This document shows, one piece after another, positions 1 to 64,000 of a stretch of DNA of 64,000 nucleotides (positions are counted from its first letter, which is position 1; the number at the start of each line of letters is the position of its first letter). The notes beneath the pieces are model-generated. The model had not been told where the DNA came from, did no database searches, and worked only from the letters and a program-made list of their open reading frames with translations. Made by a program: the position numbers and the translations under genes. Origin of the DNA: a virus. The stretch lies in IMG/VR virus record IMGVR_UViG_646564589_000005. One strand, 5' to 3'.

Positions 1-111
1 TCCGTAATATTTCATGAGTAATTTCATGCCGCGAGTCCATGCGGCAGAGCGATTTTCACGTACAGCGAGACATCCCCACGATTGAGCGCGGGTTAGATTT
101 CGTTTGTTCAT
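1..111 (-). CDS. Early-left phage protein, 5' part only (MNKRNLTRAQSWGCLAVRENRSAAW...)
   Basis: ATG at 111, open to window edge, same strand as the coupled early-left operon. Confidence 0.5.
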   Translation of the reverse strand, partial: MNKRNLTRAQSWGCLAVRENRSAAWTRGMKLLMKYYG

Positions 112-117
112 GATTGA

Positions 118-192
118 TTATCTGGTGATAAGTAGAGTGAATATGACGGCGAGAATGGTGAGTGAGTAATAATAGAAACTATCGGGAATCAT
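118..192 (-). CDS. 24-aa hydrophobic peptide (MIPDSFYYYSLTILAVIFTLLITR)
   Basis: Manual translation; start overlaps the end of the upstream ORF; single TM-like stretch. Confidence 0.4.
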   Translation of the reverse strand: MIPDSFYYYSLTILAVIFTLLITR

Positions 193-613
193 TTTGCCGT
201 GCTTTCATCATTGCATCCGCTATATGATAGGACTCGACGGCCAGATATTCATAATCCGGTGCGTTTTGACCGCCACCAAATTTCGAACCATCGTAACGCC
301 GGATACCTGCGCCCATAGCCCGAGCTGCGAAATAATCCCTCAATGTTATCTCATCCGGTTTATTCTTTTGTGGGGCTATTTCGCCAGATAACCCTAATGA
401 ATCAACCAAATTTTTAACGTTATTTAATCCACCTGCGGTGACCGTGCCTTTATATTGGATTTTGTTTTTTGTTGGATAGTAAATAACTTTTCCTTGTTTT
501 GTTTGTACCGTTATAGTTCCACAGATATCAATGGTATGATTAATACCTAGTGCATTGAGCTGCCCAGATGATTCAGAAACGAGTTCCTGTTTTTTATCAC
601 TCAGCATCATCAT
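179..613 (-). CDS. Phage early protein with TLRDYFAARAM...AY.IADAM motif
   Basis: Common enterobacterial phage motif; ATG at 613 overlaps the upstream TGA (ATGA). Confidence 0.75.
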   Translation of the reverse strand: MMMLSDKKQELVSESSGQLNALGINHTIDICGTITVQTKQGKVIYYPTKNKIQYKGTVTAGGLNNVKNLVDSLGLSGEIAPQKNKPDEITLRDYFAARAMGAGIRRYDGSKFGGGQNAPDYEYLAVESYHIADAMMKARQNDSR

Positions 614-891
614 TCTTCTGTCGGTGGTTCTGGGAGTGGTTGCCAGTGGGTAATACCTATGCTGAGATACCATTTAGTCCAGAGCTGATTACCGTTTTCA
701 TCGACACCAGCGCCAATATCTCTGAAACAGTCTTCAATATGAACCATATCCATACTTCCATTCGAGAAATACACTATTACACTGTCGTCTCGTATTTCAG
801 GCAACCTCTCACTACATTTAATCCAATCCATAATTTCTCCTATATTCAGGTAATAAAAAACCTCGCATTGGCGAGGCTGGTATTTATTCAT
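610..891 (-). CDS. DUF551-family phage protein (start may be 831)
   Basis: WIKCSERLPE and ITHWQPLPEPP motifs. Confidence 0.85.
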   Translation of the reverse strand: MNKYQPRQCEVFYYLNIGEIMDWIKCSERLPEIRDDSVIVYFSNGSMDMVHIEDCFRDIGAGVDENGNQLWTKWYLSIGITHWQPLPEPPTEE

Positions 892-1126
892 TATCTTCTA
901 ATGTTACTTCAATATCTTCGGATTCATCTTCATCTGAATAAAACTCATCGTATTCAAAACCATTTGCAAACAAAATTTTTTCTATTGCCCGCTCGCGTGC
1001 ATAAATGGATAAATCAGAATCTTCTATTTCACAAATTTTCGCGTATTCTGATTCTGGTATTTCAAAGCATTGGTTATATTGTCGCGTGATGCGTGCTTCT
1101 ACTCGAATTTCAACTTTCTCACTCAT
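884..1126 (-). CDS. Highly acidic 80-aa early protein
   Basis: Coupled ORF in the early-left operon; 25 D/E versus 8 K/R. Confidence 0.7.
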   Translation of the reverse strand: MSEKVEIRVEARITRQYNQCFEIPESEYAKICEIEDSDLSIYARERAIEKILFANGFEYDEFYSDEDESEDIEVTLEDNE

Positions 1127-1182
1127 TGTTATTCTCCTATTATTAACTCACCACAGCCCACTCGTAAATGAGCTGGAGTTAG

Positions 1183-1398
1183 TCAACTGAGAGCCATCCA
1201 CTTACGGTAGAATTTACGCTGTTGCCAAGCTAATCTATTCAATGCACGACGACTAGCAGAACGTGGCTCATGATCCATAGCCCATTGACGAAAATCTAGA
1301 TAATTTCTTTTACATTCAATTACGTACCGAATATCAGACTGACGGTCACGTTTCATTGATGCCCGAATTTCGTTAATAAATTCAATATTCATACTCAC
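1183..1398 (-). CDS. Hypothetical early-left protein
   Basis: ORF in operon context with an upstream GAGG. Confidence 0.65.
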   Translation of the reverse strand: MSMNIEFINEIRASMKRDRQSDIRYVIECKRNYLDFRQWAMDHEPRSASRRALNRLAWQQRKFYRKWMALS

Positions 1399-1405
1399 CT
1401 CGCTG

Positions 1406-1669
1406 TTACTGTTGTTGATTGACGATATTTTTTTCGTCGGGAGTTAACTCATCCCAATTTTTGATGACAAATAGCTTGTCGAGAAAGTCGCAGCGTTCAT
1501 CTCCAGACCAATAATCAAAAACCAGTTTCTGACAAAATAACCCAGTATCCATCGCATCCTGTGCATTAGCGAAATACATAAATCCGCCCGCTAATTCATT
1601 TGATACCCGCGAAACTTGAGTTGCCGTTCTGTACATAATAACCACCCGATTTGATTTCACGATTTTCAT
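1406..1669 (-). CDS. Hypothetical early-left protein
   Basis: ORF immediately downstream of N. Confidence 0.65.
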   Translation of the reverse strand: MKIVKSNRVVIMYRTATQVSRVSNELAGGFMYFANAQDAMDTGLFCQKLVFDYWSGDERCDFLDKLFVIKNWDELTPDEKNIVNQQQ

Positions 1670-1670
1670 A

Positions 1671-1979
1671 TCACCCCCTAGCAGTAACGCCGCCTGACTC
1701 CAGTATCCGATTGCCAGCTCTTTGCTTGGTTGAGTAAAGAGCTACGTCACTCATGCAGCAAGATCCGCTGTTGTTGTCGTCCTTGATATCTTTCTTCAAC
1801 CCAATCATCAGTTGCGTCAGTACGTCAATTTCGTCTACTGGTTTGATAATTGAGTCGATAATTTCTTCCACTGAGCGGCTTTGAAGGTTTTGTGCTGCCT
1901 GTTTCTTTGCCAAGAAAGCAGCTCTACGCTCATAACGACGAGTTGCGTAGTCACTCCGTATAACGGTTACTGTTGTCAT
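1671..1979 (-). CDS. N: Antitermination protein N (P22 gp24/lambda N-like)
   Basis: Arg-rich motif ATRRYERR; C-terminal DVALYS...VTAR as in P22 N; first gene of the pL operon; nut sites present. Confidence 0.85.
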   Translation of the reverse strand: MTTVTVIRSDYATRRYERRAAFLAKKQAAQNLQSRSVEEIIDSIIKPVDEIDVLTQLMIGLKKDIKDDNNSGSCCMSDVALYSTKQRAGNRILESGGVTARG

Positions 1980-2133
1980 ATCGCCTCCGTAAATAAGTTT
2001 TGGTGGTGTAGTGACAGGTGCTGATCTCCTGCATGGGGTTACAACGGCTCAATATCCTGAACTGGCTGTAACTCACTGGAATAACGCATCAGTCTGCGTA
2101 TTCACTACACCCCAAAACCTACTCAGTGGGGTT

Positions 2134-2176
2134 GATTCAAGAATGCCTGAATCTGTTCCGGTAATGTTAAAGAGCG
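2134..2176 (-). promoter_or_regulatory. nutL: nutL: boxA CGCTCTTTAACA plus boxB hairpin GATTCA-GGCATTCT-TGAATC
   Basis: Consensus boxA at 2165-2176; hairpin at 2134-2153 matches the nutR hairpin loop. Confidence 0.85.
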
Positions 2177-2220
2177 AATTTCCTTTTAGTTTTGGCTTCC
2201 TGCCGTTGATAAATATATAT

Positions 2221-2290
2221 TGAACCAAAAGTACGAAATAGACAAGTACCAAAAGTACAAATTATTTTAAATATATAGTACTTTTGGCAT
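2221..2290. promoter_or_regulatory. OL: three repressor operators (GAACCAAAAGTAC 2222-2234, GTACCAAAAGTAC 2246-2258, degenerate 2278-2290)
   Basis: Same 13-bp GWACY-N3-RGTWC motif is repeated at OR. Confidence 0.8.
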
Positions 2291-2382
2291 AACTAATTGT
2301 TAGATAAGGAAATAAATTTTTGAGATTATTTTAATTTGTGATTGGGGTCACTAATCGACCAAAGGGAGGATATAAACAGGCA

Positions 2383-2407
2383 CAAAAAAGCCCTCGCGGG
2401 GAGGGCT
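2383..2407 (-). terminator. Intrinsic terminator of the cI-downstream operon
   Basis: AGCCCTC-N5-GAGGGCT stem followed by a T run on the minus strand. Confidence 0.8.
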
Positions 2408-2419
2408 GTATATAGATGT

Positions 2420-3175
2420 TTAAGCTGCCAGTCGTGACACCCACGTCTCTCTTTTAGTAAATGGTAAGATATGACTGGTTTCATTAAACAATAATGATAA
2501 TTGTTGAATTTGATCACCTATCGAATCGTTATCAACAACAACATATCTATTATTCAAGTCTGAATTGGAGTTTTTAAGATCAATTAGTTTGCCAAGCAAG
2601 GAATAGGCACTGTTCCAACTACCGTTTTTTTTCACGCTGGATGTGAAGATATACTTAGGTGTTGGTGTGTTAATCGTCACTGGTATAACTATTTGATGCC
2701 CACTCATACCCATAACTGAACCTCGTAAAGAAATAATATCTTTTAGTTCAGTATGATATAAAAAGTTTATAACTTGACCTTCAAATTTTTCTGCTTGCAC
2801 TGGTTGGTGCCAATCTTGTGATAAAGTGGATGCTATGATTCCAGCTCTAATAACGCCAGAAGTTACGGAGCCAACAGTATCTTCTGTCGCCCAACCAATA
2901 ATCTCACCTCTTTCATTCAATTCAGAGCCTTGGTTCTTTAGGAAGGCTCTGATTTCTTCGATTCTTTTTTTTGTAAGTGAGATTCCTCTGGCTTCCATGT
3001 TCATTAAAGTATCACACCTGTCACTTACTAAATACTTACCATTTATCTCTTTGACAAAGGCACCAACATGCTCGCCATCATCACAATATGTGAAGGGGCT
3101 AATTATTCTCAGTAGCTCAGAGCCAATTGGGTGGCATTCGAACCCTAGATTTGATATCACAGTTGAGCACATCAT
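2420..3175 (-). CDS. DUF1828-like protein with a restriction-endonuclease-like C-terminal region
   Basis: SPF..DDGE.....V.SD..DTL motif and G.SGH..IPV segment recognised from DUF1828/DUF1829 proteins. Confidence 0.7.
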   Translation of the reverse strand: MMCSTVISNLGFECHPIGSELLRIISPFTYCDDGEHVGAFVKEINGKYLVSDRCDTLMNMEARGISLTKKRIEEIRAFLKNQGSELNERGEIIGWATEDTVGSVTSGVIRAGIIASTLSQDWHQPVQAEKFEGQVINFLYHTELKDIISLRGSVMGMSGHQIVIPVTINTPTPKYIFTSSVKKNGSWNSAYSLLGKLIDLKNSNSDLNNRYVVVDNDSIGDQIQQLSLLFNETSHILPFTKRETWVSRLAA

Positions 3176-3738
3176 AACGGTAATCCTATTTGTCCAGAAT
3201 CATTTTCTAAAGGTAATGGCAGTTTTCCTATACAAGTAATATTTAGTTTCTCACAGAAAAAATTCCAATATCCAAGCAAATCATCTGGCTTTATGTTGCT
3301 TTTGATTGGAAATCCTACTCCACTATAATGCCCTGCTTCTTCGTAGTAAATATGATAATGAGCGCCTAATACATACTCTTTAAAGTCTGGGTGGTCTATT
3401 CTGTAACGATTTGTATGTCCATCAAATGGATATGTATCAACAGCAAAAACTCGTTTTTTATTATAAAAAGCTACGATATTTATCTTTGGATAAACCGGAT
3501 CTCCTTCCCGTTTGGGTTCATGATCTGGTTTCCACTGGATAAGAACAGATAACCCTTGAATAGGTATACCATCAGAGTCTGTTGGGAGCAGGCTCATTTG
3601 TAACCATAAAAAAGGTTTATTTGGGGGTGGTTTCTCCCCCCATCTAACACCAGTAAAATCAACCTGCTTTTTACAGTAAAGCACATTATCAACTTCTGCC
3701 TGACTAGGAAGGTAATCTGTAGATTTTGCCACTGTCAA
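3172..3738 (-). CDS. DUF6978-like protein, partner of the DUF1828 gene (TTG start)
   Basis: HTN...GAHYHIY motif; 4-nt overlap with the downstream gene. Confidence 0.6.
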   Translation of the reverse strand: MTVAKSTDYLPSQAEVDNVLYCKKQVDFTGVRWGEKPPPNKPFLWLQMSLLPTDSDGIPIQGLSVLIQWKPDHEPKREGDPVYPKINIVAFYNKKRVFAVDTYPFDGHTNRYRIDHPDFKEYVLGAHYHIYYEEAGHYSGVGFPIKSNIKPDDLLGYWNFFCEKLNITCIGKLPLPLENDSGQIGLPL

Positions 3739-3944
3739 TTATCCATTTTATCTATCGCTCTCTAGAATGTGTCATCAGAACACTGAGGCTTAACCATTTT
3801 ACCCTACACAATCCTGTTAACCTTTTGATCGAAAATTGTCTAATTTGTGACACAAGGTGAAAGCCGCTCCTCGCAGCCTATATTAAAATTTATGACATAG
3901 TTAACATTTCAAATAGTGATTGTTTACTATTGATATATGTTTTG

Positions 3945-4391
3945 TTAACTTGCTTTACTGCCACGTTTTGCCAGCATTTCCGAAAAAATCGCATCAAAAT
4001 GTGCCGCTTTTGTCTGCATTTCTTTCAAAAAACGCTTAGCTTCTTCTGCCGGCAACCTATCAAATAGTTCTAATAGTTCTTCTTGTTCCTTAGTTAGATT
4101 TCTAACTAGTGGTTTAACTTCCCGTGTTTTCTCTGGGCGAGCGTTATCGCTGGTATTATCTATACCATGCTGTAGCCAGACGATATCGACATTAAGGTAA
4201 TCAGCGAGAGCATTCATCTTTTCCTGTCTAGGTAAAGATTCCGAATTAAACCATTTGCTCACCGCCTTAGATGACACCCCTAAAGCTCTGACTATCGCAG
4301 CTCCCCGACCATGTTCATTTAGACCAGCCCGCTCACAGGCTTGCGCCAGCCGCTGGGAAAATTGTTCGCGCGTTTTTTCTGTCTGTACCAT
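3945..4391 (-). CDS. cI: CI-type repressor, HTH-XRE, no S24 peptidase domain
   Basis: HTH ALGVSSKAVSKWF; divergent from cro; flanked by operators. Confidence 0.9.
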   Translation of the reverse strand: MVQTEKTREQFSQRLAQACERAGLNEHGRGAAIVRALGVSSKAVSKWFNSESLPRQEKMNALADYLNVDIVWLQHGIDNTSDNARPEKTREVKPLVRNLTKEQEELLELFDRLPAEEAKRFLKEMQTKAAHFDAIFSEMLAKRGSKAS

Positions 4392-4453
4392 AAGTACGAT
4401 GATAATCCACTTGAAAAAACTTTCAGTTCAATCATAATGTGTACTGAAAGTAC
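4385..4453. promoter_or_regulatory. OR: operators GTACCATAAGTAC (4385-4397), degenerate site (4417-4429), GTACTGAAAGTAC (4441-4453)
   Basis: Three copies of the OL motif between cI and cro. Confidence 0.8.
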
Positions 4454-4471
4454 GAAAATAAAGGAGTGACT

Positions 4472-4699
4472 ATGCGATCTTTGGAAGAACCAATTAAAAA
4501 TATTGGCATTACCGAAGTAGCTCATGCATGTGGAGTTAGCGAAAGAGCCGTTTATAAGTGGCTTAAAAACGGATTTCTCCCCAAGACAGAGTTTTTTGGT
4601 AAGACCAACTATGCCGAGAAGATCCAACAAATTTCTGATGGCAAATATCAGGCGAACGATTTGTTAGATATCAGCAGGAAAAAACTGCTCTCAGCATAA
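4472..4699 (+). CDS. cro: Cro-like repressor
   Basis: HTH EVAHACGVSERAVYKW; position; AAGGAG RBS. Confidence 0.88.
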   Translation: MRSLEEPIKNIGITEVAHACGVSERAVYKWLKNGFLPKTEFFGKTNYAEKIQQISDGKYQANDLLDISRKKLLSA

Positions 4700-4706
4700 C
4701 CAGTAC

Positions 4707-4748
4707 CGCTCTTTAACATTATCGATCCGCTCTAGGCGCTCTTGGAGC
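4707..4748 (+). promoter_or_regulatory. nutR: nutR: boxA CGCTCTTTAACA plus boxB GCTCTA-GGCGCTCT-TGGAGC
   Basis: Consensus boxA at 4707-4718 right after cro; hairpin at 4729-4748. Confidence 0.85.
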
Positions 4749-4838
4749 AACTCACCATCATCTATCTCAGGATAGACGATATTCCTGTTTATTTAATAAA
4801 CAAACATTAACTGAATTTAACTATAGGAACTGTAGCAG

Positions 4839-5201
4839 ATGGAAGTCGCAAAAACTCGCAATACTCGCGTTACGTGTAAACCCCAAGAGCTGGAAACATT
4901 TTGGTTCAAATCAGCCGCGGAAACTGGAAACAGTCCGTTAGCCAGAGACATGGGAATTCACCCAACGGGATTGAGTCGGGAAAAGAGCCGGATCGTAAAA
5001 CTGGCTAGCAGGTTGGTTGTGGAATTGGGGTTACCAGAAGGAAGCGTTGCAGCGCCGGGATGTGAGGCGAACATTGTTCTGACAGGCATTGAAGCCAGCC
5101 AATTGTTATCAGCATTGGATAACCTCAGATACCCAAAAAGAAAAACCTCGGCTGTTCGAGCAACCGAGGCTTCTGAAATGCAACTTGAGATGTCGATTTA
5201 A
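4839..5201 (+). CDS. cII: CII-like activator
   Basis: Position after nutR; HTH; C-terminal KRK..AV..E.Q.EM tail as in P22 C1. Confidence 0.8.
   Translation: MEVAKTRNTRVTCKPQELETFWFKSAAETGNSPLARDMGIHPTGLSREKSRIVKLASRLVVELGLPEGSVAAPGCEANIVLTGIEASQLLSALDNLRYPKRKTSAVRATEASEMQLEMSI
5135..5171 (-). terminator. oop: Terminator of a probable OOP-like antisense RNA within the cII 3' end
   Basis: CCTCGG/CCGAGG stem plus T run on the minus strand; same position as lambda oop. Confidence 0.55.
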
Positions 5202-5260
5202 CGACTGAGAGGAAGTATGCAAGTCCCTCTCAACAACACATTTAACAGAGGTAATTATAC

Positions 5261-5428
5261 ATGAAACCGAAATTTAATCACAGCGCAGTGCATAAAAATC
5301 TCACGCGCGAACGGGAGGCTCGTTTAGTCACCGAACAGGGATGTGAAAAACTGCGTGATGCTCTGGAGGATGCCAAATTGCGGCTGGAGCATCGCGAGGA
5401 ACTGACCGGAGGGAAACGCCATGAGTAA
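5261..5428 (+). CDS. 55-aa protein between cII and O (P22 orf48/DUF2740-like position)
   Basis: Manual translation MKPKFNHSAVHKNLTRERE...; GAGG RBS; overlaps the O start. Confidence 0.6.
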   Translation: MKPKFNHSAVHKNLTREREARLVTEQGCEKLRDALEDAKLRLEHREELTGGKRHE

Positions 5429-6266
5429 CGTTGCATACGCTGATTTTGGAGCTAAAAACAGGCAAGAGAGGCCGACGGTGACAGTGGCGAATCTTGAAGA
5501 TGGGTTCACCAGAATAGCAAATGACATTCTTGATGCCGTTTTGTTGTCTGGCTTCAATGCAACGCAGTTGCACATTTTGATTGCTATCTGGAGAAAAACC
5601 TACGGGTTTAATAAAAAAATAGACTGGATTGGTAATGATCAGTTCGAACGAATGACCACCAAAGACAGCACTAAATGCTCTACCGCAAAAAATCAGTTAA
5701 TCAAGATGAAAGTGCTGATACAAAACGGTCGTCAGGTGGGCATGAACAAGAACATTTCGGAGTGGGAGACCAAGTTTAACGGATTCGGTAAAAGTTTTAC
5801 CAAATCGGTAAAGAAAAGTTTTACCGAATCAGTAAACGACTCTTTACCGAATCAGTCAAACACAAAAGACAATATTACAAAAGACAAGAAAGACAATAAT
5901 ACACCCCTTACCCCTCAAGAGGGGAATGAGGATGAGGTGGCTAAACCTAAAAAGCGAAAATCCACTCCCAGCATCAACTACGACGAATACCTCAGTGCCT
6001 ACAACGAGGAGGTTGGCGAGAAATTACCACACGCTGTAGAAGCCAATAGCAGACGCCAAAGAGCCTTAAAGAAAATCATTTCAAAGCTAGTCACTCAGAA
6101 CGTGGATGGCTGGAGAGCTTACGTTAAGGCATTCGTGAAAATGGCTCGTCCGTTTTATTTTGGAGAAAACGACAGGGGCTGGACGGCGGATATTGATTAT
6201 TTGCTGAGAGAAACAACGCTAACTGGCGTTCGTGAAGGAAAATTTGTAGGGAGAGATCATGAATAA
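5421..6266 (+). CDS. O: Replication initiator, O/gp18 family
   Basis: [25 protein letters not shown]-terminus; internal iterons. Confidence 0.92.
5784..5859. repeat. Origin iterons of prophage 1 (TTTACCRAATCRGTAAA-like, 3-4 copies)
   Basis: Tandem palindromic repeats inside O. Confidence 0.8.
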
Positions 6267-7629
6267 TTACGATTTTGAATCCAGTGTGATTGGCGGATTG
6301 TTGATTAGTGGACTCACACCTGATGCCAGTGATGTATTGGCAACACTGGAGCCAGAGGCGTTTGCTACCCCGTTCTACCGAGAATTATTCAAAACCATTC
6401 GCTCACAGGCCAAAACCAGAGGGTTAATTGATTCTCTGATGGTGGCTGATGCGATGGGTGAAAATCATTTCGCCAATGTCATGATGACTGCCAAGAACTG
6501 CCCCAGCGCCGCTAACCTTACTGGCTATGCGAACACAGTTTCAGCCAACTATGAGCGCAGGCTCATGATTGAGTTAATTGATGAGGCTAAGGAACGCATT
6601 CTGAGTGGCACGGTTGAGAATGCAGCGGAGTCTATGGACTGGTTTATTTCCCAAGTTGCAGAGGTGCGTAAGCCACGCGATGAGATCCGTCCGCTGCATG
6701 TTTCTGAGTTACTGGATGATTACACTGAGGTTTTGGAGAAACGCCTCAAAAATGGCGAGCAATCAGACACGTTGAAGACCGGCATTGAAGAGCTGGACGA
6801 GATCACCGGTGGTATAAACCCCGTCGATTTGGTGATTGTTGCTGCTCGCCCCGGCATGGGTAAAACAGAGTTTGCGCTGAAAGTCGCGGAGGGAGTCGCA
6901 AACCAGACAATCACAGGAACCAAACAGAAACGCGGTGTACTGATCTTCTCAATGGAAATGGATTCCCAGCAGATTATCGAACGCCAGTTGGCTGGAGCCG
7001 CTAACCTGCCAGTATCAGCTTTACGAAATCCTGCCCGACTGGATGATGAGGGCTGGGATTGGGTTACTGTTGGACTGAGGCGATTACAAAATCTGGATGT
7101 ATGGATCATTGATGCCAGTAAATTGACGGTGGAGCAAATTGCTTCAATTTCACGGCGCCACAAGAAAGCACATCCGGCATTATCTCTCATCATGGTTGAT
7201 TATCTGGGGCTGATTGATAAACCAAAGGCAGAGCGTAATGATCTGGCCGTGGCGCATATTTCTTCCAGCTTAAAACGACTGGCGAAAGACCTAAAAACGC
7301 CTGTTATAGCCCTGAGCCAGCTATCCCGCGATGTTGAAAAGCGCGCAGATAGGCGTCCGGTCAACGCAGACTTACGAGATTCCGGCAGTATTGAGCAAGA
7401 TGCGGACAGCATCATCATGTTGTATCGCGATGCGGTGTACAATGAGAATTCCCCCGCAGCGCCCTATGCTGAAATTATTGTTACAAAAAACAGGTTCGGG
7501 CAGCTTGGAACGGTCTATCAGCGTTTCAAACATGGTCATTTCATGCCGACTGATCAGGACGAGGCCGCGCGGATCTGTCATAGCAACGATAAACCACAAA
7601 AGCGCTTCGCGAAAGGCGCTAACGTTTAA
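6259..7629 (+). CDS. dnaB: Phage DnaB-like replicative helicase
   Basis: ARPGMGKT Walker [26 protein letters not shown]. Confidence 0.95.
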
Positions 7630-7651
7630 CCCCACCATAAGGACTTTTGAG

Positions 7652-7927
7652 ATGAGTCTAGATCTACTACATGAACGTGAAAAAGAAAGGGCAGCAGATG
7701 CCGTCAAAATCAACAATGGACGTAAGCCGCAGTTTGGTGACCACATGCGCAATCCGTGGGCGGGAGAAATTAACCCGCATCGGGATGGCTATTTTGTCAG
7801 AGCGCGACGTGTTACTGGAAAATTTAATCCCGGCTTGTGGTATCAGATGACCGACAAAAAAGGCCAGTTTTGGGAGATTGAAGGTAAGTACGCAATATTC
7901 ATTGATCATTTGGAGGGGGTGAAATGA
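7652..7927 (+). CDS. Hypothetical nin-region protein (91 aa)
   Basis: ATG with AAGGA upstream; stop overlaps the next gene. Confidence 0.6.
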   Translation: MSLDLLHEREKERAADAVKINNGRKPQFGDHMRNPWAGEINPHRDGYFVRARRVTGKFNPGLWYQMTDKKGQFWEIEGKYAIFIDHLEGVK

Positions 7928-8373
7928 AACTAAAAACGAGTGAGCTGACTGGTCGGGCGTTGGATTTTTCCGTAGCTAAAGCGACAGATATGGATATTTA
8001 TATTTTTGGCCGCCCTAGTGATGCTGAATATGGATGGATTGGTAATAACAACGTCACAATGGAGTCATTTTTAACGTCCATAGTTACTATTGATTTTTGT
8101 GGGAAAATGCGTATTGAGTTCAACGGTGAAGCAAAATCTTACTCTCCATCAACTAACTGGTCTCAGTGTGGCGAGTTGATTGAGAAATACCATATTGAAT
8201 TGTATTTTAATTCAGTAAACGAAGTCTGGTCGGCATACATATTTAATTATGAAAAGTTTGAAAGTGTAATTGAAGATGGCAGCACCCCACAAATCGCCAT
8301 CTGTCGCGCGGTAGTGGCTGCTAAGTTGGGTGATGAGATAGAGATACCAGATGAGCTGGTGGAGGGGGTATGA
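7924..8373 (+). CDS. DUF2591/NinX-family protein
   Basis: KTSELTG.ALD..VA, YSPST.W.QCG.LIEK, IAICRAVV motifs. Confidence 0.85.
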   Translation: MKLKTSELTGRALDFSVAKATDMDIYIFGRPSDAEYGWIGNNNVTMESFLTSIVTIDFCGKMRIEFNGEAKSYSPSTNWSQCGELIEKYHIELYFNSVNEVWSAYIFNYEKFESVIEDGSTPQIAICRAVVAAKLGDEIEIPDELVEGV

Positions 8374-8540
8374 CACGGCTTGAGTTGTGTCCTGAATGTG
8401 ACAGCGACGATTTTTTGGCGATAAATGGGATCCGCCCCTGTAATTTTGTAGAGTGTTACAGATGCGGCAATTCAGTTTATGGAACTGACGCACACGCAGC
8501 AATTCAGGCATGGAACCAGAGGGCAAATAACGGAGGTTAG
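8370..8540 (+). CDS. lar: Lar-like restriction-alleviation Zn-ribbon protein (56 aa, absent from ORF track)
   Basis: CPEC...CYRC plus AAIQAWNQRA motif; ATGA overlap. Confidence 0.75.
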   Translation: MTRLELCPECDSDDFLAINGIRPCNFVECYRCGNSVYGTDAHAAIQAWNQRANNGG

Positions 8541-8542
8541 GA

Positions 8543-8986
8543 ATGGAGTGTAATTTTCTATTCCATGAATCAACCAAACACACCGCATGGCAACAACTCA
8601 AAGAAGTTCTCGCAACAAACCAACCTCACCGCATTATTATCAAACCGTGGAAAAACACCCGCTCATTATCTCAGAACGCGACCGCACATATGTGGTTTGG
8701 CGAGATTAGTCGTTTTCTGAAATCTAATGGCGCTAAATTCTCACCGGATGAAGTCAAGGAAATGATGAAACACACATTTTTGGGCTATGAGGCAGTGGAG
8801 CGGATTGATGCCAGAACTCAGGAACCAGAGCGTGTCAGGACACTGCGCCAGACCTCCAAATTGGACACAGGCGAGATGTTTCGATTCATGGAGCAGGTTG
8901 AACAATGGGCTGCTGGATTAGGTTGTTTTGTGACAATTCCGCATGACAGCGAGTATATGAAACTCAAAGAGGAGCAAGAACGGTGA
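8543..8986 (+). CDS. NinB/YbcN-family protein
   Basis: RSLSQNA..H.W..EIS and TSKL..GEM..FME motifs. Confidence 0.85.
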
Positions 8987-9651
8987 ACGAAATCAGAAAT
9001 GGAAATTACCTGAAAATCAATGGGGATCGATATCAGAGTATTTTTGTAGTCGGCGACCTCCACGGGTGCTATCAGTTACTGACGGATAAAATGCAACAGA
9101 TTGATTTTAATTATGAAAATGATTTGTTGATATCAGTGGGCGACCTGATTGACAGGGGGGATCGAAATGTCGAATGCCTCGACCTGATAACTCAACCGTG
9201 GTTCAGGGCGGTTCGGGGTAATCATGAGCAAATGGCGATAGATGCGCTATTTCACAATGGCGATAGTGACCTCTGGTTCCAAAATGGCGGTCACTGGTTT
9301 CTCTACTTGGATTATGAGCAGGAAATACTGGCAAAAGCGCTCTTAGCGAAAGCTGAACAGCTGCCGTTAATTATCGAGGTCAACGCAGGACACAAGAAAA
9401 TAGTGATCGCCCATGCCGACTACCCCGATGACGAATATGAGTTCGGCAAAGAGGTTGACTGGTTTGATGTCATCTGGAACCGAGGCCGGATTTACAATGC
9501 TGGTGTTGATATCAGTGGAGAAATTACAGGGGCTGACCTGTTTATATTTGGCCACACTCCCGCTGCAATCCCAGCAAAACACTGGAACCAGCTTTATATC
9601 GACACAGGCGCGGTATTTGGGCATGGGCTGCATATGGAGCAAATCAAATGA
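8983..9651 (+). CDS. ninI: NinI-type Ser/Thr protein phosphatase
   Basis: GDLHG, GDLIDRG, RGNHE, FGHTP metallophosphoesterase motifs. Confidence 0.93.
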
Positions 9652-9719
9652 AATACCTAATATTCTTCGGGTTTTGGATAGCAGCCATGCTGATTATGGG
9701 GATAGTGTTAGGAGGATAG
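9648..9719 (+). CDS. 23-aa hydrophobic peptide ([23 protein letters not shown])
   Basis: Fills the gap exactly, with an ATGA overlap. Confidence 0.5.
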
Positions 9720-9720
9720 A

Positions 9721-10008
9721 GTGAAACAGAAAACCTACCGCAGTAAAAAATGGCTGGCAGCAGTTGGTCAAATTGAATGCTGTGTTAGATGTGGGAGATT
9801 CGGCATTCAGGTAGCCCACCGGAACGAAGGAAAGGGAATGGGATTGAAGGTTGATGATAGTCTCACGGCAGCTCTGTGTCCTGAATGCCATCATGCTATC
9901 GACAATGGAACCGACATGAGCAGAGACGAGCGTAGACACGAGATGGACAGGTCTATTGTTCTTACCGTCAAGGAACTGACCAGGAGGGGATTAATTGGAG
10001 CATTATGA
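9721..10008 (+). CDS. DUF1364/DUF968-like Zn/HNH-related phage protein
   Basis: C..CG...AH.N.GKGMG.K.DD..TA.LC..CH..ID motif. Confidence 0.8.
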   Translation: MKQKTYRSKKWLAAVGQIECCVRCGRFGIQVAHRNEGKGMGLKVDDSLTAALCPECHHAIDNGTDMSRDERRHEMDRSIVLTVKELTRRGLIGAL

Positions 10009-10364
10009 AAACCTACAATCTAAAATTGCCGTGGCCTCCATCGAATAACACCTACTGGCGGCACACAAAGCGGAGTCACTACATATCAGAGAAAGGCATC
10101 ACCTACCGACAGCAAATCAGTAACATCATTCAGCAGCAAAACCTCAATATCAGTACCCAGTCTCGCATCAAAATCTCAATTACAGCAAATCCCCCGGACA
10201 GACGACAGAGAGACCTCGATAACCTGCCTAAAGCGGTTTTCGACTCGTTAACTTATGCCAATTTCTGGGTTGATGACGGCCAAATTGATGATATGCGGAT
10301 CAGGCGAGGTGAACGAGTTTCTGGAGGCTATTTGGATGTCCAGATATGGGAGCTGGAGACATGA
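10005..10364 (+). CDS. rusA: RusA Holliday junction resolvase
   Basis: LPWPPS.N.YWR, RDLDNL.K...DSL, DD.QID motifs. Confidence 0.95.
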   Translation: MKTYNLKLPWPPSNNTYWRHTKRSHYISEKGITYRQQISNIIQQQNLNISTQSRIKISITANPPDRRQRDLDNLPKAVFDSLTYANFWVDDGQIDDMRIRRGERVSGGYLDVQIWELET

Positions 10365-10714
10365 CATTCGACAACTTTAACGAGGCAATTTCCTATGCCA
10401 GAAGACGGCGACGGGATGAGAGGAAGCATTTTGCGGTTCGGCAACGTAGTAATCATCTCTATGTCACTAGGCTGACAGACTGCAAACGCCCTACATGGTC
10501 AACACTGGATGATCTGCGATTTGAGCGTTACGGCGTAAAACCTCACCCACTAGTTAAATTAGAGCTGTCTGATACCCCGCTCATCATCGGCTTACTGGCC
10601 TCTGGTCTGTCACAGCGGAGCGTGGCCAATAAATTTGATGTTACGCGTGGGGCGATACGGCGATTAGTCAACAGGGTAAAACAACAACACACAGTATTGC
10701 CGGAGGTGAGATGA
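10361..10714 (+). CDS. Phage protein with C-terminal HTH
   Basis: GLSQRSVANKFDVTRGAI HTH-like segment; coupled ORF. Confidence 0.65.
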   Translation: MTFDNFNEAISYARRRRRDERKHFAVRQRSNHLYVTRLTDCKRPTWSTLDDLRFERYGVKPHPLVKLELSDTPLIIGLLASGLSQRSVANKFDVTRGAIRRLVNRVKQQHTVLPEVR

Positions 10715-11304
10715 AAAAGGGAGATTTTACGGATTTGGCCTATTTTCGGTCTGAAAATCAACTCCGTCAGAAATGGTGCAAAGGAGTGGGAAAAATTACG
10801 CCATCTGATCGCACATGGGTACGATACATGCTGATGCTATGGGGGGCTGATAATCAGGGGGATGATTTGCCGGATGGTGGGAATATCAATGTCATTGGCC
10901 GCCTGATGGTGAGGGATACGTGGGATGATGGAACGACTACCGCAATTAAACTGGTTATGATCAATTATGCGAAGTTAGGCTACACCGGAAAAGAATTACT
11001 GGAAAAAGTGAAAGAAGTCATTATGCCTCATCAGTCAACACTCGGTGCACTTCGCCTCGCCAAAGAAAAAGATGACGCCGAGTTTGTTGAGAAATGCATG
11101 ACCGAAATATTCACTATTGATAATCCAATTCGCGATGTAGTTATTAAACGATACAAGAAGTGCAAAAGCTCGCAAAACATTTTAGAAGCGCTTTCTCATA
11201 AGACGGGTATTGATATTGATTCTGCCAAAAGGCGTATCAGGTGGGCTAACAAGGCTGCTGAGGATATGATTTATTCCATTATGTCAGAAAGAAATAGTAA
11301 TTAA
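10711..11304 (+). CDS. Q: Late antiterminator Q
   Basis: Last nin gene, followed by a pR'/pause/tR' arrangement; WV.YML.LWG motif. Confidence 0.8.
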   Translation: MKKGDFTDLAYFRSENQLRQKWCKGVGKITPSDRTWVRYMLMLWGADNQGDDLPDGGNINVIGRLMVRDTWDDGTTTAIKLVMINYAKLGYTGKELLEKVKEVIMPHQSTLGALRLAKEKDDAEFVEKCMTEIFTIDNPIRDVVIKRYKKCKSSQNILEALSHKTGIDIDSAKRRIRWANKAAEDMIYSIMSERNSN

Positions 11305-11336
11305 TTCTATAAAATAATAAATAAGGAGAAAAATAT

Positions 11337-11377
11337 TTGACAAACGCGCCTAAAAACTATATGTTTTATGTTATGCT
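11337..11377 (+). promoter_or_regulatory. Late promoter pR' (TTGACA-17-TATGTT) with -10-like pause element TATGCT 12 nt downstream
   Basis: Hexamers at 11337-11342, 11360-11365 and 11372-11377; same 12-nt offset as the lambda pR' sigma70 pause. Confidence 0.8.
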
Positions 11378-11402
11378 CGGGCAGTAAAACCGAAAAGCAG
11401 TT

Positions 11403-11431
11403 AAGCCTCACTAAATCAAGTGGGGCTTTTT
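11403..11431 (+). terminator. tR' terminator
   Basis: AAGCCTCAC/GTGGGGCTT stem plus T run. Confidence 0.8.
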
Positions 11432-11446
11432 CATATCTACTCGTAG

Positions 11447-11641
11447 TCAATTTTCATTTTTATTCATCAGTAATTTCAGCGCATCGTTGAATGCCTCGCA
11501 GTGTTCATCATAGACGCCGCGATATTCGGCGTTAAAAATATCCGACATCGCCTCACCGATAGTCGTTTTATAAATCGGCGTATTGTCATCCAATAACTGA
11601 CAGATAGCGCGTCCAATCAGGGTGTATGCGTTCGTGTTCAT
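11447..11641 (-). CDS. 64-aa moron, antisense to the late transcript
   Basis: ORF with GAGG RBS between tR' and the tRNA. Confidence 0.65.
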   Translation of the reverse strand: MNTNAYTLIGRAICQLLDDNTPIYKTTIGEAMSDIFNAEYRGVYDEHCEAFNDALKLLMNKNEN

Positions 11642-11878
11642 GATAAACCTCAGTGATTAAAAATTAACCTCACTAATTTAATCCTCGATGATTAATTTAT
11701 CAATACCGGATAATTGATCGGGGTCGGACAACACCTTATATCACTGTTAAATCAATGTGTTAAATGTGATTTCTGGTGACATGAGCAGCACCTTGATCCC
11801 CATGGATAACTCAACCTGTCGGTGAGACCGACTAGTTCAAATCCAAGGCTGCACTTCGGTGTGGCCTTTCCTGTATCT

Positions 11879-11954
11879 GGAACTTTGGCGTAGAGGGTTC
11901 GCGCGGATGCCTGAAGAGCATCAGGACTCGGTTCGATTCCGAGAGGTTCCACCA
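11879..11954 (+). tRNA. Phage tRNA-Phe(GAA) with encoded CCA
   Basis: Cloverleaf: GGAACTT/AGGTTCC acceptor, GCGT/GCGC D stem, GATGC/GCATC stem with loop CTGAAGA, CTCGG-TTCGATT-CCGAG T arm. Confidence 0.9.
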
Positions 11955-12236
11955 AATTATCGAAGGTCGCTTAGGTGGCCTTTTTTCTTTTAGGCTGCCA
12001 ACTGCCGTGTAAGTGTTGGGTGGGTTGCTGGGTTACCTATTCCAGCCGACAGCAAACTCTCATAAATTGGCAGGATCACAATTTAACTCAAAAAAACCAT
12101 GCAGGGTAATACCTGCTAAATGTTACGCATTGCGTATCTGCCGTCGCCAGTTCGGGGCGGCATCTCCTATTAACTCAACTCACAGGGGCGACCATAGCTC
12201 ACCCCACGGACGCCCATTGTTCAAATGGGGTGGAAT

Positions 12237-12575
12237 ATGAAGATGAAAGAGAATCCTGATGTATGGGTACACCTCGGAGAGTGGCTCATATCGGTAAGAG
12301 AGCAAGGCATTTGGGCAACTCTTGCCGGAACGATGGCATTTTTTCGCGGTCGCTATAACGGTGGCGGCTGGGTAAAGGTTTCAATCGACGCTTTTATGTG
12401 TGCCATGTTCGCCTGGTTCATTCGTGACGTATTAAATTTCATGGGTCTGAATCCTGACCTGGCCTACATCGGCAGTGTGGTGATTGGCTATCTCGGTACA
12501 GACTTCATCGGTCAATTGCTGCGTAAGGCGGCAGAGAAAAGAGCGGGGGTATCCTCTGATGAAAATCAGCAATAA
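12237..12575 (+). CDS. S: Lambda S-family holin with Met-Lys-Met dual start
   Basis: ATG AAG ATG; [10 protein letters not shown] motif; hairpin at 12213-12229 over the RBS. Confidence 0.92.
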
Positions 12576-12993
12576 AGGACTGGAATTCATTCAGCAATGG
12601 GAAGGCCTGAAACTGAAAGCCTACCCTGACCCGGCAACAGGTGGCATCCCGTGGACGATTGGTTATGGCCATACGAAAGATGTGAAGCCCGGTCAAGTAA
12701 TCACAGAGCAGCAGGCCGAAGCTTTCTTGCATGATGACCTCATACCCGCTTACGCCACACTGGAGCGATTGGTTAAGGTGCCACTGACTCAAGGTCAGTT
12801 TGATGCCTTGTGCTCCTTTATCTTCAATTGTGGTACCGGCAATTTCTCCGGTTCTACTTTGCTAAAGAAAATCAATGCCGGTGATTATGCAGGCGCAGCG
12901 GCAGAATTTCCCCGATGGAATAAGGCGGCTGGTAAGGTGATGAACGGCCTGACTCGGCGTAGGGCATCTGAACAACAGATGTTTTTGTCATGA
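12559..12993 (+). CDS. R: Endolysin, GH24 lysozyme
   Basis: [20 protein letters not shown]; QFDAL.SF.FN.G. Confidence 0.95.
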
Positions 12994-13463
12994 AACTCAC
13001 ACTGACCCACTACACGATCATTGTTCTGTTTGTTACTACAGGCATAACCTCATTCGGAAGCTACCATTACAGTACTGAGTATGAGAAACAGAAAGAGGCT
13101 AATGGGCGTCAGGCAACTGAAATCCAGCAACTGACCGACACCCTAAACTACCAGAACACGCACATTGATATGCTGCATGAGATGGACACCAAGCACACTC
13201 AGGAACTCGACAATGCCAAATCTGAAATTGATACTCTTAGGGCTGATGTTGCCGCTGGCCGTCGCAAGTTGCGCATCAAAGCCATCTGTCCCGTGCCTGA
13301 AACCACTTCCTCCCGCAGCATGGTCGATGCAACCACCGTCGAACTCTCTGGAGAAACTGGATCAACTGTTCTCGATATCCGAGAAGACATCATCAACGAC
13401 CTCGCAAAATTAAGATATTTGCAGGATTACGTTAATACTGAATGTTATGAGGTGAAGAAATGA
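12990..13463 (+). CDS. Rz: Rz i-spanin
   Basis: N-terminal TM; LRADVAAGRRKLRI motif. Confidence 0.92.
   Translation: MKLTLTHYTIIVLFVTTGITSFGSYHYSTEYEKQKEANGRQATEIQQLTDTLNYQNTHIDMLHEMDTKHTQELDNAKSEIDTLRADVAAGRRKLRIKAICPVPETTSSRSMVDATTVELSGETGSTVLDIREDIINDLAKLRYLQDYVNTECYEVKK
13213..13413 (+). CDS. Rz1: Rz1 o-spanin lipoprotein nested in Rz
   Basis: Lipobox AVASC; Pro-rich; alternate frame. Confidence 0.88.
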   Translation: MPNLKLILLGLMLPLAVASCASKPSVPCLKPLPPAAWSMQPPSNSLEKLDQLFSISEKTSSTTSQN

Positions 13464-13774
13464 GAACAGAAGTTGATCTGGTCTACTTTGAGAAAGACAG
13501 AACCGAGCGAACGCAGCTCAGTAAATACTATGTATTGCATGACAATTTAGAAACAATTCTTGACCAAACACTCCTCATTAACAAAGACCAATTCGGTGAA
13601 TACACTGCAAAAATGGAATTTGAAAACTTTCCGAGACTGGAGTCAGAGAAAGAAGCGGCGTTAAGACTCGCGGACTGGATGCGACGCATGAGTGAAGCGA
13701 TAGAAGATCACTGGCAGGACAAGAAACAGTCTCCAGAGGCCGTTCAGTTTATTGGAGAACCTCAGAGTAAGTGA
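13460..13774 (+). CDS. Hypothetical protein after Rz
   Basis: ATGA overlap with Rz; 104 aa. Confidence 0.7.
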   Translation: MRTEVDLVYFEKDRTERTQLSKYYVLHDNLETILDQTLLINKDQFGEYTAKMEFENFPRLESEKEAALRLADWMRRMSEAIEDHWQDKKQSPEAVQFIGEPQSK

Positions 13775-13817
13775 TACTGGGGTTGCAGGAGCCATCCTGT
13801 CTCCTGCTTGATTGTTA

Positions 13818-13988
13818 TTATAAACAGTATTGAGTCGTGTTATCCGAATTTAACAAAAGACAGGCAGCTGTACACTCTGCATATAATATGGGTGATAGAG
13901 CAAGAGGTAAGCAGAAATTAGCATAAGTCTGCATTGAAGCTAAAAGAGTCGTGCCTGCTACTAGGCAAAGAAGAAGATATTTTTTCAT
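13818..13988 (-). CDS. Small secreted Cys-rich peptide (56 aa; about 33 aa mature)
   Basis: Sec signal MKKYLLLCLVAGTTLLASMQTYA; GGAG RBS; downstream hairpin 13785-13807. Confidence 0.65.
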   Translation of the reverse strand: MKKYLLLCLVAGTTLLASMQTYANFCLPLALSPILYAECTAACLLLNSDNTTQYCL

Positions 13989-14189
13989 AATCATTCTCCA
14001 CATCTTTTACAACGTTATTATCACAAAGACGAGTAAACCTAATAAACCCATCTCCACCCAACAACAAGCGAATAATACTGAACAATTAGTTACTCTCTGA
14101 AACTAAAGCCAATATTTCTTTACCCATTCCCTTGAGTGGTTAAAGGAATCCCCCATGCCATCAGTTAACACGGGTGGCATTTTTGTATC

Positions 14190-14333
14190 TGCATTTCACC
14201 GCGTCCCGCTCGACGCATAAATACCAAAGAACCTTTCAGGATAAGCCTTGAGGAATACCGGCAGTGGTCTGGTTAACCCTCTTTGGGCTGGTTATTCCTG
14301 AGCGCAAGGTTTATCTCTAAAAGGAACTAACCC
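14190..14333 (+). ncRNA. Structured leader RNA upstream of rha
   Basis: Nested long stem 14240-14315 ending just upstream of the AAGGA RBS. Confidence 0.45.
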
Positions 14334-14864
14334 ATGAAAGAAGTAACCGTTATCCCTCCATTCGATTTTCAAGAGATGGTAACAGCCGTACAAGATAAGG
14401 TAGTGACAACCAGTCTCAAAATAGCCTCATATTTTGGCAAGCGTCATGACAACGTTTTAAGAAAGATTCGCCAAGTTAGAGATGAGTGTCCTGATAATTT
14501 TGCCGCCCTCAATTTTGAGGAGGCTGATTTCATTGATAAAAATGGCGATGTACAACCGATGTTCAATCTAACAAAAGATGGTTACATATTGGTTGTAATG
14601 GGCTTTACTGGTAAAGCAGCGATGCTAATCAAGGTTAACTACATTCAGGCCTTCAATTGGATGGCGGAGCAAATTGACAGATGGAAAGACCTAGGCGAAG
14701 AGGCGCAACATCGTCATGCTCTGAAAGTTGCGAAATCCGAAATCAAAGCTCGAATGGGTAGCCGATTGATGAACGATAGAAAGAAAGAGAAAAAGTTGCT
14801 GGAATTGGAATATGAACAAATTTTATCTTTGACGCAGCCAAAATTACTTTTCGATGAGGATTAA
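14334..14864 (+). CDS. rha: Rha-family phage regulatory protein
   Basis: TTSL.IA.YFGKRH.NVLR, LTKDG..LVVMGFTG.AA..K..YI.AF motifs. Confidence 0.92.
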   Translation: MKEVTVIPPFDFQEMVTAVQDKVVTTSLKIASYFGKRHDNVLRKIRQVRDECPDNFAALNFEEADFIDKNGDVQPMFNLTKDGYILVVMGFTGKAAMLIKVNYIQAFNWMAEQIDRWKDLGEEAQHRHALKVAKSEIKARMGSRLMNDRKKEKKLLELEYEQILSLTQPKLLFDED

Positions 14865-15357
14865 TAGCTCAGCTACCCTCTGACACGATAAGCGATTGAT
14901 ATTATCGAGGCCCTCAGTTTGGTGGCCTCGGTTAATTCAGCTAACTATCTGAAATTAGCGAGGCCGTCACTTTGGTTCAGCTCCAATCGGCCAAAAAATT
15001 GTCTGATTACACTAACTCACTGATATTTGCATTGGTCACTGGATCAATGACCATTTCACAAAATTCTGCAAAGCATCCGAAAAGGGGTGCTTGATAAATT
15101 CTTATTTAAAAATGTTCGTAAAATATGCAGCATTTAGTACGTAAAAATACGTTTAATCATGCCTTTCACATTTCCATAGAATATACTGGAATAGTTAATA
15201 TATTTTGAGGTAATGAAATGAAAGAGATTATTGCTGCGATAATTTTCTTTGGGGTAATTTTTGGAAACGCTAATGCGGCCGAATTTACTTGTCAGTTAGA
15301 AAACAATAAATATGTAAATGTATCAGTGGAGCAAGGAAAGACGCCTGTTTATAGATA

Positions 15358-16460
15358 TACCCGTCGTCATTGAAGATGCTTGATTTTTCATTTGTATCAG
15401 ATCATGATTGCGCCCATGAAAATTAATCTAACAGATGCCCAAAAAGACGCCCTCGAATTGATGCATGATACGACTCGCGATGGACGAGTACGTGACCGCA
15501 TCAAGGCCGTGCTTTTGGCCTCAGAAGGCTGGACTGCCCAGATGATTGCTCAGGCTTTGCGGATCCATGAAAGTACGGTGAGCCGCCATCTGAAAGATTA
15601 CTTCTCTGAGGAAAAACTCGCCCCTGAAAATGGGGGCTCTGAAAGCCGTTTGTCTGCCGAACAAACAACAGAATTAGTTGAGTATCTGATGGCAAATTTG
15701 ATGCACACTACCGCACAAATTGTGGCCTATGTTCGGGCACGATGGCAGGTGACTTTCACTGTCGCAGGAATGACGAAATGGCTTCACCGTCAAGGTTTCA
15801 GCTACAAGAAGCCAATGGGTGCTCCGCATAAATTTGATGCGGATAAACAGCAACAGTTTATTGAAACCTACAACGCGCTGAAAGAAGAATGTGGCCAGAA
15901 TGCGCCTATTTTATTTATTGATGCGGTTCACCCGACCCTGTCCACAAAATTAAGTTATGGCTGGATGAAGAGCGGGCGGAAGCACGTCAAAGTGGTTGAA
16001 ACCACAGGCAGTCGTACTCGACTCAACATCATGGGTGCCCTTAATTTACAACGGATTGAAGAGACTATTGTTCGTGAATATCCGACGATTAACGCGAAAA
16101 ATGTCGTCCTTTTTTTCGGCTCAATCCGGGAAACCTATCCACTTTCGCAAAAAATCCACATTATTCTGGATGGTGCGGGTTATCACCGTTCCGGAGTCGT
16201 CCAATTTTTTGCCGAGGTTTTGAATATTGAGTTGCACTACCTGCCGCCTTACAGCCCTAATCTCAACCCGATTGAGCGATTATGGAAGTATGTGAATGAG
16301 CAGGTACGAAACAATGTCTATTTTCCGGATACCAAAACATTCCGTGAAACGCTGCGCCACTTTTTTCATGTCACATTGCCAGAAAAAGCGAAAGAACTCA
16401 CCACTCGGTTGACTGATAACTTCCAGATTTTAAAACCCGCATCTTCAAGTTAATTGCGTA
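15358..16460 (+). mobile_element. IS630-family insertion sequence
   Basis: TA duplication at 15356-15357 and 16461-16462; imperfect IRs sharing TAC...TTGAAGATGC. Confidence 0.92.
15416..16453 (+). CDS. tnp: IS630 transposase (intact frame)
   Basis: LFIDAVHP / ILDGAGYH / YSPNLNPIERLW DDE motifs. Confidence 0.95.
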   Translation: MKINLTDAQKDALELMHDTTRDGRVRDRIKAVLLASEGWTAQMIAQALRIHESTVSRHLKDYFSEEKLAPENGGSESRLSAEQTTELVEYLMANLMHTTAQIVAYVRARWQVTFTVAGMTKWLHRQGFSYKKPMGAPHKFDADKQQQFIETYNALKEECGQNAPILFIDAVHPTLSTKLSYGWMKSGRKHVKVVETTGSRTRLNIMGALNLQRIEETIVREYPTINAKNVVLFFGSIRETYPLSQKIHIILDGAGYHRSGVVQFFAEVLNIELHYLPPYSPNLNPIERLWKYVNEQVRNNVYFPDTKTFRETLRHFFHVTLPEKAKELTTRLTDNFQILKPASSS

Positions 16461-16837
16461 TATGGAACATTATCTAAAACTGAAATTACTTTACCGGTAA
16501 AATTGAATGATAGTAAAAATGTATTTTACGGTTATCAGCTGCTTATGGGTGGGTCATCAACTTATGTCAGATTTAAAAATGGTGATTACAGCTATGTCGT
16601 CTATGCAGGGGGAAGTAAATATTGGGATTTTTCAGGGCTTGTTGTTTATAAAGGCGATAAAATTATCAATAAAAAGTCCTGCAAAGATTCCGAATCGTTA
16701 GGCCTTATAGATATAGGTGAATATCATATTCAAGAAGACCCAATGATTGAAAAGTATAGTTCAGCTCCAAATTGATATTTAATGCACGATAATTCAGCCC
16801 TCTTCGGAGGGTTTTTTGCTTTATAGAGGAAAAAGAA

Positions 16838-17350
16838 ATGGCACTCACCGACAAACAAGAAATGTTTTGTCGCGAGTACCTCGTTGATTTGAACGCCACA
16901 CAAGCGGCCATTCGTGCGGGGTACAGCGAAAGGACTGCTAACCGCACTGCGTCTGAAAACCTGTCAAAACCTGATATTCAGTCGCGAATTGCAGAACTGA
17001 AAGCCGGTCGCAATGAAGAGGTCGGGGTTAATGCCACCTACGTATTAAAGCGGTTGGTCGAAATTGACCAGATGGACGTACTCGACATTCTTACTGATGG
17101 CGGTGAACTGAAACCGGTAAAAGACTGGCCTAAAGTCTGGCGTACCACTCTATCCGGTATGGAAGTGGTTGAGATGGGTTCACAAGATACCACAGCGTTA
17201 CTCAAGAAAATCAAGTGGCCGGATAAAGTGAAGAACCTAGAGCTGTTAGGCAAGCACATCAGCGTTCAGGCATTCCGTGATCAGGTCAAGAATGAACATG
17301 ATGTTGTCGGTAAGCTATCCGATATGATGGACGAACTCTCTAAGGGGTAA
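16838..17350 (+). CDS. terS: Terminase small subunit
   Basis: LTDKQEMFCREYLVDLNATQAAIRAGYS. Confidence 0.95.
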   Translation: MALTDKQEMFCREYLVDLNATQAAIRAGYSERTANRTASENLSKPDIQSRIAELKAGRNEEVGVNATYVLKRLVEIDQMDVLDILTDGGELKPVKDWPKVWRTTLSGMEVVEMGSQDTTALLKKIKWPDKVKNLELLGKHISVQAFRDQVKNEHDVVGKLSDMMDELSKG

Positions 17351-17352
17351 TC

Positions 17353-18822
17353 ATGAAGCCAGAACATTTAGCGTTACTGCGCGATAAACTCTGGCGGCTG
17401 AATCATCTCTACTGGATTACGGACAAAGAAGGTCGCCCCGTCAGATTTAAGATGACACCAGAGCAGCTGGAGTATTTCGAGGGCATCCATACCCGTAATA
17501 TTATCCTGAAAGCCCGTCAGCTCGGTTTCACAACTGAGGTATGCATTATCCAGCTTGACGCTGCCCTATTCGAATCTGCCAAATGCGCCCTGATTGCCCA
17601 CACCCTGAATGACGCAAAGCGACTATTCCGTGAGAAGGTTAAGTACGCCTATGACCAATTGCCGGATGAGATTAAAGCCGCCAATCCTGCCAGTAATGAC
17701 GCAGCGGGTGAATTAGTCTTTCGCAAGGGCGGCTCGCTGTACGTATCAACCTCTTTCCGTGGTGGCACATTGCGTTATCTGCATGTCTCTGAATTCGGGA
17801 AGATATGCGCCAAGTTCCCCCACAAAGCCAGAGAAATTGTCACCGGTGCTTTTGAAGCGGTATCGACAGATTGTTTCACGACGATTGAGAGTACGGCGGA
17901 AGGGAGAGCGGGATACTTCTTTGACTACTGCCAGACGGCAGAGAAAGCACAACTACAGGGTAAGCAGCTATCTAACCTCGATTGGAAGTTTTTCTTTTTC
18001 TCGTGGTGGAAGAATCCGCAATACGCAATAGACCCAGTAGAGGCATGGCCTCAGCGCCTGGTTGACTACTTCGCTGAATTATCAGGCAAACACGGCATTC
18101 AGTTAAATGAACGTCAAAAGGCATGGTATCTCGCCAAAGAGAAGACACTCGGCGATGACATGAAGCGGGAATATCCATCCATCCCGTCCGAGGCATTCCA
18201 GCAATCAGTAGAAGGTGCGTACTACGCCAAGCAGTTCCGCTGGCTATATGAGAACAAACGCATCGGAAAATTACCGGATAATTCACACCTACCAGTACAT
18301 ACCTTCTGGGATATCGGGGTGGGTGATTCGACGGCGATCTGGTTCGTACGTGAAGTGGGGGAAGAGTTCCACGTCATCGACTATTACGAAAACTCCGGTG
18401 AGGGTTTACGGCATTACATGAAGGTATTGAAGGATAAAGGCTATATCTATGGTGATCATTGGGGGCCACATGATATCGATAACCGTGAGTTTGGCGCTGA
18501 TGCCAAGTCTCGACGAGAACTGGCGCGCGAAGGGTACGAAATCGACGGTCAGAAATACTCAATGATCTTCAAGGTTGTGCCAAAGGTTGGCGTGGATACT
18601 GGCATAGAATCGGTGCGTGAAATCCTGTCCAGTTGTGTATTTGATGAAGAGTGTAGTGAGGGGATATCTCATCTGGAAAGCTACCGCAAGGAATGGGATG
18701 ACAAGCGCGGTTGCTGGAAAGATAAGCCACTTCATGACTTCACATCACATGGTGCGGACGGGTTCAGGTATTTTGCTGTTGCCAAGAACAACCGTAAGGC
18801 TGTGGGCGCATTTTTCTTTTAA
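17353..18822 (+). CDS. terL: Terminase large subunit
   Basis: LKARQLGFTT, LHVSEFG, IESTA, WDIG, SHGADGFRY. Confidence 0.95.
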   Translation: MKPEHLALLRDKLWRLNHLYWITDKEGRPVRFKMTPEQLEYFEGIHTRNIILKARQLGFTTEVCIIQLDAALFESAKCALIAHTLNDAKRLFREKVKYAYDQLPDEIKAANPASNDAAGELVFRKGGSLYVSTSFRGGTLRYLHVSEFGKICAKFPHKAREIVTGAFEAVSTDCFTTIESTAEGRAGYFFDYCQTAEKAQLQGKQLSNLDWKFFFFSWWKNPQYAIDPVEAWPQRLVDYFAELSGKHGIQLNERQKAWYLAKEKTLGDDMKREYPSIPSEAFQQSVEGAYYAKQFRWLYENKRIGKLPDNSHLPVHTFWDIGVGDSTAIWFVREVGEEFHVIDYYENSGEGLRHYMKVLKDKGYIYGDHWGPHDIDNREFGADAKSRRELAREGYEIDGQKYSMIFKVVPKVGVDTGIESVREILSSCVFDEECSEGISHLESYRKEWDDKRGCWKDKPLHDFTSHGADGFRYFAVAKNNRKAVGAFFF

Positions 18823-18831
18823 GGAGAGGCT

Positions 18832-20256
18832 GTGAGTGAAAAACAAGAATTGCTCGTTAATAGTCTGGTTGACACGATCGCCAAGCGGATGCTCTATGCG
18901 TCGGGTGGGATTAGCGGCAATACAAAACGAACCAATATTTATTCTGAGTTCGGTTATCCCGAGCAGCTCAGATTCAAAGAGTACTATAACGTCTATGAGC
19001 GTAATGCTGTAGCTCATGCCGCCGTGCATCGTTTGCTGGACGGGTGTTGGCAGGACAATCCGACCATTATTGATGGCGAGGAAAAGAAAGAGTCAGACGT
19101 AACCAGCGCATGGGAAACGAAAGTTACAAAGCTGCTAAAGCCGTTCTGGGCGAAAATCAAAGATGCTGATCGCCGCAATATGATTGGTAACTACTCAGCG
19201 CTGCTTATTCAGGTTAGGGATAGCAAAAACTGGAGTGAGCCTGTTGATGTTACTGTGGTATCACGACTAAAAGTTGATGCAGTAGTTAACCTAATCCCCG
19301 TCTGGGAGCCTCAATTGACTGTTGCCGAGTGGGATCAGGATATTCATTCAGATACCTATGGGCAGCCAAAGATGTTCAATTTTGATGAACGTCCCGTGGG
19401 TCAGGTTGAGATGCAAGGCCCAGCGAAACAACTTCTCATTCATCCATCACGGGTGATTACTTTGTGCGAAGGTGCCGAAAGTGGGGATATTTTCTCCGGC
19501 ACGCCGTTGCTCAGGGCGGGGTATAACAAATTGCTGGATATCGAAAAGGTATCTGGTGGTAGTTCCGAGGGTTTTTTGAAAAACGCTTCTCGTCAGATCG
19601 GGGTGGAGTTTGAAAAAGAAACTGATATGAATAGTATCACCACGGCGGCAATTCAAGCTGGCTACAAAGACCTCGGCGCGGCACTGGAAGATAAAATCAG
19701 CAAGCTCAACAGAGGGACTGACTCAGCGGCAGTGATGCAAGCGGGGCGGTTGAATGTCCTGTCTGTTGCTCCGGGAGACCCAACACCCACATGGGAAGTG
19801 ACAGCCCGTGAGTTTTGCGCCTCCGTGCAAGTGCCGTTTACTGTGCTGTTCGGCACTCAGACCGGAAAGTTAGCCGGTGATAAAGATGATGCCACTTGGA
19901 AGGTTCGGTTGAATGGTCGCCGATGGGGTTTTCTAACCCAATATGTGACGCAATTGATAACGCGGTTGTGGGAAATCGGCATTATCGAACCACCTTCTTC
20001 CGGTGAGGTCACTATTGCATGGTCTGACATGCTCGCCGCCAGTGAGCAGGAGAAGATCGACAATATGATTAAGATGGCTGAGGCTGCACTTAAGACACAA
20101 CAGGCTTTTGGGACACCCGCGTTTACTCCTAATGAAGTCCGTACTGTAGGCGAGATGGAGCCGTTGGAAGAAGAGCCAGAGCCACAGGGCGCAACCGGAG
20201 ATCCGTTAACTGATGACCCAGACCAAAATTGGAACCCCGATAATACCAAGGAATAA
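18832..20256 (+). CDS. Portal protein (DUF1073-type)
   Basis: Follows terL; IHPSRVI, GYNKLLDIEKVSGGSSEGF. Confidence 0.88.
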   Translation: MSEKQELLVNSLVDTIAKRMLYASGGISGNTKRTNIYSEFGYPEQLRFKEYYNVYERNAVAHAAVHRLLDGCWQDNPTIIDGEEKKESDVTSAWETKVTKLLKPFWAKIKDADRRNMIGNYSALLIQVRDSKNWSEPVDVTVVSRLKVDAVVNLIPVWEPQLTVAEWDQDIHSDTYGQPKMFNFDERPVGQVEMQGPAKQLLIHPSRVITLCEGAESGDIFSGTPLLRAGYNKLLDIEKVSGGSSEGFLKNASRQIGVEFEKETDMNSITTAAIQAGYKDLGAALEDKISKLNRGTDSAAVMQAGRLNVLSVAPGDPTPTWEVTAREFCASVQVPFTVLFGTQTGKLAGDKDDATWKVRLNGRRWGFLTQYVTQLITRLWEIGIIEPPSSGEVTIAWSDMLAASEQEKIDNMIKMAEAALKTQQAFGTPAFTPNEVRTVGEMEPLEEEPEPQGATGDPLTDDPDQNWNPDNTKE

Positions 20257-21205
20257 GCGTGACCCCACGCAATCATACCGCCCCGTTAACAAGATGTTTC
20301 GTGATATCGAACAGCGGTATTACGGCATCAAGGTGGCGCTGAAACAACTATTTAATGAAAGATTGGTTGGCCGAGAGCGTAGTGTTAATTCACTCTATGG
20401 ATACATACTCACCCAAAATGCGGTAAAGCCTGACACGCTTTACCGAGTCAATGCCGGAACGTATATCTATGACATGACAGCCCAGCAACTGGCTGATCTG
20501 CTGGAGATAGTGCAAATAATTCTGGATGATTTTTTGCTTGCTGGTGGGAAAGATCAGCTATGGGCTTTTAGTTATGTAGCGGATGAGTATCAGCGAGGAA
20601 CATTAAACGCCTATACCAATCTATCCGCACAGTCAGAAATCTACGCACAGAAAACCACACTCTCAGCCTTGTTATCAACGCCAGCCTATCAAAATCAGGT
20701 GGCGGCAGCTTTTATATCAACCTACAGCGATTGGAAGGGCGTTTCTGATGCGGCACGGGCTGATCTTTCTCATGTGATAGCTGAGGCTATTGCTCGCGGC
20801 GTCAATCCGAGAGAGATTGCCGCTATCATCAGTAAACGCTTGAATGTGTCAATAGGAACCGCCAAGAACATCGCCCAGACTGAGCAAGTAGGTGCATTGC
20901 GAGAGGCTAATTGGAATGAATCTGAATGGGCTAAAGAACGGCTGGGATTAAATACCAAATTGCTTTGGTTATCCGCTCTGAAACCTACAACACGGCAATG
21001 GCATGCAGTCAGGCATGGGAAACTCTACACAAAACAGGAAGCTGAGGAATTCTATTCCAAGAACGGTAATCGCTATCGCTGCTACTGCGCACAACAGCCT
21101 GTTGTTCTGGACGATAGCGGAAAACTGTATAACACCGGGCTGACTAAACGTCTGACAGAAGAACGTCAGGCGTGGCAAAAACCAGAACCGGAACAAATCG
21201 AGTAA
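20213..21205 (+). CDS. Head morphogenesis protein (SPP1 gp7/Mu F-like)
   Basis: IAQTE...A.R.A, TTR.WHA.RHG, NRYRCYC. Confidence 0.88.
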   Translation: MTQTKIGTPIIPRNKRDPTQSYRPVNKMFRDIEQRYYGIKVALKQLFNERLVGRERSVNSLYGYILTQNAVKPDTLYRVNAGTYIYDMTAQQLADLLEIVQIILDDFLLAGGKDQLWAFSYVADEYQRGTLNAYTNLSAQSEIYAQKTTLSALLSTPAYQNQVAAAFISTYSDWKGVSDAARADLSHVIAEAIARGVNPREIAAIISKRLNVSIGTAKNIAQTEQVGALREANWNESEWAKERLGLNTKLLWLSALKPTTRQWHAVRHGKLYTKQEAEEFYSKNGNRYRCYCAQQPVVLDDSGKLYNTGLTKRLTEERQAWQKPEPEQIE

Positions 21206-21225
21206 CACTTCAAAGAGGTCACGAC

Positions 21226-22614
21226 ATGAAGCTATCCAGCGTTCATGTTAAATCCCTAGCCCTAAACTCCTCCAATATCTCAACTGAAACTATCGATGGT
21301 GATGCACATATTGTCATTCGTGGCGTTGTACCCGTTGTTGATGATGTTGTGATGAACGGCGGTCTTTATCCGGCTGGTGAGATTAACAAGAGCTACAAAT
21401 CAATAGAAGGCAAGCAGATGCCTTTGGGACATCCCAGCATTGACGGCCAGTATGTCTCTGCGGATGTTCCCCGTGCGGTCAATCAGTTTCATGTTGGTGC
21501 ATGGGCTGAGAATGTACGAAAAGACGGTGATCGGGTTGTCATGGACATGAAGATTAACCGTCGGTATGCGGAGTCTACGGAAAAGGGGCAGGTTTTACTA
21601 CAGCGTCTGGATGACATGATCGCTAACAAAGGCGCTGAGCCTATACACATTTCCACTGGGCTATTGCTACAGCGTGAGCAGAACGGCGGGAAGTCACGAG
21701 GGAAAAAGTACACATGGATTGCACGAAATATGCAGTTCGACCATGTGGCCATTCTCCCACCCGAAGAACCGGGAGCCGCAACACCAAAAGAGGGGGTGGG
21801 GATTTTTGTCAACTCTGATGGTGAAAAGCTGAATGTCGAGCAGGTTAATCTGTCTGATGCATCAAATTGCACAAAAGAGGGAGTGGTTGATAAAACGAAA
21901 TTCTTTTTCACCAATGCCTCTAACTTCTCATTCGATGACATTTACTCAGCGCTCAGAGCAAAGTTAAAAGTTGCATACCCAAATGATGACTGGCCTTACC
22001 CTGAAACCGTCTGGCCTGACAAATTTATCTACTACCGATCCGGTAAAACCTATCAGCAAAAATATCTCATGAACGATGACGGTACAGCCGAACTCGTCGG
22101 AGAGTCTGTCGAAGTTGTGCGTAAGCCAACTGAATACGAAATTAAAACCAACGGAGCTAATAACCCGATGAAAGACATGATTGTTAACGCCCTGAAAGCG
22201 AAAGGTAAGTCGACTGACGGCAAGACCGAAGCTGAATTGCTTGATGCATACAACCAGATGAATGCTGACGAAGCAAAAGACAAAGAAACGCTGGAAGAAA
22301 AAGCCGCGCGCGCGAAAAAAGAGAAAGAGGCCGTAACAAATACTGATGCGATTACCGCAGCAATAAATGCAGCCATGAAACCAGTGACTGACAAAATCAC
22401 CACGCTGGAATCTCAGTTGACCGCGAACGCAGACAAGGAGAAATCCGACAAACGTGCTGCGGTAAAAGCGAAGTTTGGTCTGGACGATATCGCGGTTAAT
22501 GCGCTGGATGGTGCAGCACTGGATGGCTTTTATGCCCAGTGCCAGACATCAGCAGGGCTGAATTCATCATTCACAAACAACAATTCTGAATCATTCACAT
22601 CTATGCCGGAGTAA
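21226..22614 (+). CDS. Prohead protease/scaffold (DUF2213-like)
   Basis: DHVAILP..GA..P.EG.GIFVN protease-like motif; Ala/Lys/Glu-rich C-terminus. Confidence 0.82.
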   Translation: MKLSSVHVKSLALNSSNISTETIDGDAHIVIRGVVPVVDDVVMNGGLYPAGEINKSYKSIEGKQMPLGHPSIDGQYVSADVPRAVNQFHVGAWAENVRKDGDRVVMDMKINRRYAESTEKGQVLLQRLDDMIANKGAEPIHISTGLLLQREQNGGKSRGKKYTWIARNMQFDHVAILPPEEPGAATPKEGVGIFVNSDGEKLNVEQVNLSDASNCTKEGVVDKTKFFFTNASNFSFDDIYSALRAKLKVAYPNDDWPYPETVWPDKFIYYRSGKTYQQKYLMNDDGTAELVGESVEVVRKPTEYEIKTNGANNPMKDMIVNALKAKGKSTDGKTEAELLDAYNQMNADEAKDKETLEEKAARAKKEKEAVTNTDAITAAINAAMKPVTDKITTLESQLTANADKEKSDKRAAVKAKFGLDDIAVNALDGAALDGFYAQCQTSAGLNSSFTNNNSESFTSMPE

Positions 22615-23048
22615 TGGAAATGGCTAAAGACGGAAAACATGTAATTCATGCGGGTGGTGTATTTACCAATCCGATGCTGAATCGCGAAGGTGCGGCGGCG
22701 GTAGATACGAAGCCCGGCACCATTGGGTATTTTGAGGCAGGCAAATTCAAAGCCTCCGTGGACGGCAAAGAATCAGCCATTTTGTATGTTGCCAATATCG
22801 ACTATCTCCGCTGCCAGACAGTGGATGACGCTATCACGGCGGGTTCAGTGGTCATCTGTATTCACCCTATGGCGGGGGTATTCCTAAACGTTCGTGCAAC
22901 TGAGGGAACGTATAAAAAGGGTCAGCCTGTGACGGCTGCTAACGGTCAGATTGCGGCGGCTGGTGATGGTGTTGCTGCATTTGCCTATGTCGAAGAAGAC
23001 AGTATCACAGCAAAAGCGGGTGATCTGGTTCGCGTGGTGTTTAAGTAA
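22614..23048 (+). CDS. Capsid decoration protein
   Basis: Position between scaffold and MCP; size. Confidence 0.7.
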   Translation: MEMAKDGKHVIHAGGVFTNPMLNREGAAAVDTKPGTIGYFEAGKFKASVDGKESAILYVANIDYLRCQTVDDAITAGSVVICIHPMAGVFLNVRATEGTYKKGQPVTAANGQIAAAGDGVAAFAYVEEDSITAKAGDLVRVVFK

Positions 23049-23058
23049 GGAGAACTGA

Positions 23059-24135
23059 ATGTTTTATTTTTCAACTAAACGGGCAACCGAAACCGGCAAC
23101 CTTGAGGCTAATCAAGCTCAGTTTGGCGAGCTGACGTTAGCCCGTAATTCATCTGCTCAGGCGGTAGCGGCTTTTATTTCTCGCGCTCGCTTCCGTGGTG
23201 AGGATGCTCCGCGCCTTGATGCGGTTAATGCTATCGATGATATCAAGCGCCTGTATCGTGCGTATGACCAGACTGTGCTGGCAGAGTTTGAGCCTAACAC
23301 TGAATTCACTCTGTTAAATGATCTGGTGGGATTATCTCGCTCAGTGCGTTTAGAAGAATCAGTGTATGAATATGCTCGTACTGGCGGCACTGGTTGGGCA
23401 CATACGTCAATGTCTGGTCAGATTGGTGCAGCTCTGGATGCACGTTCTTACAGCTTTGACGGTACGATGGTGCCAATTCACGATACGGGCTTTAAGTTCA
23501 ATTGGCGCGATCCGGTATTTAACAAAGGCTCTGCGCTGGCTTCATTGTCTGATGCACAGGCCGACTCTGTAAAAGTTGTTCGTCGTAAGTATCTCGACTT
23601 TATCTGGAATGGTTTCCGCGACAGTGAAGGTAATTTCATTAAGTTTGATGATAAAACGTGGAAAGGCTTACGCGCTGATGAGCGTATCGCACAAGTCACG
23701 CTAAACGTCGATCACACCACGAGCACAGATGGTCAAGCAATGCGTAGTGAAGTTATGAAAGTGCGTGACGTGCTGAAATTACAAAACTACCAGTACGGGG
23801 CACAGACTTGGTATGTATCAGGTGACGTCCTGTCTAACTGGGAAAAACTGTACTACGACGTTAACCAGACCCGCACTGTTCTTGAGGAAATTAAGAAAAT
23901 CACGGGCATTGCTGGCATCAAAGAAGACTTTGAGCTGAAAGGCAATGAAATGATGATCATTCCACTGGGCGCAGGTGTTATCGCACCGATTGTTGGACAG
24001 GCTTTCGGCACGGTTGCGGATCCACGCCAGTTCTATAACTCCGACTATGTATGGCGCACATGGGGGGCTGCTGGTCTGATGGTTAAGCAGGATATTAACG
24101 GACACTTCTCAGTCATCCACGCCAAAGGCAAGTAA
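23059..24135 (+). CDS. Major capsid protein
   Basis: 358 aa; position in the head module. Confidence 0.85.
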   Translation: MFYFSTKRATETGNLEANQAQFGELTLARNSSAQAVAAFISRARFRGEDAPRLDAVNAIDDIKRLYRAYDQTVLAEFEPNTEFTLLNDLVGLSRSVRLEESVYEYARTGGTGWAHTSMSGQIGAALDARSYSFDGTMVPIHDTGFKFNWRDPVFNKGSALASLSDAQADSVKVVRRKYLDFIWNGFRDSEGNFIKFDDKTWKGLRADERIAQVTLNVDHTTSTDGQAMRSEVMKVRDVLKLQNYQYGAQTWYVSGDVLSNWEKLYYDVNQTRTVLEEIKKITGIAGIKEDFELKGNEMMIIPLGAGVIAPIVGQAFGTVADPRQFYNSDYVWRTWGAAGLMVKQDINGHFSVIHAKGK

Positions 24136-24144
24136 GGGGGATAT

Positions 24145-24534
24145 ATGGCACTCGTAAAAATTTTGGTAACAAATCTTTTTGCCGGTGCCAACCTTCAGAA
24201 GTTGGAGGTTGGCCACACCTATGAGATTAATGACAGTATTGCTGTTAAGTGGATTGACGCTGGCAAAGCAGAAGCTTCTAAAGATAAAAAGGGGGAGAAA
24301 TTAGTATTTGAAGTAGCGACACCTGCAACCATGAATTTTTCTGAAGATTCAGAACTACAAGCTGAACTGGATGACGCTAACGCTAAGATGCTAGCCATGA
24401 TTGAGGCCGCTAAGGCAAAAGAAACGGAACTCACAGAAGTATTGGCGGCTGAAAAAAAACGAGCTGATGATGCAGAGAAAGCTCTTGCGGAAGCGGCCAG
24501 AAAGGCGAAAAAAGATGGTGATAACACTGAGTGA
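24145..24534 (+). CDS. Virion-associated protein
   Basis: Follows MCP; coiled-coil C-terminus. Confidence 0.7.
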   Translation: MALVKILVTNLFAGANLQKLEVGHTYEINDSIAVKWIDAGKAEASKDKKGEKLVFEVATPATMNFSEDSELQAELDDANAKMLAMIEAAKAKETELTEVLAAEKKRADDAEKALAEAARKAKKDGDNTE

Positions 24535-24880
24535 CATTAAGCCGATGATCGCCGAGTTGGGTTTCACATTGCCTGATTCTGTACTGGAATTGCTCTTGGA
24601 GCAGGTGAATGTAACCTCGGAGTGTATGACGGCTCAGGGTTATGAGGACAACCTGCAAAAACTCCTGCTTATCTATGCCGCTGTCCGTCTGGCTTCCCTG
24701 TCCGGTGCGAGAAAAATTGCCTCACAGGGTTCGCCCTCCGGTGGTTCGCGTTCATTCAATTACGATTCAGCCGGCACGGATTATTTGCTGAAACAAATCA
24801 GGATCTGGGATAAACAAGGCTGCCTGTCCGGTTTGCCGCTGGAAAGTAAATCAGTCGGCTTCTTTGATGTAGTGGGGTGA
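24515..24880 (+). CDS. Head-tail adaptor
   Basis: SQGSPSGGSRSF.Y motif; position. Confidence 0.75.
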   Translation: MVITLSDIKPMIAELGFTLPDSVLELLLEQVNVTSECMTAQGYEDNLQKLLLIYAAVRLASLSGARKIASQGSPSGGSRSFNYDSAGTDYLLKQIRIWDKQGCLSGLPLESKSVGFFDVVG

Positions 24881-25230
24881 ACATGAGCAGTGTTGCTAAC
24901 TGGGCTTATACCGCCCCTTGTACCTTCTGGAAGCGGCTAGAAAATGATGAGTATGGTAAACCTCTTGGTTATGCTGAGCCACAAATCATCTTGTGTGATT
25001 ATCAAGGTGGATTGTCCAGCAAAATATCTGGGGTTGGTGCTGAACTTGTTGCCAAAAACACATTCTGGACTGAGTTTGCTGATGCCTCTATAGGGGATTA
25101 TATCCTGATTGGCGAGTCATCTAATCTGAATCCTATCGCGGCAGGGGCTGACGAACTCAAGCACATCGTGCGCTATGCCGACACATTTGAACGCATGGCG
25201 GATGATTACGCATTAGTGACGGGGGTGTGA
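24877..25230 (+). CDS. Head closure/joining protein
   Basis: Neck module position. Confidence 0.75.
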   Translation: MNMSSVANWAYTAPCTFWKRLENDEYGKPLGYAEPQIILCDYQGGLSSKISGVGAELVAKNTFWTEFADASIGDYILIGESSNLNPIAAGADELKHIVRYADTFERMADDYALVTGV

Positions 25231-25231
25231 T

Positions 25232-25603
25232 ATGGGCGTGAAAGTCACCGGCATTCGTGAGGCGCAAACCAGACTTAATGCACTCATCGGCGATATTAGA
25301 GGGCGTAAGGTGGTTCGTGCCATGCATAAGGCGCTGTATATCGGGAGCGCTCAGGCTGCTCTTTATACGCCGATTGATACTGCCACCCTCATTAACTCTC
25401 AGTTCCGTGATGTTCGCTTTCAGGGAACACGGTTAACGGGGCGGGTGGGATATTCTGCAAACTACGCCGTTTATGTTCATGACCCCAAGGTTAAGCAAAA
25501 CTTCCGCAGGGCAACCGCGAAAAAAGAGTTCTTGAAGCGCGGATTTAATGAAGTGCGGGCGCAGATCGATAAGGCTGTCATGGAGGAATTGAAATCGCTA
25601 TGA
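25232..25603 (+). CDS. HK97 gp10-like neck protein
   Basis: TPIDT.TL.NS, GYSANYAVYVH motif. Confidence 0.8.
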   Translation: MGVKVTGIREAQTRLNALIGDIRGRKVVRAMHKALYIGSAQAALYTPIDTATLINSQFRDVRFQGTRLTGRVGYSANYAVYVHDPKVKQNFRRATAKKEFLKRGFNEVRAQIDKAVMEELKSL

Positions 25604-25974
25604 GTATATTTGAACAATTCCGGCATTATCTGGCAACGGCAAGGCTGATTGATGGTTTCACGGTACAGATGGTCACTTGGATTGAACAGAAAGGCGATGG
25701 CGGGAAAGCGCAGTACATGGTCTTTCAGCCATCGGGTGGAACAGGACGACTGGATGATCTCAGTGCGGATGACAATGTGCAGGTGATACTGGTCAGTGGA
25801 CAGAACGACCCACAGCCCGTTATCCAGCGAGCGCAGGAAATACTCGACTATGTGGCTGCTCATCCCGATGATGATTGCCTGAATGCTGTTTTCAATCTGG
25901 GCGGTATGCCAACCCCCATCCCGACACAAGAGAACCGATACATCATCCGGTTACTATTCCGTTGTACATCATAA
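25600..25974 (+). CDS. Tail terminator-like protein
   Basis: Position before the tail tube gene. Confidence 0.7.
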   Translation: MSIFEQFRHYLATARLIDGFTVQMVTWIEQKGDGGKAQYMVFQPSGGTGRLDDLSADDNVQVILVSGQNDPQPVIQRAQEILDYVAAHPDDDCLNAVFNLGGMPTPIPTQENRYIIRLLFRCTS

Positions 25975-26025
25975 TCAGGTCGCGTAACGCGGCCTTTTTT
26001 ATTTCTATTAATAGAGGTTATTCAC

Positions 26026-26778
26026 ATGGCAAATTGCCCGGTAGAAACCAATAAACTTATTGGCCGTAATGCCATTATCCGTATTGCACATGGTTGTCCT
26101 GATGCAGTACCCGATCAATCAGCGTTTTTTCGGATTGGTGCATTGACCACCAAATCATTTGATCTGTCACCTAACACACTGACCTCAGAGGCGGATGATT
26201 CAAAGGGGCTGGTGGAAAGTGTCGTCACCAGCATGAACTTAACCATCTCATTTGATGGTGAGTATCGTAAGCGGGACAAGAAAGATGATTTCGGTCCATT
26301 GCGATTGTTGCAGGAAATACCGAGAGAGGTTCAGGCTGGCCGTCAGCCCTCGTATTGGGTACAGATGGATTTTACAGGCGAGAATGCCTTCGTTCTGCAA
26401 GGCTACATGGTCTTCACGTCGTGGTCATCTAAGTTCGGTGCTAACGAAGTGGCTACGTATTCCGGTGAGTTAAAAATATCCGATGCCGATACGGTTGAAT
26501 GGTTGATCGAAGAAGTCGCGGTACAGTCAATCACCGCTAATCCTTCGTCATTGACTGTAGCCGTAGGAAAAACCGGTTCTTTTGTGGTTAATTTCAATCC
26601 TGCTGATGCGACCAATAAAAACTATACCGTGACATCTGATAAAACCAGCGTTGCTACAGTGAGCAAGATAGGTAGCGTGGTGACAGTGAAAGGGGTTGCA
26701 GAAGGCTCGGCAAATGTCACCGTCACTTCCGAGGATGGCAGTAAAGCCGCCAAATGTGCGGTAACGGTAACTGCTTAA
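26026..26778 (+). CDS. Major tail tube protein with C-terminal Ig-like (Big_2) domain
   Basis: C-terminal V.F.PADATNK..TVTSD..VATV...G...G.A.VTVTSEDG motif. Confidence 0.9.
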   Translation: MANCPVETNKLIGRNAIIRIAHGCPDAVPDQSAFFRIGALTTKSFDLSPNTLTSEADDSKGLVESVVTSMNLTISFDGEYRKRDKKDDFGPLRLLQEIPREVQAGRQPSYWVQMDFTGENAFVLQGYMVFTSWSSKFGANEVATYSGELKISDADTVEWLIEEVAVQSITANPSSLTVAVGKTGSFVVNFNPADATNKNYTVTSDKTSVATVSKIGSVVTVKGVAEGSANVTVTSEDGSKAAKCAVTVTA

Positions 26779-26827
26779 CATTACAAAGGGTGCTTGCGAG
26801 CGCCCTTGATAATGTTCAGGAGGAATT

Positions 26828-27514
26828 ATGACACCTATTTTTGAAATCGGCGAGATAGTTATCTCCACTGATAAACGCGATTTTTTACTTTACCCCTCAT
26901 TCTCTTCAATGACGAGAATTGGAACGCCTCAACAAATTGTGGGGGCGTACACGTTGCTCAATGGCGCGGAGACGCAGGAACTCATTAACCGAGCAGTGAT
27001 AGCCTATGGCACTCTTCCAGACTGGCTGATTAAGCTGATGCGTAAGCCCATTGGACGGAAGATTTTATCTACTGCCATAATGGTTATACAGGCTTGTTGT
27101 GATGAAGATGCAGACGAGCTCATCGGGGAGTGGCGACCGGGGCGAAGGGGTCTGGTATATCGACCGGGACGAATGCCCGTGAATGACATCATTGTGGTTG
27201 CTACTGAACTGATAACACATGGAGTTATTGGTAAGGTTGAAATCAGGAGGCTCCAACGACATGAAGGTACGGAAGCGTATTCCGACCAGTTTAAAGCTAT
27301 CGAGTATATCAGTGCTGCCCGCACGCACTTCAATATGACACGAGAGGAAGCTGAACGGTTAACCATGACCGAGTTTCAGATGATGCTGAAAGCCAAGTTC
27401 CCTGATGAGAAAGGCTTTACGCGTGAAGAGTATGACGCTGTTATCGATGCTGATGATAAGCGCACCAATGAGCTGATGAGCGGCAAACGCAGACTGGTGA
27501 GTATGCAGCGATGA
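26828..27514 (+). CDS. Tail assembly chaperone-like protein
   Basis: Follows the tube gene; F.A.EYI.AAR.HF, LTMTEFQ motifs. Confidence 0.75.
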   Translation: MTPIFEIGEIVISTDKRDFLLYPSFSSMTRIGTPQQIVGAYTLLNGAETQELINRAVIAYGTLPDWLIKLMRKPIGRKILSTAIMVIQACCDEDADELIGEWRPGRRGLVYRPGRMPVNDIIVVATELITHGVIGKVEIRRLQRHEGTEAYSDQFKAIEYISAARTHFNMTREEAERLTMTEFQMMLKAKFPDEKGFTREEYDAVIDADDKRTNELMSGKRRLVSMQR

Positions 27515-27609
27515 AATGGCATGGATTCATGCTTAACTTCGGGTTACGGATGGCTAAAAACTGACACATTTTAATCATCAACGAAACAATAGCAATATAG
27601 CCAATGCTA

Positions 27610-27638
27610 TTGAACCTTAGGTTCAAGTAGACTAATAT
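27610..27638 (+). promoter_or_regulatory. Promoter TTGAAC-17-TAATAT overlapped by the perfect 17-bp palindrome TTGAACCT-T-AGGTTCAA
   Basis: Direct reading; core GAACCTTAGGTTC fits the OL/OR consensus. Confidence 0.55.
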
Positions 27639-27710
27639 CACCTCAAGGAATATTTATCAATGAGCTAAATTTTAGCTATCCATTTTAGGTACTGGGATTG
27701 AGGGGGATAT

Positions 27711-28352
27711 ATGCCACAAAGATTGGTAAGTCCTGAAAAGATTAATGAAGTTTTCGCTCATTTGAACGAAAGCTCAGATAATCACACCCTCTACGCCTCT
27801 TTAATGGGTGGAGCAGATATCACAGGACAAATAAAAGGATTACCCCTTTCTCCTGGCTATCGCATGGTTCGTATTGATAATCGATTGACTAATAAGATTA
27901 GTCAGTCTCATTTTGAGCTGGCTCTGATAAACGACATATCAAAAGAGGTCGCTTATTATAACCGAGTGGTTATACAGCCTGACGTTGAGTTAAATTGCCG
28001 TCCTGTAACCCAAATTCTCGTTTGGCGCATTAGAACTCCTCAGCATCGGGCAGCTCTACGTGATTTAGCTGGTAAGGTGTTCTTTGATTATCTGCTGGAG
28101 CGCTATAACGTAATAGTATCTGACATGAATCAAACTAATGATGGCATGGCTTTTTGGCAGGATCGCATGTATGACGCCCTGATGTATAATCTGCATGTTT
28201 ACGCCTATGACATGATAACCTGCGAACTGCGCAAGATTCTGACTCAAGATGATGTTAGCCGACAAGAGATGTGGCTATGGGGTGATCCCGAGCATCATCA
28301 AAACAGACTGGCTATCATTTCTAAAAGTGAATTACCAATGCCAAAAGAATAA
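27711..28352 (+). CDS. GNAT-fold-like moron protein
   Basis: VFFDYLL....IVSD.NQT.DG..FW resembles GNAT motif B; own RBS and terminators at 28358-28411. Confidence 0.6.
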   Translation: MPQRLVSPEKINEVFAHLNESSDNHTLYASLMGGADITGQIKGLPLSPGYRMVRIDNRLTNKISQSHFELALINDISKEVAYYNRVVIQPDVELNCRPVTQILVWRIRTPQHRAALRDLAGKVFFDYLLERYNVIVSDMNQTNDGMAFWQDRMYDALMYNLHVYAYDMITCELRKILTQDDVSRQEMWLWGDPEHHQNRLAIISKSELPMPKE

Positions 28353-28501
28353 CTTACTAACCCGCTTCGGCGGGTTTTTCACATCTAACGCCGCTTAACT
28401 GCGGTTTTTTTTAATTTCTAATTACATGCTTTTTAACTGTGTGCTTTGTTTTACATAAATAAAGGCGGTTATTCCGCCTTATTATCAAACAGAGGATTTC
28501 A

Positions 28502-28702
28502 ATGATGGATAATACTGATTTAAAAAATAATCAAGGTGATCAAAAACCCAAACGACACCCTCAATCTCTAGGGTCTGAAATGTTACGCAAAATTTCTCGT
28601 AGGTTTCCCCATATATCTCAAGAGGTGTCCACTCCCAGACAAGTACAGACTGAGCGTATTCGATGGCCTACTGAGGGTTTTCCACCCCCTGTGAGGTTAT
28701 AA
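28502..28702 (+). CDS. Possible 66-aa basic protein
   Basis: AGAGGA RBS; no recognisable motif. Confidence 0.35.
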   Translation: MMDNTDLKNNQGDQKPKRHPQSLGSEMLRKISRRFPHISQEVSTPRQVQTERIRWPTEGFPPPVRL

Positions 28703-28731
28703 TGATGGAATAAGCCATCCGTGGCTTGGGG

Positions 28732-29502
28732 TTAGGCGTTGAATTTATAGCTTTCCAATGCCTTCATCATGGGTTGCATATCTTCTTTACGTATCAGCAG
28801 GTATCCAGCACGTTGTGCAATTTCCATAAAATCATTTATGGTCGCTACATGGTGATTTGGTGTTAGTGCTGAGGAGTAAACAACTTCGCCGTTTTCCAGT
28901 TCCATTAGTAACTTTCCGCTGAATCCAGAATAACCACGCAGAACAGGTAATTCTTCTTTGCCAAGATACTCACCTTCCATTGCCATCTTGTGAACATATT
29001 CGATAGCCTGTGGTAACTGATCGGCTGTCAATTCGTCTATATGCTCTACATTGAACCGCTGGTGAACCAGTGAGTAAGCCTCTGGGTACATGATACCTTT
29101 CTTGCTGACCAGAAGGTTAACGGCGTTCTTTAATGGGTTCCGTTGCTGAACTGTGGTCTTACTTTCTACTGTACTAATACGACCATTAACCAAGTCATCA
29201 TATGCTCTGATAACTTTTAGGGCGAATGCGGCGCTGATCCACATTGCATAGGAATAAACTAATTCTTTGCAAACGTAAGTTCCGCCATAGCGCCCCTTTT
29301 TTATGAATACAGATTTAAAGGTAGGATTTTCTACCTTTGAAATTTCTTCAATCAAATCTTTAGCTTGCTGAGTAGATAACCAATGCACTGGTTTATTTTT
29401 TTGCTCACCGCCAGATGCTTGATGTAGATCATTCAGTGAGTAGCGTCCATCTTTATCTTGATGAATTGATGTGCTAGAGATGGTTAATTGATTAGTAATC
29501 AT
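28732..29502 (-). CDS. ant: Antirepressor: KilA-N plus P22 Ant C-terminal-like domain
   Basis: YSLNDLH.ASGG, GGTYVCKELV.SYAMWISA.F.LKV; HQRFNVEHIDEL...AIEYVH. Confidence 0.9.
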   Translation of the reverse strand: MITNQLTISSTSIHQDKDGRYSLNDLHQASGGEQKNKPVHWLSTQQAKDLIEEISKVENPTFKSVFIKKGRYGGTYVCKELVYSYAMWISAAFALKVIRAYDDLVNGRISTVESKTTVQQRNPLKNAVNLLVSKKGIMYPEAYSLVHQRFNVEHIDELTADQLPQAIEYVHKMAMEGEYLGKEELPVLRGYSGFSGKLLMELENGEVVYSSALTPNHHVATINDFMEIAQRAGYLLIRKEDMQPMMKALESYKFNA

Positions 29503-29557
29503 GAGATGACTCCTTTTGCTTTATTTCGATATTGAGTTACCACTAACAAAGAGTGGT

Positions 29558-29635
29558 GTCAGGAGGTTCGAAACGGTGCAAAAGAGACCGCGGACTTATT
29601 CCCCTTTCGGGTGTTGTATTCGTCGCCCTCCCGAC
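29558..29635 (-). ncRNA. c4: C4-type antisense RNA (78 nt)
   Basis: Closing stem GTCGGGAGG/CCTCCTGAC; elements CTTTTGC and GTTTCGA complementary to targets upstream (29719-29736) and at the ant RBS (29513-29529). Confidence 0.85.
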
Positions 29636-29680
29636 TTTGAATCGGAGATATGGTTGATCAATCAACCATTAAAATTTAGG

Positions 29681-29710
29681 CATAAAAAATCCAACACTGA
29701 CGGGGTTGGC
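29681..29710 (-). terminator. Attenuator between the a1/b1 targets and C4
   Basis: CCAAC-N9-GTTGG followed by ATTTTTT. Confidence 0.65.
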
Positions 29711-29751
29711 TCTGACCGCTTTTGCTGAGGTTTCGACGCCTCTTGGCGGTA

Positions 29752-29780
29752 AATTTATAAGTAAACTTGTACTCTGTCAA
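29752..29780 (-). promoter_or_regulatory. Promoter of the c4-ant operon (TTGACA-17-TAAATT)
   Basis: Consensus -35 and 17-nt spacer, immediately upstream of a1/b1. Confidence 0.8.
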
Positions 29781-29835
29781 CTAATATAGCGTTAAGTGCA
29801 TGCAACATCATATAATATATTTGTTTTGCTTTAAC

Positions 29836-29862
29836 TTGCATCTTTACTGAGTAACACTGCAA
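29836..29862. promoter_or_regulatory. 27-bp inverted repeat TTGCA-N3-TTACT-G-AGTAA-N3-TGCAA, probable Arc-family operator
   Basis: Direct reading; upstream of the operon encoding Arc. Confidence 0.5.
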
Positions 29863-29890
29863 ATAGTCAAATAAAAGTAAGAGCGCAATT

Positions 29891-30160
29891 ATGAAAAAGT
29901 ACAACAAAGAAGTATTTGAACAGATCTCAAAACTACAATGGGTATTGGATATAGCCCAAGAGTATGAAGGAATTTGTTTATTTACTGAAGACACATTAAC
30001 CATTGATTATTATGATGAATTTTGTCAATGTTCAGTGCATCTTGGATTTGATGATCAGTTTGCAATAAGGGATTCATTTGGTAACTGGCGGCAAACAAGT
30101 GCAGAAGAGTGTATTGAGCTTAGAGAAGGAAAACTAAAGGGATCAATGAAGTTAATGTGA
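29891..30160 (+). CDS. 89-aa hypothetical protein
   Basis: First gene of the rightward accessory operon. Confidence 0.65.
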   Translation: MKKYNKEVFEQISKLQWVLDIAQEYEGICLFTEDTLTIDYYDEFCQCSVHLGFDDQFAIRDSFGNWRQTSAEECIELREGKLKGSMKLM

Positions 30161-30176
30161 TTAATGGCTAAGTTCA

Positions 30177-30428
30177 ATGAAGAAAGTTAGAGATATCAGT
30201 CCGTACAGCATAAGGATGCCTGACGAATTAAAGGAAAAGCTGACCGATAGAGCGAGGAAGAACGGGCGCTCCCTTAATTCTGAAATGGTCATGATCTTAC
30301 AAACTGCTGTAGACGAAGAATCAAAACCAAAGAACATAGACGAACTTGTGCAGTTAGAGTCTGAGAAGTTCAAAGAGTTGTTTATGAAAACAATCAAGCG
30401 GATGTATGAAGGGAAAGACAATGAATAA
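30177..30428 (+). CDS. arc: Arc/Mnt-family ribbon-helix-helix regulator
   Basis: PYSIRMPDELKEKL...A.KNGRSLNSE.V.IL. Confidence 0.92.
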   Translation: MKKVRDISPYSIRMPDELKEKLTDRARKNGRSLNSEMVMILQTAVDEESKPKNIDELVQLESEKFKELFMKTIKRMYEGKDNE

Positions 30429-30822
30429 TGAAAGAATAGCGTTTATTCACCCGTATAATCCTGATAGCGATGAACAGCCATTGCTTGTTTTTGAGTGCGA
30501 AGAATTACCATTTATTGTTGATTTTCATTTCAAGGTTTTCATGATTAATTTAAAACATGATGAGCCGTATTACATACAAAGCCAGTTGTTTAGGGTTACA
30601 GATTCGAACCAAACAGAAGTGTGTGATAAAAAAGGCTTTTGGATGAAAACAGAAGATACGCAGGGGAAGCCAGATGATATCGCTGCATCTATCAGGCTCA
30701 GTTTTCTCAAGTCCATGTTTTCATATGAGGGCACGTATTTCGTTAGGACTGGCATTCTAGTCAATAACGAGGAAATTGATGGCAATGAGGCCTACTTTAA
30801 AGTGAGTCTTGTAAATGAATAA
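30421..30822 (+). CDS. 133-aa beta-rich hypothetical protein (module 1 partner)
   Basis: Coupled to arc and to the downstream gene by 8-nt overlaps. Confidence 0.65.
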   Translation: MNNERIAFIHPYNPDSDEQPLLVFECEELPFIVDFHFKVFMINLKHDEPYYIQSQLFRVTDSNQTEVCDKKGFWMKTEDTQGKPDDIAASIRLSFLKSMFSYEGTYFVRTGILVNNEEIDGNEAYFKVSLVNE

Positions 30823-31390
30823 AATTACAGTTGATGCTAGATTAGAATCAAGAAACCGATTCAAGGTGGTTAAGCCTCATGAAAACTCAGATGATTATGA
30901 ATCACAGCAATCTAAAATTGGTGGCAGTGGTGGAGGTGGCGGTATGGAATCACGAGTAGCAAGACTTGAATCAGACGTTGAACATATCAAAACTACCATG
31001 AACGATATGAAGTCTGACCTGAAAACAGTTACCGGTGATGTCGGCACAATGAAGACTGACGTTGCTGTTATTAAGCAAAAATTAGACGCAATCGACAGCG
31101 CTCTATCTAAGAAACCAAGCGAAGATCAGCTTGATGCTAGATTAACAAAGACAGAGAACAGATTTGACTCTAAGCTCACAGAAGTAGAGAACAGATTTAA
31201 CTCTAAATTCAAAGAGATGGACAATAAACTTGATAATGCAATATCTCGAATTGAGTCATCTCTTGAGAAAAATGCATTATCTTTTGATGGTAAGTTGAAA
31301 GATGCACGTTTAAGTTTAATCCTCTGGATTTTAGGTCTGCCTGGCCTATTGTTTGTCATCTATCGACTATACATATCATTTTTAGGCTAA
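30815..31390 (+). CDS. Coiled-coil protein with C-terminal TM and internal SD-ATG at 30944
   Basis: GGGG-MESRVARLE motif, heptads, hydrophobic C-terminus. Confidence 0.75.
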   Translation: MNKITVDARLESRNRFKVVKPHENSDDYESQQSKIGGSGGGGGMESRVARLESDVEHIKTTMNDMKSDLKTVTGDVGTMKTDVAVIKQKLDAIDSALSKKPSEDQLDARLTKTENRFDSKLTEVENRFNSKFKEMDNKLDNAISRIESSLEKNALSFDGKLKDARLSLILWILGLPGLLFVIYRLYISFLG

Positions 31391-31531
31391 AGCTCCATTC
31401 ACGGGCTTTATGCTGTTTACGGTTAAATAGTGTGAAATTGCTTGATAATGAGGGGCTGTTCCAGTTGAACAGAATAGAAGAGAAATTTTAGAGAAGTGCT
31501 TGGCTGATAATGGTAAATAACCGAGGTAAAT

Positions 31532-32074
31532 ATGTCAGATATTTCAATACAGGGCGAACCAAGAGATTATTATAAAATTCTCATAAAAAGTGACGATAGC
31601 GAATGTTATCAGGCCAACAGGCGCACAATAAGAGAAATAATGAAAGTTATAAATGGAGCTACGGAAAAGTATCAAGAGAATGGTGATTCTGATACGGTTA
31701 TTCAAATGCATCAAGATTATTATGATGCTTTTGATGTTTTCATTCTTAATGAGCCTGACGATGCAAAGATAGCTATGCGTAGCGTGCTGGCAGAAGAAAT
31801 GAAAGCCAAAGAATGTGAGCTTAATATTGGCGGTGGTTCTATACCAAAAGTAATAGGTTTTCTATTAACATTTATTGGCCTATTTGTTTGCTTTTATGCT
31901 TGCACAATGAATATTTCAGTTGGGTATTATGACAAGGTTATTAATGCTGGATTAGTTGCAGATCGGCAGCTTTATATGACGGCTGGAGTGGGAATCACCA
32001 TTATTGGCTCGTTGGCAATTTTATTTTCGTTGCTTTTGGGTAAAATGGGAAAACGATTTATAGCAAGACAATAA
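31532..32074 (+). CDS. Membrane protein with two C-terminal TM segments
   Basis: Hydrophobic VIGFLLTFIGLFVCFYA and VGITIIGSLAILFSLLL; GAGG RBS; terminator 32126-32153. Confidence 0.75.
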   Translation: MSDISIQGEPRDYYKILIKSDDSECYQANRRTIREIMKVINGATEKYQENGDSDTVIQMHQDYYDAFDVFILNEPDDAKIAMRSVLAEEMKAKECELNIGGGSIPKVIGFLLTFIGLFVCFYACTMNISVGYYDKVINAGLVADRQLYMTAGVGITIIGSLAILFSLLLGKMGKRFIARQ

Positions 32075-32170
32075 AATTATCAATCCGTCACGCTTTGAAA
32101 TTATATTCCCTTATATGTACCAAATAACCCTGCCACATGGCGGGGTTTTCTTTTTTAAGGAACCGACAAA

Positions 32171-35100
32171 ATGGCAGATCATCAGGTAGGTAATATTGTT
32201 TACCAAGTATCAATGGATGTAGCGCAATTGCTCACTGCCCAGCGCCAAGTAAATGATAGATTGGATGGTTTAGAACGCGGAATGGGTAGGGCAGACATGG
32301 CTACAAGAAGTCTAGGGAAGTCAATGTCATCATTATCTATGGTAGCATCAAGTCTTATTTCAGCGCTCTATATCCAACAAATTGCCAAATATGCAGATAG
32401 CTGGACTACTGTAAACAACAAATTAGTTAATTCCAAAAAGGCACATGAAGAGCTTGGTGAAGTGACTGCGCGTGTATTCGATATCGCTCAAAGGTCAAGA
32501 ACTAGCCTAGAAGCCACAGCTACACTGTATGGTCGTCTTGAGAAAGCTACTCGCTCATTAAATATGGGCGCTAGAGACTTAGGTGATATGACTGAAACAA
32601 TAAATAAAGCGCTTATTGTGTCAGGTGCGACAGCGGCAGAATCATCCAGTGTACTTGTTCAGTTATCGCAAGCTTTAGCAGCAGGTGCATTACGTGGCGA
32701 GGAATTCAACTCCGTTAGCGAGAACGGCATAAGGATAATGCAAGCCATTGCTGACTATCTTGGTAAAGATATCGGTCAATTAAAGGCAATGGCAGCGCAA
32801 GGTAAATTAACCTCCAAAATAGTTGTCGCTGCAATGAAAGCAAGTGCAGATAAAATCGCCAAAGAATTTGCTAAAACTACCTCCACGATAGAACAGGCGT
32901 TCGTGGTCGCTAACAATAACGTCACCAAGTTCGTTGGTGAGTCTAGTAAGGTAAGTACAGCAGCGAACATATTCAATAAATCATTGGTGAATTTGAGCGG
33001 AAATCTGGATGTATTTGCTACCGCTATCGGCATGGTAGCACTAGCGGCTGTCGCTAAATTTAATGGCGCACTGGCAGGTAAAGTGAGAGCTATGCACACA
33101 TCCACGCAAGCTTCTCTGGCTGATGCTAGGGCATCACACGCCAACGCATTAGCAACAGAACATGCAGCTATTGCTGCTAATCGTAAAGCACTTGCGGATA
33201 GAGAACAGGCTATTTTGGCCTATATGGTTGCAGAAGCGGAACTTAAAGCAGCGGCTGGTACTAATGCTGAGAGGATAGCGACTGATAATCTCGTCATTGC
33301 TAAGTCTAGGTTAGCAATAGTCAACCTAGAAGTGGCAACTACTGGCAAAGTAGCAGCGGTAGCTACTGCTGCTGTTGGTGTTGCCGCTAAAGAGGCATCT
33401 GTGGGCTTGAGATTGCTGGGATCTGCATTCGCTTTTGTGGGGGGATGGTTCGGCCTTATCACCATCGCAGCAGGGGTTTTTTACTATATGTATGAAAAAA
33501 CCAAACAGGCATCAGACGGTGCGAGGGAATATGCGAAAAATTTAGGCGATGTTAAAGAAAAACTCAAGGATTTGAGTGTGGAAGAGGTTGCTGCTGAAAT
33601 TGATAAGATGAATAAATCAATCAAGCAGATGGGAATAGACGCCAAAAACGCAGAGCAAAAAATTGATGAATTGCAGAAGGAACTCGATAAATTCAAAGAC
33701 CCTAAAAAAAGAGCGATAAAAATAGCCTATTACACGAGTAACGGGCTTGATAGCGATTTTGCCGAGCAAGCTGTTACTGATGATGAGAAACAAGCGCAAG
33801 AGGCTCTAACGCAAGCTAAAGCAGATCATGTACGCATAACAAGAGAGCTGAACAACGCCAAGGCAAATTCGGCGAAAATGTCCGATATCGGAAACAAAAA
33901 AATAGCGGAAACAAATAAGTTAATTTATGAGCAAGGTAAAAAGGAAATCCCTAATAACGTTAAGGAATGGGAGAATGCAGGGAAAACATACGGGGAGGTA
34001 GTGGATTTAATAAAAGTTAAACTTAGTAGCCTTGGTATCGCAATTAAATCCGTAGGCGAAGATACAAAAGAAGTTAATAAGAAAATGGAAGGCATGATTA
34101 AGAATGCCGAAAGGGACTTGGAAATAGCATCGATACCTGATGAAAAAGGCAAACTGATAAAAGAAGCTGAGTTTGAAGCTAAGGATGCGGGTGCAAACTC
34201 AGGAGATACTGAAAAGTACGTTAATCTGGTTGTTAAAAAACAAGAAGTTGATGAAGCAGCCGAGAAACGAAAAAAGGCCGCTCAGGAGGCTGAATCAGCA
34301 GCTAAGAAAGCTCAAGATGAGGCTGAAAGTCGTTCTAAACAGATTGCAAACTCACTTAAAGATCAACGCGAAGAACTTGAACGCCTCAACACTGGCTACG
34401 AAGAAAACAGCCTTGAGATGGCTAAATATGATGCTCGAAAGGCGATGCCGGAGGGTTCTAGTGAACTCCAGATAAAAGCAGCGGAAGATCTTGCTGCAAG
34501 AATTTGGCTGGCTAACCAAGCAAAAGATGACAAAATTAAAGCCTCTGAACTCGATGTTGCAGCCCATTCCGCAAAGCTTCGGAAGAAAGAAGAAGATGAC
34601 CTCACGAGGATGTACGATAAGCACCTCATCGACGAAAAAACGTTCCAAGAGCAGATGAAAGCAATTAAGGACAAGGCCGAAGAAGAGGAACGACAACGCA
34701 AAGTCAATGAAGCCGTATCGCCTGCCATGAAAACCCTTGGGGAATTCGACCCAGTACAAAACCTCATTAATGAACATGATAGAAAAATAGCAGCTATCAC
34801 AGATTTCGAGCAGAGGCATACCGAGTTGAAAGAACAGGCCGAGGCAGCCAGAGCCGCTATCGAAAAGAAGTATCAAGAAGACCTTGCTAACGCCCAATGG
34901 GAACAATGGAAAGGCCAGAATGAGATGTATCAATTTCTGGGTGATGCTATGGAGTCATTGGGACAACGCTCTGCCAATTCCATAACAGGGCTGCTAACCG
35001 GCACTCAAAGCGCCAACGATGCCATGCGAAACCTCGCGTTAACCATCACTAACGAGGCGGTGTCTGCTTTGGTTCAAATGGGGATGCAGCAAATCAAGAA

Positions 35101-35602
35101 CATGGTCATCGGTAAAGCTGTTAACACTGCGGCTGCGGCATCGGCTGTAGCAACAGGCGCGACGATTACTACGGCAATGGCTCCTGCTGCTGCGGCTACC
35201 AGTGTAGCAACAATGGGAACTGCGGCGACTTTCGGTCTAACTGCAATGGCGGTGGCAATACCTGCAATGATCGCATTAATGGGCGCTCGTAAAAATGGTG
35301 GGCCAGTCAGTCCGAACGGTGCTTATCGCATTGGTGAAGACAATAAGCCTGAAATATTCAAAGCGAATAACGGTCATCAATACATGATACCGGGTGACAG
35401 GGGGCAGGTGATTAGTAATAGGGATATGGGGAAAGGTGGTAGTGGTGGTATAGTTATTAATCAGGTCAATAATTTCAATGTCAGTAATAATGGTCAATTT
35501 ACAGCCGAAAATGCTAGGATGTTATCTGGTTTTGTTAGGCGCGAAGTCTATGATGTCTTGGCTAATGAGACGCAGCGTGACGGTGGTTTACTTAATCAGT
35601 AA
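32171..35602 (+). CDS. H: Tail tape measure protein
   Basis: 1143 aa, Ala-rich; QLSQAL.AG.LRGEEFNSV.E tape-measure N-domain. Confidence 0.95.
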   Translation: MADHQVGNIVYQVSMDVAQLLTAQRQVNDRLDGLERGMGRADMATRSLGKSMSSLSMVASSLISALYIQQIAKYADSWTTVNNKLVNSKKAHEELGEVTARVFDIAQRSRTSLEATATLYGRLEKATRSLNMGARDLGDMTETINKALIVSGATAAESSSVLVQLSQALAAGALRGEEFNSVSENGIRIMQAIADYLGKDIGQLKAMAAQGKLTSKIVVAAMKASADKIAKEFAKTTSTIEQAFVVANNNVTKFVGESSKVSTAANIFNKSLVNLSGNLDVFATAIGMVALAAVAKFNGALAGKVRAMHTSTQASLADARASHANALATEHAAIAANRKALADREQAILAYMVAEAELKAAAGTNAERIATDNLVIAKSRLAIVNLEVATTGKVAAVATAAVGVAAKEASVGLRLLGSAFAFVGGWFGLITIAAGVFYYMYEKTKQASDGAREYAKNLGDVKEKLKDLSVEEVAAEIDKMNKSIKQMGIDAKNAEQKIDELQKELDKFKDPKKRAIKIAYYTSNGLDSDFAEQAVTDDEKQAQEALTQAKADHVRITRELNNAKANSAKMSDIGNKKIAETNKLIYEQGKKEIPNNVKEWENAGKTYGEVVDLIKVKLSSLGIAIKSVGEDTKEVNKKMEGMIKNAERDLEIASIPDEKGKLIKEAEFEAKDAGANSGDTEKYVNLVVKKQEVDEAAEKRKKAAQEAESAAKKAQDEAESRSKQIANSLKDQREELERLNTGYEENSLEMAKYDARKAMPEGSSELQIKAAEDLAARIWLANQAKDDKIKASELDVAAHSAKLRKKEEDDLTRMYDKHLIDEKTFQEQMKAIKDKAEEEERQRKVNEAVSPAMKTLGEFDPVQNLINEHDRKIAAITDFEQRHTELKEQAEAARAAIEKKYQEDLANAQWEQWKGQNEMYQFLGDAMESLGQRSANSITGLLTGTQSANDAMRNLALTITNEAVSALVQMGMQQIKNMVIGKAVNTAAAASAVATGATITTAMAPAAAATSVATMGTAATFGLTAMAVAIPAMIALMGARKNGGPVSPNGAYRIGEDNKPEIFKANNGHQYMIPGDRGQVISNRDMGKGGSGGIVINQVNNFNVSNNGQFTAENARMLSGFVRREVYDVLANETQRDGGLLNQ

Positions 35603-35620
35603 CTAGCTTGTATGAAAACG

Positions 35621-35636
35621 CTGTAAATAAAATCAG
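35621..35636. promoter_or_regulatory. LexA (SOS) box-like CTGTAAATAAAATCAG
   Basis: CTG-N10-CAG with an AT-rich spacer in the intergenic region before module 2. Confidence 0.45.
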
Positions 35637-35699
35637 TAACACGAATCCAATAACTGATGCTTAAATTGTGTAATAAAATTTCTGTTATTGGAGTGGGTG

Positions 35700-36062
35700 A
35701 TGGATACTGAACCGAAGAGAATCGAAAGTAAAGAGAGGAAACTTTGGGAGAAATTTAAGTTGGTTACTGCTTTAAGTTTTTCTCAATTCTTAAGAAGTAG
35801 AGGGATACCCGCTATATCATGCGTAATGTGTGGCAATAAGGATGTTAGATTTCCTTCAATGGCTGACGGGACAGATGAAGAGTTCTATCTCATTCCGATA
35901 GAAGTTAACGAGGTATCCATTAAAAGTAAATATAATATAGCCAAATATAAATATAGGGGCATTTGTCAAAATTGTAGTCATGAAATGTATTTCAATGCCT
36001 ATCATGTTATTAACTGGCTAGAAAATGGTGGCAAGCAGAGTACGGAAGGTAAGAATGGCTAA
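35700..36062 (+). CDS. Zn-ribbon protein (CVMC...CQNC), module 2 partner
   Basis: Two CxxC pairs; GGAG RBS. Confidence 0.75.
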   Translation: MDTEPKRIESKERKLWEKFKLVTALSFSQFLRSRGIPAISCVMCGNKDVRFPSMADGTDEEFYLIPIEVNEVSIKSKYNIAKYKYRGICQNCSHEMYFNAYHVINWLENGGKQSTEGKNG

Positions 36063-36363
36063 GCATTTAGAGAATGTAATCCCTATATTTAAAGATACTC
36101 CCTTGCCAGAAAATGAAACCAGTCACTCTGGAGGGAATGGTGGAGGTGGAGAGATGGAAACAAGAGTTAAAAAGTTAGAAGAATATGTACATTCCATCAA
36201 AGTAGATCTCGCTGTCATCAAATCAAACTATGCAACAAAAGAAGATATTGCATCGGTGAGAGTTGAAGTACAAAAAGCTATTGCAAACCAAACTAAATGG
36301 ATAGCTGCGACCCTCATAGCCACAGCGAGTATTGCAATTGCCGTATCTAAATTGATTTTTTAA
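36055..36363 (+). CDS. Coiled-coil protein with C-terminal TM and internal SD-ATG at 36154
   Basis: GGGGE-METRVKKLE motif; paralogue of 30815-31390; terminator 36381-36406. Confidence 0.75.
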   Translation: MAKHLENVIPIFKDTPLPENETSHSGGNGGGGEMETRVKKLEEYVHSIKVDLAVIKSNYATKEDIASVRVEVQKAIANQTKWIAATLIATASIAIAVSKLIF

Positions 36364-36417
36364 TTTATTCTGAAAGCTAAAAAAGCCTCCCTGCGAGGCT
36401 TTTTTTATGGGTTAAAT

Positions 36418-36753
36418 ATGACAAAAACAGAATTCAAATGGCGGCCTCAAGATAACTATGAGGTCACACATGAGCCGCGTGTCAGGGTCGTGAAATTCGG
36501 TGATGGTTATGAGCAGAGAGTCAAAGACGGCATTAACAACCAGTTGAAGCGCTATCAACTCAGTTTTATTGAGAAAGTGGATACAGGGCGAGCCATTGAC
36601 GGGTTTCTGCGAGCCAGAGGTGCGGTGGAGTCTTTTACATGGCTCACTAGTGACGATAACCAATTGCGTACTTTCGTTTGTCGTTCTTGGACGGTAAACA
36701 GGCAACAGGTGATCTGGTCTATCAGTTGCACCTTTGAGGAGGTAGTAGCGTGA
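36418..36753 (+). CDS. M: Minor tail protein M
   Basis: V.V.KFGDGYEQR..DGIN; FL.ARG.VESF.W. Confidence 0.93.
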   Translation: MTKTEFKWRPQDNYEVTHEPRVRVVKFGDGYEQRVKDGINNQLKRYQLSFIEKVDTGRAIDGFLRARGAVESFTWLTSDDNQLRTFVCRSWTVNRQQVIWSISCTFEEVVA

Positions 36754-37454
36754 GAGACATTCCAAAAGAGATGCGGATTGCGGTTACTGAACTGAGCCAG
36801 AATGCCACGCTTAATCTCTATGAAATTGATTTAACCGCTTTCGGGGGTGATATTTACCGCTTTCATGACGGTATGAATGGAAAGTTGGAGCCGGTCATCT
36901 GGCAAGGTGTGCGCTATGAGGCTTACCCTGTTGAAGCGTCGGGCTTTGAGATGAACGGTAAGGGTCCCAGCGCCAGACCTAAAATGATATTTGCCAACGT
37001 CGATGGGTTCATTACTGCGATAAACCAAGATTTCAATGATGCTTTGGGAGCGGTTGTGACACGCCACCAAGTGCCGGAAATTTATCTTGATGCGGTCAAT
37101 TTTCCCAATGGCAACCCACAGGCAGACCCAACCAGAGAAGCCGTGAGTAAGTACCTGATAGAGCAGAAGCAGGATTCAAACGCTGATTTTGTTACCTATG
37201 TGCTGGCGTTACCCAGTGAAACCGATGGTGCCTTGATTCCGGCAAGAGTGATTCAGGCGGATATCTGTTGTTGGCAATACCGTTCTGCTGATTGTGGCTA
37301 TGATGGCCCACCAGTGGCAGACGAGAAGGATCAGCCAACCACTGACCCGCTGAAAGATCGATGTTCAAAGAAATACAGTGGCTGCATTTGCCGCTTTCCC
37401 CGCCCCCTATCCCTGCCTTTTGGCGGTTTTTTGGGTGCCAATAAATTAGGTTAA
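36750..37454 (+). CDS. L: Minor tail protein L
   Basis: WQG..YEAYP; C.WQYR...CGY.G; LPFGGF. Confidence 0.93.
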   Translation: MRDIPKEMRIAVTELSQNATLNLYEIDLTAFGGDIYRFHDGMNGKLEPVIWQGVRYEAYPVEASGFEMNGKGPSARPKMIFANVDGFITAINQDFNDALGAVVTRHQVPEIYLDAVNFPNGNPQADPTREAVSKYLIEQKQDSNADFVTYVLALPSETDGALIPARVIQADICCWQYRSADCGYDGPPVADEKDQPTTDPLKDRCSKKYSGCICRFPRPLSLPFGGFLGANKLG

Positions 37455-37458
37455 TACC

Positions 37459-38178
37459 ATGATTGAACGAGACATTATCGCCCACGCGAACGCGAAAGCG
37501 GAAGGGGTGAGGGAATCGTGCGGCTTGATTTCAGGTGGCCGCTATTTCCCATGCCGCAATATTTCGCCAGATCCTGAGAACTACTTCGAGATTAATCCCG
37601 ATGACTGGATAACCGCAGAGTGCTTTGCGGATATTGACGCCATTGTGCACAGTCATCCAAATGGAAAAACCCGATTGAGCGCAGGGGACAGAGAACAACA
37701 AATCAAAACCGGGTTGCCGTGGTGGTTGGCCTGCGGTGATAGGGTACATAAATTCCGCCCTGTTCCTCGTTTATTGGGTCGAGAGTTCATACATGGCACA
37801 CAGGATTGCTATTCGCTAATTCGTGACGCCTACCATCTCGCGGGCATCGAGTTAGCGGACATTCCACGTGACGATGAATGGTGGAACAAAGGCCAAAACC
37901 TGTATCTCGATAATAGTCTCAGTCAGGGATTTGAACAGGTCGATGACATTCAGTCCGGCGACATCATTTTGATTTGTCTGGGTAGCCAGACGCCCTGTCA
38001 CGGGGCTATTTATCTCGGCAATCAGCAAATTCTACACCATCGGCCAGATCGCATCAGCAAACGCGATATCTATGACGGTTATTGGCTCAAGTACACACAT
38101 TCAATATGGAGACATAAACAATGGTCAAGCTACAGCTTGGAGGCCATCTTAGAAGATTTGGCCGTCGCTACGAATTAG
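37459..38178 (+). CDS. K: Tail assembly protein K (JAB plus NlpC/P60)
   Basis: ESCGLI, IVHSHP, DCYSLIRD, HGAIYLG. Confidence 0.93.
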   Translation: MIERDIIAHANAKAEGVRESCGLISGGRYFPCRNISPDPENYFEINPDDWITAECFADIDAIVHSHPNGKTRLSAGDREQQIKTGLPWWLACGDRVHKFRPVPRLLGREFIHGTQDCYSLIRDAYHLAGIELADIPRDDEWWNKGQNLYLDNSLSQGFEQVDDIQSGDIILICLGSQTPCHGAIYLGNQQILHHRPDRISKRDIYDGYWLKYTHSIWRHKQWSSYSLEAILEDLAVATN

Positions 38179-38714
38179 AGGTTCGTGATGCAGCGGAAGC
38201 CGTCAGGTGCTTGTGCTACCAGTTGAAAGGCTTTCAGCAAGCGATTTCTGATGGCCTTATTCGTGTTCGCATTGCTGGGCGTGACATGACAGAAAAAAGT
38301 ATTCCTGCTGGTATGAATCACCCCCTTAATGATGGCGATACGATCACTATCGTTCCGGTTGTTGGCGGTGCTGGTGGTAATGGCGTTGGCATGGCTATTC
38401 TAGGCGTGGTAGCTGTTGCGGCGGCATTCTATACGGGTGGGGGATCATTAGCTGCATGGGCAAGTGCGTCTGGTGCAGCAGCTACAGCTGCTACAGGCTT
38501 AGCAATTGCGGGTGTTGCCCTGATCAGTGCAGGGCTGGCCTCCATGTTAACCAAAATGCCTAAAGGCCCCGAAATGGGTTCAAGCAAAACGGATGGAAAC
38601 CAGTATTTCAACTCACTGGAGAACCGAATTGGACAGGGTTATCCGATTCCTATTGCATACGGTGAGATGGTTGTGGGTTCTAATGTTATTTCTCAAGGCT
38701 TGGAGACAGAATAA
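38121..38714 (+). CDS. I: Tail assembly protein I
   Basis: EAVR.LC.QL.GF; GQG.PIP.AYGE..VGS.VIS. Confidence 0.93.
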   Translation: MVKLQLGGHLRRFGRRYELEVRDAAEAVRCLCYQLKGFQQAISDGLIRVRIAGRDMTEKSIPAGMNHPLNDGDTITIVPVVGGAGGNGVGMAILGVVAVAAAFYTGGGSLAAWASASGAAATAATGLAIAGVALISAGLASMLTKMPKGPEMGSSKTDGNQYFNSLENRIGQGYPIPIAYGEMVVGSNVISQGLETE

Positions 38715-41700
38715 TGGGTAAAGGTGGCGGGGGTGGCAGCACACCAACATTAGTCGATGACAATCTAAAGAATAAACAATTTTTACGGGTTGTTGATTTG
38801 ATTGGTGAGGGGCAAATAGAAGGGCCTGTGGGTGGACTACATGGGTTCAGGGTTAATGGAACTCCTGTCGTTGATAAAAATGGCAATCCCAATATTAACG
38901 GTGTCACTGTACAGTGGCGGGCGGGTACTCAATCCCAAGAGCCATTAAGCGATTATCCATTTGTTGAAAGCGAGATTCCTGTTAGTGTTGAGGTGAAAAA
39001 AGATACTCCTATTCTCAGGATGGTTTCAAATAAAGATGTGGATCGCGTCAGGTTCACTCTGGGCGTTAGTCAACTGGTTCAGACAGACAGTAAAGGTAAT
39101 CAGAGCAATAGTTCGGTGCAACTGGCTATTGACGTGAATGATGGTTCTGGCTGGCAGCATGTTAAGACCGTTCAGATAGGCCCCGGTAAAATTAGCGGAC
39201 AATATCTTGAATCACACACCATTAATGCACCCCAGAAAAAACCGTTCCAAATCCGCGTCTCCCGCTTAACCGATGACAGCAAAACGGACCAGCTCCGCAA
39301 CGGTACTGTATGGGCCAGCTATACCGAAATTACCGACACTCTGATGAGTTACCCTAATAGTGCCGTGGTCGGTATGCGTATTGATCGGTCATTGTTTGCA
39401 GATACACCCAAACGAACCTACCACATCAAAGGAATGATTGTTCAGGTTCCCGATAATTATGATCCTGAGAGCCGCCATTATTCCGGCGTTTGGACGGGGC
39501 GATTTAAACCCGCATACACAAATAACCCTGCGTGGATATTCTACGATTTGGTGACTAATACACGCTATGGCATTGGCAAATTGATGGGGTCATTTGGCTG
39601 TGACAAATTCGCGCTGTATGCCATTGCTCAATATTGTGATCAGCCCGTCCCTGATGGATTTGGAGGAACTGAACCGCGTTTTACCTGCAATGCGTATATA
39701 GCTACTCAACGCAAGGCGCGGGACGTACTGGATGATCTGGCTTCGGTCTTTCGGGGCATGCAGGTCTGGAACGGGCTGCAACTGACCTGCTTTCAGGACA
39801 GGCCATCCGATCCGGTCTGGACATTTACCAATGCCAACGTGGCCGAAGGAAAATTTAACTACAGTGCAGCAGCAAAGAAAGCCCGGCATACGGCTATCGA
39901 GGTGACTTGGACTAACCCAGATAACGGCTGGAAAGATGAGCGGGAAATGATTCAGGATGATGAGTTGGCAGCTCGTCTTGGTATCAATATTAAGAAAGTG
40001 ACAGCATTCGGCTGTACTAGCCGGGGACAGGCTCACCGTGTCGGTAAATGGATCATTGAAACTGAGAAACTCGAAACGGATTCGGTCACGTTCAGTACAG
40101 GCCGGGAGGGAATTAACTGTATTCCTGGTGACATTGTTGAAATTGCCGATAACAGCTTCGCAGCGGCACGTATTGGTGGACGTGTTCTCTCCTTCTCAGG
40201 CAAAGAGGTTCGACTTGATGCGCCAGCCGAATTTTCGAAAGGCGAGTCAGGCTATTTCTCCTACATGGGCAGCGAAGGGAAGTTCGTCCGGGTGGATATC
40301 GAATCCGTCAGCGGGGATATGATTACACTGAAAGAAGAACCTGTCGGATTGCGGCAATGGGGTGTATTTTCCATATCTAAAAAGTCGCTGGTGACTCGCC
40401 TATTCAGGGTGATGAGCATTGCCGAAGACAATAAGACGGGTAACTACAATTATACCTGCATTCAACACGAGCCACAGAAAGAAGCGATTGTTGATAACGG
40501 CGTTGATTTTCAGGGGAGTCCAGCCACACAAAATGTTATTCGTATTCCCAATATTGAGCGATTAAGTGTCGCTTATATTCAAGACAGTTCTCAGGTGCAG
40601 GCTCGCGCTATGTGGGCGACCACAACAATAAACCGAAATATCACCTTTGATGTGGCCGTATATCGTGACAATAAAGTGGTATCTCGCGGCAATACTAAGG
40701 AACTGGAATATTATTTTAATGGTCTGGATGCTGGTATCTATATGGTTGGCGTCCGTGCTCGTGATGATAACGGAATGCTGGGGGATGAGTCTAAGGTTCA
40801 GATGGTAATTGGCACTCCCGCCGCCCCTTCTACTGTCAATATTGAGTCCGGATTTTTTGAGTTGAAAGCCATTCCTCATATCAGCGCCCCAAAGACTTTG
40901 GATACTCAATTTGAATTCTGGTTTTCCGAGAACCGCATTTCTAATATCAATGAAATTGAAGCAAAAGCCGATTTTCTGGGCATTGCAAAATTTTGGATAA
41001 AGGGCCAATTGAAAGCGGGTACACCATATTGGTTTTATGTTCGCAGTATCAATGAATTTGGCAAGTCTCATTTTGTCGAAGCGGAAGGCCAGCCAAATGA
41101 CAATGCTAAGGATATTTTAGAGGTTGTTGGCGAACAGTTTCTTTCCAACAAAGCAGGCCAGCATCTACAGTCCCAAATGGACTTTAACTCCGAAGCCATC
41201 ATGGAGAACGCCGCATTGACAGGGGCAGTTGTTCAGCGACAGTTGCAAGTAAACGGCAATATGCGAGCCGAAATACTGGAAGTCAAAACCACGCAGGTGA
41301 CCGACCGGGAAGCCTTTGCGGAGAAGATGGAAAAGGTGCAGGCCGATGTCGGGGAGAATGCGGCGGCTGTAAAGACAAAGGCGACAGTGGTCTTTGATAT
41401 TGACGGTAACGGCTATGCCCTCAAAGAGATTGAAGCCGGGGTGAAGTACAAAGGCCAGCTCTATAAAGCCGGGATGGTGATAGGGGCTGAGGTGAAGAAT
41501 GGCGAAGTGCATACCAATATCGGCTTTAACGCTAACAACTTCGTCTGGTTCAATCCGGCCAGCGGCAAGATGGAACCCTTTATGGCGGCTAAGAACGGGC
41601 AGCTTTTTATTCGGCAGGCGTTTATTGATCAGGCCTTAATGCGGGAGGCTATCCTGTCTGATGCCATCAGATCTAAAAATTACGTGCAGTATCAGGCGGG

Positions 41701-41851
41701 CTTTTTGATTAATGCGGCGACCGGCGCTTTTGAATTTAACGACATGCGGGTTCGGGCGGGATTGCGTTGGGCAAACGGGGCGATAGCCTGCTATGACCCC
41801 AGCGGACGGGTTCGGGCGGCCATGGGCTATATAGGACAATTTCGACGATGA
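38714..41851 (+). CDS. J: Tail tip/host specificity protein J
   Basis: MGKGGGG..TP..V.DNL; lambda J-like motifs throughout. Confidence 0.95.
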   Translation: MGKGGGGGSTPTLVDDNLKNKQFLRVVDLIGEGQIEGPVGGLHGFRVNGTPVVDKNGNPNINGVTVQWRAGTQSQEPLSDYPFVESEIPVSVEVKKDTPILRMVSNKDVDRVRFTLGVSQLVQTDSKGNQSNSSVQLAIDVNDGSGWQHVKTVQIGPGKISGQYLESHTINAPQKKPFQIRVSRLTDDSKTDQLRNGTVWASYTEITDTLMSYPNSAVVGMRIDRSLFADTPKRTYHIKGMIVQVPDNYDPESRHYSGVWTGRFKPAYTNNPAWIFYDLVTNTRYGIGKLMGSFGCDKFALYAIAQYCDQPVPDGFGGTEPRFTCNAYIATQRKARDVLDDLASVFRGMQVWNGLQLTCFQDRPSDPVWTFTNANVAEGKFNYSAAAKKARHTAIEVTWTNPDNGWKDEREMIQDDELAARLGINIKKVTAFGCTSRGQAHRVGKWIIETEKLETDSVTFSTGREGINCIPGDIVEIADNSFAAARIGGRVLSFSGKEVRLDAPAEFSKGESGYFSYMGSEGKFVRVDIESVSGDMITLKEEPVGLRQWGVFSISKKSLVTRLFRVMSIAEDNKTGNYNYTCIQHEPQKEAIVDNGVDFQGSPATQNVIRIPNIERLSVAYIQDSSQVQARAMWATTTINRNITFDVAVYRDNKVVSRGNTKELEYYFNGLDAGIYMVGVRARDDNGMLGDESKVQMVIGTPAAPSTVNIESGFFELKAIPHISAPKTLDTQFEFWFSENRISNINEIEAKADFLGIAKFWIKGQLKAGTPYWFYVRSINEFGKSHFVEAEGQPNDNAKDILEVVGEQFLSNKAGQHLQSQMDFNSEAIMENAALTGAVVQRQLQVNGNMRAEILEVKTTQVTDREAFAEKMEKVQADVGENAAAVKTKATVVFDIDGNGYALKEIEAGVKYKGQLYKAGMVIGAEVKNGEVHTNIGFNANNFVWFNPASGKMEPFMAAKNGQLFIRQAFIDQALMREAILSDAIRSKNYVQYQAGFLINAATGAFEFNDMRVRAGLRWANGAIACYDPSGRVRAAMGYIGQFRR

Positions 41852-42147
41852 GTGATTACGGGTTTGGGGTCTGGGATGAACAGGGGCGGCAGCGTAATAC
41901 CGGCATTCGCCCCTTTCTTTATGCTGGCTTTATGAAGCTGGAGAGCGGGCAGACGACAGGTGCGCTCACTGTCCCCCGGGAGCCGATGAATGAAGGATTG
42001 CGGCTTTCTTATGTCTTTCTTTGTACTGACCGGGGATACCAGGTAGATAAAAAACGTCAATTTTTGGTAAAGGATAATCAAATCATCATTTCGGATGGCA
42101 ACGACGACGCCGTTGAGGGATGGCTGATTGCTTACTACACTGCGTGA
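41848..42147 (+). CDS. Tail tip accessory protein
   Basis: YGF.VWD..G motif; follows J. Confidence 0.7.
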   Translation: MSDYGFGVWDEQGRQRNTGIRPFLYAGFMKLESGQTTGALTVPREPMNEGLRLSYVFLCTDRGYQVDKKRQFLVKDNQIIISDGNDDAVEGWLIAYYTA

Positions 42148-42155
42148 GGTGATAT

Positions 42156-42818
42156 ATGGATTGGGGTGCATTTTTAACAACGGGTAACGGTGTTCCGTGG
42201 TGGACACCCAAAACGACCCCCCTTTCTTTTGTGAGAAAAGAATCGGTCTGGACTGACAGATACGTGAAGCGGATAGAAACGGGTATCAGCACGAAACAAC
42301 CCTGCATGGCGTTTATGTGTGCTCACACCAGCAATGTCTGGTATGCACCTTATGGGGTCATGTTCGGGGGCGGTTCGGAATGGGGTATTGAGATAACCCG
42401 GGGCGAGAGTGGCACTGAGACTTCGATCTTGTGTGAGATTTATCTGTTCACTCTGGTTTATCCCCAGCCTGTCCCGGATTGGGGAATTGCTGTCTGGGAC
42501 GAAGCAGGAAAATGTGTCATTACCAGCGATACAAGGCCTTTGAGTATCGAAGGGGAACTCAGTTCCCACAGCAGCAAAGAAACTGTGGTGCAAGGGAAAA
42601 AAGGCATATTAATGCAGAAAACGGGTTGGATACTGTCCAAATATGATACGCCCGATGATACACGAACCCGGGATAACGAAACTTCATTTTCCACTGCGTT
42701 TGATGGACACAATACCCGGCTAATGGCGCGCGTGGCAGACGGTGAGACGAACTGGATTATCAGTGAACGAACATGGAACCTGACCAGCCCTTATATTGAT
42801 TGCACGCTCTACGATTAA
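42156..42818 (+). CDS. Tail tip accessory protein
   Basis: DWG.FL...G, WGIAVWDE.G repeats typical of post-J genes. Confidence 0.7.
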   Translation: MDWGAFLTTGNGVPWWTPKTTPLSFVRKESVWTDRYVKRIETGISTKQPCMAFMCAHTSNVWYAPYGVMFGGGSEWGIEITRGESGTETSILCEIYLFTLVYPQPVPDWGIAVWDEAGKCVITSDTRPLSIEGELSSHSSKETVVQGKKGILMQKTGWILSKYDTPDDTRTRDNETSFSTAFDGHNTRLMARVADGETNWIISERTWNLTSPYIDCTLYD

Positions 42819-42868
42819 CCGAACCGCGTAACTGCGTTTTTTTTGCATCCTATTTTCAGGAAATTATT

Positions 42869-44368
42869 ATGATCTACTCAGACGGCACAACAAATATCGT
42901 GTCAGGCTCGGCTATTGTCCGGGGAACGGGCACCCAATGGAAATCCAATATTAACGGCATTGCCGCAGGCCAGATTATCTCCATTCAATCCGGTAATACG
43001 GTGATTCAGAATGTCATCCGGTCGGTGAATTCAGACACGGAACTGGTGCTGGCCTTTGCACCCTCGGTCAACCTTGATAATGCAAACTATGTTATCTCAA
43101 CCACCGTTCCCGATACGGTTTCCGATGGTGTCCGGCATATATGCGCCATTAACGCCTATATCATCTTGTTCCTGCAAAACATGGACCGGTGGATGAGTGA
43201 AAGCGGCAAGGTCGAAGTGGAGATGCCGAACGGGCAGAAAGTCACGCTGGACTCCATCCGGGCATTGCAGACGGCGGTGGAAGGGAAACTGGTTAAGGAG
43301 CAGAACGGGGCAGATATTCCGAATAAGCCGGAGTTTGTGAAAAACCTGGGTTTAGCGGGAACGTTGAAAGTGGGGGATTTCGGTGTGGGCGCAACGCCAT
43401 CAACAGCGAAGACCTTTACGGATGCAAATACGTTGGCTGAGGCTGGCTGGTATGCAGGAGGGGGCAGTAGTGCAAAAAACTTCTGGAACGAATACGCCCC
43501 CATTATGGCCATGACTCGTGGTGGCGGTATGGATAACACAGGAATGATCGCACAAATTCAGGTGGATGATACAGGGTTGGCTAGTCGTTATCGGAGTGGT
43601 AATCAGTGGACAAAATGGAAATCATATGTTTCCGCAACCAGTGAATATTTATCTGGGTTTAACAAAATCAAAACAATAGGATTTTTTAACAGCAATGCCA
43701 ATTCATCTGTTTCATGGACAGATTCGTATACACAGATAGCAGTATCTTTATTCAGTGATGATGAATTCAATATCATTATTGGTGGCGATTTAGGCTCCGT
43801 CCCCCTGTATTATAGGCGAAGACGCTATGGCAAATGGGATGATAAAATTGAGTTTATTACGACCAAAAACACGACCTTTGACGGTAGCGGTTATCTCAAG
43901 AAAGCCTCCCCCATCATCCAAATCTACCCCGATGGCACCTTTACCACTAACGACGAATCCGAAGGGGCGACAGTCACCAGACTCGGCCTCGGTCACTACA
44001 AACTATCCGGCATCCTTGGCTATAACTCAGACGGTGCATGGGGTGTTCATGGCGGTATCAGCGTTCCCCGTGACGTCAATGGCAATGAGTTAGTGTATGT
44101 TGATGATAAAGTGCTGCCGGATGGGGCTATTGAAATCAAAGTCACACACAGACAGAACGCGCATATGCCTGCCCGATTACAGAACAGGCGCATGAAGTCA
44201 GTGGATGAGCCGGCTTATTACACGGATGATGAACCCTGTGATTTACCAGCCGGCACCCGATTAGACGTCCGCGTCCAGATGCCGGAGGATTCTATCTGGA
44301 ACCAGAAACAGGTATTGGCATCTGATCCTCAGCAGGAGTACGGCGTCACGTCAGCCGTCAATAAATAG
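42869..44368 (+). CDS. Side tail fibre/receptor-binding protein
   Basis: IVRGTGT.W N-terminus; KEQNGADIPNK.EFVKNLGL repeat; KKASPIIQIYPDG C-domain. Confidence 0.88.
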   Translation: MIYSDGTTNIVSGSAIVRGTGTQWKSNINGIAAGQIISIQSGNTVIQNVIRSVNSDTELVLAFAPSVNLDNANYVISTTVPDTVSDGVRHICAINAYIILFLQNMDRWMSESGKVEVEMPNGQKVTLDSIRALQTAVEGKLVKEQNGADIPNKPEFVKNLGLAGTLKVGDFGVGATPSTAKTFTDANTLAEAGWYAGGGSSAKNFWNEYAPIMAMTRGGGMDNTGMIAQIQVDDTGLASRYRSGNQWTKWKSYVSATSEYLSGFNKIKTIGFFNSNANSSVSWTDSYTQIAVSLFSDDEFNIIIGGDLGSVPLYYRRRRYGKWDDKIEFITTKNTTFDGSGYLKKASPIIQIYPDGTFTTNDESEGATVTRLGLGHYKLSGILGYNSDGAWGVHGGISVPRDVNGNELVYVDDKVLPDGAIEIKVTHRQNAHMPARLQNRRMKSVDEPAYYTDDEPCDLPAGTRLDVRVQMPEDSIWNQKQVLASDPQQEYGVTSAVNK

Positions 44369-44580
44369 CCAATAGGGGAGATTAGCGGGTAGTTGGGTGG
44401 ATTGGGGAAATTGTGGGCGGTAAACTGGTGGGTGGGGTTGTCTGGGTGAATTGGTTGGGACAGATCTGGGACAGGCATTGAAAAGCAAGGAGGAGTAACA
44501 AGGGGTAAGTTTGGGTAAGGTGGGACGTGTGAGCGCCGATAAATGCGGTAATTGGTTGATTTAGATAGTGACTCTACTCA

Positions 44581-44625
44581 CTTCTAAGCCGTAGGTCACA
44601 GGTTCGAATCCTGTAGGGCGTACCA
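44581..44625 (+). repeat. att core: 3' half of tRNA-Arg(UCU) from the anticodon loop to CCA
   Basis: CTTCTAAGCCGTAGGTCACAGGTTCGAATCCTGTAGGGCGTACCA; 5' half absent. Confidence 0.92.
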
Positions 44626-44668
44626 TAAAATCAAAAAGTTACAGTGAAAAATGAAAAACCCGTCAAAA

Positions 44669-44690
44669 TAACGGGTCAGGTAATGGGTCA
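44669..44690 (+). repeat. Direct repeats TAAYGGGTCA, candidate integrase arm-type sites
   Basis: Two copies 12 nt apart next to the att core. Confidence 0.5.
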
Positions 44691-44698
44691 AGTTATCG

Positions 44699-44878
44699 CT
44701 ACTTCTTCTCTCTCACCCAAGCCTCATAGACCTCTTCAGTCCATCCTAAAAATGTTCCACCCGCAGTCTTATCTGGTTTAGGAAACTCATTTCTTTTTGC
44801 GTACATTCTCCAAAGGGTTGTTTTGCTTTTTCCTGTGAGTCGTTGCATCTCTTCACGCTTAATGTATCTTATCGCCAT
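44699..44878 (-). CDS. alpA: AlpA-family excisionase/RDF
   Basis: YIKREE..RLTGKS.TTLWR....FPKP....LGW.EE.Y.AW. Confidence 0.9.
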   Translation of the reverse strand: MAIRYIKREEMQRLTGKSKTTLWRMYAKRNEFPKPDKTAGGTFLGWTEEVYEAWVREKK

Positions 44879-45224
44879 GGCTTGCCTCCCTCTCTGATAG
44901 CCATTTTTCAAAACTCCCTTGCTTGTGATCGGGCTATCGGCAGTACCAGCAGGGCGTATCTCTTGTTGTTTTGATTACTGATAGGCATTGCTCCGTATTT
45001 TGTTTGTTCCCAATATAAAGATGTAAGATGATATTTTTTCTGGCTCCATTTGAGCCATTTTATTTGCAGTTTCCATATAACAGACTTCTTTCGTGTTCTC
45101 TTCCTGTGTGTAACCGTTCTGAATTTAGAGTGAAACATTCCCCAGCGCAGGCGCTGTCATTAAGTTTTAATATTGATTGAAATTGATAGATTTTATTTAT
45201 AGTCGTTTTATTGTGTGGCTATTT

Positions 45225-45605
45225 TTATAACTGACAGTGTTTTTTGTCTGCTTTAATCAGAGGAATGATATCAATTAAATGCATATATCGTCCTCTCCGC
45301 TTATAGAGCGCATAACCGTAATCGACAATCGGTTCTAAATTATAGCAAGGAACAGGTTCTGTATGTTTTGGGCTGACCCGATACGTCGTTAATATATGAT
45401 GTTTAAATTCATCTTTATTTTTTATGCCCATGCCGTGATTCTGGTTTTTGCCCTGATGATATTGGTCTGCCAAAAAGGTGATAGGTGTTGTTCCTGTATG
45501 CAGGCTGTTTTTTTGTGCGATATTGGCAACAATGCCATTAATGTTGATAGCCTTTTTTTGTTTTGTTGCTGGTTTATTGATGATGGCAGAAATAAAGGTA
45601 CGCAT
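45225..45605 (-). CDS. 126-aa hypothetical early-left protein
   Basis: GAGGA RBS; only sizeable early-left gene besides xis. Confidence 0.6.
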   Translation of the reverse strand: MRTFISAIINKPATKQKKAININGIVANIAQKNSLHTGTTPITFLADQYHQGKNQNHGMGIKNKDEFKHHILTTYRVSPKHTEPVPCYNLEPIVDYGYALYKRRGRYMHLIDIIPLIKADKKHCQL

Positions 45606-45881
45606 AAATCCTCTCGCTGACTATTGTAGTGATTATTCCTATCACTTTGATGCGGCTAACATTATCACTTAAATTTCATCAAATCCATACCTATAGTGAT
45701 ATAAATCAGTTTTTTTAATTATCTTATTGATATAAAATAATTTTAATTTGATATCATCTGAATGATTTTGGATCTTTAGGGTGATAATAATTTCAATGGA
45801 ACTAAAGATACTGCATTAAAAACAGTATCTTGTCGCAAATAGAGGCAGGGTTTGGCGGTGTTTAGAGTAGGGAGAGGAATG

Positions 45882-46493
45882 TTATCGTTTTCGCTTCATG
45901 TTCCGGAATAAATAAACAATCACACCGACGATTTCCATGTCAGAAGAGAGAGGTATCAAGGGGATACGCGTATCGTCAACAGACAAATAGCTGACAGCCC
46001 CCCCTTGTTTATAACGATAAACTGAATAGTGCTCTCCGATGCGTGCATAGACTAAATCATCATTGGCGATATTTTCCTGTGTATCCACCACAATCACCGT
46101 CCCTTCCGGCGCTTCAGTGCAGCCGGTATTTTGGGTGATGCGATAAGCCCGGCAGGATTCAACAGGGGCCTGCTGTTCAAAAAAGGCCGGCACCATGAAG
46201 AACTCCGGGGTTTCTTGTTCTGCTTCATAAATTTTTACCGGGACATAACGGTTGTTATGTCTGACAGCAAAATCAGTATCACCAGACTGCGATTTATGAC
46301 CACTGCCATCACTGAGCCATTCCGGGCGCACGTCAAGCGCCTTGGCCAAATCAACGAGCCGGCCTGTTTTGACGGCGTTCCCGGAAAGTAATTTCCATAT
46401 CATGGATTGTGCCATGCCGGCTTTTTTTGCCAGAGCAGATTGGGTCAGCCCCTTATCTGCCATGGCTTCTTTTAATCTATCAGCAAGAGTCAT
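45882..46493 (-). CDS. cI: CI-type repressor, HTH plus degenerate S24-like domain
   Basis: HTH GLTQSALAKKAGMAQSMI; C-domain lacks the catalytic Ser/Lys motifs. Confidence 0.88.
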   Translation of the reverse strand: MTLADRLKEAMADKGLTQSALAKKAGMAQSMIWKLLSGNAVKTGRLVDLAKALDVRPEWLSDGSGHKSQSGDTDFAVRHNNRYVPVKIYEAEQETPEFFMVPAFFEQQAPVESCRAYRITQNTGCTEAPEGTVIVVDTQENIANDDLVYARIGEHYSVYRYKQGGAVSYLSVDDTRIPLIPLSSDMEIVGVIVYLFRNMKRKR

Positions 46494-46587
46494 AAGTGCC
46501 TCATGAGTGGTTCCCGCATTGACGTGGAATACAGGGGATAAACCCAAGAACCGCTGTCTTGGAACATTTTTTCTTATTCTATCTCTA

Positions 46588-46640
46588 GAGTGATATCTTT
46601 ACAAACACTCCAATAGTGATTTATATTGACTGTTAGTGAT
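46588..46640. promoter_or_regulatory. AGTGAT repeats between cI and cro (also 45627-45700), candidate operators
   Basis: Three AGTGAT copies here; GTGAT-N7-ATCAC palindrome at 45629-45645. Confidence 0.5.
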
Positions 46641-46674
46641 ATTGTTATTGCCGTGGTGTTGGAGAAAGGAACTA

Positions 46675-46929
46675 ATGAAAAACAGTGTGATAAAAAAAGT
46701 GATAGATATCGCAGGCAGCCAGGCCAAGCTGGCTCAGGTTCTGGGATGTGCACAATCGCTCATCAGCGCATGGTTATACGGAAAAAAACGGGTTTCGGTG
46801 TCGTTGGTACCCGATATCGTGGTTTTGTCGAACGGGGCAGTCCAAGCCCATGAACTGCGTCCTGATCTGCCTACCGTTTTCCCACCACCTGAAGCCAAAG
46901 CCCATGAGTCAATTCCGGTCGGTGGCTGA
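46675..46929 (+). CDS. cro: Cro-like (YdaS-family) regulator
   Basis: AGSQAKLA..LG.AQS.IS.W; HELRPDL. Confidence 0.88.
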   Translation: MKNSVIKKVIDIAGSQAKLAQVLGCAQSLISAWLYGKKRVSVSLVPDIVVLSNGAVQAHELRPDLPTVFPPPEAKAHESIPVGG

Positions 46930-47006
46930 TTATGCAGGACGTTTTGGCTTAGCCCGATATGAACATGTGGATGGTGGTTAGCGTACGGTAACTAGGGGGG
47001 AACGGC

Positions 47007-47765
47007 ATGAGTATGAGTCTAATGGCGAAGGCAATGAGTATCCGAGTGGGTAATCCCCTGAGAAAACTGGTGCTGATTAAGCTGGCCGACAATGCAAATG
47101 ATAAAGGGGAGTGCTGGCCCTCATATCAGCATATTGCAGATCACTGTGAATGCAGCAAAAGCGCAGTGCGAAGCCACATTGATGCCCTGATTAAGATGGG
47201 CTTGCTTATCAAGGAAAACCGGCTCGGCAATCACAACGGGAAAGGGAATGCCTCGAATGTCTATTACCTGAATTTATCCGCTGACCCTGTGTCACCAAAA
47301 AGCATACCCCCTGTGCCACCTGCTGGCAGCTCTGTGTCATCTGCTGGCACCCCCATGCCGCCAGATGACATCCCCCCTATGCCATCAGATGGCACCAGAA
47401 CCAGTCACTCTTTTGAACCTGTCAAGGAACCCGTCAAAGAACCTATAAAACCCAAAGGGGCCGGGCAATTCGATCCCCTGACGGCCAAACCGGAAAACGT
47501 CAGTGCCGAAACGTGGGCGGATTGGGTGACGTTCAGGCAGGAAATCAGGAAACCCCTGACGGAAACCAGTTGCCGCCAGCAGGCTAAGCAATTGGCAGGA
47601 TGTACCAATCCTGATGAGGTGATTTGCACCTCCATTGCCAACAGCTGGCAAGGGTTATTTCCTGACAAACCGAGATCCGGGCGTCCACCACAAACCAACA
47701 CCCATACTGGATTTAAGCACAAGCGTTATGAATCACACGGCGCGAATTGGACAAAAAATCTTTAA
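47007..47765 (+). CDS. Replication initiator with N-terminal HTH
   Basis: KLVLIKLADNANDKGECWPSY..IA..CE; W.DWV.FR.E.RKPL..T. Confidence 0.92.
   Translation: MSMSLMAKAMSIRVGNPLRKLVLIKLADNANDKGECWPSYQHIADHCECSKSAVRSHIDALIKMGLLIKENRLGNHNGKGNASNVYYLNLSADPVSPKSIPPVPPAGSSVSSAGTPMPPDDIPPMPSDGTRTSHSFEPVKEPVKEPIKPKGAGQFDPLTAKPENVSAETWADWVTFRQEIRKPLTETSCRQQAKQLAGCTNPDEVICTSIANSWQGLFPDKPRSGRPPQTNTHTGFKHKRYESHGANWTKNL
47309..47394. repeat. Origin iterons of prophage 2 (TGYCRYCWGMTGRCA, 4 copies)
   Basis: Tandem repeats of about 21 nt inside the rep gene. Confidence 0.75.
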
Positions 47766-47780
47766 GGAGCAGAAGACGCG

Positions 47781-48365
47781 ATGGAAACAATCGATCTGGG
47801 CATATTGAAAATTGTTCCCCGCTTTGCGCAGGCCAGCTTTGCCACTTACCAACCGCAGAGCCTGAGGGCAGAAACCAACCTGAAAACCTGTCAGGGTTAT
47901 GTCCAGACGTGGGAGGAACGCAAGCGGGCAGGGGAAGGCATGATCCTGTGCGGGCGTCAGGGCACGGGCAAAACCCACCTCGCCGTCGCCCTCTGCCGTG
48001 AAATCGCCACAGGCGGTGATGAAGCGGTTTTTATTACCACCGCGTCACGCATCATCCGGGCGTTTCGTCGCTCATGGAATAGCGAAGGTGAAATGAGTGA
48101 ATTTGACACACTGAAATTTTACAGCGAGCTGGATTTGCTGGTGATTGACGAAATTGGTGTGCAATACGGCACGGAGTCTGAACGCAATATTTTGTTTGAG
48201 GTGCTGAATAATCGCTATGAAGACCTGTTGCCCACCATGCTGATCAGTAATTTGCCTGTGACTGAGCTGGCGCAGTTTTTGGGTGATCGGACGCTGGACA
48301 GAGTACTTCAGGGTGGCACGGTATTGGCCTTTGACTGGGAAAGCTACAGAAGGGAAATCGCATGA
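47781..48365 (+). CDS. DnaC/IstB-like ATPase helicase loader
   Basis: [11 protein letters not shown] Walker A; LLVIDEIG Walker B. Confidence 0.92.
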
Positions 48366-49723
48366 ACGTATATGATTTGGAAATGGCCGTCATCAGTGGT
48401 TTGTTATCGGGCGGGGCGACACCGGACGCTTACGACGTATTGGCAATTTTACCGGATGAGGCGTTCAGCTCCGTTCATCTGCGCCGGGTGTACGGGGAAA
48501 TCAAAAAGCAGGCCCTGAGCAGTACCATTATCGATCCCTTTTTCATTGCGGATGCGATGGGTGAAGAACGCGGCATTCTGGCTAACCTGCTGGAACTGGC
48601 CAAGACCCCGGTCTGGCAGGCCAATTTAAAAGGTTATGCTGAAAAAGTCATGCGTTACTGGCGTGTACGTCAGGTTACTGATCTGATTAACCGTTACCAG
48701 AAAGAGATTCAGGTCTGCGGCAATCATACGCAAGCTGAAGCACTGATCGAGGCTTTTGCATCCCAGTTTAATGGATTATCCCGGAGTGATAGTAGCTTAC
48801 AACCCGTGGTCATCGGTACATTGCTGGATAGATACGTTGAAACACTGGAAGCGCGCAATCAGGGCAAGACAGGCATGATCCTGACAGGTATTGAGCCGCT
48901 GGACGAACTGACAGGCGGATTTAACCCGACTGATCTGATTTTACTGGGCGGACGTCCGGGCATGGGAAAAACGGAACTGGCTTTGTGCATGATTGACGGC
49001 ATGACCCGCGACGGTGGCGGGGCTTTGTTGTTTTCCATGGAAATGGCAGCGCAACAAATTGCCGAGCGAATGGTAGCGAATTCGGCTGCGATGCCGGTGT
49101 CTAAACTCAGAAACTGTGAACTGTATGACGAAGACTGGGGGCGCATTGGCAATGCACTCGGTTCACTCATTGAGCGGGATATTCATGTTCTGGATGCCAG
49201 TGATCTGAGTATCGAACAAATTTGCGCCATCAGTGAAACCCATAAGCGTCGCCACCCGAACTTAAAGGGCATTTTCGTAGACTACCTTGGGTTGATTAGA
49301 AAACCCCGGGCTGACCGTCACGACTTAGCCGTGGCAGAAATATCGAAAGCACTGAAAGGATTGGCGAAACGGCTGCATACCCCGGTCACGGCCTTGAGCC
49401 AGCTCTCAAGGGAAGTGGATAAGCGCCCTTTGTATCAGCGTCGCCCGATAGCGGCTGACTTACGTGATTCCGGCTCGCTGGAGCAGGATGCGGATCGCAT
49501 TCTCTTTACTTACCGGGATGGGGTGTATAACCCACTCAGCCCCGCCAGCCAGTACGCGGAAATTATTCTGGAGAAAAACCGCCACGGGCAAACCGGAACG
49601 GTTTATCAGGCATTCAGGCACGGCCATTATCTGCCGACCGATCAGATATCGGCTGCTGAAGTTTGCCGGATGCAACGACAAACCAAACAAAAAGAACGCC
49701 GCTATGCTGACAGGGCACTTTAA
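48362..49723 (+). CDS. dnaB: Phage DnaB-like helicase
   Basis: [27 protein letters not shown]. Confidence 0.95.
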
Positions 49724-49741
49724 TCACAGGGGAGTGTGCGA

Positions 49742-50146
49742 ATGCGTGATATTCAATTAGTCATGGAACGCTGGGGCGCATGGGTGGCTGATAATCGCGA
49801 CGGGGTTTACTGGTCCTCCATTGCGGCAGGTTTCAAAGGATTAATCCCGAACAGAGTGAAGTCCCGGGTACAATGTTGTGATGATGACGCTATGGTTATT
49901 TCCAGTTGCATGGCAAAACTGAATCAGCAGTCTAGTGATGCCCATGACCTGTTGTTTGATTATTACGTCTTTGGTAAAACGTTTATGCAATTGGCCCATG
50001 ATCACCACTGTTCTGATACGCATATCGGAAAACGGTTACAAAAGGCCTAAGGCGTGATTGAAGGGATGTTAATGATGCTGGATATCCCACTGGACATGGA
50101 TAAAGATATCCCGTTAGCACAACACCTATTATGTAGCGATTTTTAA
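49742..50146 (+). pseudogene. Q: Antiterminator Q with a premature TAA at 50048-50050
   Basis: [14 protein letters not shown] family; frame continues GVIEGMLMMLDIPLDMD after the stop. Confidence 0.8.
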
Positions 50147-50350
50147 AAATAAATCTTTACGATCGTAAAAACGCTGCTATTGTGATAACCGTGATGACAA
50201 AGTCACCAGGCTTATTAATATCAGACAGCTTAAACCTTGCCCCGTGCAAGGTTTTTTTACGCCTGAAATAAACATAAGACTTGCTGTTGTGACGGGTCAG
50301 AGTTACCTATGTGTCTATGCACAAAAACTGACCATGAGGTTAAATTTATC

Positions 50351-50551
50351 ATGCTAAAACATGAAGATATGACAATGACAGCCGCCTGTGTTTTAGACGC
50401 CGTGCCTTTGCATACGTGGTTTTCTGTTTCTGAAGTGTCTAAATTAATGGGGCTGCCTGAACCCCGTTGCCAATTACTGTTAACACAATTTCGTCTGGCG
50501 GGTTTAATGGAAAGCCGGGAGGATGACACGTTTTTCAAACGTTCTCCCTGA
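50351..50551 (+). CDS. Small winged-helix-like phage protein
   Basis: EDMT.TA...RCQL.LTQ..LAGL motif seen in enterobacterial prophages. Confidence 0.7.
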   Translation: MLKHEDMTMTAACVLDAVPLHTWFSVSEVSKLMGLPEPRCQLLLTQFRLAGLMESREDDTFFKRSP

Positions 50552-50650
50552 TGGGGCTATTTCCCAGGACGTGAAAGCGCAGCCGGTGAATGCCGGCTTT
50601 TCGTGTTGTGGTTTTCCTGAAAGTCGCCAGTGTCGAGAGGAAAAAAGCGG

Positions 50651-51688
50651 ATGGATCTACGCCCTGTCACCTTAGTCAACGATGACTCTCTGAAATTTAT
50701 CAAAACTCTGCCGGATAACTGCATCGATTTAATCGCCACTGACCCGCCGTACTTTCGGGTAAAAGCGTGTAGCTGGGATAACCAGTGGGAGGACGTCACG
50801 GCCTACCTTGCCTGGCTGGATGAACTGCTTGCTGAATTTTGGCGAGTACTGAAACCGAACGGCAGCCTGTACATGTTTTGTGGTTCGCGTCTGGCTGCTG
50901 ATACCGAGCTGCTGGTGCGGGAACGGTTTAACGTGCTGAACCAGATTATCTGGGCGAAACCGTCCGGCCCGTGGCGCAGGCAGAATAAAGAAAGCCTGCG
51001 CATGTATTTCCCGGCCACTGAACGCATCATTTTTGCCGAACATTACCAGGGACCCTATCACCCGAAAGGGGATGGCTATTACAAGCAATGCCAGGATCTA
51101 AAACAGTCGGTATTTAAACCACTGGTTGATTATTTTCGTGGTTCTCGAAAAGCGCTAGGTGTCACGGCAAAAGCCATTCATGCCGCCACTGGGAAGCAGA
51201 TGGCCAGTCACTGGTTCAGCGATAGCCAGTGGCAGTTACCCAGTGAAACTGACTATCAAAAGTTGCAGGGTTTGTTTGACCGCATCGCCAAAGAAAAGCA
51301 TCAGCGTGGCGAACTGAACATCCCTTATGCTGAGCTGGTGGGTTCTCATTTCACCCTGTCGCGTCAGTATGATGAATTACGGCAGGAATATGGTTTAATG
51401 CGCCGCCCATTCTCGGTGACAGCCGCCGTGCCGTATACCGATGTCTGGCAGTTTGCCCCTGTTCAGTATTACCCGGGCAAGCATCCGTGTGAAAAACCCG
51501 CTGATTTAATGACGCATATTATCCAGTCCAGTAGCCGGGAAGGGGATCTGGTGGCGGATTTCTTTATGGGTTCTGGGGCGACATTGAAAACCGCGTTGAA
51601 ACTCAATCGCCGTGTATTAGGAGTTGAGTTGGAAGAAGAACGGTTTAAGCAGACTATTCAGGAGATCAACGGGCAGTTGTCAACTTAG
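50651..51688 (+). CDS. Orphan DNA methyltransferase (beta class, N6A/N4C)
   Basis: DPPY motif, HPCEKP, DFFMGSG; no restriction gene nearby. Confidence 0.93.
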   Translation: MDLRPVTLVNDDSLKFIKTLPDNCIDLIATDPPYFRVKACSWDNQWEDVTAYLAWLDELLAEFWRVLKPNGSLYMFCGSRLAADTELLVRERFNVLNQIIWAKPSGPWRRQNKESLRMYFPATERIIFAEHYQGPYHPKGDGYYKQCQDLKQSVFKPLVDYFRGSRKALGVTAKAIHAATGKQMASHWFSDSQWQLPSETDYQKLQGLFDRIAKEKHQRGELNIPYAELVGSHFTLSRQYDELRQEYGLMRRPFSVTAAVPYTDVWQFAPVQYYPGKHPCEKPADLMTHIIQSSSREGDLVADFFMGSGATLKTALKLNRRVLGVELEEERFKQTIQEINGQLST

Positions 51689-51758
51689 CGTTTACGACTC
51701 AACTCATCGGTATGACTGGATAGTTGAAGTAGTTCGGCAATACCGAACCACTTCATCA

Positions 51759-52040
51759 TTATAGATGTGCAAATATCGGCCTGATTTCGGGGCGTTGTTG
51801 TTGAGAAGCCTGCCATAACTCATACTGGGACTGCATACTTGTCCACATTTCGGCACTGGTTCCCAATGCCGCTTCTAAACGAAGTGCCATATCTGCGGAT
51901 ATGCCTGCGCTGCCATTTAAAATACGGGATAAAGCCACACGGGTTACGCCCAGCGCTTTTGCCGCTTCTGTAACAGAAATGTCGCCTAAATATTCGCGTA
52001 AGACAATGCCGGGATGGGCGGGATTATGCATTCTGCTCAT
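51759..52040 (-). CDS. higA: HigA antitoxin
   Basis: [13 protein letters not shown]; [19 protein letters not shown]. Confidence 0.95.
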
Positions 52041-52051
52041 TGTGTGATTTC

Positions 52052-52333
52052 TCAGTGATAATCTTGATAATTAACCAAAATGGCATCTTCGCCTTCAAAG
52101 CGAAATGTCAGCCGCCAGTTCCCGTTGACAGAAACAGCCCAGTGGCCTTTTAAATCAGCACCTTTTAACGGGGGTAATTTCCAGCCGGGCGCGTTCATGT
52201 CATCGGGTTTTTTGGCGGTGTTTAACGCGGTTAATTGAATATTCAGTTTTACAGCATGGTTCGCCTGAATGCCTGCTGTAGAGCCTGTTTTAAAGAATTT
52301 TTCTAACCCTTTATGTTTAAAACTCTTAATCAT
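52052..52333 (-). CDS. higB: HigB toxin (RelE superfamily) with His54 replaced by Pro
   Basis: [24 protein letters not shown]; toxin-first order. Confidence 0.93.
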
Positions 52334-52343
52334 TGTGCGCCAC

Positions 52344-52389
52344 CGTATACTGTATAGCGTCAGTATACGTTAAGTGTGTGCAGTGTCAA
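52344..52389 (-). promoter_or_regulatory. higBA promoter (TTGACA-16-TATACT) with operator palindrome CGTATACTG-N8-CAGTATACG (52344-52369)
   Basis: Direct reading. Confidence 0.75.
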
Positions 52390-52488
52390 CCGACTTTGCC
52401 ACCGCAATCACTCTCATCACATCCGTATACACGCACAGGGGCTAACATTACTCACCCTACAGACACCCATTGCTTTAACAGGGGAAAT

Positions 52489-52827
52489 ATGAAAATGAAA
52501 GAAAATCCTGATATATGGGTACACCTTGGTAACTGGTTTGTTTCAATAAAAGAGCAAGGCGTTAGGTCAGTACTCGCCGGGACAATGGCCTTTCTTCGCG
52601 GCCGTTATAACGGTGGAGGTTGGTTAAAGGTGTCAATTGATGCCTTCATGTGTGCCATGTTCGCGTGGTTTATTCGTGATGTCTTAAATCTGTTTGGTCT
52701 GAATCCTGATTTAGCCTATATCGGCAGTGTGATGATTGGCTATCTAGGGACGGATTTTATCGGTCAATTACTGCGTAAGGCCGCAGAGAAAAAAACGGGA
52801 GCATCTTCTGATGGAAATCAGCAATAA
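52489..52827 (+). CDS. S: Lambda S-family holin with Met-Lys-Met dual start
   Basis: Close paralogue of 12237-12575. Confidence 0.92.
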   Translation: MKMKENPDIWVHLGNWFVSIKEQGVRSVLAGTMAFLRGRYNGGGWLKVSIDAFMCAMFAWFIRDVLNLFGLNPDLAYIGSVMIGYLGTDFIGQLLRKAAEKKTGASSDGNQQ

Positions 52828-53245
52828 AGGCCTTGAGTGTATCAAACAGTATGAAGGCCTGAAACTGAAAGTCTACCCCGATCCCGCAACTGGCGGCATT
52901 CCGTGGACAATTGGTTACGGTCATACCAAAGGGGTTAAAAAAGGTGATGTGATTACAGAGCAGCAGGCTGAAGCATTCTTGCAGGATGATCTCCAGCCTG
53001 TTTACACCACATTAAGGCAATGGGTTAACGTTCCTTTGAATCAAGGCCAGTTCGATGCTTTGTGCTCGTTTATCTTCAATTGCGGTAGCGGTAACTTTTC
53101 TGGCTCTACTTTATTAAAGAAACTCAATCAAGGTGATTATAAAGGCGCAGCGGCAGAATTTTCCCGCTGGAATAAAGCAGCAGGTAAGGCAATGCGTGGG
53201 CTGGATAATCGCAGGGCATCTGAACGCCAGATGTTTTTATCATGA
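52811..53245 (+). CDS. R: Endolysin, GH24
   Basis: [23 protein letters not shown]. Confidence 0.95.
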   Translation: MEISNKGLECIKQYEGLKLKVYPDPATGGIPWTIGYGHTKGVKKGDVITEQQAEAFLQDDLQPVYTTLRQWVNVPLNQGQFDALCSFIFNCGSGNFSGSTLLKKLNQGDYKGAAAEFSRWNKAAGKAMRGLDNRRASERQMFLS

Positions 53246-53715
53246 AGCTCAATTTCACCAAGGGTACGGTTATTGCGTTGATGATTGCTTCAGCCGCAAC
53301 CTTCTTATACCGCTCTGAATATAAGAAACAGCTCGGTATTAATAACGAGCAGATAACAGAAATCCAGCAACTGACTGACACCATTGATTATCAGAATACG
53401 CATATTGAAATGCTGCATGGATTGGATAGCAAACACACTCAGGAACTCGCCAATGCCAAGATTGAAATCGATACTCTTCGGGCTGATGTTGCCGCTGGTC
53501 GTCGCAAGTTGCGCATCCAAGCAGCCTGTCCCGTGCCTGAAACCACTCCCTCCAGCAGCGTGGTCGATGCAACCACCGTCGAACTCACTGGAGAAACTGG
53601 ATCAGCTGTTCTCGATATCCGGGAAGGCATCATCAACGACCGAGCAAAATTAAGGTATTTACAGGAATATGTGAGTACTGGATACAGAGGAAATCACGGA
53701 AAACCAACACCATAA
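53242..53715 (+). CDS. Rz: Rz i-spanin
   Basis: LRADVAAGRRKLRI motif. Confidence 0.9.
   Translation: MKLNFTKGTVIALMIASAATFLYRSEYKKQLGINNEQITEIQQLTDTIDYQNTHIEMLHGLDSKHTQELANAKIEIDTLRADVAAGRRKLRIQAACPVPETTPSSSVVDATTVELTGETGSAVLDIREGIINDRAKLRYLQEYVSTGYRGNHGKPTP
53453..53653 (+). CDS. Rz1: Rz1 o-spanin lipoprotein
   Basis: Lipobox VVASC nested in Rz. Confidence 0.88.
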   Translation: MPRLKSILFGLMLPLVVASCASKQPVPCLKPLPPAAWSMQPPSNSLEKLDQLFSISGKASSTTEQN

Positions 53716-53825
53716 TCAGAACAAATGAATTCTGAGGTTGTGGGAATATGTCAGGACGCGGTATCGGTAATATAGATTATATAGTATGTTAATAATATGT
53801 AATTAATAGAGGTGAATCTTGGTTT

Positions 53826-54137
53826 ATGGAGCATATAAAAAGTAAAGATTTTAAATCTGAGCGAGCATGGGATTCTCGGTTGATCTCGAATCTTGATGGC
53901 GTTACCGTAAAACTTCATTGGACTAACCAACCTTATATATGGCATATCAACGAGGGTGAAGAAGTGTTTGCGGTCATGGATGGAAATGTTGATATGCACT
54001 ATAAAGAAAAAGGACAGGAAAAAATCGCCAAATTAAAAACAGGAGATATATTTTACGCTTCTATTGGCACTGAGCATGTAGCTTATCCAATAGGTGAAGC
54101 AAGAATATTGGTAATAGAGAAAGAAGGCAGTATTTAG
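53826..54137 (+). CDS. Cupin-domain moron
   Basis: WH.N..EEVF.VMDG ... GD.FY...GTEH cupin motifs. Confidence 0.88.
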   Translation: MEHIKSKDFKSERAWDSRLISNLDGVTVKLHWTNQPYIWHINEGEEVFAVMDGNVDMHYKEKGQEKIAKLKTGDIFYASIGTEHVAYPIGEARILVIEKEGSI

Positions 54138-54266
54138 TAGAAAAAACCGTTAACATTTTCAATAAATACAGCATATCCCCTGTTACCCGTTGACGCTGGT
54201 GGCATTTTTATTGAGTACATCATTCAACCACCGTTTGGTGGTTTTTTGCCATATGGAGTGCAGCAC

Positions 54267-54617
54267 ATGCCACCCCGTATTCCAAGAGCCTGTCGCAAAT
54301 CAGGCTGCCCTAAGACCACCACTGACCGTAGCGGCTACTGTATTGACCACCAGCACACCGGCTGGCAACGCTACCAGCAGGGCAAGAGCCGACATCAACG
54401 CGGCTATGGCAGCCAATGGGATAAGTTAAAGGTTCGTGTTAAACAACAGAATAACCACCTGTGTCAGTACTGTTTACGGCAGGGACGAGTGGTCACAGGC
54501 ACCACCGTTGACCATATCCAACCCAAAGCGCATGGCGGCACTGATGCGTTAAGCAATCTACAGCTATTGTGTGAAGCCTGCCATCGACAGAAGACAGCCA
54601 CGGAGCGATTACGCTGA
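54267..54617 (+). CDS. HNH endonuclease (cos packaging, HK97 gp74-like)
   Basis: C.YC...VDHI.PKAHGGTD..SNLQ.LC..CH. Confidence 0.92.
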   Translation: MPPRIPRACRKSGCPKTTTDRSGYCIDHQHTGWQRYQQGKSRHQRGYGSQWDKLKVRVKQQNNHLCQYCLRQGRVVTGTTVDHIQPKAHGGTDALSNLQLLCEACHRQKTATERLR

Positions 54618-54669
54618 AGGTTGAGTGAATATTAATTTCAAAAGTAATCATTTCGAATTTCATAGTCAC

Positions 54670-54765
54670 AAGAGGAGGGCGGGTAAAATCCCTACCCCTC
54701 TCGCCCCCAAGGACCGCCCCCTTGGGGCTTTTTTTATGCCCGCGAAAAATGAAATTTAAATCGGG
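54670..54765. other. Probable cos/packaging-initiation region
   Basis: GC-rich motif between HNH and terS, the position of cos in HK97/P27-like phages. Confidence 0.45.
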
Positions 54766-54812
54766 TGCTTTTTACTGATCTTTCACCATTTTTAAGCCGG
54801 GAGGGGCTGCGT

Positions 54813-55307
54813 ATGGCGGGAACGATGGGTAAGTCAGGCCGTCGTCCCAAGCCAACGGCACGCAAAGAACTGGCGGGCAATCCGGGCAAGCGCAAGCTGA
54901 ACCGGGATGAACCGAGCTTTACGCCACTGACCGGAGTATCACCCCCGGATTGGTTTGCTGAAAACGAGATGCTGCTGGCTGTGGTGATGTGGGAACTGAC
55001 CAGCAAAGAGCTGTGCGCCCAAGGGTTACTCTGTGTCACGGATCTTGCGGTGCTCGAACGCTGGTGTGTGGCTTACCAGTTCTGGCGCAATGCTGTGATA
55101 AATATCGCCCGGCAGGGTAATACGGTAACCGGTGCGACCGGGGGACCCATTAAAAACCCGGAACTGACTGCCAAAAAAGAACAACAATCTGAAATGGATA
55201 CTACCGGCGCGATGCTGGGGTTAGATCCAAGCAGCCGCCAGCGCCTGATAGGTGCGGCGGGTCAGGCCAAAACGGACAATCCATTTATGAGGATGATCTC
55301 ATCATGA
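54813..55307 (+). CDS. terS: Terminase small subunit (P27 family)
   Basis: GRRPKPT..K.L.GNPGKR.LN; IKNP; LGL.PSSR.RL. Confidence 0.95.
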
Positions 55308-57034
55308 GCCGCAAATCTTATCTGAATGTCAATACGGCGAACCAATATGCCCGTGATGTCGTGCGTGGCAAAATTGACGTTGGTCGCTACGTCAGAGAGG
55401 CCTGTCAGCGGCATCTGGATAATCTGCATCAGGAAAAGAGCCGGCAGTTCAACTATCGGTTTGATAAGGATCTGGCAGAACGCGCCGCGAAATTTATCCA
55501 GCTATTGCCGCATACCAAAGGCGAATGGGCATTTAAGCGGATGCCGATCACGCTGGAACCGTGGCAACTGTTTATTGTCTGCTCGGTCTTTGGCTGGGTG
55601 CATAAAGGCAGCCGGTTACGCCGCTTTCGGGAGGTGTATACCGAAATTCCCCGTAAAAATGGCAAATCGGCGATTTCAGCCGGTGTGGCACTCTATTGTT
55701 TTACCTGTGATAACGAATTCGGTGCGGAGGTTTATTCCGGCGCGACCACGGAGAAACAGGCGTGGGAGGTATTCCGGCCTGCGCGACTGATGTGCAAGCG
55801 TACCCCGCTGCTACTTGAGGCGTTCGGCATTGAAGTGAATGCCGCCAATATGAACCGCCCGGCAGACGGGGCGCGGTTTGAGCCGTTAATTGGCAATCCC
55901 GGTGACGGTCAGTCCCCCAGTTGTGCCATTGTCGACGAATATCATGAACATGATACCGATGACCTGTATACCACCATGCTCACGGGAATGGGAGCACGAC
56001 GTCAGCCGCTGATGTGGGCGATCACCACGGCAGGTTACAACATTGAAGGGCCTTGCTATGACAAGCGGCGCGAAGTGATTGAAATGCTGTCCGGTAATGT
56101 GCCCAATGAAGAGCTGTTCGGCGTGATCTATACCGTGGACGAGGGGGATGACTGGACCTCACCGGACGTATTGCGCAAAGCCAATCCCAATATGGGCGTC
56201 TCGGTCTATGCTGATTTTTTGCTGAGCCAGCAACAACGCGCCCTGAATAACCCGCGTTTAGCCAGCGTATTCAAGACCAAACACCTGAATATCTGGGTGT
56301 CTGCACGGGAGGCTTATTTCAATATGGTGAACTGGAAACAGTGCGAAGACACTTCACTGACGCTGGAACAATTCGCAGGTCAGCCTTGTTTTCTGGCTTT
56401 TGACCTCGCCCGTAAACTGGATATGAATAGCATGGCGCGGCTTTTTTCACGTGAAACTGACGGCAAGCGTCATTTTTACAGTATCGCCCCACGTTTCTGG
56501 GTGCCGTATGACACGGTTTACAGCGTGGAGCAGAGTGAGAACCGCCGCAGTGCCGAACGTTTTCAGAAATGGGTGGAAATGGATCTGCTGACCGTGACGG
56601 AAGGTGCTGAAGTGGATTACCGCTATATCCTTGAAGAAGCCAAACTCGCCTGTCACCTGAACCCGGTCAATGAAGCCCCGATCGATCCCTTTGGGGCAAC
56701 CGGCTTATCGCATGCATTGGCGGACGAAGGGATTAATCCCATTATCATTACCCAGAATTTCACGCATATGAGCGATCCGATGAAAGAGCTGGAGGCCGCC
56801 ATCCAGTCCGGTCGTTTCCATCATGACGGTCATCCGATAATGTCCTGGTGTCTCGGCAATGTTGTCGGAAAAACGCTGGCTGGCAATGATGACATTGTGC
56901 GCCCCATCAAAGAGCATAAAGACAGCAAAATTGATGGCGCGGTAGCGCTGATAATGGCGATGGGGCGGGCTATTTTGCATGAAGCCCCCAGTCTCTCAGA
57001 TCATTTGATCTCCCACGGTGTACGCTCACTCTGA
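55304..57034 (+). CDS. terL: Terminase large subunit
   Basis: [27 protein letters not shown]. Confidence 0.95.
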
Positions 57035-57043
57035 GATTTTTTC

Positions 57044-57220
57044 ATGAAAGGATTAATGATTGCTGCCCTGCTAATCGGGCTGGCGGGCGGCGTTTTGCTG
57101 TCTTACGGCGCATGGCTGTTGTTACCGGCGGCCGGATTTATGGTGTCTGGCGTGTTGTGCCTCGGCTGGTCGTATCTGGTTTCACGTATGTTGAGCCAAA
57201 CACTGGATAAGGAAGCCTGA
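57044..57220 (+). CDS. 58-aa membrane protein between terL and portal
   Basis: Manual translation; two hydrophobic segments; TGA/ATG overlap with portal. Confidence 0.75.
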   Translation: MKGLMIAALLIGLAGGVLLSYGAWLLLPAAGFMVSGVLCLGWSYLVSRMLSQTLDKEA

Positions 57221-58452
57221 TGTTTTTTCCCGGACTGTTTCGTAAATCTGCCGACCCGCTGACTTCCCGTGAGTTAAGTGAGCTGATTGGCTTGTCTTAT
57301 GACACCTACAGCGGGAGGCGAGTCAGCCCACAGTTAGCCATGCAGTTAACTGCGGTGTTCAGTTGTGTGCGGGTGCTGGCGGAATCCGTCGGTATGCTGC
57401 CCTGTTTGCTGTATGAACAATTAGAACGTGGCAATCGGCGCGCCGTTAACGAGCGGCTGCATAAGCTGCTGTCGGTCAACCCCAATCACTACATGACCCC
57501 ACAGGAATTCTGGGAGTTGCTGATTGCCTGCCTGTGCCTGCGGGGCAATTTCTACGCTTACAAAGTCAAAGCATTGGGGGAAGTGGTGGAGCTGCTGCCC
57601 CTCGATCCGGGCAGTGTGACGGCGAAACTCAATCACGACTGGCAACCTGAGTATCAAATCACCTTCCCGAATGGAGAAAGCAGGACGCTGATGCAGGATG
57701 AACTCTGGCATGTGCGAATTTTTACACTGGATGGCCTGACCGGGTTAAGTCCCATCACCTATGCCCGGCAAGCCATCGGGCTGGGATTGGCGACCGAAGA
57801 GCACGGTTCACGGTTATTTGGCAACGGTGCTGTCACCAGTGGCGTATTGCAAACAGATCAGGCACTGAAAGACGAGGCGTATCAGCGGTTGAAAATGGAT
57901 TTTGAAGCCCGCCATCAGGGGCTGGTTAATGCCCATAAGCCGATGATCCTGGAAATGGGGCTGAAATGGCATCAAATCAGCCTGTCCGCTGAAGATGCGC
58001 AGTTTCTGGAAACCCGTAAGTTTCAGCTTGAGGAAATCTGCCGCATCTTCCGGGTGCCGTTGCATATGGTACAGAACACCGACCGTGCCACCTTTAACAA
58101 TATCGAAAATCTGGGGATCGGCTTTATCAACTACTCGCTGGTGCCTTATCTCACCCGGATTGAACAGCGGATTAATGCTGGTCTGGTCAATTCCAATAAA
58201 CAGGGGCGGTTCTACGCCAAATTTAATACCGGCGCGTTGCTGCGCGGGGATATGAAATCCCGCTTTGAAGCCTACGCCACCGGCATTAACTGGGGGATTT
58301 ACGCGCCGAACGAATGCCGGGAGCTGGAAGAACTCAACCCCCGCGAGGGCGGTGATATTTATCTCACACCGATGAACATGACCACGAAACCTGAACAAGT
58401 CCCGAAAAAAGAGGAAGAACGCCATGCCGATGATGACCAAACAACGGCTTGA
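57220..58452 (+). CDS. HK97-family portal protein
   Basis: AVFSCVRVLAE, DAQFLETRKF, PNE.R..E.L.P. Confidence 0.95.
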   Translation: MFFPGLFRKSADPLTSRELSELIGLSYDTYSGRRVSPQLAMQLTAVFSCVRVLAESVGMLPCLLYEQLERGNRRAVNERLHKLLSVNPNHYMTPQEFWELLIACLCLRGNFYAYKVKALGEVVELLPLDPGSVTAKLNHDWQPEYQITFPNGESRTLMQDELWHVRIFTLDGLTGLSPITYARQAIGLGLATEEHGSRLFGNGAVTSGVLQTDQALKDEAYQRLKMDFEARHQGLVNAHKPMILEMGLKWHQISLSAEDAQFLETRKFQLEEICRIFRVPLHMVQNTDRATFNNIENLGIGFINYSLVPYLTRIEQRINAGLVNSNKQGRFYAKFNTGALLRGDMKSRFEAYATGINWGIYAPNECRELEELNPREGGDIYLTPMNMTTKPEQVPKKEEERHADDDQTTA

Positions 58453-59080
58453 TATGCCCCTGAAAATTAAATCTGTCAGTGATTCCGGCGAGTTTGAAGG
58501 GTATGGCTCAGTATTCGGACTGAAAGACAGTACCGACGATATCGTTTTACCCGGTGCGTTTGCCAATACGCTGAAACAATGGGGCGAAAAAGGCAGCTTA
58601 CCGGCCTTGCTCTGGCAGCACCGGATGGATGAACCCATCGGTATCTATACCGAAATGAAAGAAGACGAAACCGGGCTGTATCTCAAAGGACGGCTGCTGA
58701 TTGAGGATGACCCACTGGCAAGACGGGCACATGCCCATATGAAAGCGGGTTCACTCTCCGGCCTGTCTATCGGTTATGTGCTGAAAGACGGGGAGTATGA
58801 CCGGACCAAAGCGGCTTTTTTACTGAAAGATCTCGATTTATGGGAAGTGAGTCTGGTGACCTTTCCTGCCAACGATGATGCCCGGGTCAGCAACGTCAAA
58901 TCAGCCTTGGCGCGTGGTGATATTCCCACCTCTGATTGCATCGAGCGGGTGCTGCGCGATATCGGTCTTTCCCGTACACAGGCCAAGTCTTTTATGTCAG
59001 CGGGTTACAGTGCGCTCTCCTTGCAGGACGCAGAAGCCGCCAACGCATTAACCGCACTGAAATCATTACATTTTAACTAA
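58424..59080 (+). CDS. HK97-family prohead protease
   Basis: LLWQH, GLSIGY, EVSLVTFPAN. Confidence 0.95.
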   Translation: MPMMTKQRLDMPLKIKSVSDSGEFEGYGSVFGLKDSTDDIVLPGAFANTLKQWGEKGSLPALLWQHRMDEPIGIYTEMKEDETGLYLKGRLLIEDDPLARRAHAHMKAGSLSGLSIGYVLKDGEYDRTKAAFLLKDLDLWEVSLVTFPANDDARVSNVKSALARGDIPTSDCIERVLRDIGLSRTQAKSFMSAGYSALSLQDAEAANALTALKSLHFN

Positions 59081-59092
59081 CCGGAGTTTTTT

Positions 59093-60304
59093 ATGGCTAT
59101 TGAAGTCAAAGATGTACAGCAGGTTGCGCAGGAAATTCAGCAGCGTTTCGACGAATTTCGGCAGAAAAACGACCAGCGCATTGAGGCGATTGAGGCGGAA
59201 AAAGGCAAACTGGCCGGGCAGGTGGAAACCCTGAACGGCAGGCTGTCTGAGCTGGATGCCCTGAAAACCGCACTGGAAGAGGAGCTGGCCGGGCTGAAAC
59301 GTCCGGCGGGGGGCAGCAATAACAAAGCCGTGAATGAGCATAAAACGGCGTTTGCCCAGTTTATCCGCAAGGGACGGGAAGACGGACTGGCCGAGCTGGA
59401 ACAAAAAGCCATGCAGACCACGGCTGATCCGGAAGGGGGCTATGCCGTACCGGAAGAACTGGATCGCAGCATCATCAGTGCTCTGAAAGACGAGGTGGTG
59501 ATGCGTGCTGAATGTCATGTGGTGTCCGTCGGTAATCCCAACTTTAAGCGGTTGATCAATCAGGGTGGCACCAACAGTGGCTGGGTCGGCGAAACCGATG
59601 AACGCCCGGAAACGAAAACACCGAAGCTGACGCCCATCGAACCAACATGGGGTGAGATTTACGGTAATCCCGCCGCCACCCAGACCATGCTGGATGATGC
59701 CTTTTTCGATGTGGAAGCCTTTATCTCGTCTGAACTGACACAGGAATTTGCTGAACAGGAGGAAAATGCTTTTACCCACGGTGACGGTAAAAATAAACCG
59801 AAAGGCTTGCTGGCCTATGGCAGTGATGCGCAGGAAGATAAGGATCGCAAATGGGGGACGTTGCAGCACCGATTGCTGAAAAAGCCGACCACAGTCACGG
59901 CCGACGACATCATGCAGTTGATCTACACCCTGCGCAAGCCGTACCGCACAGGAGCGAAGTTTATGATGAACAACAACATGTTGTTTCAGGTGCGTACCCT
60001 GAAAGACAGCCAGGGCAATTATCTGTGGCAACCCGGTCTGCAACTGGGGCAACCCTCTGCGCTGCTGGGCTACGGTATTGCGGAAAACGAACAATTTGCG
60101 GATTTGGGGGCGGGTGCGGTGCCGGTGGCGTTCGGTAACTTTAAACGCTGCTACACCATTTTAGATCGCATGGGTGTGCGTATGCTGCGTGATCCTTACA
60201 CCCACAAGCCCTTTATTCACTTCTACACCACCAGGCGGGTTGGTTCCCTGCTGGTGGACAGCAACGCCGTGAAACTGCTGAAAGTAGCAGAAGATAAGGC
60301 GTAG
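59093..60304 (+). CDS. HK97-fold major capsid protein
   Basis: Delta-domain coiled coil; GGYAVPEEL; AFGNFK. Confidence 0.95.
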   Translation: MAIEVKDVQQVAQEIQQRFDEFRQKNDQRIEAIEAEKGKLAGQVETLNGRLSELDALKTALEEELAGLKRPAGGSNNKAVNEHKTAFAQFIRKGREDGLAELEQKAMQTTADPEGGYAVPEELDRSIISALKDEVVMRAECHVVSVGNPNFKRLINQGGTNSGWVGETDERPETKTPKLTPIEPTWGEIYGNPAATQTMLDDAFFDVEAFISSELTQEFAEQEENAFTHGDGKNKPKGLLAYGSDAQEDKDRKWGTLQHRLLKKPTTVTADDIMQLIYTLRKPYRTGAKFMMNNNMLFQVRTLKDSQGNYLWQPGLQLGQPSALLGYGIAENEQFADLGAGAVPVAFGNFKRCYTILDRMGVRMLRDPYTHKPFIHFYTTRRVGSLLVDSNAVKLLKVAEDKA

Positions 60305-60327
60305 TCACCGTATTATCAGGAGATGAC

Positions 60328-60630
60328 ATGCCTTTTCCCACACTTGAGCTGCTCCGGCAGCAGTGCCGTATCGACAGTGATAACCATACCGAAGATGATT
60401 TATTAGACAATTATGCGCGTGCGGCCATTAAACGGGTCGAAAATTATCTGAACCGCCGCCTGTATGAGCAGGCTGTGCCGGAGGGTGATCCGGATGGCCT
60501 GTTAGCAACCGACGATGTCACATTGGCGATTATGCTAGCGGTGGGTTACTGGTATGAAAATCGGGAGGCACAGACCTTACCCACTGGATTTAAAGCGTTG
60601 CTGGAACCCTACCGTTTTATTCCGCTATAG
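60328..60630 (+). CDS. Head-tail connector (gp6-like)
   Basis: AIMLAVGYWYENRE; LL.PYR. Confidence 0.9.
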   Translation: MPFPTLELLRQQCRIDSDNHTEDDLLDNYARAAIKRVENYLNRRLYEQAVPEGDPDGLLATDDVTLAIMLAVGYWYENREAQTLPTGFKALLEPYRFIPL

Positions 60631-60640
60631 GAGAATGCCG

Positions 60641-60967
60641 ATGAAAGCCGGCTCACTTCGCTATCGCATTAAACTGTTTCGCCCTGTCAAAAACCGTGAT
60701 GATCTGGGTGCTGAAATCATTGGGCGGGAATATGTCACTGAAACTTGGGCACGGGCGGAAGCCATGTCCAACCACAAAATCCGCACGGCGGATCAGCAAC
60801 ACGTGATCGAAGTGCAACAATTTACGGTCAGGCCAAGAAAGGACGTTGAACCTAACTGGTTGGTTGAACATCAGGGACGGCTATTTACCGTTCGCGCCGT
60901 AGACCGCAACCGCACCGACCGAGCCATTATTACCACGGAGGCGGATGTGCGTCATGATAGAACCTGA
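60641..60967 (+). CDS. Head closure protein
   Basis: M.AG.LR.RI motif. Confidence 0.88.
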   Translation: MKAGSLRYRIKLFRPVKNRDDLGAEIIGREYVTETWARAEAMSNHKIRTADQQHVIEVQQFTVRPRKDVEPNWLVEHQGRLFTVRAVDRNRTDRAIITTEADVRHDRT

Positions 60968-61340
60968 ACTTCAATCCGATTTAACGCGATTAACCGAACT
61001 GCCTGTCTATCCGCTGATACTGCCGTCCAGCGTGTTAGAGGGCGTGACCTACCAGCGTATCAGTGACGCGAAATTCAATTCTGGACTGGCGGCGACACAA
61101 CTCATTGAGGCTCGCTTTCAAATCAGTCTTATCCTGCATGACTATAAAAAAGCACTTAAGCTGGAAGGTAAAATTTGCTCAGCATGGGAGTCGGTGCAAC
61201 ACGGGTTTATCGGTCATTATCCGGTACAGGTCGTGACGCGCGGTGCACTGTACCAAAATGCAGAAGAACTGACGGAAAATCGCAAGCGTTACCGTATCAC
61301 ACGGGACTTTATCATCACTTACACGGAGCATCTGACATGA
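60954..61340 (+). CDS. Tail terminator (DUF3168-like)
   Basis: VYPL..P....VTYQRISD motif. Confidence 0.8.
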   Translation: MIEPELQSDLTRLTELPVYPLILPSSVLEGVTYQRISDAKFNSGLAATQLIEARFQISLILHDYKKALKLEGKICSAWESVQHGFIGHYPVQVVTRGALYQNAEELTENRKRYRITRDFIITYTEHLT

Positions 61341-61741
61341 TCACCGCAAAAACAACGGGATGGACGGAATTGGGGCACAAATTGCAGGCGCTGGACAGTG
61401 ATCTCCAGACTCAAATCCTGCGCAAAACCGGAAAAGTTGCCATGGAAATCGTCAAAGAAGATATGGAAGCCCATGCCGGCTATGACCGAAAAAGTGAGGG
61501 TCCCCATATGCGGGATGCCATCCAGATCCGTTCGACAAAATCGAAAAAATACAAAGGCGGAGTAATTATCAAGGTTGGCCCGACAAAATCCCATCGCATA
61601 AAAGCATTGGCGCAGGAGATGGGCACGATTAAGCAGGTGCCAAAACCCTTTATCCGTCCGGCGCTGGATTACAACAAAACCACTGTTATTAAAGTGCTCG
61701 CGCAGGAAATCCGCGATGCTTTATCAGGGTACAGTCAATAG
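61337..61741 (+). CDS. HK97 gp10-family neck protein
   Basis: AQE.GT.KQ.P.PFIRPALD. Confidence 0.88.
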   Translation: MITAKTTGWTELGHKLQALDSDLQTQILRKTGKVAMEIVKEDMEAHAGYDRKSEGPHMRDAIQIRSTKSKKYKGGVIIKVGPTKSHRIKALAQEMGTIKQVPKPFIRPALDYNKTTVIKVLAQEIRDALSGYSQ

Positions 61742-61752
61742 GAGAACACATC

Positions 61753-62214
61753 ATGGCAACTTCACCCGAATACGCCGTACTGCCAGCGGGTACACTCGTG
61801 AAATTTGGCAAACCCGGCGACAGCGTGGAACAGATGAAACCGCTGATTAACTGCAAGGCATTGGGTGCCACTGGGCTAACGGGCAGTTTTGTCGACTGCA
61901 CCACCCTGATGGATACCAATAAACAGTTTATTTCCGATATGCCGGAGGGGCCGGAAAAATCCCTCGGCTTTATTGATGATCCGGAGAACTCCGATTTTGT
62001 TTCTTTCCTGAACGCGGCTGAAAAGCGCGACACGGTGCAATTTTACATCGCCCTGCCGAATAAGCGCACCGCGACAATGGTGCTGGCACTGTCCGGCTGG
62101 GAAATGAACGACATTAACGCCCCGGCGAGTGAAGTGATTCAAATCACCGTCAAGGGCAAACAAAACAACCTCGTCTGGGGTATCGCTGACACCAAAACAG
62201 GAGTGACCCAATGA
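61753..62214 (+). CDS. Major tail tube protein
   Basis: DCTTL.D..KQFISD.P motif; position. Confidence 0.88.
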   Translation: MATSPEYAVLPAGTLVKFGKPGDSVEQMKPLINCKALGATGLTGSFVDCTTLMDTNKQFISDMPEGPEKSLGFIDDPENSDFVSFLNAAEKRDTVQFYIALPNKRTATMVLALSGWEMNDINAPASEVIQITVKGKQNNLVWGIADTKTGVTQ

Positions 62215-62558
62215 AAACACTGAAAGCCGCCTTACTTACCCCGCGTCCACAGATTAAAGCGGTGGCGCTATTTGGCACCCAAATCAACCTGCGCCGGATG
62301 ACGGCACTGGAATTACTGGAACTGGAAGAAAAAGCGGAAACGTTAAGTGATGCCGGAAACGGGCGCGAGGCCTCCCGCCTGAATATCCAGATGGTGCTGG
62401 ATTGTCTGGTGGATGATAAGGGAAAACCCATTGATAAGGCTGACTTGCCCACCACCGATGAGTTAATGGCGATCCACGATAACGCCACCCTGATTGAAGC
62501 CATTCAGACCGTGAAGCGTCACGCCATCGGTACACTGGAGGAGGCCGAAAAAAACTGA
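62211..62558 (+). CDS. G: Tail assembly chaperone G
   Basis: Follows the tube gene; ends in a slippery site. Confidence 0.88.
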   Translation: MKTLKAALLTPRPQIKAVALFGTQINLRRMTALELLELEEKAETLSDAGNGREASRLNIQMVLDCLVDDKGKPIDKADLPTTDELMAIHDNATLIEAIQTVKRHAIGTLEEAEKN

Positions 62559-62773
62559 CCCACTCGTCGTGGCTGCATTTTGCTTTCACGTTAGCTGAAC
62601 AGCTCGGCGAAATTGATCCCTATCGCATCCTGTCTCTGCCCGCCGCCACGCTTAACGAATGGCAGGCCTATTACCGACTGAAAAACCGCAAACAGCCAGA
62701 CAATCCGTCTGTTTCGCCGCCCCTTGATACGGTTCAGCTCCAGTGTGAGGCTGTGATGAAATTATTAGGTTAA
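62549..62773 (+). CDS. T: T extension of G-T via -1 frameshift at A AAA AAC (62549-62555)
   Basis: -1 frame open (LAEQLGEIDP...LNEWQAYY) to TAA 62771-62773, 3 nt before the tape measure ATG. Confidence 0.88.
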   Translation, partial: KKLTHSSWLHFAFTLAEQLGEIDPYRILSLPAATLNEWQAYYRLKNRKQPDNPSVSPPLDTVQLQCEAVMKLLG

Positions 62774-62776
62774 TTT

Positions 62777-64000
62777 ATGGCTAATTTATCGACATTAACG
62801 GTCGGCTTGCTGGTCAATGCCACCGCATTTAAGTCCCAGATGATGGATGCCTATCGTTATGCCGGACGGGAGTCTGAACGTTTTAACGATAAATCGGTGG
62901 CAGATGCCAACAAGGTGAAAAAGAGCTATAGCTCTCTGGCATCACACATTAAATCTGTGTCCGGGCAACTGGCGTTACTGGCAGGAATGGGGTTTTCACT
63001 GAGCAGTATGATTTCCCATACCCGCCAATATGGTCAGGCATTGTCCGACCTGTCTGCCATTACGGGTGCCACGGGTGCGCAGTTAAAGAAACTGGATGAA
63101 ACCGCCCAGCAGTTAGGCCGAACCACCGAATTCGGGGCAACCGGTATTGCCAATGCCCTGAAATTAATGGCCTCCGCGAAACCGGAATTGCTGAAAAACA
63201 CGGCAGCGCTGACGCAGGCGACGGAAAAAGCGGTGATTCTGGCGCAGGCGTCCGGTATCGAATTACCTGAAGCCACCAAAGCACTGGCGTTATCGTTAAA
63301 TCAGTTTGGGGCCAGCGCTGCGCAGGCAGATCGTTATATCAACGTACTGGCCGCCGGCGCAAAATACGGTTCGTCGGAAATTAACGAAACGGCGCAGGCG
63401 ATTAAAAATGGCGGAACGGTCGCGGCACAGGCCGCGATAAGCTTTGAAGCACTGAATGCTGTGATCCAGATATTGGCGGCAGGCGGGATAAAAGGCGCAG
63501 AAGCCGGGACCGCGATCCGCAATATTATTCTGGCTCTGGAGAAATCCAACGACAAGAAACTCAAGCCTTCGGTGGTGGGGCTGGGATCAGCACTGGATCA
63601 CCTTAAAAGCAAAAACCTGTCCACAGCGGAAGCCGCGAAGCTGTTCGGGCGGGCGAATATCAGTGCCGCGTCTCAGTTGGTGGTGGGTCGTGGCAAGCTG
63701 GATGCGTTAACGCAGTCACTGACCGATACCCGGGTCGCCTATGATCAGGCATCTGAACGGGCGAATAACCTGAGCGCTGATCTGGATGTGTTAGCCAGTG
63801 CCTTTGAGGGAATGGCGATTAAAATCGGCCAGAACGCCGATGGTCCGTTGCGTAGCGGGGTACAAAATGCCACCAGCGCGATCAATGCGTTGTCCGAAAA
63901 CTTTAATCTGGTTGCCAGTGTGGCATTGCATACGTTAATTCCTGTGATGGCGACTAAGCTGACTGCGGGATTACGTGAAAATATTACGGCATGGCGCGCC
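62777..64000 (+). CDS. H: Tape measure protein (TP901-type core), truncated by the window edge
   Basis: Manual translation MANLSTLTVGLLVNA...; AGAKYGSSEI, AGTAIRNI motifs; not in ORF track. Confidence 0.92.
   Translation, partial: MANLSTLTVGLLVNATAFKSQMMDAYRYAGRESERFNDKSVADANKVKKSYSSLASHIKSVSGQLALLAGMGFSLSSMISHTRQYGQALSDLSAITGATGAQLKKLDETAQQLGRTTEFGATGIANALKLMASAKPELLKNTAALTQATEKAVILAQASGIELPEATKALALSLNQFGASAAQADRYINVLAAGAKYGSSEINETAQAIKNGGTVAAQAAISFEALNAVIQILAAGGIKGAEAGTAIRNIILALEKSNDKKLKPSVVGLGSALDHLKSKNLSTAEAAKLFGRANISAASQLVVGRGKLDALTQSLTDTRVAYDQASERANNLSADLDVLASAFEGMAIKIGQNADGPLRSGVQNATSAINALSENFNLVASVALHTLIPVMATKLTAGLRENITAWRA

Follow-up and report, generated by a model that had tools for sequence, protein, structure and literature searches.

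A prophage cassette with a putative second translation start in a glycine linker, in two copies around a tape-measure gene

The DNA analysed here, the window, is a stretch of 64,000 nucleotides from the IMG/VR virus record IMGVR_UViG_646564589_000005. On each side of its tape-measure gene lies a small module that pairs a soluble protein (gene A, the partner) with a coiled-coil protein ending in a C-terminal transmembrane (TM) helix (gene B). Within gene B, the codons of a glycine linker spell a Shine-Dalgarno (SD) sequence just ahead of an in-frame ATG. The question raised by this arrangement is whether gene B is read from two starts, and which function the resulting proteins would serve. On the favoured explanation, which taken as a whole has even chances of being correct, the modules are two copies of a single accessory ('moron') cassette, unnamed and widespread among prophages, whose gene B is read from two starts.

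Organization of the two modules

The features of the two modules are collected in Table 1. The 8-nt gene overlaps and the GGAGGT placed 6 nt before an in-frame ATG, on which the original prediction was built, are all present in both.

Table 1. Features of module 1 (30177-31390) and module 2 (35621-36407), with positions in the window
Feature	Position	Strand	Remarks
Arc/ribbon-helix-helix (RHH) regulator gene	30177..30428	+	Pfam Arc, 1.5e-12; phrog Arc-like families
Partner 1, 133 aa, soluble all-beta, Ig-like sandwich	30421..30822	+	phrog_5893, 1.1e-27
Coiled-coil/TM protein 1, long form, 191 aa	30815..31390	+	ORF; phrog_3556, 4.5e-28
Layout of protein 1			35-aa polar N-extension; Gly linker 30920-30943; coiled coil; C-terminal TM ~31307-31375
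Internal initiation region, gene B of module 1	30932..30946	+	GGAGGT 30932-30937, 6-nt spacer, in-frame ATG 30944
Predicted short form, protein 1	30944-31390	+	148 aa
CTG-N10-CAG palindrome-like site	35621..35636	+	marks where the conserved cassette of module 2 begins on its left side
Partner 2, 120 aa, helical hairpin and CxxC..CxxC Zn ribbon	35700..36062	+	phrog_4293, 1.1e-17
Coiled-coil/TM protein 2, long form, 102 aa	36055..36363	+	phrog_6324, 7e-16; phrog_3556, 1e-14
Layout of protein 2			25-aa N-extension with NVIPI motif; Gly linker 36130-36153; short coiled coil; C-terminal TM ~36298-36360
Internal initiation region, gene B of module 2	36142..36156	+	GGAGGT 36142-36147, 6-nt spacer, ATG 36154
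Predicted short form, protein 2	36154-36363	+	69 aa
Intrinsic-terminator-like hairpin	36380..36407	+	GCCTC/GAGGC stem, T run after, A run before

In module 1, the stop of the Arc/RHH gene overlaps the start of partner 1 by ATGAATAA, which couples the two genes and thus makes the module a three-gene unit; the Arc/RHH protein is the probable autoregulator of this operon. The ORFs of partner 1 and of the coiled-coil/TM protein also overlap by ATGAATAA (8 nt, 30815-30822). Partner 1 has an alternative ATG at 30406 and is predicted by AF2 (pLDDT 94) to fold into a nine-stranded Ig-like sandwich, with only generic E-set/RhoGDI-like fold matches. The internal ATG of gene B is residue 44 of the long form (N-extension up to this start, 43 aa) and opens the segment MESRVARLE. 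Protein 1 has 25 close homologues.

In module 2, the two ORFs overlap by ATGGCTAA (8 nt, 36055-36062), and the internal ATG is residue 34 (N-extension, 33 aa), followed by the segment METRVKKLE. The ORF of partner 2 has an alternative TTG at 35688. Its AF2 model (pLDDT 87) predicts a helical hairpin plus a Zn ribbon whose four Cys are invariant across 23 homologues; the fold matches are weak and limited to ribbons of the TFIIS/NrdR/YgiT type. When the module is aligned with four Xenorhabdus loci, conservation starts exactly at the CTG-N10-CAG site, and L016 and L058 diverge upstream of it. This site may be a LexA-type operator or a part of the promoter region. At the other end, the hairpin, read by eye from the sequence and not listed by a simple terminator scan of the window, closes the module ahead of a minor tail gene. 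In two studies the RNA contigs span module 2 only, from 35636 to 36377 and from 35697 to 36276, and the tail genes on either side have about zero coverage. The contig of run X1 starts at 35636, the end of the CTG-N10-CAG site. These contigs, which cannot fix transcript ends or levels, are a weak hint that module 2 is transcribed separately.

Homology links the two membrane proteins: a BLASTP alignment of 55 aa spanning the linker and the start has 40% identity, and both proteins match phrog_3556, phrog_6324 and phrog_6136. Their partners are unrelated to each other. The proposed pairing of unrelated soluble proteins, one beta-rich and one a Zn ribbon, with homologous coiled-coil/TM proteins is confirmed. 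The family counts 336 representatives at E<=1e-10, with a coiled-coil consensus E.RVA+LESDV.HIK, and PGAP labels both genes 'hypothetical'. The partner is variable, as foreseen: the loci have two large partner families, one small family and numerous singletons, the commonest being the phrog_5893 type of partner 1 (33 unique homologous partners), followed by the phrog_4293 type of partner 2.

The start codon in the glycine linker

The frame of gene B is open from the partner stop codon in the loci examined, and overlaps of -8, -4, -11 or -1 nt between partner and gene B are common across loci. The motif of the N-extension tracks the partner type (17 of 25 loci with the Zn ribbon vs 7 of 33 with the beta sandwich), and one TM type occurs with several partner types. 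With an open frame, a partner-matched N-extension and a start coupled to the partner gene, the long form looks real.

The case for the internal start comes from codon and spacing counts over 93 unique homologous loci, with smaller denominators at each position; many of these loci are kin, so the raw counts overstate independence. Codon -4 is GGA in 70 of 83 loci (84%), against 9-22% at codons -1, -5, -6 and -8, and codon -3 is GGT in 52 of 80, which lengthens the SD to GGAGGT. Codons -2 (29/65, 45%) and -7 (27/63, 43%) show an excess of GGA as well, for which a start-site reading alone gives no account. From GGAGG to the start there are 7 nt in 51 of the loci, and a shorter spacing of 4 nt occurs in 6. 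A GGAGG placed 4-10 nt ahead of the start is observed in 62 of 82 unique loci, whereas synonymous resampling gives an expectation of 27.7. The genome of the window itself has GGAGG in just 23.8% of its runs of at least three Gly, and GGA makes up 12.3% of the first codons in Gly-Gly pairs. The linker of HK544_040 has two Gly only, yet their codons are GGA GGC. About a quarter of the loci have linkers of the PPHDGG-, GGTSGG- or GGGGGGG- type, from which the canonical GGAGG is missing. RNA folding around the start region of gene B in module 1 does not exceed that of shuffled sequence (z +0.5 to +1.2), and this region forms no sequestering structure. The original prediction named freely varying synonymous Gly codons as a result that would speak against it; GGA is fixed at -4 and the neighbouring Gly codons are free, so this refutation fails, and the SD appears to be conserved beyond the need to code for Gly.

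The start codon itself behaves in the same manner. Met occupies this position in 128 of about 150 diverse representatives, 6 of which begin there. Where Leu replaces Met, the codon is TTG in 11 of 11 cases (background 16-17%); where Val does, it is GTG (2/2); and 12 of the 13 variants have GGAGG 7 nt ahead of this codon. The position is only ever ATG, TTG or GTG, and for this reason the feature can be recognised from sequence alone.

This residue also sits at a hydrophobic position of the heptad, which by itself could favour Met or Leu. Such a preference cannot account for the exclusive use of TTG.

There is little probability that a single product is relevant and that GGAGG and the start are kept as an ancestral relic, a recombination joint or a pause site. 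The fit of both Met and Leu to the heptad and the linker as the joint of shuffled cassettes are in keeping with this explanation, and so are the deep relatives, which start at the coiled coil without an extension and would make the start ancestral. However, a relic would decay, yet GGA is held at one codon amid Gly codons that mostly vary; the spacing stays at 7 nt, the optimum; Met is replaced by TTG or GTG only; and neither a recombination joint nor a pause site needs a start codon. The same deep relatives indicate that the dual start is a feature of a clade, not of the whole family.

The second start of gene B is thus very likely to be used. Because a ribosome-binding site and a start codon are conserved inside the Gly linker, two protein forms are very probably made from each gene B. 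The proposal that a long form arises by translational coupling and a short form by independent initiation has in this way strong support from the comparison of sequences.

Genomic context and possible functions

The position beside the phage repressor, the rexAB slot, is the usual place of phage-exclusion genes. Upstream of the partner there is a CI-like repressor gene in 27 of 62 unique loci (PHROG) or a Peptidase_S24 gene in 20 of 62 (Pfam); an Arc-like gene is found there in 4 and a tape-measure gene in 3 only. The homologues therefore most often adjoin a repressor gene, in the rexAB slot, not endolysins, and in HK544 cI is followed by gene 041, gene 040 and PL. A RexAB-type placement, with two co-oriented genes directly after the CI gene, is seen in the homologues and not in the two copies of the window. 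These lie in the tail region, away from cI, and flank a tape-measure gene, as do orf25/26 of S107; in the window prophage the slot after cI is taken by another cassette. Stx1 and HK544-type phages that carry the family occur in 93 of 5,426 complete E. coli genomes.

A search of PADLOC-DB 2.0 gives no specific match: gene B of module 1 has only low-scoring coiled-coil matches to PbeC, JetC, LmuB and ZorA, and the partners and the HK544 and S107 homologues have none. RexA/RexB homology is absent from the PADLOC, NCBIfam and Pfam matches listed, and SieB from the Pfam matches listed. The original prediction had seen in these modules a candidate for an undescribed exclusion or abortive-infection system; the repressor-adjacent homologues and the lack of a known defence family among the matches give this candidate contextual support.

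The most likely function is exclusion or abortive infection through the membrane, under the control of the two isoforms. Gene A codes for the soluble partner, which is small and varies in family from locus to locus. The product of gene B is a tail-anchored membrane protein in which a Gly linker connects a partner-specific N-extension to a coiled coil, and a TM helix forms the C-terminus. The first start of gene B, coupled to the gene A stop codon, would give the long form. The second, strong and unstructured, with an SD GGAGG[T] written by Gly codons 7 nt ahead of ATG (TTG or GTG in some relatives), would give a short form of coiled coil and TM alone. The short form would be a membrane-acting effector of XhlA-like architecture, which the long form would join through the common coiled coil. 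The N-extension of the long form would tie the assembly to the cytoplasmic partner, whose role would be that of a sensor or an inhibitor. Whether the membrane is perturbed, with exclusion or abortive infection of incoming phages as the outcome, would then depend on the partner's state and on the ratio of the isoforms. This mechanism is put forward tentatively, at somewhat below even chances. Partner and N-extension appear to be swapped as one cassette between coiled-coil/TM cores of different kinds, joined at the Gly linker.

Superinfection exclusion at DNA entry is unlikely. Here the injection of related siphophages would be blocked with no cell killing, and partner and isoforms would tune assembly or spare self. 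Both window modules and S107 orf25/26 flank a tape-measure gene, and morons in this position can encode blockers, such as HK97 gp15 (Cumby et al. 2012, cited in PMC11436027); P22 SieA is an inner-membrane injection blocker (PMC10883804). However, a tape-measure gene precedes the module in just 3 of the 62 loci, known injection blockers have neither a cytoplasmic partner nor a coiled coil or dual start, and the prediction places most of this protein in the cytoplasm.

A role in the lytic cycle of the phage itself, as an XhlA-like holin or holin partner with the two starts serving as a holin/antiholin lysis timer, is less likely still. XhlA (PF10779) is the sole architecture-matched Pfam family among the matches listed, and the predicted short forms share its layout (small, N-terminal coiled coil, C-terminal TM). 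Holins, such as lambda S105/S107, typically have a dual start; for gene B, the conservation of the SD, the spacing and ATG/TTG/GTG speaks strongly for two in-frame starts, and the window modules lie inside the late region. In PBSX, XhlA is reported to be essential for lysis (PMC6834076). On the other hand, the family scores are far under the gathering cut-offs. The short form of module 2 covers positions 1-64 of the 67-position XhlA profile and scores 13.6 bits (E 0.077), where the cut-off is 34.7; among relatives, 8 of 23 match at E<=0.05 (best 4.6e-5); and for gene B of module 1 XhlA is absent among the 25 best of 65 Pfam matches. DUF1640/CCDC90-like (PF07798), at 14.9 bits against 33.5, is one among many non-specific coiled-coil matches. 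The loose resemblance to both families that had been suggested is consequently sub-threshold. The XhlA placement in a lysis cassette is not found either: the prophage already has a complete holin-endolysin-spanin cassette at 12225-13463, away from both modules, and the neighbours of the homologues are mostly repressors. The two starts are 43 and 33 codons apart with no adjacent endolysin, whereas in holin/antiholin genes they are 1-3 codons apart and the endolysin is adjacent. Module 2 has, in addition, its own terminator-like hairpin and a separate RNA contig.

It is improbable that the cassette is an addiction or regulatory module, in which the membrane protein, as a small toxin or by tethering a regulatory partner to the membrane, would serve prophage stability or induction and not anti-phage action: the RHH gene coupled upstream of module 1, the weak YgiT/MqsA-type matches of the Zn ribbon, the CTG-N10-CAG site at the start of module 2 and a repressor-adjacent position suited to lysogeny control are set against no toxin/antitoxin family beyond RHH among the matches listed, partner families too diverse for a single regulatory target and a rexAB-like position typical of exclusion genes.

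The exclusion or abortive-infection reading has a wider form, which is held more tentatively than the mechanism itself. The cassette could represent a new widespread prophage family in which one gene provides both membrane effector and tethered regulator, and specificity changes through partner and docking-peptide swaps at the linker. Large, unannotated and placed in the rexAB slot of many lambdoid prophages, the family is a concrete candidate for a new prophage system of defence or exclusion that carries its own regulator. If both isoforms are made, this would be an unusually clear natural case of an SD purposely encoded in a flexible Gly linker for a truncated isoform. It also suggests that annotation pipelines may overlook functional internal starts in small phage membrane proteins.

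Comparison with known systems

HK97 gp15 is likewise a membrane-protein moron next to a tape-measure gene, in this case that of a lambdoid siphophage, and is expressed from the prophage (Cumby et al. 2012, cited in PMC11436027); it is a single gene for another type of protein. Tai (tail assembly inhibition), as described in PMC11364771, also differs in layout, being a single gene usually upstream of the packaging module. PBSX XhlA resembles the short forms, and that of module 2 spans nearly its whole profile, but it belongs to a Gram-positive system and has no described N-extension or partner.

Lambda RexA/RexB is a co-oriented pair after cI, with cytoplasmic and membrane components, that stops infection via the membrane (PMC11436027). 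Homologues of the present family occupy the same slot after the repressor. However, the Pfam and PADLOC matches listed show no homology between the two systems, Rex has no dual start, and RexB is polytopic whereas gene B has a single tail-anchor TM.

The gene sieB of P22 likewise belongs to a prophage exclusion system, of the abortive type (PMC10883804). Its Pfam family is absent from the matches listed for the present modules, and sieB is not known to come with a coupled partner gene or to encode a Gly linker or a coiled coil. An internal in-frame start of sieB reportedly gives the truncated Esc, which is said, after the work of Ranade and Poteete in 1993, to modulate the full-length product; this start is the point of likeness to the putative second start of gene B.

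The lambda S105/S107 gene is a single membrane-protein gene with two in-frame starts, whose products differ at the N-terminus and have their oligomerising and membrane parts in common. Gene B appears, from its sequence, to follow the same principle. In lambda S the starts are two codons apart, in a lysis-cassette gene for a protein with three TM helices. In gene B, by contrast, which no endolysin adjoins, the starts are 33-43 codons apart, and the protein combines a partner-specific peptide and a Gly linker with one C-terminal TM.

Anatomy and surroundings of the two modules

The window represents the prophage of a lambdoid siphophage in a genome of 4.23 Mb and 45% GC. The closest protein homologues in the word search (25 proteins) belong to Photorhabdus, Xenorhabdus, Morganella and Providencia. 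Each module pairs a soluble partner with a coiled-coil protein carrying a C-terminal transmembrane (TM) helix. On re-reading the sequence, all coordinates proposed for the two modules hold, including a GGAGGT placed 6 nt upstream of an in-frame ATG in both membrane-protein genes. From this ATG the residues are MESRVARLE in gene 1 and METRVKKLE in gene 2. The original prediction regarded the membrane proteins as paralogues linked to unrelated partners. Indeed, the former are homologous across exactly the linker/start junction and have PHROG families in common, and the latter are unrelated to each other. Partner 1 is an Ig-like beta sandwich with a confident predicted model, and partner 2 is a helical hairpin followed by a four-Cys Zn ribbon. 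Fold searches with both partners return generic Ig-like sandwich and Zn-ribbon matches and nothing else. An Arc/RHH gene, absent from the original prediction, overlaps partner 1 through the same ATGAATAA that joins partner 1 to gene 1.

Features of the prophage discussed in the text
Feature	Coordinates	Remarks
Repressor-like gene and the slot after it	2420-4388	minus strand; phrog_1960 + phrog_2017
Repressor-like gene	3945-4388	
Major tail protein	26026-26778	PHROG
Arc/RHH gene	30177-30428	
Partner 1	30421-30822	
Gene 1	30815-31390	
Partner 1/gene 1 junction	30815-30822	ATGAATAA
RFKVVKP segment, gene 1	30857-30877	
Linker and first coiled-coil part, gene 1	30919-31065	
GGAGGT, gene 1	30932-30937	
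Internal ATG, gene 1	30944	
180-aa membrane protein with terminator	31532-32147	
Strong terminator	32126-32147	
Tape measure	32171-35602	
CTG-N10-CAG	35621-35636	CTGTAAATAAAATCAG
742-nt RNA contig	35636-36377	
580-nt RNA contig	35697-36276	
Partner 2	35700-36062	
Gene 2	36055-36363	
Partner 2/gene 2 junction	36055-36062	ATGGCTAA
GGAGGT, gene 2	36142-36147	
Internal ATG, gene 2	36154	
Hairpin and T-run	36380-36407	
Minor tail protein M	from 36418	Pfam Phage_min_tail

Both modules are located within the tail region of the prophage. An island of accessory genes separates the major tail gene from the tape measure and contains a KilA-N antirepressor (minus strand), the Arc-like gene, module 1 and a 180-aa membrane protein. 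The latter, with C-terminal TM helices and only a weak phrog_8032 match, lies with its strong terminator immediately 5' of the tape measure, the position occupied in HK97 by the gp15 exclusion moron. Module 2 follows the tape measure, precedes gene M and is ended by its own hairpin and T-run; L-, K-, I- and J-like ORFs come after gene M. Since the slot after the repressor-like gene holds another two-gene cassette, the prophage contains three candidate accessory modules.

Two RNA-seq studies have Logan contigs that are confined to module 2. The 742-nt contig matches end to end with ~98% identity and a 580-nt contig lies inside the same stretch, and the flanking tape-measure and M genes have almost no contig cover in those runs, which does not equal silence. 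Because contigs can prove neither transcript ends nor levels, they give only a weak hint of an autonomous module 2 transcript. A LexA-box-like site (CTG-N10-CAG) forms the exact left edge of module 2 conservation among Xenorhabdus loci and adjoins the start of the 742-nt contig; module 2 may be SOS-controlled. The RNA runs X3 and X5 represent a related prophage with other cargo. In the runs X1 and X2, a homologue of the gene 1 linker and first coiled-coil part (~92% identity) is found in longer contigs with other flanks, with a contig depth of 926 in an insect-metagenome oligo-dT run. In insects, a related strain may express a paralogue well.

The probable internal start

The homologues comprise the 25 proteins of the word search, 127 loci retrieved from collections of genomes and viral contigs, and the best 150 of 3,078 matches of a profile search (336 at E<=1e-10). 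In 62 of the 82 unique upstream contexts, the conserved in-frame ATG has a GGAGG 4-10 nt upstream, against 27.7 expected when each peptide is resampled with the local synonymous codon usage. The Shine-Dalgarno (SD) sequence is over-represented before the internal start. The signal is also position-specific: GGA represents 70 of the 83 Gly codons at codon -4 (the fourth upstream of the internal start), and 2/22, 29/65, 11/63, 8/36, 27/63 and 7/51 at codons -1, -2, -5, -6, -7 and -8, respectively. It accounts for 12.3% of the first codons of Gly-Gly pairs in the window's own genome. At codon -3, GGT (52/80) lengthens the SD match to GGAGGT, and GGAGG stands 7 nt from the start in 51 loci and 4 nt from it in 6. 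The homologue in phage HK544 has two Gly residues only (DDGGDDM), yet their codons are GGA GGC. The GGA excess at codons -2 and -7 may correspond to a second, weaker SD-like element or to a codon-pair effect; at codon -2, GGA precedes Asp or Asn codons and forms GGAGA or GGAAA.

The start position itself is occupied by Met in 128 of about 150 diverse representatives (the best of 3,078), six proteins begin there and 16 are without Met, mostly with Leu. The Leu variants use TTG in 11 of 11 cases (TTG share among the Leu codons of these loci, 16-17%), the Val variants use GTG in 2 of 2, and GGAGG is found 7 nt upstream in 12 of 13 non-Met variants. At Val-Leu junctions, Val is GTG and Leu is TTA, so that the start aligns with the Met of the M-L-E variants. 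A heptad preference for hydrophobic residues was considered as the cause of the codon choice and rejected, as it cannot explain a pattern of start codons only, whereas a start codon can.

Compared with shuffled sequence, the RNA around both internal starts shows no excess of structure (z +0.5 to +1.2), and folding of these regions revealed no conserved or stable hairpin of the lambda sdi type. The internal site is accessible. The SD excess, the position-specific signal, the start-codon-only position and the accessibility agree on a real internal start; conservation of the site for a non-translational reason is highly improbable. The original prediction that each gene has two starts is strongly supported computationally by the conservation of codons and SD, the spacing and a position restricted to ATG, TTG and GTG. 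Thus, the membrane-protein gene very probably has a dual start.

Long form, partners and exchange of cassettes

The upstream, partner-coupled site that would yield the long form is conserved as well. In the examined loci, the frame is open between the partner stop and the internal start (19-64 codons). The overlap of the upstream start with the partner stop is usually 8, 4, 11 or 1 nt (8 nt in ~30/80 loci), and many of the long-form starts are equipped with an SD of their own. The N-extension is not random: it has an xN[VIL] motif close to its N-terminal end in 17/25 genes with a Zn-ribbon partner vs 7/33 with a beta-sandwich partner. The module 1 extension includes RFKVVKP (RLRVVKE or RLRLVQP in the relatives P0018 and L020), which resembles the LRVVK ClpX-tethering peptide at the SspB C-terminus.

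Two partner families are large: the module 1 type (beta sandwich) accounts for 33 unique loci and the module 2 type (Zn ribbon) for 25. The remaining partners are 17 singletons and a small family of the HK544 type. Different families occur with near-identical coiled-coil/TM cores, and the extension changes along with the partner. Partner and extension therefore behave as one cassette and the core as another, with the Gly linker as the joint. Deep relatives (Alphaproteobacteria, Steroidobacteraceae MAGs) begin at the coiled coil without an extension, and for this reason the short form looks ancestral; the extension looks like a later addition with the old initiation site retained. No long N-termini with CxxC emerged when natural fusions of partner and effector were searched for. 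The coiled coil clearly varies in length across the family. In the Photorhabdus laumondii homologue P0006, a 22-aa coiled-coil repeat is expanded four-fold in tandem (ARLTKSENRFDSKFTEVEGKFD), and the divergent C-terminus is without TM and carries PF28217. In a genome of the same family (G021), two identical homologue copies (C2:900927-901292 and 1221178-1221543) each have one in-frame TAG inside the match.

Among 62 unique loci, the partner is preceded by a CI-like repressor gene in 27 according to PHROG, and by a gene with Peptidase_S24 in 20 according to Pfam; its upstream neighbour is Arc-like in four loci and a tape measure in three. N-like antiterminators are five of the downstream neighbours. 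In HK544 the layout is PRM, cI, gene 041, gene 040 and PL, the 041/040 pair sitting in the position that corresponds to lambda rexAB. Of 5,426 complete E. coli genomes, 93 carry this type of pair, both genes being annotated 'hypothetical protein'. In Salmonella phage S107, a Zn-ribbon-type pair precedes the tape measure. Against GenBank phages, tblastn of gene 1 retrieved 14 phage records, tblastn of partner 1 gave no match, and neither did megablast and blastn of the region.

Proposed function and known systems

Both isoforms would be made, the internal site probably being the stronger because of its perfect GGAGGT, optimal spacing and lack of structure. The long and short forms would co-assemble via the common coiled coil, and the N-extension would dock the partner in a putative binding. 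The assembly may then act at the inner membrane and exclude or abort infection; the partner would be a sensor or an inhibitor, and the short form either the effector or a dominant regulator. A function in defence or exclusion is plausible from the context, if tentative. A block of injection by these modules, lying among tail genes, is unlikely. A role in the phage's own lysis is quite doubtful; the full holin-endolysin-spanin cassette of the prophage is 18 kb from the modules. An addiction or regulatory module, set beside the repressor genes of many homologous loci, has very little probability.

The suggested likeness to XhlA stands in architecture, XhlA being the only architecture-matched Pfam family, but fails in sequence, where all scores are sub-threshold. 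No PADLOC model matches specifically, NCBIfam offers nothing specific, the Atlas search returns only clusters labelled 'hypothetical protein', and no description of the family was found in the literature searched. The Tai systems, in which HK544 serves only as a test phage, were rejected, as they differ in layout. The module is similar in logic to lambda S105/S107 and to P22 SieB/Esc (presumably, as regards Esc) and by position to lambda RexAB, but departs from each of them in defining features. A membrane protein with an in-frame dual start, encoded in an accessory module of a prophage, is of a known kind; the present family is large and unnamed, and its architecture is distinctive and easily tested.
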